A stretch of 64,000 nt of DNA from Tubiluchus corallicola. Taxonomy: Eukaryota > Animalia > Priapulida. The DNA lies in NCBI GenBank assembly GCA_030141605.1, contig JAQGDQ010000145.1, forward strand, positions 186,001 through 250,000. Direction: 5' to 3'. Positions 1 through 64,000 of this stretch are shown piece after piece. Below the pieces are notes generated by a model, which saw only the letters and a list, made by a program, of their open reading frames with translations, was not told the DNA's origin and searched no databases. The first letter of the stretch is position 1, and each line of letters opens with the position of its first letter. Position numbers and translations under genes: made by a program.

Positions 1-3000
1 AAAGTGTGTCTAATCTGCATCCTGGTGAAGAAATTTGATTGTCCTCATTCTCGGTCACATTTTCGCTTTCTTCCTCATCATCAAGTGGGCTACCAAGCTT
101 GAACACTGGCTGTGCAAATGTGCTCATCTCCCGTTCATTTTCTTCGTTGATAACAGGTGGCGTATTAACACTGAGTGATGGTTTTGACTTCTTGTAATCA
201 TCCGGAACTAGTATGACCTAAATAATAAACATTTGCAAATGATAATTTTATTTTGAAAGTATACAGTCATTTACGGTAGTAATGTCAGCCATGTAAGTCA
301 GTGAAATGGGCTTCTGTGGCATTAAAAACTAGTTATATCTATCAAAATTTGCAGTACATTTATGATGCTATAATTACATAAAATATCACTATCTTTTGCA
401 GAATAAATGCCCACTTTCTTAGTATTAAGAGAAATTTTCTTGTAGTAGACAGAGTATCTATAAAATACACACTGTACATTGTGTCTATACACAGTTTCTG
501 TGTGATTATGCTAAGAATCTACACTTGTACACACAGTACCTTTGAAATATAAAATATGTTTTAAATTAAATAATTATATCTGATCATTTTTACCTGTGTA
601 GAATGAGAAGTGATCATAGCAGCAGAACGTATATAAGCATGTTCAGTATTTTTATTGTCAAGCTGCCTGCAGTATTTCAACAGGTAGATAGGAAGACAAT
701 AGTTGAGCAAAGAAATTCCTAGTAATCCAACATTTACCTGTAAATGCATTCAAAGTGCAGTTACATTCAGAAAGTGAATTAAGTATATCACTTTATTGGA
801 CATTTATTATTAATTGTTTGTCATTGAGATTTGTCTGCATTTAGTCATCTGTATTAAATTCTTAGTTGATGTGTCTCTTTCTTTTTGAATTTTCTAAATC
901 CAGGTAAAGTGAAAAGAATGATGCATATGAAGTGCTGGAATTAAAGTGTTGTGCAGATTACCTATATTGTTAAGTTAATATTATGAGATGTTTGTCACTT
1001 TAAGTTGCTTTGTTAGAAAGTAAACTAATTTACTTATTTTAATTTATTTTATATTATTTTAAACTAATAAGAATCAGGGATCTTCTTTAATAATATCTGG
1101 TAATACTAATAAGATCTTTGATAATGTGAATCTTACAGCTACTCTTCCATGCTGAAATTTCAGGTCCAATCAAATCAGTGTGTAAAGCATTGAGTTAGAA
1201 AATTAAACACTCGTCCGTTAATGTGAGAACAAATAACACAAACATCCCTGGCACCTTAAAAAACTCAAATAAACAAACTCTAATTTTCTGAATTAAAATA
1301 GAACAAAAGGTCAATTAACATCTGCTGTATAGCCATTTCATTCTTTAACCTGTATCTGGTATAATCTTGTTTAATAAGTGGCAGTTGGCTGTCATTAATG
1401 GGATAATGAGCATTCATTGATTTCACTTTAATAATCATATACTTGGTTATTGGTCTCACCAAGGTCTTCTCTATATCAGCTTGCAGTTTTATGTGTAAAT
1501 CCTCAACTCACCCAGTGTGGTTCCTGTCTTAAAGGACCTTCAATGAGCACAAACAATGGATATTGTAGTAGAGCAAATATTGCCGTAGCGAATGACTCCA
1601 AACCAACCAGGCTGCCGAAACTTTTGAAGTGATATGCAACAGCATACAGACCTCCCACAGCCGCGTGCACAAACCCTCGGACAATAGTGTGACAAACAAA
1701 CGTAAGAATCTGAAAAGTAAAAAATGTTTTTTTACAAATTTGATAGAGTTCGCTTGTGTGAAATTAAGGAGTTTGAAAATCCTGTGTTTTCAAAAGTAAC
1801 AAAATAAATATAACCCTAAACTTTACAATTCTCCACACGCGAGAAATTAGATCATGAAACAGATTAGGGTAAGAGTTAGGGTTGGGTTAGGGTTAGGATT
1901 AGGGTTAGAGATAGGATTAGAGTTAGTGGATTTAAATTCTGCGGGGAATTGTAAACTCCTTGCATATATTATAATTGAATTTCTAGATATTCAACTGTAG
2001 TAATCAAAAAGTAATGAACGTAACAGTTTATGTATAAACGACAATTAACTTAATTGCTATTTGGGTGAATGAAGAAGAGCTTGAAAAATTATGAATGAAC
2101 CAAGATTGAAGCTCAGGACCTTGCTGTGTCCTTGGGCTGCACGGTCATTTATTTTTAAGTTGTGAAAGAGAATATATAGATATGTTAAGCTGTGAACTCA
2201 CATAGTCAAGCAGGCCTAAGTTCTTGTACTAGTTTCACACAGCCAAACAGAGCCATCTATCCACAGTAATGTGAAATCTGCTAACTAATGTAATCAAATT
2301 AGCTGGCCTTTAACTCATTGGTAGAAATTCAGATTTTGAACTGTCATAAGCCAGAATTAATAAACCCAACAGTTTGTGTATAAGCAACAATTAACCTACC
2401 AGCTAATTAATTAAAGGAGAAAGACCTGAAAAATTGTGAACCAATCAGGATGAAGAATCAGAACCTTGTGATTAGGGATTACATGCTCTCTGCCTTTTCC
2501 ATATCAATCAATGAAATAACAATAGTAACAGTAGTATACAATTAGTCAAATTCATCTATCCACAGTATGGTGTAACTAACTAATCAATGTAATCCAATTA
2601 ATTGGACTGCAAATCTGACCTGTACTGGAAGGTTTGGCACCAGCACTAGCACACCAAACAACACTGTTAACGAATTTGTAATGAAAAATGCATTCATGGC
2701 GTTCTTTAGCTGGCGAATTTTCATGTCCACTTTTACTGAACGTGCTGACTCAGTAGAACGAGTTGAACTGAAGGAGCTTCTCTCTGTATCACCTTGAAAT
2801 AAAAACACTTTTAGCTACTCTGTTGCTCCTCATTGTAGTGTACACTGTCTTATTTTTTAACATATTACGCAGTCTCTTTTGGGTTTAATTCCAGGGGAGT
2901 GGATGTCGTAGGGTCATCCATTCTTTGAACCAGGGACTAGGGCTTCCAATTTTTTTAACTAAAGAAATAGAAACGTGTTTAAATTTTAATTTTTGAATTT

Positions 3001-6000
3001 GTTAGACCTCTGCACCATTTCTATTCTGGCCGCTGTTTATTTTCTGTGTTTCTGTGTAGTTGATTTCAGATATGCGGACACTTTGTTCGGCTTCGTACTC
3101 AGTTTACTAATGCTTTATAGAAAAAATTGATGTTTTAGATGAAATATTTTGTAAAACCTTCAGAAATGCTCCTAGTACACTATGCTCCTAGGCTGCTTTA
3201 TAGTCACTTTCTGATCACACACAACTGACAATCGTCTGACTCAGCAAACAGAAATTACATTATATAGGTACCTTCTTTTTCAGTGACACTGTCTAGAGGC
3301 TTTTCCTTTGTTCTCCAATCCATTACGATACCAATCAAAGGAGCGGCAAAGAAGCAACCAAGCTGCAGCATTCCAAATATGTATGTGTAGAGGTCAACTA
3401 AAAACATGTCATATTTATCACTGAAACCAGATGTAGTTCTACCACAATGATACCTGTAAATCTTGACATTATTGAACACATATTGAACTATTTACATACA
3501 AGCCAGAAATTTAGCAGTTTGATTACGTTGGTACATAATTAGTTTGGCATGCCATAGTAGTCTAAAGAATCAGTTTCGGAGTGCACTTATTAATTACCCA
3601 TCAGTTATGCTCGCAGCACGATTTACGGAATCACCTAAAAATAATCATGTATTTCATCACAGTAATAATTAGTACTTTATTATGTTGTATTTTTAGTAGT
3701 TTATTACAAAATACTTAAAACTCAGGTTACGAAATACTGTAGCATTAAGTTGCATGTGGCATTTATCAGTATTATGCTATCACTGTTGTTGCCAACGTTT
3801 TGGGATTTTTTTTTTGCTTATAGTAGCTGGTTGATCAACTTCAGCTATTCATATTTAAATAATATGTAATGAATAATAAATGTGATAATACCTGAGGTTT
3901 CTAGACCGCCTAGTAGTTATTTTAAGAGAATTATTTGAATTAGACTTCATTTTAAACTAAGGAAAATGACTTTAAATACAACTATTTGTTCATTAAATTT
4001 GACTTCTGCTATAAAACTGCAATTTGCTAGTTCCTATAGCCATTAAAATTCAATAAATTTTTCAATTTGTGATTGTTCATGTGCATATTTGTTATTATAC
4101 ATATCTATAAATACTTTAATCATAACTTGAATTACTCGATAAAATTATTTTATAACACAGAACTATTTAACAACGAAAATGTTGTTGTTATTATTTAGGC
4201 TAATTCAACAAATTTACTTGCAAGTGAGTACCTGATTGTTACTTGAGTTAGCATTTGTGATTTAACACCATGTCTTAAGTTCTGTGCTTTGAAACTGCCT
4301 ACCTTGGCTTCTGTTTCCTCCCGATATTTGCATGAGCATCTGCTCTAATGCACCAATGTAAAAGATGAGTCTTAATTGGGTGATGCACAGTGTGATCAAA
4401 CTCAGTATAAAGATTGGACTGCATATGGCTGCCTTCAACGATTGTTGTTTTCTTTGCTTTTCTTCTTTTTCTTCAAGTTCGTTAGTTTTGATAACAAGAT
4501 CAAAGCTGAAAGAACAGTAATATCATGTTCACATTAATTATTCATAGTCTTAATATCAAGATTAATTAATATTAATTGTGGTACTAAATCCACAATCTAT
4601 TGTATTGAAACCAAGTCTGAAAAACAGGAAATGTGAAAAGTTGAATCACAGCCTGCTATTGAACCAGGGACTTTCTGCTTCCAATGTTTGTACCGCTAGA
4701 ACCATATTTACCAGTGATCAAAGTAATCCATAGTTCATCACGTGTAGCTGGCCAGCCGGTTCAGCATTTTCAATGTTAGCAGACGTCTTGTAAGCAGTAG
4801 TTAGAATTACTCTACCATAATCTGCTTTATAATCAGAAAGCTCCTAGTTCGAATCCAGATAGTTTTACAACTTTTCACATTCAAGTTTTGTTTCAAAGTT
4901 TAATTGCCTAATTAATTGTCTCATTAATCGGATAATTATGGTTTGTCGAAAAAAACTGAATTAATGCACATGTAGGCCCTACTTCTTTACTGATTCAGTT
5001 CAATTCAATTCAAGTCACTACGTTTATTTGCCTCAATGATCATGTTACATTACAGCACATGCAATTTTAATACAATATACGCACAGAAACGTGGTGGCAA
5101 AAAACCAAAACCAGAGCAACTGAAATATAAACTGAACATACTGACATTTCACTTATTGAATTGCTGCTGACAGCTGTCTTATACCTCCAGAAGAACTTTT
5201 ATAATACAGAAGGAACGTACTTTGATGTGTATAGATCCTTATCTTTGTCCTGGTAGCGCAGTATGTCAGAAGACGACATGCGAGAGCCCACTTGTGACAC
5301 CATGGAATAGAACTTCTTGCCAGTCAACTTGTGGTCCAGACTGAATTGACGTGTGAAAGGACTGATTTTCTGTTCTGATGGTTCTGGTATGGCTTCCACT
5401 GTTTAAAAGTAAATGAGAACAGGCATGATTTTCATCAAGCAAAGTTTTGCCCAGCAAACCTTATTACGTACATTTACTGGTGTAATCTAGAGCTAAAATA
5501 ACTACAATAGGGAACTTTAGGATCTCGCAGAATACATTTTTATCTGCGAGCATTGCAGTTCTAAGAGAACTCATACGCTGATTTATTATCATCATTGTTG
5601 TTTTGTAAGGCACCCAGCTTTAGTCATCGACTCACAACATTGAATACCTCGAAAACATTGAATAACGCCTAGAATCCCCAAACTTGGTAAAGCTCAGACC
5701 ATGGTATGGTTAGAAAGCTGTGATTATTCAAGGACAATACGTAGGAACCAAAATGTGAAAATTAGGGGAAACTGCTCGGCGCTACAACACGTAATCAACA
5801 TGTGATCAAATCGCACTCAAATGATGAACAGGTCATACTCGGATAATGTGTCAGTACTCCAACAGGCATACTCAAATGATAAACTGTTTATGCACATGAA
5901 TTTACACCTGAATTCATCCAGTCTATCAAATGATAAACATGGTCATGCTCGCGGATTTGGATCCAAATTCATTCAGTCTTGTTCTTATAGATTCGAGATT

Positions 6001-9000
6001 GTTTATTTCACATCAACACAATTGCGATGCATACATAAAAAATACAAGAATTTCAATAATTCAATAGCTAAGAAGAAGTTGAAATACTCAGTAAGAGGCA
6101 AATTTGAAAAGATATTTAATTAGAGAGATACATATTATGATTAAATGATTTATGCTGCAGTGAAATAGGCATGGAAAAGCATTGGCACGTTTTCATGTGT
6201 ATACTTACATGGGACGTTCACATAGCAATTGATAATAACTAGTATACTGCCTCCAAACCACGTCAAGAAGAGGTACTGAGAGGGAACGCCCAAGTCATAC
6301 AACGCCTGGAAACAAGGAAACACCACAGCTGATGCAGCATAACTGCCCACCAGTATACTCAGCATCGTAGACCTCAGATGACCAAACATATTTGCTACCT
6401 GGAGTTTGAAACAGTTCATGTACTAAAGTTCCAAACTGAATTTGCTTTGTAAGTTAGTTAATGGTATGTATTAGCTGGCTTTTTAAAATGACTTGTTCTT
6501 CATCATGTAAAGTTGACGCTTAAGTGGCGTTTATGTAGAATCCGGATTTGAATGCGTTTTGGGGGGTGCATCCATTTATGCAACCTGCGTAATTTTCTTT
6601 TTCTGCAATAATTTCTATTGATTTTTTCCGCAGGCAATTTAACAAAGAAAACAGAATGCTTCACATTGCGGAGTAGATTAACTTTACAAAGCACGTCTTT
6701 TAGAACACGTCAAGTTAAACTTCATTTTGTGTGATGTGTGTCAGATTAAAGGCGTGGAGGTTAAATTCCTCTGAACTGGGAAAACATCCTACATTATCAA
6801 AGCATACATTTTCCAGTACTTGTATTATTACGTAAAGTGTCTGTCTAGTTTTCATTTTGCCAACGAATCTTCTTACTTCTGTGATAAATGAGAAAATGCC
6901 ACTTTTCCAACTTCATTTTGGGATGGAATTTGTTAATTTTTGGGTTAACTGTTAATTTTTGATCGTAATCTAAAATTCGTTTCATACAAAATTAATGTAA
7001 AGCATGAAAACTTTTAAAGAACAAAAGCGGTAAAGGACAATAAATATGAGTAGGCAGCAATTACTCTAGGAAGAGGAAGCGGATCATTAAATTGGAAGAC
7101 GGACTACCAGTAGACTGTTTACTTGTTTAGTCATTGGTAGGCTTTTAGGCCTATTTATAACTTGAATGACGCATTCTTACCTGAACGGAAGTAAATGTTA
7201 ACATAATTCCGCCCACGCCATTCAAGCTCACCATAACAAACAGGATAGCTGAGTATTCCTTCTTGGCAAATGTCATCATTAGACACGAAGCCCCAAATAA
7301 GAATCTAAAGGAAGAAAAAGCTATTATAACGTCTTTCTCAACTTCAGTATGCTTTAATTTGTTTTCATTTTTATTATGTCTATATGCTTTTACATACGTT
7401 TGTGTGTATGATAATGTAAAGAAGTCAAAGTCCCATTAAGTTGCAAAAAAAAAAATTTTCACAGAAGCTTTCAGTTCGCGGAAATCTACTTGTATAGCCT
7501 AGATCTTCACAGACCTTATATGACCTAGGCATTTCAAGATCTAGGCTACACAAGCAGATTTCACTGATGAAGTCCGTGAAGGACGAAAGCTTCTGTGAAA
7601 AATAAGAAATTGAGACTTTGTGCACTTTGTCTTTTTACGATTATTGACCACGGCAAGTCTCAAAAGAGCACCATCTTATTTTCAAGTGCAAGGTCATGTT
7701 TTTGTTTATGATTTTATTTCTGCTTGCACTTATAGTAATCTATTGGTTACGTAGATAATTTCAACAGCAGTTGTATGGTTTTTTAAGTTTTTCTCGCTCG
7801 ATGTCAAAACTTAAACACAGCAAAGTTTGTATTCTTGAAATTTCTAAATGTAGAACTTACGCTGCCACAAAGCGCAGCCTTCTTGAACCAAATTTGTCCA
7901 TAGCTAGACCAATGGGAAAGGTTAGTGCACTAAGCAAGAACGATCCTACCTGTAAACAAATACATAATCCATGTAAACCTTACAAGGTACAATATATTTT
8001 TTCTAATGGTGCGTTCAGAAGTAGAGACTTCTCTCGCAACTTGTTGCACAATTTCTCTCTGAGAGCAAAGTTGCACGTGTGAACGGCTTGACAACTTCTC
8101 TCACTACTTATTGTAAACTCAGCGAGAGTTGCTGAGAATTAACTTACGCAATAAGTCGCGAGAGAAGTTGCCATACCGTTCACACGTGCAACTTTGATCT
8201 GGGAGAGAAATTGTTCAACAAGTTGCGTGAGAAGTCTCTACGTCTGAACGCGCCATAAAATTTTTGACATTCTAATAACCATAACAAAGCTGCCCTGCTT
8301 TTTTCGTCCGAGAAAATTACTGCTTAGTTTGTTTTTATTTAGATGTTTGTATCGGGTTTCAGAAAACGAAATTATTATAAAAACTTGTGTCATTTTCATA
8401 TATTTAGGGCACTTACGTGATGCAATTTAAAATCAAAGTTCTTGTAGTGTAATTGCACAAACATTTAAAAGCGTTTTTATCTTTCAGGATAGGAGTCATT
8501 GACCTATACACAAGCCATGAATGCAAGCTAAGCTTATGAATTTCTTACTGTAAATACAAGATTCAGTCTCGTGTCCCGTACTGCACAACCCACGGTGTCA
8601 TCGGTCGTTACGTTACTAATATTTCCTCCATTGGTGTTATTGAGAAAAACTTCTTCACCTGTGAATGCGAATAAAGAACAGTTAACCAGTTTGGTTATTT
8701 TATTTATTTGTTTATTTGTTCATTTATCTATTTTATCTACTTAATTAATTGCTTATTTATTTATTGATCAATTTAGTTAATTTTTCAAGCATCTGTATTC
8801 CTTAGATGCACAACAACCAACAGGACAAGTTAAAATAGATGCCGGAGAGACATAAAGAATGCAATTACTACTTAAGTGTGTCTGCAAAAACACAAATGTG
8901 TTAAAAAATGAATTTTTATTAATTTTTAGCTAAATAATTTATTGAAGGCAGCATCATCCAGTGGAGACTCATTTGCATGTCCAGGAAGTGAATTCCACCA

Positions 9001-12000
9001 CTTCAGCTACCCTATTGTCGGAGCAGCAGGCCATTCAAATCAATTTCCTTAAAATATGTGAAAATAGCAAATTTGAAGTTAGGATCAACTTTTGATATCG
9101 AACTGCTCTCCCAGTTTCAAGTGCAGCAGTCCGCAAAGAAAAATAACCAGCTAACTTTCAGCATGTGAGGTTGCCTACTATGTGAGGTAGGTCTCCTATA
9201 CCCTCGATCAGGGTTAATGAACCACTTTCAGTTACTCGGCGTAATCATTGGTTTACACGTAAGTCATACAAAATCAACAAAACTTCACTTGTAGTCAACA
9301 AGAATGACCCAGCTTCTAAAGTACGTCATCCTACTTTCACATTTGAAGCGGGGTTTGAAGTCAACTGGGCACGAAATGTAGGAAGCCACTTATGAAGAGT
9401 TAGCCATATTTGCAACGTAGAAAAGCATTATCTGAGTTTCTGTGGTATTTCCACTAACTTTGCTTTGAAAGTATGTGTCTTTGCCGGTGTTGCCTTGAGC
9501 AGCCTTAATATTGAGGCAGACTCCAGACACCACAATCAATGTGATATTTTTGCAGTGAGTAGACCCTGACGCTGAACCTCAGCTGCAATACCCCGAGCAG
9601 TAAAAAACATTCATCTTAAATAAGCAATTAATCAGACAATAAAATATACTTAAGTATGACCACGTAATATCTTGCATAAGTGCCTTTATTTTGTGGTTTT
9701 AATTAAATCTTTTAATCGATGCAAACATTAGTCCTTTTATCATTTAGTTGATCGTACTTTCGCTGAATCAGCCTTTGTGAGTTTTGCTGATAAACGCCAA
9801 AACGTGTAATTCATGTTTTACTAATAGTTTTTTGTGTATAAAATTGTTCATTTACTGCAAAGCGTAGTGGTTTTAATGAAATTACTACGTGATTTCCAGA
9901 AATTATGCTGATTGCGTGTTTTAACCACCCCCCACCCCCGTTGACTTCATGGAATATTGTTTGAAACATATAATAAGATGTTAGTTATACGTTTAAAATT
10001 AACTGAACTATAAAACAGTACAAGAAGACGTGAGCGTTCAAAAGTTACTAGTTATAAATAGCTTTGGCTTCCTGGAGACGCGGAGACGCGCAGGAGGAGT
10101 AGGTGGCCTATTTACTGAAGCCAGCGAGGTAATAAGGTTTGACTGCACCATTCGCATTTTGCGAGGCTTATTTAATAATTTTCCTAATGTAAAAAAAGCA
10201 ATTATATTATACTCTTTGAAAACAATTCTAAAATTTTTAGAAACTTCAGGGTTATTAACTCATCTTAAAATTGTGTTACGTAGGACACTGGGCTCAGTAA
10301 TAATCAAAGGCCCATCCTCGTATTACTAGGCTGCAAACAGGCCTCAAAATTCCACATTTGTGTAGCGTTAGCTTTACCAGACACTCGAATGCAAAATAGA
10401 TAAAATCGGTTTACATTGTTTTCAATGCACCCGTTTATCAGACCTGCGTTATGCGTCATTTTTTCTGCAACTATTACTTATTCATTTTATACGCAGCTAT
10501 TCCGCAAGTCCGGACGTCTGGTAAACGCGACTTTAGTTACATTTATTTGCTGTTGTTTCTCCTGATTCTCATAAGAAATTTGTGCAAATAAAAATGACGT
10601 AAATGTACATTGTACACTTTTTATGAGCAAACGCACGCTTATAATGCGTTATTATGTTGTAACGACGTCAGCTTCTAATTCCGCCCAGCTGTTGTAATCT
10701 ACAAAAGAAGTGGACCAAGGATGTGGTAATAAGTCGTAGCTTCTTCTGGAAAACAGAGTAACCTAGATAGAAGGCCACTGAAATGTTTGCCTCAATTCCT
10801 AAGTTGCACTGATACTTTGTTTATAGTAAGGGCTGCTAAGTCTTTCTTCATATTTCAGTGACGTCTGCTGAACTCACTGGACACAATTACGCAATTACGC
10901 TGATTTTTTTATGCACTTCGGCACACTGCAAGCCGGAATTTAGCACCCAATCCAGGGCCTATATGAAATATTTGTGCGATGACCAAGCCTGGCTCATTAT
11001 CAAATATATAAGATGAGTATACCCCTCGAATGCACAGCGAAAGCATGCCACTTACATAATGTGTGTCCAGCTATCTACTCAGTCGTCAACCCGCCGCAAC
11101 CGTAGTTTGTTAGGCCTGACAATGACACTCATCATAGATCATCCGTTTAACGAGCTCAAAGGTCAAATTTGCTGACAAACAAGGTATGCCTTGTAATAAA
11201 GCATATAAAAGTCTGCAAGGTAAGAGTCCTGCTACTTACTTAATTACCAATGTTTTTAGTAGCTTATAGAGACATTCTTGTGAATAGCTGAGCGATTTTT
11301 CAATTTGGAATCCACTACGAAGCCAAGAGCACGTGAACAGATCTATAAGTTATTACAGGAAGCCAGGAGTTCAGCTAACTTGGCTTTATGTGGCTTGTTG
11401 CCCTCTAATTGAACTTCAACAGCTGTGTTATGATCACGTGACGACACTGACCAAAACAACAGAACTCTTAATGAATTTTACCAACAGAATGCATTACACT
11501 CTCTACTTTTTGTGCAGTTCGTTTTTTCTTAGTAAACAATATTTACGTATTGTGTGTCCTGTTCAGGTCATTTAAGGTTTAAACCTTGAACTGCTTAAGT
11601 TTATGCAAAGTTGTTATTTTCGTATCTCTAAGCAACAGGTTAAATTTTACTTTTATAAATATATCGCAGAGTCAATTAGTCACTAATGCTTATACCATGT
11701 AACGAATTATAACATTAAAACTAATATCTAAACAGAAATACTTTTATAAGTACATTAATTGAGTAGTATTACCTCTGGCAGGGTCATTTGGTTCAGTTTA
11801 AAGTTAATATTCTTTCTGGTTCTTGCAACGCTAAACTAATTGCGCAACAAATGGAAACTGCTAAATGATTATGTGTATAGGCTATCGTATATTTAAAATA
11901 TGTGAACATTGGTAAAAAAAGAATTCTGTTTTGTCCACAGAAAGTCTAATTTGTCAAAAAGTGACAGACAAAACCTGACAGGGGACGACTCCTGAGGACT

Positions 12001-12303
12001 CGGTAGGGAAGTTCTTCTTTTTCGTGACTACTTCAATAACCAATGATGGATGATTATAGTGAGTAGGACAAAGAAGGGTCAAGTTGTGCAGCTGGCCTTT
12101 ATTTGAAAACAAAGATTGTTAAAGACAAACACAGAGAACTAACCTTGGTGGTAACATAAGTGAGAATAAAAACCTTCTTTTTTTAAAATGGGAAGCAACG
12201 ACGACCAGCCAAGAAGAATAGCAGAAAAGAGGACGTTTTCCACGACGCTGGTTGCCATCAGCCATTTTCTTCTTTGATACGCTGTGAACAATGTTGGCGC
12301 CAT
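1..12303 (-). CDS. SLC43A2: SLC43 family large neutral amino-acid transporter (LAT3/LAT4-like), 3'-partial, >637 aa
   Basis: Coding exons (minus strand, all GT-AG, phases consistent): 12303-12144, 8658-8549, 7949-7861, 7304-7181, 6398-6209, 5398-5221, 4505-4303, 3397-3272, 2792-2620, 1709-1512, 737-594, 217-<1. The N-terminus [50 protein letters not shown] closely resembles vertebrate SLC43A1/A2. Also [32 protein letters not shown]. The frame is still open at base 1. An acceptor AG at 12324-12325 implies an upstream non-coding exon. Probably co-orthologous to SLC43A1 and SLC43A2. Confidence 0.92.
1766..1961. mobile_element. Small inverted-repeat-bounded element with internal degenerate (TTAGGG)n
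   Basis: Ends aaggagtttgaaaatcc / ggaattgtaaactcctt are imperfect inverted repeats; the interior 1862-1926 is a degenerate TTAGGG/TTAGAG/TTAGGA array. Confidence 0.5.
4600..4900. mobile_element. Degenerate tRNA-derived SINE-like remnants
   Basis: B-box-like GTTCGAATCC near 4847 and a reverse-oriented attgaaccagggac near 4658. Related degenerate segments occur at about 2030-2580. Confidence 0.4.
8007..8255. mobile_element. Palindromic PIF/Harbinger-type MITE, 249 bp
   Basis: TAA|TGGTGCGTTCAGAAGTAGAGACTTCTC ... GAGAAGTCTCTACGTCTGAACGCGCCA|TAA: about 100-bp arms in inverted orientation and a 3-bp TAA target-site duplication. Confidence 0.85.
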
Positions 12304-12871
12304 GATATCACAAAAATCTCAGTCTGAAATAAAATATTTGATAAAATGTGCGTAATTAAGCTGATTTTCTGCCTCTCATACGTTAGTTTTGTTATTTGAA
12401 TTAACTAATGATTTTACCATCTGTGCATATTTAGCTTACTATCAAATAGTTATTATTATTGTGACAAAATAGTTAAAACTAGACACAATTTAAATAGGTT
12501 CATTTAGAGTATTAAAAAATGAAAAATTATGTTTAAATAAGTGACAAAATGTACCTTTCGTCTTAACTTTAACTCTTAATTTTATATGACAAAAGACTAA
12601 AGCATTTGTGAACTTTTAGACTAATCAAAAATATAATTATTAATTACCTTGATATTTATGATAAAACTATCATTAAGTATTCATCATCATAAGCACTAGA
12701 GTACTACACAACCATTTCAAATTATTACTATTATTATTCTCTTTGTTCTTTGTTAATGAATAACGGGAAGTCTATTGGAGTTCAAACATTGACGAGTTCT
12801 TGGTTTTATTGAAGTTTTCTGGGTCAGGGTGGAGTTTAATCTGACGCTCTGCTGTCATTGGTGTAGTGAAA

Positions 12872-12879
12872 TGACGTCA
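12872..12879. promoter_or_regulatory. Perfect CRE/ATF palindrome upstream of the first SLC43 coding exon
   Basis: TGACGTCA, with a second TGACG half-site at 12842; function not demonstrable from sequence. Confidence 0.25.
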
Positions 12880-13231
12880 GGGTGTAGCGTAAATTTCATC
12901 CAATAAAAACCATGTTCTTGTGGAGGCGAACAGCTGTTTAGCTATCTAGTATGTGATTGCGACTACTGCTACCAGGTTCATGTTATAGATTAAGAAAACA
13001 TCGTTCATGTTTAATGCTGTTAAAGATTAAACCGAAGAGAAAAATACATTACCCAATGTTAAGTATTTTAGTACTTATTTGATTTTCTTATTTGACAAGA
13101 GAAAGTTAATGGTCTTTTCCAATGGTTATCAATTTTTCTTAATTGAATGCTGATAAGAGGGGCCATGCGCTAAACTATATAAATCAACAAATAAGTTACT
13201 GAGAGTAAAGTTTATCTGTTGCTCTTGTTTG

Positions 13232-13680
13232 TGCACAGGTACACATGTATTGCCACAACACAGAACTACAGATGCAGCTGCACAGGTGCTGCCATAACAC
13301 AGTACAACACAAGTACACATGTATTGCTGCTACTGCCGCAATACAGGACAGCACAGATGTATATGTGCAGCCATTACACAGGATAGCACAGGTGTATATG
13401 TGCAGCCATTACACAGGACAGCACAGGTGCATATGTGCAGCCATTACACAGGACAGCACAGGTGCATATGTGCAGCCATTACACAGGACAGCACAGGTGC
13501 ATATGTGCAGCCATTACACAGGACAGCACAGGTGCATATATACTGCTACAATGCAAGATAGCACAGATGCATAGCTACTGCCACAACACAGGACAGTGCA
13601 TGTGCCCATGTGCTGCCACAACAGAGGACAGTACAGGTTACTGCCACGACACCGGTGCACCTGTGCTGCCACAACACAGG
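13232..13680. repeat. 35-bp minisatellite
   Basis: Unit gcacaggtgcatatgtgcagccattacacaggaca starts at 13351, 13386, 13421, 13456, 13491 and 13526, with degenerate copies on both flanks. Confidence 0.92.
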
Positions 13681-16600
13681 CGAACTCCACCGCGGAAATT
13701 CCCTCCTCTCAGCATTTAAAAAATGTGACAACAGTATTAACACGTACTAAATGACCGTGTTATTACAATCATCGAAAAGCATAATGCTGGAATGCTTTCA
13801 TGTACAATTGTATAACATCAAAGGTTCCCCTCAGTCTTGTTGGACTCAGCTCAGTTTTGCATTTATAATGCCTATTTGCGATAAAAACCTCCGAAGTGTA
13901 AGGTATATTGTTTACTTAGATTAAAAAACAGTTTTAACTGAAGGTTTTGGTCAGAAATTTTTTATCAAAATTTCAGCTTTTGGCAAAAAATTATGTTTGA
14001 AACACGAACACGTTGTAAATCAATTTCTGTCTCAAATCTCAAATTTTATGTTCCAGAAAGCTGAACTTCACAGAAAATATAGCCGGAATATATATGATCT
14101 CTGATGTAGTAAGTTTACAATTACCCATTTTAAAGAAAATTGCAGCTAGTTTCAATTAATTAAAAAAGCAGAGGATTTCCACATACAAACGATTATTTTT
14201 GCAGTAACCGTTCTCATAACAAGAAAGAACAAAAAATTCCAAATCCCAACAAATAATTAGACAATAACGAGCTGTTATGCAAAATAAACTACAACTGTTT
14301 ATACACTAACAGTCTAGCAACACACAATAAGTTTCTACTTTCTACTGTTCACACACGTTTCTGTTGTAATAATTGCTCCTAAGACCTGATATACAGAGCC
14401 TTCGTGCTGAACAGCTGTTGGAGAATAAGTGTTCGTTTGAAACAAAAGTTATTGCAGATTCAGACCACAGGGTTAATAAAGCTGGGACAATACAAAATAG
14501 TTAACGTGTGATTGTCTCAGCTCAGCCAAAGCTTGAGGTTAAGTCAAATAACTCCAGTCGCCTAAATTAATATTTTTCTTTTATTAAAGCTCTTTTGCTA
14601 GTTAAAGTAACTGACTGCAATGAGGTCATACAATTTTGCAGCATTCATAGGCTTCCTACAGGCCTACACACAAACAACACAGATAAACAATGCTTGAAGA
14701 CTGTTGCTAAAAAAACAATATTACAAGTGAAACCTCTGACAAAACGTTAAAATATACCGGTCGGTAGGCAGGCAGACTGTAGGGTGTCCCACCACACGAT
14801 CACACTTTTGTAGATTACAATTCATACATAGTAGTTTTGCTCAAAGCCAGACTCAGACTTATGCAGAATTACAATGACAAAAACTATACCCGCTACCACC
14901 AATTATGCGCAAACATTCCACACAGGTCTTGCTTGTGCAGAAATAATGTTCCTGGTTTGTCCCAACAACAATGTAGGGCTAAAAGTCCCATGTACGCATT
15001 CTGCATGCTTTGTCATCCAAAAGGTGGCGAAGTGAGGTATTATCAGCAAATAGCAGTACCTCAGTTACTGTTTTACGTTAAATTACAAGTAACTGACTGA
15101 AAATAAAAGTTTATTTGTACCAGGCCACACACATATAAAAACAAAGTGTTTTATCAGAATTGAAACAAGACATTGGAAACGAAACACTGATATTTTGCTT
15201 AGCACTTCGTCTTGTGCAAAGATATCTTAAAAATTGCAACGTTTCGATGTTTGTTACAAATTACAGTACTATTCTTTGTAAATAAATAACCAAACAATCT
15301 AAATGTTGCATTTCCAGCCATAATTTTTAATTTTTATTTTCAATTCAGGAAACACTGATGGACTGCAGTTTCAGCAACATGTCTGTAAATGAACCAGGAA
15401 AGTGCGTAATAATAGAGCTAACAACAAATGTCATTAAACGTTGTGAAGCCAAATATGACCAAAAATAAGGAAATGTGAAAAATGGAGTCTAAATCTCGAT
15501 TTGAACCAGAAATCTCTGGATTTGAAAGCTTAATATGCTTTTTTGCATTTTCATTCTGTTTAGTGGAACGTGAAAAAACTAACAGATACAGGCTCATTTC
15601 ATCATTAATGACAATTTTGAGATTAAAATTATAGATAATTAAAAAACCTGTACAAACCTGTGCCTTGTTGTGACATAAAATATGCAATTTCTAAACAGAA
15701 TCAGGCCAAATTTGAACAAGTGAGATAGAAACTTCATAACAATCAGATGGCTCAAGAGAAGTCTTCCGCACTATATTTGTATTATAATATCAACCAAGTC
15801 AAAAGCCACAAGGCTTTTTCACACGGAAGCCTTAAATACATACCATAAAATAAGTACTCTATCACACAGATTTAACTAATATATTAACCACTTGCTTTAT
15901 ATTGTCCAGCAATACATTAAACGATTTAATAAACTCAAAAACGATCACAAACTTCAATCAAAAAATTTACTAGTAGTTATAATATTTACCGCATAAATAT
16001 CACATAGCTAAAAATAATAATTGCAAAGTTAAATTAATACAATTTACTGTAAGACTACATAAACACACTAGACTGTTGATTAAAGCTGCACTTAACAAGC
16101 ATGTAGGTACTTCATAGGCCAGTTTACAGCACAGCTGATTACATAGCAAGTAAACAAACTAAACAAATATACATACGAGTTTAAGTGAGGAATTGAGGAG
16201 TGCTTAGCATCATTATTAATATAACTTCAGCCAAATATTCTTTCATGGAATGATTCTAAACAAGTATCTAAAGTCTTATCACAAACAATAACGGTTTAGT
16301 TAGAAATAACATACACCTGAATTCAAAATTTCAACAATTGAAAACCCATTTCTGCACATCATACATGTACTTGTTGTCTAGTTATCACTGAACTAGATAA
16401 ATCGAATAGACTATATGGGGAAACACTGTTAAGCTACATTCAGACAGTAGGAAAATAAGAGTGCAAATTTCAACAATGTACTGCTAATCTCAGCCTACTT
16501 CAAAACACATTTGCTGTATATTTTCAATAGGTACAACATCAGAATGTACTCTGGCAAGTTCTTCTGTCCTACATTTGAGCCAAAAATGTCTTTTTTGAAC

Positions 16601-17116
16601 AAGGTTCTTGACATCTGAACTTGGCTTTACATAAGTCACTTAGCAATGTTGTCAGTAAGGTTAAACATTGTCAAGGGCTTGTAAAATATAGGCAAAATGT
16701 GGCGGTATAATTCAATTAACATGTCTTAAAAACCAAGTAGTGAAATCGACGTTGGCTGAACAGAAAATAAAATTTTTAAATTATGCTTTCTAACACATCC
16801 TGAGCAAAGTACAGTCATTACAGCATAAATGAATCAAGATGAGTAATGAGAAAATATTACAATATTAAAAAATTAAAAATCAGATGCACTGGGTAAAGAA
16901 ATTCTTGTGTTTCCGTAGGCATTAAAATATTCTTATCTTTTCATAACTTTGTATCGAAATCTTTTTCTATGTGATAGTTATTCTTAAATATGTAGTAATC
17001 CAACAAGATAATAATGTATATTCATTACACCTCTTAATAGTTTTTCAAACAATTTCCATTTCCACTGAATCCAGCGAATCTACATGGTGCCCCGTTTTAA
17101 TCGCAAAAGTCAATGT

Positions 17117-20100
17117 TCATAGATAAATATCTGGACACTCTTTCCAGTCTTGCTTCTCCTTTGATTCCCAGTAATTTCCTTTGTACATGTGGATCAAGTT
17201 ACCAGTGTACTGATCACATTCCTTTTTAAACCAAACGGGTTCGTATGGTTGGAAAAGACGACCTAAAAGAAAAGACATTAGCAGCTTCCCTTAGCTACAA
17301 AATTTTTTACTTAATCTTCTGCATCACCGCAAAACATTTCACTAAAAACACAAATTATTCCCATTCTCAATAAACACCTATTATGATCCAGTTTTAGTGA
17401 AAATTAAATGCTTACAAAAAACAAAATCAACACAGTTGTGCTTAAAATGATGTATGTCCAAATTTCACAGATTATGAAATACTTTATTTATCTCTAATAT
17501 TCAGTGATTTAATTTAATATCAAACCAGAAAAATTCATCTAACAATTATTACTTTATTGTGTTGCAATTCAGTTACTGATTTGGTACATTAGTGAGTTAG
17601 TGGTTTAGCCAGTGATGGTTGCTAAATTACATAATGTTATGAAGCAGATAAAAGAAAACGAAGACTTCGCATACATACTTTCTGCTGCTGCTGCTTCGGC
17701 TTCGGCTTCTCTTTCCCTCCGCTTTGCCCTTTGCTTCTCCTCTAATCTTAACTTCACCTACAAATGGATTGCTTACTGGTTTAGTAAAACAGCATGGGTA
17801 AACAGCAGAGCCCAAAGACAACAGAAAACATTTAGCTACAAAGAGAAGCATTTACCAAGTATAAATCTAATATAGCTTTAACATTGGACAATTTAGCCTA
17901 TTTTACATAAATTGGATTACCGTACTGCCAGGGATGTTACTGAAATGAAAATTTTGTTTCTTCTTACCGATAACTGTATTTTCGCAGCCTAAACTTTCCA
18001 TAATTTTCGGTATCATTTTTCCGAGGCTTTAGTAGTATTTATCCACCTTACCTTTTTTATACTAGATGTTAAAAGTTGTTGAGTCCACAAAGTGTAAATA
18101 TCGCTTATTTAACTTTTGTAGCATTTGTAGCATGCTTTAAACTGCAATGCAGCATACGTTCAGTACTGACGACTGTCAAGCTTTAAGGTTTCCAGGCACA
18201 ACCAACCGAAATAAAAAAGTGTAATTTGAATAAAACCAAGTTTAATTTTATAATTTATGAAATATAGGCAACAAAATATGATTTGTGAATTTTATGAAGC
18301 ATCGTGATCTCTAACCATAAACATTGTTCTATTTTTTTGGTTAGGATTCTTTGCTTAGCTACTTTATCAAGCTTGTATCAGAGCAAATAAAAGCAAGCAA
18401 GCAAAACAAAGTATTTTATTCATTTCAGAATTTTTTTCAGTTTTGACAGTAACTGGTTTTGCAAAAATTATTTCAGTTCGGTTTCATTTCGGTATCGGTT
18501 TCCTATGTTTCATAAATTTCGGTTTTGGTTTACAATTTCAGCTTCGGTAACATTCCTGTGTACTACATGAAAGTCTGTACTACATGTACTACACAAATAC
18601 GCTCCAAGTTAATAAAGTCTTGATTTCATAAACAACGTAACATGAGATGCATACATCATTAGCATCGTCAAATTTGCCCTCCTCCATGAGCCGTTGATCT
18701 GGACGTAATCGCGAATCTGTCGGGCAAACTCCTTCTTCCGGTTCATTCAGCTGGCAAGCTAACTTCGTGAAGTGATATCGTCTTGCTGCTTCAGACCTAA
18801 AATAAATTATTAACTTTTCACAAATTATGTATTTGACCGGTGCACAAATTTAAGACCAATGCAACATGAACATTCACATTCCAGTCTTTCTTAACAATGA
18901 TGGCTACATTAGAAAATTGGAGTAACACTTAATACAACAGATAAATCAAGACCAATGGCCTCTCCGGTCACAAAATTGCTCACAGGTATAACAAAATTTT
19001 CCTTACATTTTTTACAATTTGATCAGAAACTCCATAATGTCATTTTAACTTACAGTTTTAACTGCTTGAAATAGGAGATCATCAACATTCCTGCTGAATG
19101 CGCGATTATGATGAAGTTGATATAAGTTTGTATCATTGAGAATTTTCTAGTCCAAACACAGAAAGTGAACATGACAGGGAAAAGGCAGGCTACCCTTCAA
19201 ACTTTAGTCAACACACCCAAGAAGCCTCACTATAATTTCTAAAGTAAAATGTCAAATACAACAATCCAGGATAAGCTATTGCATTAGCGATAGGAATTTT
19301 AATAAGAAATAAGATGAATTTGGTGGACAAAATAACACTCTGATTTTTTAAAATTATCTTTGATTCTTAGTTATTCGAGTTATTGACTGAAGCATATTAT
19401 TCACAAAAATACACAATCGAATGAAAATAATTGCCAACATGAGGTAATATAAACATTAAAAACAACATATAAATGAAGTTAAGAGGGATAAATCCAGTGA
19501 GCTGCTTCAGTGGGCATAGCAACTGAGCTATTTTAGTCATCACTTAAAATTATTAAATTATTTAAAACATAATTACGGAGGATAACGTCTCTTCCAAAGC
19601 AGAACAGATGGCCCCGTCTCCAAGAATGGTTGCCCATCTTTCGTAGATCCAATCGTATCCAACACCTTGGCACCTTCTATTCTATCATCCCAGTGTCCGG
19701 ATAATACCCAGTGGACTTTGCCTTCTGCATCTGTCACAACACCAGTGACCTAATAATAACCGATAACCAAAATATTAAAATAAATCTACAAAATGTTTAT
19801 ATTTGCAAATTCAGACATGACCAGTTCCATATTAGCATTAAGACACAGTTTGCCCTAACCAAATTTTTAGTTTTCATATTGAACCACTATGAAAGAATAA
19901 TAGTAATAGTAGTATTTTATTGACAATAATAATATTATAGTTCATCAATAACATTACAAAAACTGACACCCAGGAGTTAGAAAAAAAATGTCAAGAACAA
20001 ACACCAACACAACAAATTTTCAAACTTGCTGACAAGAATTTACCACACATTTTACTAATTGGCTCAGATATTCTACAATGTACAATAGCATGCGACTGGT

Positions 20101-23100
20101 CTTGAATAGAGACATTATCGCACCTGCTTACCCCATTATCAGGAAAAATGAGTGACCTGGCCCATCTACCAGTCTCAATCCTCAGATGATGAGAGGATAG
20201 CATAAACTTACTAAAACTGATTTGTAAAAGAATAAAGAATTGGGGAGATCAGACGACGAAATTGCATGTTGTACTAATGCAGGGTTCAGGGCTATATATC
20301 AAAATTGTTTACACTTTTAGCCCAAATATTATCTAAAATGTTGTCGGGAACGTAATCATAACACTTACGAAAGGACTTAACTGCATGAGAGTGACGACGT
20401 GAATTAGTAATTATCTGCCTGACAAACATTAGGGATTCATTATAAACTGAAGATTACCAAGCTTTTTATCCAAAAACTGTTTTATGTTTTTTTCAAAATT
20501 ACGTCTCTGACATTAGCCATGTTTGCTTCTATGAGATACAGACCAGCAAGACTATGCGACTGCTAACATACCTTTCTTGGGGGCTCGCGAGAGAAATAAC
20601 TATATGGATAGTACTTTAAATGGCAATTGTCCTTTGTTTTGTGATTAACGATATCCATTTCGCCTGACTGGTCAATCCAGAGTTTGCCTACGATGATATT
20701 ATGTACTGTAGTCATAACCTGTCAATAAAAACAAAGTAAAATATAGATAAAAACTGTTTAAACCACAAAAAAGTACACAATGTTGTGCTTTGCTCATTTT
20801 TGAGCAAACATTTGACAAACATTTACACCCCTTACAAGTTAATATGACTGAATCTCAGAGAGAATTATCACATTTTTTAATTTGAGGATCATTACGACTG
20901 TTGACATTCCATGACACAACTACGTAGTACACAAAATTTACAAAACAGTCGAAATGAGCAACCTATGTATAAGATAAAATACCCTCTAAGCATAATATTT
21001 ATGAGAAAAGTCAGGCTCAAAAAATCCAAACTCTGACATGATTCTTCAACTGCTCTAGTATTATTACTTTACTTAATAATTTTTTTGAAATACTAGCCCG
21101 ATATATTTCCACTGTTTCAACGATGAAATACATAAATCTAAATGTTGTAGGACATCCCATTTTCAAAATCTCCAAAAGTGCAGTGTTTGAGTCTGCGTTA
21201 TCAGATATCAGATTATCAGAAATGCAACATAAGGTTCTAGATACCTAACTAATTTTTAGTTATCAGTAAGTAACAGCATACTGTATTAAGTAAATACTCT
21301 TGAAAAAGTATGAAAGAGTATAGCAAAACAAGGGCAAAGAAGCGAATTAAAAGCTTTAGCCCATGTCAGTAACAGCTGCACTGTGAGTAAGCGCAGATAA
21401 CAGCTTGAACTGAACTTACCTTTTTCCACGAATAACAATTACCATCAGCAAAGTGCAAAAAGTTCAAGCCTTTTGGTTCAATGTTAATATGTTTACCACG
21501 AAAAAAACTGGTGACGCAGAACTCCTTCTGCAGTTTCCAACCCCTTCCCTCTGCGTAACTGGCTGCTACAGGAGGATGGTGACTAACCTACATACATAAA
21601 ACACACATGCACCATTCTTTACCTTCCGCCACGTGTAATGGTTGCCTGTCTTAGGGAATTCTAGATGCGCTATCCCTAAAGGGATAATATTCAGGTACTT
21701 TCCGCGAAATTTGCTTGACATGGTGAATTCTTGGTACATTTTCCAATGTCGGCCCTCAGTATATTGTGCAACTGCTGGCGGATGATGGCTGACCTAAAAT
21801 GGACAAAAACCTACAGTTGGTTGGAACACACTGGAGCTCCCACAAGTGAGCCACACTATTGGACACAATAACTCGAAAACATTGTGTGCTTCAAACACTG
21901 TATGCTGTAGTCTTATAAACATTAACCCTAGCAAGAATTAAGCAGACACAACAGAACTCATGCTATTTTGCCATGGATAAATAGGCAGTGTAAGAATTTG
22001 CCTTGGTGTAAAGTATATTCAGTTAGAAAGAGTGGTACAGACACATTTGACATTGTTGCAAACAAATTAAGTGCAGTTGCCATCTTATAAATATTATCTT
22101 TAATGTGCAATGTGATTCTGGAAAGATATCCTTCTATAAATTAGAAATTTTTTCTTTCAAGCCTTCTGGTCCATTCTAGATAACAATATTTTTGATCTCT
22201 TTTTTCAGTTTTTTGCAGGTTCCTCTGGTTTTAGTAAGAAAAAACAAATGCATTTCCAACTTATGTCTCTAGTCTTATTGTGAACTGTGAATGAATCAGC
22301 TCATCATTAATGCTGAGTCAGTGTTTCTAACAAATTGGTGCTATGAGGTAATACGTATCATATATATATATATACATATATATATATACACACACACGCA
22401 CACGCACACGCACACACACAATAGTGCAAATCACTAAAGCAAGATGAGGCTGGATACTGACAAATATGAGAAAAAGGGTACATGTGACAGACAGGTCACC
22501 TTAGTTTTCAAAAGCTGGGTTTGAACAAAATTCTGTAACACTCTCATGACACACACTTGCTCTAGTATCAAACAACTAGATGTGATGAAGTTCTCATAAA
22601 CATGGTGTTTATCATTTGGTAAAAACAGGCAGAACCATCACAATTTCTTTAACATGTTCACACATTAGATTCCTTCATCAAGCAGGAGTAATGTTTTACA
22701 CACGCAATCAAAACCGCAGAAAAACACTGAAATGAGTTGAACAAGTCTTTGGCTTATATTTACATTGTCATTAAGCACTGAAAGTGTAAAACCAGGCTTA
22801 CACGGGGTTCACGATTTCAGTGATTAAGTCCAACAGTCGCCAAACATTTGCCGAAAGTTCACCAAACATTTGCAAGTGTTCGTCGTTATCGCAAAAAGCC
22901 CGCCAGCTTCAGAAAATTTTTTAAAAATGTTTAAATGTCGCCAGAGTCGCAAAACTGTCTCAAAGATGTTATAACATTCGCCAAGCATTCGCAAACTTTT
23001 CGCTATGTTCGTCAACATTTTCAAAATTCACGAAAACTTGGCAAACATTTTGGGACTGTGTGCGACAGGTTTGCAACTATTTTTCGAACCATTTTGCAAC

Positions 23101-26100
23101 AGTTTGGCGAACCACGGTAAAAAATCCGTAAAATGATCACAAAATACTCGCACAAAACATTCACCATGTCCCAGAAGTCACCAAATATGTGAAACATGTT
23201 GTGCGAAGTTCGTGCATCATTTTCACGATTTTTGCTTGAGAAAAAAGCCCCAAATTTGCAAAAATGTGGCAAAAGTTGCGTGAATGATTTGCAACAAAAC
23301 ATAGTCACGGGAATCATTTGGCGACTGTTGGACTTCTCGCAAAAAAGTCGCTTCCTTGTGAAACTCTGGCTTAAGTGCTGAATTGAAAATTGCTACTGAA
23401 AAATTGAATTATGCTTCTATGTTTTACAAAAGGTAAAATAATACAAATTACCTTTTATAGCTAATAATGCAGAATGTGTATAACCATGTCAAAAAATATT
23501 TAATTCGATGTAGTATGTAGAGTTAGCATTACGTCAAATTAAGTTAGTCATCACTACCAGAAATGAATAGATTTGCCATGCAAGAAAACAGTAGAAGAAA
23601 AAATTCAAAATAATAGAAAAAACAAGCAATCATGTCTCAGGAGGATCATAAGCGTTTTCACAGTTCCAGCAATTGACGATGATCATGAAAAGGTCAAAGG
23701 TTAAGTGAACGAGACAATGCATTTGTGTACACTTGAGAACGCCTCGCAGCCCATGCTTTGTAATAGTAACAATTTTAACACCTAGCTAGAACATTACCTA
23801 GTTAATTTTTTTCTTGTTCCCATGCAAGATTCTGCTAGTAAATCACTCTACGCACAGACTAATGTATAATTAAGTAAAGTCCATGTAAAAAACAACTGAA
23901 GTTAATGAACAGACGCGGGAGACGCCTTGCCTTACATACATGTCACCTGGTGATTTATGGATTTTACATGAAGATGGGTTTTGGTAAAACCGCAGCCAAG
24001 CCCTATTGTTCAGTATTGTGCAAAAATATGTAATACCTACTTAACAATGATCACGGCTAGTCGACTTCATAATAGGCTTGGTCCATTGTGGGCAGGTGTT
24101 AACGAGGTTAGCCTCATGTTGCGTTTAGGCAACCAAAATATTCAATCGGATTTTGCTCCAATGTTATTTTACTTTAATTTAATTTAATACTGCTCTAATT
24201 CTACTTCAGTGTGATTTTAATTACTGTGGCTTTAATTTACATTCTATCTCAAGGTGATTTTAACTAAGCATTGTGGTTTTTAACTGCATTCTATTTTTTA
24301 ACTAGATCGTTTTGTAACTAGTGCGGTACAAATCATGCTACTCATACTGGAATTAAAAAATGATGAATGTTTCTGATGTGACATGGATCATGGTTTAATT
24401 TAACTTAAATTAATTTAAACTTAGTTAGTAACGTGAAAATATTCTGTGTTATTGTCTAATGTACGCTTGATTGTCATCCTTGATAAGTAATGCCACAGCT
24501 CAGCAGTGTTTTCAGCTGCCGCAAGAGCTACCTAGAGGTGAACGAATGTGGGTTTTGTTATCAGCTAATCGTTTAGTGGCCGGTTTTGCCATGTGCGGTT
24601 AAAGACGCATTGCTGGGGTTCACTTAACTTTTGACCTACAGCAACTGTGATTGTACATAGCAAAACTGCAAAAAGGCTTACTGCAAAAGAAAACTGCTGT
24701 TTATATAAATGCTAAAGTAATGAGAAATTGTAAAAAATCAGTAATAACTAAAAGTGCTTATGCTTAAACTACACTTTGTCAGCCCACCACATGACTGTTG
24801 TTCACCAGTTAGCATATCTATAAAAATTAACAGGAAAATTTTCTGGAGAAGATGTGAGGGCAAAGAACCGAACCTGGGAACCCCAGACAGGCAAACCATC
24901 ACAATGTAGATACTGATAATTACAAATTTAGGCCGTTTATATGTAAAAAAAATTATCTACAGTGGAACTAAAACTTTTATTAGTTACATGTTAGTTACTA
25001 TGTTACGTATGTATGTAGTATAATTACAAACATATTATAATGAGCACTGTTCAATGCCACATTTTATCAAGTCATTAAAACTGTAGTACTTCTTGTATCA
25101 TAACAAAATTAAAAACATACCACCTACCTACTAAAATTAATAACAGACTCACTATACAGAAAAAACACTAATATCATGTTAAGACAGTGTTAATGAACTA
25201 TGTGAAAACTGTCTACCTTTACTCTAAAAACTAAAGAAAAAAATGCAGTGCTAGTTATGACAAATAAATAAAAATGCTGCAAATGAATAAACAAAATAAA
25301 ATATTGCACACCACAGTCTCTAACAAAAAAGTAGACAGTGCATTCTGCTTTTTATTTCCAAATGTACATCAACATTCAAAAATCTAAAAAGATAATTTTG
25401 CTACATTTGCAAGTACACAATTATCTCAAAACAAATGTAGCATTAATTGTAGGTACAAAACACTAGTGTGTCATCATGAATACTTTATAGCAAAATAGCA
25501 TTTTGTCTTTCAGCCAAGAGAGTTGCAAGTACTGACCAATTTGTATATATTTCTGCTGAAATTTTACACTGCAGTTCTCAATGTACTTGACAATATTTTA
25601 AGTGAGTATGATTGTAAAAAAAACATACCTGTTCAGAAAGAGCACGCCATCCCAAGTCGTCTCTTCTGTCACACTCGAAGGTTTCCCCGAGTAAAGGATT
25701 AAAAGGTTTAGATGTGCGTGTGGTAGTGGTCGAATACGAAGAGACAGTGAATGCTGCCACGTATGCAAGCTGTTCTTTGGGATCAGTACATTTAGCTGCT
25801 TTATCCAAGATTGAGGAATACTCGAAATCCTCTGTCAATCGTTGCAGCATAGAAAGTGGCTCATTAAAATTCACCTGGAGATAAGGCAAAAATCCAAATA
25901 CATTTAATACCAATACCTTTAAAGATACAAACATCAAAATTCATAGGCCTTTAAATTAAAGTGAAAGTTTAAGATAGTTCAGGAAACCATCAAACGGAGC
26001 TTGATTTTTCTAAGACCAGACGCAAATGTTGCAAATGGTTAATCAATTGATTACTATGCATTAGTGAAGTAGTGGCAGGACAGATTCGCTGATTTAATCA

Positions 26101-29100
26101 ATTATAATCAACCCGGGGTTTTATTTTTGATCATCGATTGTATTACAGATAGCTCAATTGTATTACAGATACCATTTTCAATTTAGTGTTTGGAAAATCC
26201 ACAAAAATCACTCAACAAATATAACTGTCATTACGCTAGAATCAAGTAATGTGGCATTGTTTTGTCTCAATAACTTACTGTGCCTCAGTCGTTGCTTAGA
26301 TGCAAACGTTCCTCAGAAGCATGAAAACATGATTTTTGTGTGCACTTGCCTATTTGTAACTTGATTCAACTATGAAATCAGTTTGATTAGTCAATCCTCA
26401 AAATACAATCAAGTTGGTGTCCCAACACTAAACTGAAAAAACACAGAAGACAGTGACTTACAGGCATGGGGATTTTCGTCAGCTCCTTGCCAATGCAGTT
26501 CTTCATAATACTCCACAAACTGATGCTGTAATTAGGCTTATCAGGAATAATTGTCCTTCGCTTACGTTTCATGACTTTTTGCCCGGAACTAGGTACATCA
26601 CCTGCATGAAAATGGCAAAATAAAATTATCTAGGGTTAAAAAGAAAATCATTTGTTGTGGTTACCTGAACTGCTAAGTCGCTATTGAATCACTTAAATTT
26701 CAGTAATTGTTCATAACGTAAACTGGAGAAAAAGTCCGAGGTAAATTTTTACAAATAGTACTTTAAAACCTTCATTGTAAAACGTTTTCATGCTTTTATG
26801 ATGCAGCTTTACGTACAAAAGGAAAAAGTTTGTTAATAACTAATGACGACTTTGACGTTTGATACCGCAGCACTATTCGATAAACAATGCACAAATTCAA
26901 TATTCAATGAACAAACATTGAACAGATGTGCCATCTTTCATTAGAAATGCATTAATAAGTGTACTGTCACAGCTAACTGCTAGCTTCATCTAGTTTTATG
27001 GGTTTATAAAGTGAATGTCTACCAATAATGTGCACTTGAAAATTTTTGCTTCTGTCTTCTCACGAAATTTGCAAGCATTTCCACCAAACATTATTTTATA
27101 ACTCACAGTCGTCAGTGCAAGTGTCATATATTGTCTATGAACTTTTGCTTTGGTCTCTGCTGAGTTAAGCATAATTGAATTCAATCAAGAGAATTGCTAA
27201 ATTTAAACATGAAGGAATGTGTGCTTTATAGTTTACAATCTTGAATCAACCACAGATTTTTAGCAGTGGCATGCAGTATCAAAGCAGCTTTAGTTACATA
27301 TTTATTTTTACAAAATATATATATTTACCTATCTCTTCTTCTACTTTAACTTCATCCACAGCATCTGGGCATCCTTTCATGGAGACAATGATGGCACGCA
27401 CATTCTTCCTGCCCACTTCCAACTCTGAACCTGAATCATTCTCGTTCTCCACTTCAGATCCACTTGAGCGTGCATTTGATCGTCTACTAATATAAAATAC
27501 GCAGATAACAATATGGCTACTGTAATAGCTCAGTTCAGTTCAGTTCATTTTAGTTGATAATAGGTCAGTCCGCAAAGAGTTAAAAACAGAAATTTTCAGG
27601 TGTTAGGACTACTTTATCTTTAAAAAATTCTGCAACATTAAGCAAAAAAACGTCCCCACATAGTTAAAGGTTTAGGAGAATATATTTGAACACGTGTTCA
27701 AATGCCAATCAATCGGTAATTGATATGCAATCAAAAAAATTTTCTGATAATGGTCTGCAAACTAATTGCACCACATCTGTACAGTGAATCTACATTATAA
27801 ATTACAAAAGTAATGTACAATATTTGTAGGACAGTGCTTTTTAACAAAGCTTGTAAAGCATTTTAACAAATTTAATGTCTTACACAGACGTAATTCAGTT
27901 GTAACCGCTGTCAAATTGTTAAAAAAACATCAAATTTAATTGCACAAATGCATTGTCTCTAAAACAAAAACAGGAAATTCAAGCAATATTGCATGATTTC
28001 AAAATAAGTTGCAACCAATCTATTAAACTCATTCGAAATAAAAGATGGTAGTTACTTGTAACTAAGCTGGAGATCAGGAATTTCAACTTCGAATTCTTGT
28101 GTATCTTCAACAGCATCGTGAAACTCATCCTCTTCATCCTCTGAAGTAATCGCTCCTTAAATCACAGTAAAAAGGAGTTAAAAAATACAATAAAGAAAAA
28201 AGTGGCTTCTTTTAAGATTAGTTCACCTGATATGTAGTTAGAAATAGTTTCAAGTATATGTATTAGGAATAGCCTCTGCATTCTGCACTTTTATTATCAT
28301 AATTGCTTAAATAACAGTAAAAAAGAGTTAAAAATATAATAAAGCAAAAAGGTGGCTTTTTAAGATTAGTTCCCCTAATATGTTGTTAGAAATAATGTAC
28401 TAGGAATAGACTCTGCACTTTTATTACCATAATAAATATAACTTTTCCACATAAGTTGCAGTAATATTTTTTGCTAGCTGAAACAATAGGATTTGTTATT
28501 AAAACAAAATTGAATGAATTAACACGTCAAGTTTCTCACGGATTATGCATGGTTCAGTGTGGTTGACCGACTGAGCATTTTGCCCTAATTTTCACAGTAT
28601 GGCTCCTATTTCGGGCACTTAAAGAACCCAGCTGTTTTAACCATACTGTTACCTCAGCTTCTATCCCAGATGTCTACCCTGCATGTTTTGTGGCTTTAGG
28701 TACTCAAGTTTTTGGAGTTACGAGTCAACGCTTAGAATTTGATGCCTTACAAAAATGAAATGATGAATCCAGCATAAGAGTGATTCTAGAATCCTCTGCT
28801 CGCACATTAGCAACAAAGCTACAAGTTTTTACTATAACAGCATTGTCATGTGCAAGCACATCTATGATTTTTACGAAACTAACTGCTTTTCATCTGTCTG
28901 TCAGTTTTACCTAGGCCGTGAGGAGGTTTTGTTATTTCTTTAGCAGCAGCTGCCTCTTTTCGTGCAACTGCTTCTAGATGACTGTGCTGTTTGGCTAGTT
29001 GTTCCACCATTTCCTCTAATCTTAACCGCTGCTCATGTTCGTACTGAAGAGCTTTTTGCCATCTCTTACCACCAGACTGTGCTAGGTCCAAATAATCTGA

Positions 29101-32100
29101 ACATGCCTACAGACGAAAAAAAAACAAAAGGTATGTATTTAAGTTTAGGTTTAATTTTATTTTCTATAATGGGCTATCCATATCTAGATGCTCTAGCAAT
29201 ACGTACAATTCTAATATCACATACCACTAAGATAATAAATTTACATAAAATTATAAAATATATAAAGTGGGTTGAAAATACATCAAGAAAATAAAAACGT
29301 TAAAACTAGTGAGTTTTCAATTTAGATTAAGATATCAAAAAAAAAACTTGCATTATGAAGCTAAAAAATCTCTAAGCAGCATGCCAACATTTCGAACAAG
29401 TAAGTCTTTAAAAGCAGGCTGTCATTAAATCTTAACCTACAGATAGTATGACGTAAAGTCACAAGATCAGATGTACAGCTTTTTTTTACTACGCTTTGCC
29501 ATTTTGCAATCAAAAAGCAGTGTGGACTCAATGCTGCATTTATCAGAACATTAACTGCCAAGTTCAAGCAAAAGACTATTATTACAAAACCTAGGAAAAT
29601 TAATTAAACTAACAGATTGATTTTAATGGACTTCACTACAACACGAATATAAGAAATCCTGTCCCGTAACCATCTGATTCAGGTAGATAGGCCTGACAAG
29701 GAAAAATTGAGTCTCATTTGCCAAACCACTGACAAGTTTGCATATTCTTTCTTGTCTAGCAAGTGTAATTTGGTGCATACTTTAATATGTCATAATAGAA
29801 CATGTTAAACAACATTGTCTAGTCATACCAGAGCCTAGTAATTACTTAACCCAGTGCTGCTGTGACTTATTTTATTGATACACACATTTTGGGTTATGAG
29901 ATAAATAGCAATAAAAAATGGCAATAATTTCTTAAATCAGTGGACACAAGTATGTGACACTGACTTTTATCTTAAGCTGAATGGCTCCAAATTTCCATTT
30001 TTACATGAAATCTTTCCAGGAAGATCAAGCTGTTGTCCAATGAGTTCTACTCATATGCAAGAATGTGTTTAGATACTTAAAATCAGGAGTACCTACTGTC
30101 TACAGAAAAACATTGCAAGTAAAAAAGATATCAATAACAACTTTGGCATGCATAATAACAACCGTACGAGTGATTTAATGTCCTATAATTGGTTATATAA
30201 CAATATTTATATATTCTTAAATAATTGCACTCAAGCTTTGTCAAAAATAACATATTTACTATCAGTGCTACTACATGGTGTCCCAAAACAAGCAATGCAG
30301 GTGAAATGCACTGATCAATAAATCGAGTATGAAGTTATGTAGTAAAAGGTTATAATACAATAACCTGGCTTTTGTGCATTCCAATGTTAAGTATTACTGC
30401 ACACTCATCGGACATTGTATATTGTAAAAGTGGCATACTTATAACGTACCATGTGCACTGTTTCTTTTGGAACACCACTGTATTTGAAATAAAGCAAACA
30501 TCTATGCACTCACATTAATCATTGCATTAGCTGTTATTCGAAACAATGTAGCCCTCTCATGCACAGACTTGACTTTCTGAGGAAGATCAGGACTACCGTG
30601 TAAAGACATGTGCTCTAGTTCGCTCAGTGACCGCTGGAGGGCAGCACCGTGTTTTACTATCAAATCATTGCATGTACTGAGGTCTTCCAGTTTTGAGTTT
30701 AGTGATCGGAATGTGGACTGCAGCTCGTTTCGCTCAGGCTGACTTGGTGCTTCTTCTTCTTCGTCTTCTACAGTAAAAATGTCGGACAAAAAATTCTAAA
30801 CAGGAGGAATCAATTCAGTAAAACATACACTGATGCATACATGAAAAATGCCCATTGTTAAAAGTTCATAAAAATGTTCAAATGGTTCCACTTTAATATT
30901 AAGCTTTGGGCAGTTTAGACTAACTAAATGCACAAGTACAATCAATATTGTGCACTAATTCTTAAAGGAAAACTTAATCCACACACAATCTTAAACCACA
31001 GCTCAAAACAATCTACCCTACAAAATGTTGAAAGGAAACGCTATTTATTTCAAAAATTACTTACATGAAAGAATTATTACCACACAAATGCAATTTCGTG
31101 CTCGATTTACCAGTTCGCTGTTAGATGAGCACTAGCGCCTGCATCTCGGAAACACGTCACAACAAAAGATAGGTGCTGTGCCTCTCAGCTCGAAGGTGTT
31201 CGTTTGTGACATACTGCACATGTTTGAGAGCTCGTGCATGAGCACAGCGGTAAACTTGAAATTTGAATTTTAAACTTAAAAATTTGCCAAATTTTTGTAT
31301 AGCATACCAAATGTTGTACAGTAGCAATGGATTTCAATTTTTGCTTTTGCAAACACATGCAACACACTCATAGCATGTTTGCTCTGTTGAAAATTATGTT
31401 CATTTGTGATGTCATCACTAGTTGGGCTTAGTCGCCATTAATTAAGGTTTTAATCTATTATTTAATTATCAGAAATGCTTTGGTGTTAGAATGTATGCTT
31501 TCTACCATACACAAACTGGGATAAATGTGAAAAAACATCCTTTAATCTTTTGTAACACTACTATAATGTACAATAAACTGACACAGCAGCTAAGGTGAAA
31601 ATTTAAAATATAACACACCTTCTTCCATCTGACGTATGGCTTTTGCTTTGGCTAATTCAAGTACAGTGACCCATCGTTGTCGTTCCACCTCTGATGTTGC
31701 CCTCAAATGGAAAGTCTGAGTACCACCATTGGTCACTGTAAAGTTACATGTATCCTCTGTGTGTATGAAAGCCCCATGGAGGGAAATTGTACCACGGCAC
31801 GTGTGTGCCATCTCTGCCTGGGTCCTGGATAAAAAAAACTGTCAGATAAATTGCCACCAATTATGACAGATATGTCATGGCAGCACACTGAACCACATTA
31901 CTAAATTCCAAATAATTAGTGCACATAAAATATTATATAGTTAAAGTATAGCACAAAACATTCTGATTATGAATAGCTTAAAAGTAAATGTTAATAATAA
32001 TAATAATAATAAGAAGAAGAATATTATAATAATAATAATTTCATTTAAAGTTACCTTCTGGATGAACAAATAAATTAAGCTTTTTTCCGACTGTAAATAA

Positions 32101-35100
32101 CAATTGTACAACTACATAGCTACTACATTATCCCCTTTACCCTAAATACCATGCACCATTTTTAAAGTCTTTGGTATAACCCGGCCACTGTATCGAACTC
32201 ACAACTTCCTAGACGGAAAGCGGACATGTTACCACTAGGCTAAACTGTCTCGTCTATTGCTTGGAAAAGGTGTACCATACTAATAACACGGATAAGTTGC
32301 CAAACAATAAATTCAACAAAACTGTAGAGTGTTTTGGAAGCAAATTAGTGGCCCTTTCTCTTTTTTAATTTACCCTGTAGGCTTACGAGACTTATCAATT
32401 TCAATGAAAGTTTATGTCAACAATGCATTGCATAATATATTCTTTTGCAAATAAGAATCATCGTTTCAGTTTTAACAGAATATGTATATGGAAAACTAAA
32501 CAAAATAATGCTGATGAAATTTGGCAAAAATAGAGAAATTTATTTGGTTAACTTTTATTGCTTCCGGTACTGAGCAATATGTTGTCCACTAACGTCAATA
32601 ATCTCTTTCAGTTTTAGCTGGATGAAATTATTTCATGGTCAGCATGGGCCTTAGTAATGATTGTGAGTTACTATAGCCTTTGTCTCAATATACTGATTTG
32701 GCTATAATTTTTTTCTGAAACGCAAGGTAATTTATTGCCATTTATTAAATTCCATTAGGGAAACATAAAAGACAACATATTAAACAACAACAATACAATA
32801 CGTCAGTATGCTGACAGCTAACCCTCTTAACTTTTCCATTTGATTTTTGAATTGTGGCTTTTTGTAAGATTTCAGGGATCCACCACTCAATGCAGAACTA
32901 CTACTTAAAGTTAATGAATGCGGCGGGCGCAAAACCTATCTCTCACTATCAAAGTAATCAATCGCTAAATCCAGTACTCTAGCAGTTGCATGTTATTCAT
33001 GTTAGGATGCATAAGATTTCAAAATACTTGTTGGCACTTTGTCTGGTGTGGGTAGCTTTTAATATTTTTTGTTGTTGTTGCACATAATTAGTAGAGTTAG
33101 TATTTTATGTGCATAGCAATTACTTTTATGCTTACTTTTAATACTTAGTGCTATTACAATTTTTAAATGCTAAAACAAAATGTGAATTCAATCGAATTGA
33201 AATAAGCATATGCCATTAACAAGAGAAATTTCAGCAAAGCACACACTCAGCTATTTCATCGTCCAGGACAATATCCATTTCAAAATGAGGGAACAAACTT
33301 TTTTACGAAAGCGTAATAACAGCATTTACATTTTATCACACTAAAACTCATTTCAAATTGTTTCAAAAAGGCTTAAACCTCGGCAGATTTTATCAACTTA
33401 ACACGCAAAAACAACCAGGTTTACAACAACAAAAAGACATTTTAATGGAATCTGACTTACAGTGCCATGTATAAAATGAATTTAACTGATATAATACAAT
33501 ACCATCAACAAAAATAATTACAGATGCAACACTATTAAGACTGCAGAAACGTTTTCGGCAGTTGTGCTTTAAGCAGCAAATAATTTCCTTCCTTATCGGC
33601 AACCATGCTACCATGGGACGTTCATCTGTATATTAATTTACCTCCACGATTATACTGATGAAGCCCAGAGAAGATCAGTTGTTCATAATGCAAGCAGTAA
33701 GACCTACTTGTAGAATAGAGAACGAAAAGCCAGAACAGCCTCATATAATAGCATATAGTGATGGGCGATTTTGAAATTTCGTAATTCCATATCATGATCT
33801 TTGCGACAATTTTTAGTATTGTACTTAGATATTTTCATATTTGCACACTATTTTTATAGACGTGCACCACATTTTCATGTCTAGAAAAAATAAATCTTTT
33901 TCACTAACTACTCTCTGACTATGTCACTACATGCATCACATGTCAAAGAATTTGAAGCCCCCAGTTTGCAACACTGTTACTCGCAATTGTGTGCATTGTT
34001 TAACGAAAGAAAATCAAAGAAAAAATGCAAAGATTCTGTTTTTTTGTGCTAAAACCCTGCTTTTTAGTTAGCGTTAAATTTTGCTCTCGATTATCACGAT
34101 TAATTGAATTCCCGTTCAATTGTCAATTATATTGATTTATACATGGCTGTAATTGTGATTAATTTGATTAATCTATTGATTGTCCATCACTAAAAGCATA
34201 GTGAATTTATTATGGTTTACAAACATTTGGTGTATGCAAGGCCAAGGCAATTATGTACATAAAACGTTTGAAAGACACAATAAATTCACTATGCTGCTTT
34301 GGTTTTTCAATTCCTGAGATTCTCAAAGAATGAATTGCACTAAATCTCTCTCTCTATATATATATATATATATAGTAATCTGTGATTAATAAATTAAAAT
34401 ACGCAGTATCAAAAGAATTTTGGCCAAATTAAATGGTAATAATAAACAAATAATTTTCCCATCTGTGATTTTAAATATATTGCATTAGTTTTTATAGTTT
34501 TAACATCTTTTAAGTATTTGCTGATGTGACATATGATCACAATGAAGTCAATATTATTATATAGTAACTGCATCGACACAATGATACAGTACACCAATAT
34601 ATTGATTAACAATGGAACATTGTTCAGGCATACTAAAAAATTTACTGCAGAAATGGGAAGCACTGAATCTTTGTAAACCTTTGTAAATGCTGCGGTTAAC
34701 ATTTATTTATTTAACCCTTCAATGCCTCTACGTTTACTGGGAAGCCAACATGATGACATCAATTCCACAAAATTCATTTTCAGGCAAAGCAAATTAAACC
34801 TGAACAGGAGATGGATAATAACCTTTACTCACATTGCCGACAAACATATGGTAAAAAGTCTTGCAATTCCTCACGGTTTTTAAGGCTTAAACATGCAATA
34901 GCGATTTACAGAAACTAAAAGGCTCAAAAACACCATTTAGAGCCATTGGGAGGCATCTAGCAAACTAACATCAACGAATAGTAACAGACTTAATATTATA
35001 CTGTCATCATCTGTACATTAATCTGTTTAGGTTCTTGAAGACAATTAACTCTGTAGAAGATTCATTAGTTTTACAGCATGATATTGAACAACTATGTAGG

Positions 35101-38100
35101 TGAAGTAATGAGCGGCAGATGTTATTTAATGTTGATAAATGCGAGGTAATGCATTGCGGTTTTGGGAATCTTAATAAGTGATTGTGTTACGAATGGAATA
35201 ACTCTTCAAAATACAAATACATTGCAGTAGAAATAGTCTTGGTGTGATAATAACATCAGACTTAAAATTTTCCCAGCAGTGTATTAAAAAAGCAAACCAA
35301 ATTTTGCGGATGATAAAAAGACACCTCGTTTCTAGAAATAAAGAAATTATATTGAAATTAGACATTGGTTTGGAATCCCCATTACTGACTAGAAAAGCAA
35401 ACATGTTACCTGAAAATTATTTAATTTGGTTGTTGATTCTAAAACTAAAGGACATCGTTCAAAACTTTTCAAAGAATGTCTTGACATTGTTAAATATTCA
35501 TTTACCATGAAAGTAGTGAATGAATGGAAGAATCTGCCTGCCATGGTGATTGCCGCACTAACAATAGTGAAGTTTAATCTTTAATCGACAATTATTTTGT
35601 GGAAAAATATGGAGTTTCTATGAGTGTACTCGCTTGTAGTGTAACAGTACAAACACAGACTTTAACGATTACTAATAATTCGGTTAATATTTAGTTTCTT
35701 GAGTTAAGTTATTTCATACACATAACACGCCATTCCAGACTGACACTGTATTAATAGTCAATAAGAAATTGTCCTAGTACCAAGGAATGCTTTATATGTT
35801 ATAACTAAAACATCACAAATGTGAAAAAAGCAGCAATGTTTTTGTTACAGTTCTTGCATTTGTTAATAATAATAATAATAATAATAACAACAACAACAAC
35901 AACAATAATAATAATATAATAATAATAATAATAATAATACCAATAATAGTACCAATAATAATTTATGCAAATTGTAAGTTTACCTAACAATATTACTTAT
36001 TGTTGTGCATTATAGTTAACTTCAAAAAGACTGTCTAGGATTTTTCATAATATCTTAGGCAAATAAACCTCAAGTAATTACCAATAACTATTTAACAAAA
36101 CATGTTTTAATAGTGCATTGCTTACAAGACTACAAAAATATATAAATTTTCCACACAATAATGTATTAATAGCATTAAAGTATTTTGTAAGATTTTGCTT
36201 ATTTTGTTGTACTGTTTGGTAATGTATCTTAGATGGCTTTTTTGAGAGACTGCTTTATGTATAAAGGTCAGACAATAAAAATAAAGTTTTTTTTGAAATA
36301 AAGAAGTATCAATATTAGCAATTAGGGCGTGTGGCCTTGTCGAGTCTTTAGTTGCTTTGATTAGTTATTGACACTTTAACAGCATTAGAAAGCACAGGAC
36401 TTCTCTGTAGTCGCACATGAGTACAAAGGTTAGCTACTAAAAAGAAAATTACAAACGTCGATAAAAATGCAAGCACAGCAAAATGGTTCTTTTAGGCACA
36501 TGGCAAAAAATGACAACCACAACCTATGAAATCACAACCAATTTGTCAATTTAATGCGAATTTTAATGACTGCAACTAGCTTAATTATAATAACAAAAAT
36601 ACTGAATTATTGTAAGTGAATTTCATTAAAAACTGTGAATGGTGGTTTTGTGGTGATTATTTTAGGCTCTTAGTTCAACAGTAATTTTAATGGCTAGTGC
36701 CCGTCATAGTGATGAATGCTGTGAAAACTTGAGAGTCTAGCAGTTAGCCAGTTACCTAGCTGTCCAGTTAAGTCATTTTTTTAATTGGATATAAGCAATG
36801 CAATTTGATTGGCCTAATAAAAATTGTATGACCTGATCTGATAGAAACCTCAGTTAAAAATATTGAACTTAACTCGTTGCTTTCCTTACTCTTCTTTCTC
36901 TCTCTATCTGTCTGTCTGCCTCTCTCTCTTTCTCTCTCCCTACCTCCATCTCTCTCTCTCTCTTTCTCCTCATTTCAATGTAGATGTACTCAATACTATA
37001 GCAACTACAGTGCATGGCAAAATATTACATGATGAGAAAACGAAAAAAAAAACATTAGTCAGCTAGTCTCTAGTGCCTTATAAGAAACAGTAACTCAGTA
37101 ATAAGCAACTCAGTGGAAATGCATAACAAGTACCGCATAACAAAGACCAATAGCACTGTCAAATGATAAGAATAAGACAAAAGTGATGAATTTACATCAG
37201 ATGTCATTACGTCAGATGAAGATACCGGCATCTCTGACGTCACGTTTGAAGGTCTAATCGTTCGTATTCTGTATGGGAATCCGGAGAAGAGGATCTCGAC
37301 ATTATCCGATTTCAAGAGATGCGTTCTTCCCCTGTTCTGTGTCCTGCCAGTTTGAAAGGAAGCTGTGGAGACGTCCTGGAAAAGACTACCTTTTGCCCAC
37401 GAAGTAGATTGAGAGGGACTGAATTCTGCTGAATTACTACAACGTGCGTGAGGAAGGACCGGTCCTACCCAAATGCTGGAAGCCTTGGCAAACTAATTTT
37501 GTTATTGTTGTTTGATGGAAACTGTTTTTTTATATAATGTCCTGTACAATGTTCACTCTGTAAATTGAAATAATAATCCTGACACTTATCTATAAAAAGT
37601 AAGAAAATAGTTCACAAACTTGTTTTATTGTCACAGGATGTTACATAAATCAGTCATAAATTAAAATATGGATACTGGTAACTTAAATTATTTAAACAAG
37701 CTGTGAAGCAAAATCACGAAGTCAGTCAAAAATTTGCTAATGTTATTTCAATTTCTGTATTTAGATAGTAGAAATTTTTTGCATGTTTTTATAAATGTAC
37801 GCATGAACCTGTTGCAAGTGACTGGGTGATAAAAATAAACACAAATTCAATTAAAAATTACAAGTATCAATTATGTACAAAAAATAAAATGGCTTCAACC
37901 CCAAAATACATGCGCCATTAGATAATGGTAGTAATTTAAACCTATTAATCTTAATTCAGCAATATAGAATAGCGGTCAGTAAGTGAATAGGGACTATGCT
38001 AAAACGTTCAGTGATATAACGAATAATCCTTGGATGCTAATAACATCCAAGTGGCTTTCCAGATCATGACATCTTCAAATGACATAATCAGCTGCTATCA

Positions 38101-38794
38101 ACGACAGAGTGCGACTGAGCCGCCTTGCACACCTCTAACCACTAGTTTCTTTCCTGCATCTCACGTACCTTTCGTTTGTTTTCATGTTTGCTACAATTTA
38201 TATACCAATCACTGTACTAATGCACCATCCATGTGTATCACAACAGCCAAGATTAACACTTTTTGTGTATCGTTCAAAAGGTCAAGAGCTATAGTTCACA
38301 TTCTCACTCAGTTTCTACAGATTCGAAATAAATTGAAATAGTGTTCATCTAGTAATTGATGGTCTTAAAGAGGAAGGATACCACAGATGTCCAGAAATTA
38401 AATTGGATTAGTGTTGAACTATGAGCATACGTGGTTTAGCAACATTGCCACAGGTCTTTCAATGTTTTATTCATTCATTTTACCTTTTTATAACGATTGA
38501 AACAATATCATCATAGTCAAAGGGCAACAGACAAACGTGCGTTACCTCGTAATTAAACAAAAACCAATTATATGTCGTAATTAACCAGATTAAACTACAG
38601 CGAAAAAAAGCAGCTTGCCTCTACGATTTCGCATAATATAAATTTTCCTGTGGTTACCTGTAATAAGACAGCAAGCCAGCCGACACGACAAACCATCGTT
38701 TTTGATAACCTTTCAAATAATTAGTCCACTTATATAACCAACCCTTAAAGTCAGGCACAGAAGGTATTTCTCTCTGGTCCACCATTGTTGTCAT
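17117..38794 (-). CDS. OSBP: Oxysterol-binding protein (OSBP/OSBP2 subfamily; PH, FFAT, ORD), about 764 aa
   Basis: Exons (minus strand): 38794-38658, 31824-31619, 30767-30514, 29106-28911, 28155-28056, 27486-27329, 26601-26462, 25874-25629, [21793-21623 OR 21587-21420], 20718-20572, 19749-19577, 18796-18655, 17757-17679, 17262-17117 (TGA). PH domain [19 protein letters not shown]; FFAT-like [12 protein letters not shown]; ORD motifs [63 protein letters not shown]; C-terminus WKECPDIYL. Confidence 0.95.
17929..18558. mobile_element. hAT-type non-autonomous element (MITE)
   Basis: TIRs CAGGGATGTTACTGAA / TTCGGTAACATTCCTG; degenerate 8-bp TSD cgtactgc / tgtactac; subterminal TTCGGT(T) repeats. 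Confidence 0.75.
19990..20300 (-). mobile_element. LINE (CR1/L2-group) ORF2 3'-end remnant
   Basis: Translation [13 protein letters not shown]...C...[10 protein letters not shown] matches the C-terminal motif of L2/CR1-group ORF2 proteins; degraded. Confidence 0.7.
21420..21587 (-). CDS. OSBP: OSBP exon 9B (tandem-duplicated alternative exon)
   Basis: atgtag|GTT...AAG|gtaagt, 168 nt, phase 0/0, open frame: [56 protein letters not shown]. Confidence 0.85.
21623..21793 (-). CDS. OSBP: OSBP exon 9A (canonical-like alternative exon)
   Basis: attttag|GTC...AAG|gtaaag, 171 nt, phase 0/0: [57 protein letters not shown]. Confidence 0.93.
22790..23371. mobile_element. PIF/Harbinger-like MITE with internal degenerate repeats
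   Basis: TAA flanks on both sides; degenerate TIRs aaccaggcttacac / gtgaaactctggct; perfect subterminal inverted repeat aagtccaacagtcgccaaa (22826) / tttggcgactgttggactt (23317). Confidence 0.7.
28156..28432. repeat. Tandem intronic duplication (offset 150 bp) including the OSBP exon 5 splice acceptor
   Basis: cttaaatcacagtaaaaaggagtt...ctgcacttttattatcataat at 28156 is repeated as cttaaataacagtaaaaaagagtt...ctgcacttttattaccataat at 28306. Confidence 0.85.
32155..32242 (-). mobile_element. tRNA-derived SINE 5' head
   Basis: Minus strand TAGCCTAGTGG (A box) ... GAGTTCGATAC (B box), followed by ggccgggttataccaaagactttaaaaatggt, a body start typical of invertebrate tRNA-SINEs; no intact cloverleaf. 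Confidence 0.7.
33756..34192. mobile_element. hAT-type MITE
   Basis: TIRs TAGTGATGGGCGAT / ATTGTCCATCACTA; 8-bp TSD atagcata / aaagcata (7 of 8 match). Confidence 0.75.
34195..34295. repeat. 101-bp imperfect palindrome
   Basis: agcatagtgaatttatt ... aataaattcactatgct is a perfect 17-bp inverted repeat, extending to about 40 bp with mismatches. Confidence 0.8.
35040..35600 (+). mobile_element. CR1-type LINE reverse-transcriptase 3' remnant
   Basis: Degraded translation LQHDIEQL...[13 protein letters not shown]...[26 protein letters not shown]...[10 protein letters not shown], the typical post-RT region of CR1 ORF2, with stops and deletions. Confidence 0.8.
35864..35961. repeat. (AAT)n/(AAC)n microsatellite
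   Basis: Direct reading of trinucleotide runs. Confidence 0.9.
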
Positions 38795-39819
38795 GTTTAG
38801 TTTATACAGTTAAAATCAAACCATTTTCTCAAAAAGTTATCAGAAAGACAGCTATGCGTTTATGAGCTGAATTAGTTTTTTTTAAATTCCACTAGGTGAT
38901 GCCACCACACAGTATTGCAGTGCCATCTATCCTATAGAAAGCCAATGAGATTTATGATCCAGAAAGACCTTAATTATTACAATAGAATATTAAATCTTAT
39001 AGAATAATTATTTCTTACTGTTCCTGTTTCATAATACCATTTCTCTACGTTGTCTGTTGAGAAAATATAAAATGTGTTCTATGAAAATTATTGCAATGCA
39101 CTGCACCAAGAGGCTGGACTTATTATTACTGGAAAAACCTTAAAAAAGCCTTGGCTAAGCTAAAACTTCAAAGATTCATTATTAAAACCTGACTAAATTA
39201 ATTCACGAAGACTGGGAAAAATTGACAGCTTGACACTGTTTCCAATATGGCAGGCCAATCACCCACACAGCAAAAACAGGAGAAAATAGATAAATTCACA
39301 TTTTCACTTTATTTTTTATAGTAAACATTAAATTTTAGTACCACAACATTCAAAATGCAGAAACTTTCTCAGCATTTATGAAAGAATAGTGCACGTTAAT
39401 TTATTAACATGCAATAAAAATTACTTATAATTAACAATAATTCCAATTTAAAATGTTTTACAATGCTTCCATAATATTACCATAACAATATCTGTTGTTG
39501 GTACAGAAGTATTTTGTAACAAAAATAGTCTTCTTTTTGTGACGATTTTTTAGTAAATTTCATCATAACAAGACACAATTTACGAACTGTTGATTGAAAA
39601 TAAAACAAAAGTTATACAGTGAAGCACATTCTTTCAATGATACACATAGCTTTAATTTTCATATACAATTTTTACATTCTAATTTTTCTGTATCCAAAGT
39701 GAATTTTGCATAACAAAATAGAGCAATAATTTACCCAACTGCAAATAAATATGTACGAATTTCATCTTTAAAACTGTACACCAGAACCTTGGTAAAAATT
39801 GTTTCTCTCAGCACTGACT

Positions 39820-39902
39820 GAATGAATTTAAATACATAGTTTACTAACAAAAATGACAAATGATCAATGAATGAATTTAAATACATAGTTTACTAACAAA
39901 AA
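39820..39902. repeat. Short direct duplication in the MetRS 3' UTR
   Basis: gaatgaatttaaatacatagtttactaacaaaaa occurs twice, 48 bp apart. Confidence 0.85.
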
Positions 39903-39908
39903 CGTTCA

Positions 39909-61054
<21,146 letters not shown>

Positions 61055-61654
61055 TTTAATTTTTGACCAGGAACAAAATTAGAATCACGTGTTACCAAAG
61101 AGCTGCTGTACAGGCAGATGTCACTGCAAAACGAAAAGAGTTGAGCCAGACATTGAAATATGCAACCAGAATTTGCTGAGTTAAAACTTACACATACGAG
61201 ACCAGTCATGCCCTAGTCACTCACGTCCAGTCATGTCCAGTTCTGAAAAAAACATGTTGTTCATCATACTTTTTTTTGGGGGGGGGGGGGTCACAGTGGT
61301 CAATGCTTTGTTGCATAAAGAGGCATCGATAATTTACTGTTAAACCACTTTAACTAACAGCTGTTTTCCACCTATCAATGTTGAATCCACCCAAGAACTA
61401 AAAAACAAATTTTTTTGAAACTGTGACAAGGTCCATGTGATACGACGCCAACTACATAAGTACAGTAATAGCATTTATTCTATTTATGCTTTCAATAAGT
61501 TTTTTATTACCAAATTGTTTCTGATTTAATATTACAGTGTTCTTCACCCGTTTCAATGTAGTATTATTCATAATTAAATACTGTATATTGTTTTATATTA
61601 TTTCCTATGATTTATTTTTAATTTTTGTCATTTTGTATTGTCACTGGTATCAGT

Positions 61655-61842
61655 AGTTGTTTGTTACTGTAAAGAGATGTATCTGCAGTTTTGTGTTGTT
61701 TTATCACTAATTAAAATGTTGTGCCACGCTTGTCAATAGACTTCAGTTGTTTGTTACTGCAAACAACTGCATGTGTAGTTCTGTGTTGTTATGATCCTTA
61801 CTAAAGTGTTGTTCTATGCTTATCTATAGACTTCAGTTGTTG
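61655..61842. repeat. 90-bp degenerate tandem duplication between MetRS and FABP
   Basis: agttgtt recurs at 61655, 61745 and 61835, with two alignable 90-bp units each ending atagacttc. Confidence 0.8.
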
Positions 61843-62461
61843 TCCTTCACTGGTGTTTTGACAGGTAACCTTTGTCCAAGTAAATAGCGTTGGTCAGCAA
61901 CTTTTGTGTTAAATGTCCAGTGTAGCCATTATAGGCTCACCAACCTCGTGTTTTCTACCAAGTTACTAGGTAAGTTTCTCTTTTTGTTAAAATGTAGTGA
62001 TTTGATAAAATCCCTTTGTTATACAATCAAATATTTTTATAAATTTGATAAATGAAATGTTTTCTTATGGCAACTATGAGTTTTTTCATAGTATAAAATG
62101 AGTAATGTTTCTAATTTTTCCTTGTGGTGAACTATGTAAGATGACACCATTATAAATTTAGTGTTTTTTTATTTTTCTACATGCGCAAGGTTAAACAGTT
62201 TTATATACTACGTGTAGTTTAATAAGTTTATACAATAGTTTTGTATTGTACGGTGATGGGAAACTGAAAGTGCAATGATATACTGTTATATTAGTATGTT
62301 GTGCTGTTATAGTAGTAATATTAACAATCGAACATTTCTTCTGCAGGTCCATCTCAAGACACACAGATTTGCAAAATTGTTCATTGACAATTTTTGCTAA
62401 AACAATCACACCTTACCAAGCAAGAGCTTTCAGACTTAAACTTAACTAGAATTCAAAAAAG

Positions 62462-62866
62462 ATGGAAAAATTTCTGGGAAAATGGACACAGGTAAAGCAC
62501 GAAAAGCTGGATGAATACTTGACCACTCAAGGAATTCCATGGCCAGTTCGTAAAGCAGCCATTGCTGCTGGTCTAACCACAGAAATCACGGAAAAGGATG
62601 GAGTATTCCAGCTTCACCAGTGGAATCTTATTAAGACAGTAATGAATCTGTCATTCAAGATAGATGAAGAGCTTGACTGGACACGACCTGATGGGAAAAA
62701 GTGCAAGACCAAGTTTTACTTGGATGGGGAGAAACTGATACAGGAAATGATGTTCGAAGATGAAAAAGTTGAAAATATTGTTAGAGAGCTTGTTGGGGAA
62801 CAGTTGGTTCAAACAGTAACAAGTGGTGACATAGTTTGTAAGAGATTTTTTAACAAAGCAAAATAG
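62462..62866 (+). CDS. Intracellular fatty-acid-binding protein (iLBP/FABP family), intronless CDS, 134 aa
   Basis: MEKFLGKW (GxW motif), SFKIDEELDWTRPDGKKCKT, IVRELVGEQLVQTVTSGDIVCKRFF; length typical of FABP. Probable 5' UTR intron 61970-62346 (TAG|gtaagt ... tttcttctgcag|). Confidence 0.92.
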   Translation: MEKFLGKWTQVKHEKLDEYLTTQGIPWPVRKAAIAAGLTTEITEKDGVFQLHQWNLIKTVMNLSFKIDEELDWTRPDGKKCKTKFYLDGEKLIQEMMFEDEKVENIVRELVGEQLVQTVTSGDIVCKRFFNKAK

Positions 62867-64000
62867 GCATTTAACCTCAAGGTATTTTCTGCAAGAGAGA
62901 AATTATGAGTAGAATTCAATTTTTGTTGCCATCTGTTGTGCACGCATTTCTTCAAATTCTTTTTTTCCTCGAGCACATTGTTATTTATTCTGTAACAAAG
63001 TGACAGTGACACATTCAGCGACAAAGGATTCATTGATTTTTGTAAAAATCAGTCTAAATATCTATCAGTGCCTTCAACTTTTGTAATTCCTTACTTCAGC
63101 TTGACAGGGTAGCCTTATATTATTACCTGTACATTTCGACTATCCAACTAAATTATGTCAGCTCATAATTTTTAATGTAAAACGTAAGTATGTAAGACAC
63201 TACTAACTCTGGCTATGGTTTACTTTTTAATAATTTAACAGTTCACTGCAATCATATGACTTGATATACTACGTACTGCATTGATTTACGGATTTCAAAA
63301 ATTTTTCGTACTTTCAGCTAGCCATGATTAGGTGAGCCCATGTGATGTACCTGTATGTTAACTATAGCTGGAATCATCATGGCAAAAGCTTTTGTGAATC
63401 AGCATAATCTTTTTGTTCTTACGAATGTGAAAATATGTTTACCTTGAGCAATGTCAAAAATGAAAATTGGTAGTAAACTTTAGATATTATACATTGTTTT
63501 ATTTTTTAATGGTGTTAATATGTCACATAACATATTATCAGTGTCTTTGTGAGATTCCAAATACATTTAAAAAGATAACTTTAATTGAAGCAACACAGTA
63601 ATTTGAAAAAAATATAATGCGTAACTTATTTTTCAGTTGAGAAAGCAAGCAAGACAAACAAAATAGCTAAAAATACACATGCCGCTACACTATGCTACAA
63701 ATTCTCTTTAAGCTATAAAGCTAAAACATCTATAACAAATGATATTCTTTCTGACATAACAGTATTTAATGAATCATATTGAATATTTAATTAATTACAT
63801 GAAAGATATATAATAACTAAAATTTTAGCTACATTGGTCGCCTGGTAACCATATTTCACAAAATAACAATTTTATAACAGAATAAGTCTGTGTGATTACA
63901 AAAGGTCCATTTACAACCAAAACTCAGTAATTTAGCAAAAAATGTTGAACAATGCTTGGGTTACAGACCTGATTAGATGATAAATTACAGAACACATGAC

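What the first reader, a model, noticed from the sequence alone, without database searches (positions are those of the whole stretch)
21420..21793. OSBP lipid-binding-pocket exon present as two intact tandem copies: candidate mutually exclusive exon switch
Seen: two phase-0/0 exons with canonical splice sites. 9A (171 nt) is [57 protein letters not shown] and 9B (168 nt) is [56 protein letters not shown]. They share 31 of 57 residues by hand alignment. Either exon joins ...ALSEQ to VMTTVHNII... in frame. In the shared VSHHPP block 5 of 6 third-codon positions differ while the amino acids are unchanged, and the only indel is one whole codon; this pattern fits an old duplicate under purifying selection rather than a decaying copy. 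Known: EQVSHHPP is the OSBP/ORP fingerprint, its His pair binds the PI4P head group, and the following beta-strands form part of the barrel that carries the counter-transported lipid. Inference: one gene makes two ORDs with the same PI4P site but a different pocket wall (SKFRGKY to [15 protein letters not shown] to IEPKGLNF), possibly changing cargo specificity or kinetics by splicing. I am not aware of this arrangement in vertebrate OSBP but cannot verify that it is undescribed.
Basis: partly seen in the sequence, partly recalled or inferred. Interest (0 to 1): 0.85.

Follow-up and report, generated by a model that had tools for sequence, protein, structure and literature searches.

The report
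OSBP gene with swappable pocket exons
A lipid-transfer gene (OSBP) that groups with priapulid worms carries two old, intact copies of the exon for the mouth and part of the wall of its lipid pocket, only 35 bases apart; it likely makes two protein versions by using one copy or the other, as annotated oyster isoforms do with the same segment, and the second version is predicted to dock on membranes differently.

Summary
Observation confirmed. Exons 9A (21793-21623) and 9B (21587-21420, minus strand) are open, phase 0, AG/GT-bounded, and share 31 of 56 aligned residues. Silent sites are saturated (10 of 10 fourfold sites differ), and 0 of 12,000 neutral-decay simulations matched 9B, so it has been under purifying selection. 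The spacer is 35 nt, against 416-6833 nt for the gene's 13 other introns: likely too short to splice, which would force one-or-the-other use. It holds an Rbfox-type UGCAUG (post hoc lead). No RNA covering either exon was obtained, so use of 9B is unproven. New: four oyster species have RefSeq OSBP isoform pairs that differ only in the first 40 residues of this segment; different exon ends suggest an independent duplication. Refinement: 9B keeps the His pair and 13 of 14 family-wide positions. Its inner-face changes are mostly mild, while the radical ones face outward, chiefly K28F in the hairpin matching ORP1's membrane-docking patch. Altered docking or kinetics is therefore likelier than a new cargo. 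This is a known splicing type in a gene where my literature searches found no description of it.

The parts
21623..21793 (-). Exon 9A: conserved copy, 57 codons, His pair, five predicted beta-strands, ends in the Lys equal to human K577
   Evidence: 89% identical to Priapulus caudatus XP_014670942; keeps 22 of 22 OSBP-invariant positions; strands from the Limulus model
21420..21587 (-). Exon 9B: diverged copy, 56 codons, consensus donor; keeps the His pair, changes 6 of 22 OSBP-invariant positions (Q21K, M25V, K28F, Y33H, L34I, H43F; 9A numbering)
21588..21622 (-). 35-nt spacer (GT..AG), likely too short to be spliced; retention gives a stop at codon 555
   Evidence: other introns 416-6833 nt in this gene and gaps of 164-815 nt in the neighbour
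21606..21611 (-). UGCAUG hexamer (Rbfox-type) at +12 of the spacer and -24 to -19 of the 9B acceptor, followed by UG repeats; candidate switch element
   Evidence: 240 of 18,738 35-nt windows (1.3%) of the gene's other introns hold it; motif picked after seeing the sequence; binding untested
25629..25874 (-). Exon 8, shared upstream exon (phase 0 donor); holds the equivalents of human M446, D453 and T491
20572..20718 (-). Exon 10, shared downstream exon (phase 0 acceptor)
17117..38794 (-). Whole OSBP coding span: PH domain, coiled region, FFAT-like motif (motif recalled), ORD; 15 exons counting 9A and 9B
   Evidence: the modelled 727-nt intron between exons 6 and 7 matches a spliced joint in run X2; sister to P. 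caudatus XP_014670942, SH-aLRT 96

Best explanation
The OSBP gene holds two old, intact copies of exon 9 that are likely spliced one at a time because the 35-nt spacer is likely too short for the spliceosome, giving a standard OSBP (9A) and a second, probably minor form (9B) predicted to keep PI4P and sterol binding but to dock on membranes and exchange lipid differently. Shown: the two exons, their frames, the spacer length and the selection signature. Inferred: steric exclusion; tissue choice through an Rbfox-type protein on the spacer's UGCAUG, which by the published position rule would repress 9B and favour 9A; and the functional effect, led by K28F, which removes a basic residue from the hairpin matching ORP1's membrane-binding Patch II and puts a second Phe at the tunnel mouth.
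For: Selection: pS 0.94, pN 0.32, 10 of 10 fourfold sites differ, 22 of 31 same-residue codons differ. 0 of 12,000 neutral simulations met all four conditions (no stop, both splice sites, at least 31 identities, at least 38 third-position differences); profile score 84.6 against 41.8 +/- 8.1, reached by 0 of 170 stop-free neutral copies. Spacer of 35 nt against 13 introns of 416-6833 nt and 7 neighbour-gene gaps of 164-815 nt. In C. elegans, five clusters with intervening introns under about 40 nt are deemed incapable of double inclusion, and all their exons are 3n long, as here (PMC4165533, passages); vertebrate donor-to-branch limit about 50 nt (PMC7969005 and PMC5740500, passages). Oyster X1/X2 pairs differ at 15-19 residues, all within the 40-residue block; two gene models hold both blocks in tandem; one Logan contig of 3293 nt carries the B block joined to both flanks (P0270). 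13 of 14 family-wide positions are kept, K28 being the exception. K28 aligns to ORP1 K678 in the beta4-beta5 hairpin, whose basic residues are needed for membrane association and sterol transfer (PMC6381110, passages); K678A primers are in its supplement. Rbfox rule and egl-15 precedent: PMC2777236, passages.
Against: No transcript with 9B, or with 9A, was seen, so splicing at this locus is untested. No 9B orthologue was found: best hits were 58-60% or lower and not 9B-like, and both P. caudatus RefSeq models carry an A-type exon in one-member clusters. 9B is fast-evolving (end branch 3.82 against a median of 0.09) and has lost 6 of 22 OSBP-invariant residues, which also fits relaxed selection. 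The priapulid minimum intron size is not known genome-wide; only 20 other introns or gaps were measured. The only YTNAY branch-like site within 80 nt of the 9B acceptor is at -10. Inward or outward facing was inferred from periodicity, not from coordinates. That K678 itself belongs to Patch II is inferred, since the paper's figure was not seen.
Confidence: 0.6

Rival explanations
1. Same either/or splicing, but 9B changes cargo or abolishes sterol transfer (a PI4P-only carrier, a tether, or a damper of the 9A form).
For: Hydrophobic-face changes Q21K, M25V and A42N touch positions that are 100%, 99% and 82% conserved in 91 OSBP segments. Tunnel shape alone removes sterol binding in ORP3 (PMC8049286, passages). 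Oyster B forms change inner-face F23 and M25. 9B has the same EPKG stretch as ORP1.
Against: Most inner-face changes are conservative. P38 (ORP1 P688, tunnel bottom) and K57 (human K577, a modelled oxysterol contact, PMC11830314) are kept, and the other named contacts lie in shared exon 8.
Confidence: 0.2
2. 9B is a relic: it was selected for a long time but is now silent or only leakily spliced, and has not yet decayed.
For: No RNA support here; no orthologue found; long branch. The selection tests average over history and cannot see a recent loss.
Against: Open frame, consensus donor and intact acceptor. The X1 contig across both exons has no listed change in them: 14 of its 16 substitutions are listed, all at 21868-22302, and its two gap letters are at 22199. 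Background variation is patchy and X1 may be the source sample, so this is weak.
Confidence: 0.12
3. The exons are not exclusive: both are included (820 aa), or 9B mainly serves unproductive splicing through spacer retention and decay.
For: Double inclusion stays in frame, so decay cannot police it; spacer retention gives a stop at codon 555. C. elegans bet-2 retains such a spacer.
Against: It needs removal of a 35-nt intron and would insert five extra strands into the barrel. Amino-acid-level selection on 9B makes a decay-only role unlikely.
Confidence: 0.05

Closest known systems
Oyster OSBP isoforms X1/X2 in RefSeq (Magallana gigas XP_011442434, Crassostrea angulata XP_052713315, C. virginica XP_022340469, Saccostrea cucullata XP_062568740)
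   Same: Same gene family and same segment start at the fingerprint; equal-length isoforms; tandem blocks in two gene models; B forms also change positions 10, 12, 19, 24, 25 and 39.
   Different: The oyster differences stop at residue 39-40 and the rest is shared, whereas 9A/9B span all 57 residues. Oyster B keeps K28 and changes F23 (and K32). 9B shares only 18-21 of 40 residues with oyster B, fewer than the 24 it shares with 9A.
C. elegans mutually exclusive clusters with unspliceable spacers (egl-15 5B/5A 14 nt, let-2 9/10 30 nt, bet-2, gly-5, gly-6)
   Same: 3n-length exon pairs with an intervening intron under 40 nt; in egl-15, Fox proteins and SUP-12 bind UGCAUG and GUGUG upstream of the repressed exon.
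   Different: Those are RNA-verified. In egl-15 the element lies upstream of the first exon; here it lies between the two copies. No OSBP gene is mentioned in that paper's main text (0 hits for obr or oxysterol).
Human tandem-exon-duplication substitutions (PMC8373072; PMC5740500), e.g. FGFR2 IIIb/IIIc, OGDH 4a/4b
   Same: Homologous exons that swap part of a functional site; steric exclusion in 57 of 629 human clusters.
   Different: OSBP has 0 hits in the text and supplement of PMC8373072. PMC5740500's mapping table lists only short OSBPL9 and OSBPL5 candidates that lack the fingerprint.
Human OSBP ORD (PDB 7V62) and ORP1 ORD (5ZM5)
   Same: 7V62 is the best structural relative of 9B (E 1.9e-11); the His pair, tunnel-bottom Pro and K577 equivalent are kept.
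   Different: A single version of this segment in those proteins; 9B has Phe where both have Lys (ORP1 K678; human K548 by my numbering).

Membership tests
Homologous mutually exclusive exons | Adjacent homologous exons with the same frame and phase | tested here: met
Homologous mutually exclusive exons | Both copies under coding constraint | tested here: met
Homologous mutually exclusive exons | Each exon seen in mRNA, never both or neither | tested here: inconclusive
   No listed RNA holder; run X2 had no contig on exons 8-10
Sterically enforced MXE | Intervening intron below the species' minimum or donor-to-branch distance under about 50 nt | tested here: met
   The whole spacer is 35 nt, so any branch point inside it is under 35 nt from the donor; the shortest of 20 other introns or gaps is 164 nt; the genome-wide minimum was not measurable
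NMD-enforced MXE | Double inclusion or skipping shifts the frame | tested here: not met
   820-aa and 707-aa products are open
RNA-structure (docker/selector) MXE | Competing conserved base-pairings | tested here: inconclusive
   Fold z-score +0.66; only short inverted repeats; no relatives' DNA for covariation
Rbfox-regulated MXE | Conserved, bound (U)GCAUG flanking the regulated exon | tested here: inconclusive
   Motif present, 1.3% background; conservation and binding not testable
OSBP (OSBP/ORP4 subfamily) | PH domain, ORD with fingerprint His pair, closest to OSBP | tested here: met
OSBP (OSBP/ORP4 subfamily) | Sterol/PI4P exchange activity of each isoform | not testable with these tools
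   needs liposome assays

The most novel reading that the evidence does not exclude
Priapulids and oysters independently evolved a splice switch in the same mouth-and-wall segment of OSBP, so one gene yields two lipid exchangers with different membrane docking or cargo, chosen by tissue (here through an Rbfox site inside an unspliceable spacer). The two natural B forms would be ready-made probes of what tunes ORD transfer.
Probability: 0.2. Interest if true: 0.75.

Novelty: new member of a known kind. Interest (0 to 1): 0.5.

Why it matters
ORP cargo and kinetics are usually described as differing between paralogous genes (own knowledge; review PMC11359446 had 0 hits for 'splice' or 'isoform'). 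A splice-selected ORD would let one essential gene serve two membrane contexts. If the oyster and priapulid pairs arose separately, the same segment was picked twice, which marks it as a tuning point. The natural substitutions (K28F here; F23V/M, M25I and K32S in oysters) are direct tests of how the mouth hairpin and tunnel wall set docking and selectivity.

Tried and rejected
RNA: no RNA holder listed. Run X2 (RNA is a guess; 8 other letters in 122 and 10 in 172 on two exon pieces) gave one spliced OSBP joint but no contig on exons 8-10 at 85% or on 19500-22300 at 80%; this blank says nothing on expression. The X1 contig over both exons appeared and not (the tool filters records), so its 2 unlisted differences were not placed. 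No whole genome is held. 9B relatives: 0 of 2 candidates among longer proteins (lengths 31-98 aa not searched); 306 hits in the 50% library, none 9B-like among the 150 listed; no usable Atlas hit; 28 metagenome loci, none with a tandem copy (26 of 28 had a profile match). Other lineages: of 76 listed members of 10 more clusters, 68 had the motif and all carried a single A-type segment; cephalopod, Lingula, Patella, Haliotis and Lineus members likewise. Gene models can miss such exons. Tree of the 40-residue block: 9B groups with 9A and Priapulus (90/82, not starred), and a joint clade with oyster B is not rejected (p-AU 0.27), so the tree does not prove independence. No Rfam match; no unusual RNA fold. 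The structure model (Limulus P0026, pLDDT 87.8, best match 7V62) gave strands but no coordinates, and the spliced window isoforms were not folded. Rejected: assembly duplication, recent duplication, long neutral decay, origin from the second Priapulus-type paralogue (23 of 40 identical, no closer than 9A at 24), and frame-shift policing. Earlier scan notes held nothing on this exon.

Full report
Observation. The minus strand holds two exons exactly as described: 9A at 21793-21623 and 9B at 21587-21420, both open, AG/GT-bounded and phase 0. Both pass the Pfam Oxysterol_BP cut-off and no third copy lies in the window. A hand-built 15-exon model (38794-17117) gives open proteins of 764 aa with 9A and 763 aa with 9B. 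One modelled intron, 727 nt between exons 6 and 7, matches a spliced joint in run X2, which is RNA by guess and differs by about 6% from the window. The protein is sister to Priapulus caudatus XP_014670942 (SH-aLRT 96, 25 rows) and 9A is 89% identical to it, so the animal is likely a priapulid or close kin.

Age and selection. Over 56 aligned codons 31 residues match; differences by codon position are 25, 13 and 38; pN is 0.32 and pS 0.94; 10 of 10 fourfold sites differ. I simulated 9B decaying neutrally from 9A at eight branch lengths, 1,500 runs each. None of 12,000 kept an open frame, both splice sites, at least 31 identities and at least 38 third-position differences. Among the 170 stop-free copies with 30-32 identities none reached 9B's family-profile score (84.6 against 41.8 +/- 8.1). 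The model is simple (no indels, 9A taken as ancestor) and cannot detect recent silencing. Change is one-sided: 9A keeps 22 of 22 positions invariant in 91 OSBP segments, 9B keeps 16 of 22, and 13 of 14 positions shared by 90% of 188 wider-family segments.

How exclusion likely works. Including both exons (820 aa) or neither (707 aa) stays in frame, so decay cannot enforce the choice. The spacer is 35 nt, against 416-6833 nt for the 13 other introns and 164-815 nt for 7 gaps measured in the neighbouring MetRS gene. In C. elegans five clusters have intervening introns under about 40 nt and are deemed incapable of double inclusion, all with 3n exons (PMC4165533, passages). A donor-to-branch limit near 50 nt is cited for vertebrates (PMC7969005, passages; PMC5740500, passages). 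Retaining the spacer gives a stop at codon 555. The spacer also holds UGCAUG at 21611-21606, followed by UG repeats, where a branch point would be expected; 240 of 18,738 35-nt windows in the gene's other introns hold the hexamer. Fox-family proteins repress the exon downstream of this motif and enhance the exon upstream, and act with SUP-12 on GUGUG in egl-15 (PMC2777236, passages). One site would thus favour 9A and repress 9B. I noticed the motif after seeing the sequence and could not test its conservation, so it is a lead. No unusual RNA fold was found.

Expression. Not established. No RNA holder was listed and X2 had no contig over exons 8-10. One X1 contig spans both exons, with 14 of its 16 substitutions listed, all in the upstream intron; X1 may be the window's own sample.

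A parallel in oysters. Among 301 fetched proteins screened up, two oyster gene models (P0041, P0272) held the fingerprint twice. Searching with the second block found Crassostrea angulata isoform X2 and a Logan contig protein carrying it joined to both flanks. RefSeq X1/X2 pairs of M. gigas, C. angulata, C. virginica and Saccostrea cucullata are of equal length and differ at 15, 15, 17 and 19 residues, all inside the 40-residue block. Of 11 Logan-only oyster-type proteins that I saw with the motif, 1 has the B block, which hints that B is minor. Other lineages showed only one type: 68 of 76 listed members of 10 further clusters had the motif, each with a single A-type segment. Independence is likely but not proven. 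The oyster unit ends at residue 40, where read-through ORFs of other animals also break (P0207, P0149), while 9B is diverged across all 57 residues. 9B also shares N35 with 9A, found in only 3% of OSBP segments. The tree puts 9B with 9A and Priapulus (90/82) but does not reject a joint B clade (p-AU 0.27).

What 9B changes. A model of Limulus OSBP (pLDDT 87.8, best match 7V62) shows the exon as the His loop plus five strands. Kept in both copies: the His pair that binds the PI4P head group (PMC11359446, passages), P38 (ORP1 P688, tunnel bottom; PMC6381110, passages) and K57. K57 equals human K577 with an offset of 403 that also reproduces M446 and D453 (PMC9786093 and PMC11830314, passages). 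On the more hydrophobic strand face the changes are M19L, Q21K, M25V, L34I and A42N; the radical ones (K28F, I37E, H52C, and also Y20Q, T24C, H43F) are on the other face (strand 7-13 is ambiguous). K28 aligns to ORP1 K678 in the beta4-beta5 hairpin, called Patch II, whose basic residues are needed for membrane association and sterol transfer. K676A and K678A primers are in the supplement and Y674 (T24 here) contacts an acyl chain; the figures were not seen. C. virginica and S. cucullata B also drop one basic residue from this hairpin, M. gigas B does not. I therefore predict changed docking or kinetics before changed cargo, though Q21K and A42N keep the cargo reading open, and tunnel shape alone removes sterol binding in ORP3 (PMC8049286, passages). 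The 7V62 paper itself was not read.

What is known. Homologous mutually exclusive exons with steric spacers are an established class. For OSBP, three full-text searches (1 paper; 25 of 61 listed; 3 of 4 listed; listings only, apart from PMC8373072) showed no paper on such a switch. OSBP has 0 hits in the text and the one held supplement of PMC8373072. PMC5740500 lists only short OSBPL9 and OSBPL5 candidates without the fingerprint (files 4 and 5 seen in part). The library lacks most subscription papers, and the oyster isoforms are already in RefSeq as automatic models.

Verdict. A real, old, selected exon pair, likely mutually exclusive (about 0.8 summed over the first two explanations), without RNA proof at this locus. 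It is a new member of a known kind, made more interesting by the probable repeat in oysters. Interest 0.5.

Noticed in passing
window about 61050-39912, minus strand: Methionyl-tRNA synthetase gene upstream of OSBP: Pfam tRNA-synt_1g on two exons and a C-terminal WHEP domain; used as an intron-length control.
   Followed up: partly
window about 12300-5200, minus strand: Exon-like ORFs of a membrane transporter that look like SLC43/LAT3 (label recalled); no Pfam hit on two pieces.
   Followed up: no
window about 23650-24620 (intron 8): High-copy repeat: summed contig depth up to 7,762 in run X1, with many joints and loose ends.
   Followed up: no
window 27486 and 21810: Tandem acceptor at exon 6 (two AGs 3 nt apart, in frame) and a second AG 17 nt upstream of the 9A acceptor that would shift the frame.
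   Followed up: no
P0003 and P0004 (Priapulus caudatus RefSeq models): P. caudatus has two OSBP paralogues. The XP_014670942 model lacks exon 8 and its exon-2 stretch matches the window's opposite strand, so the model is faulty and its lack of a B isoform means little.
   Followed up: partly
P0297, P0298 (oyster X2 isoforms): In C. virginica and S. cucullata the B block changes the fingerprint Ser to Gly and K32 to Ser.
   Followed up: partly
window about 46300-46600: Long dinucleotide microsatellite inside a MetRS intron, seen as a Ser-Leu repeat ORF.
   Followed up: no
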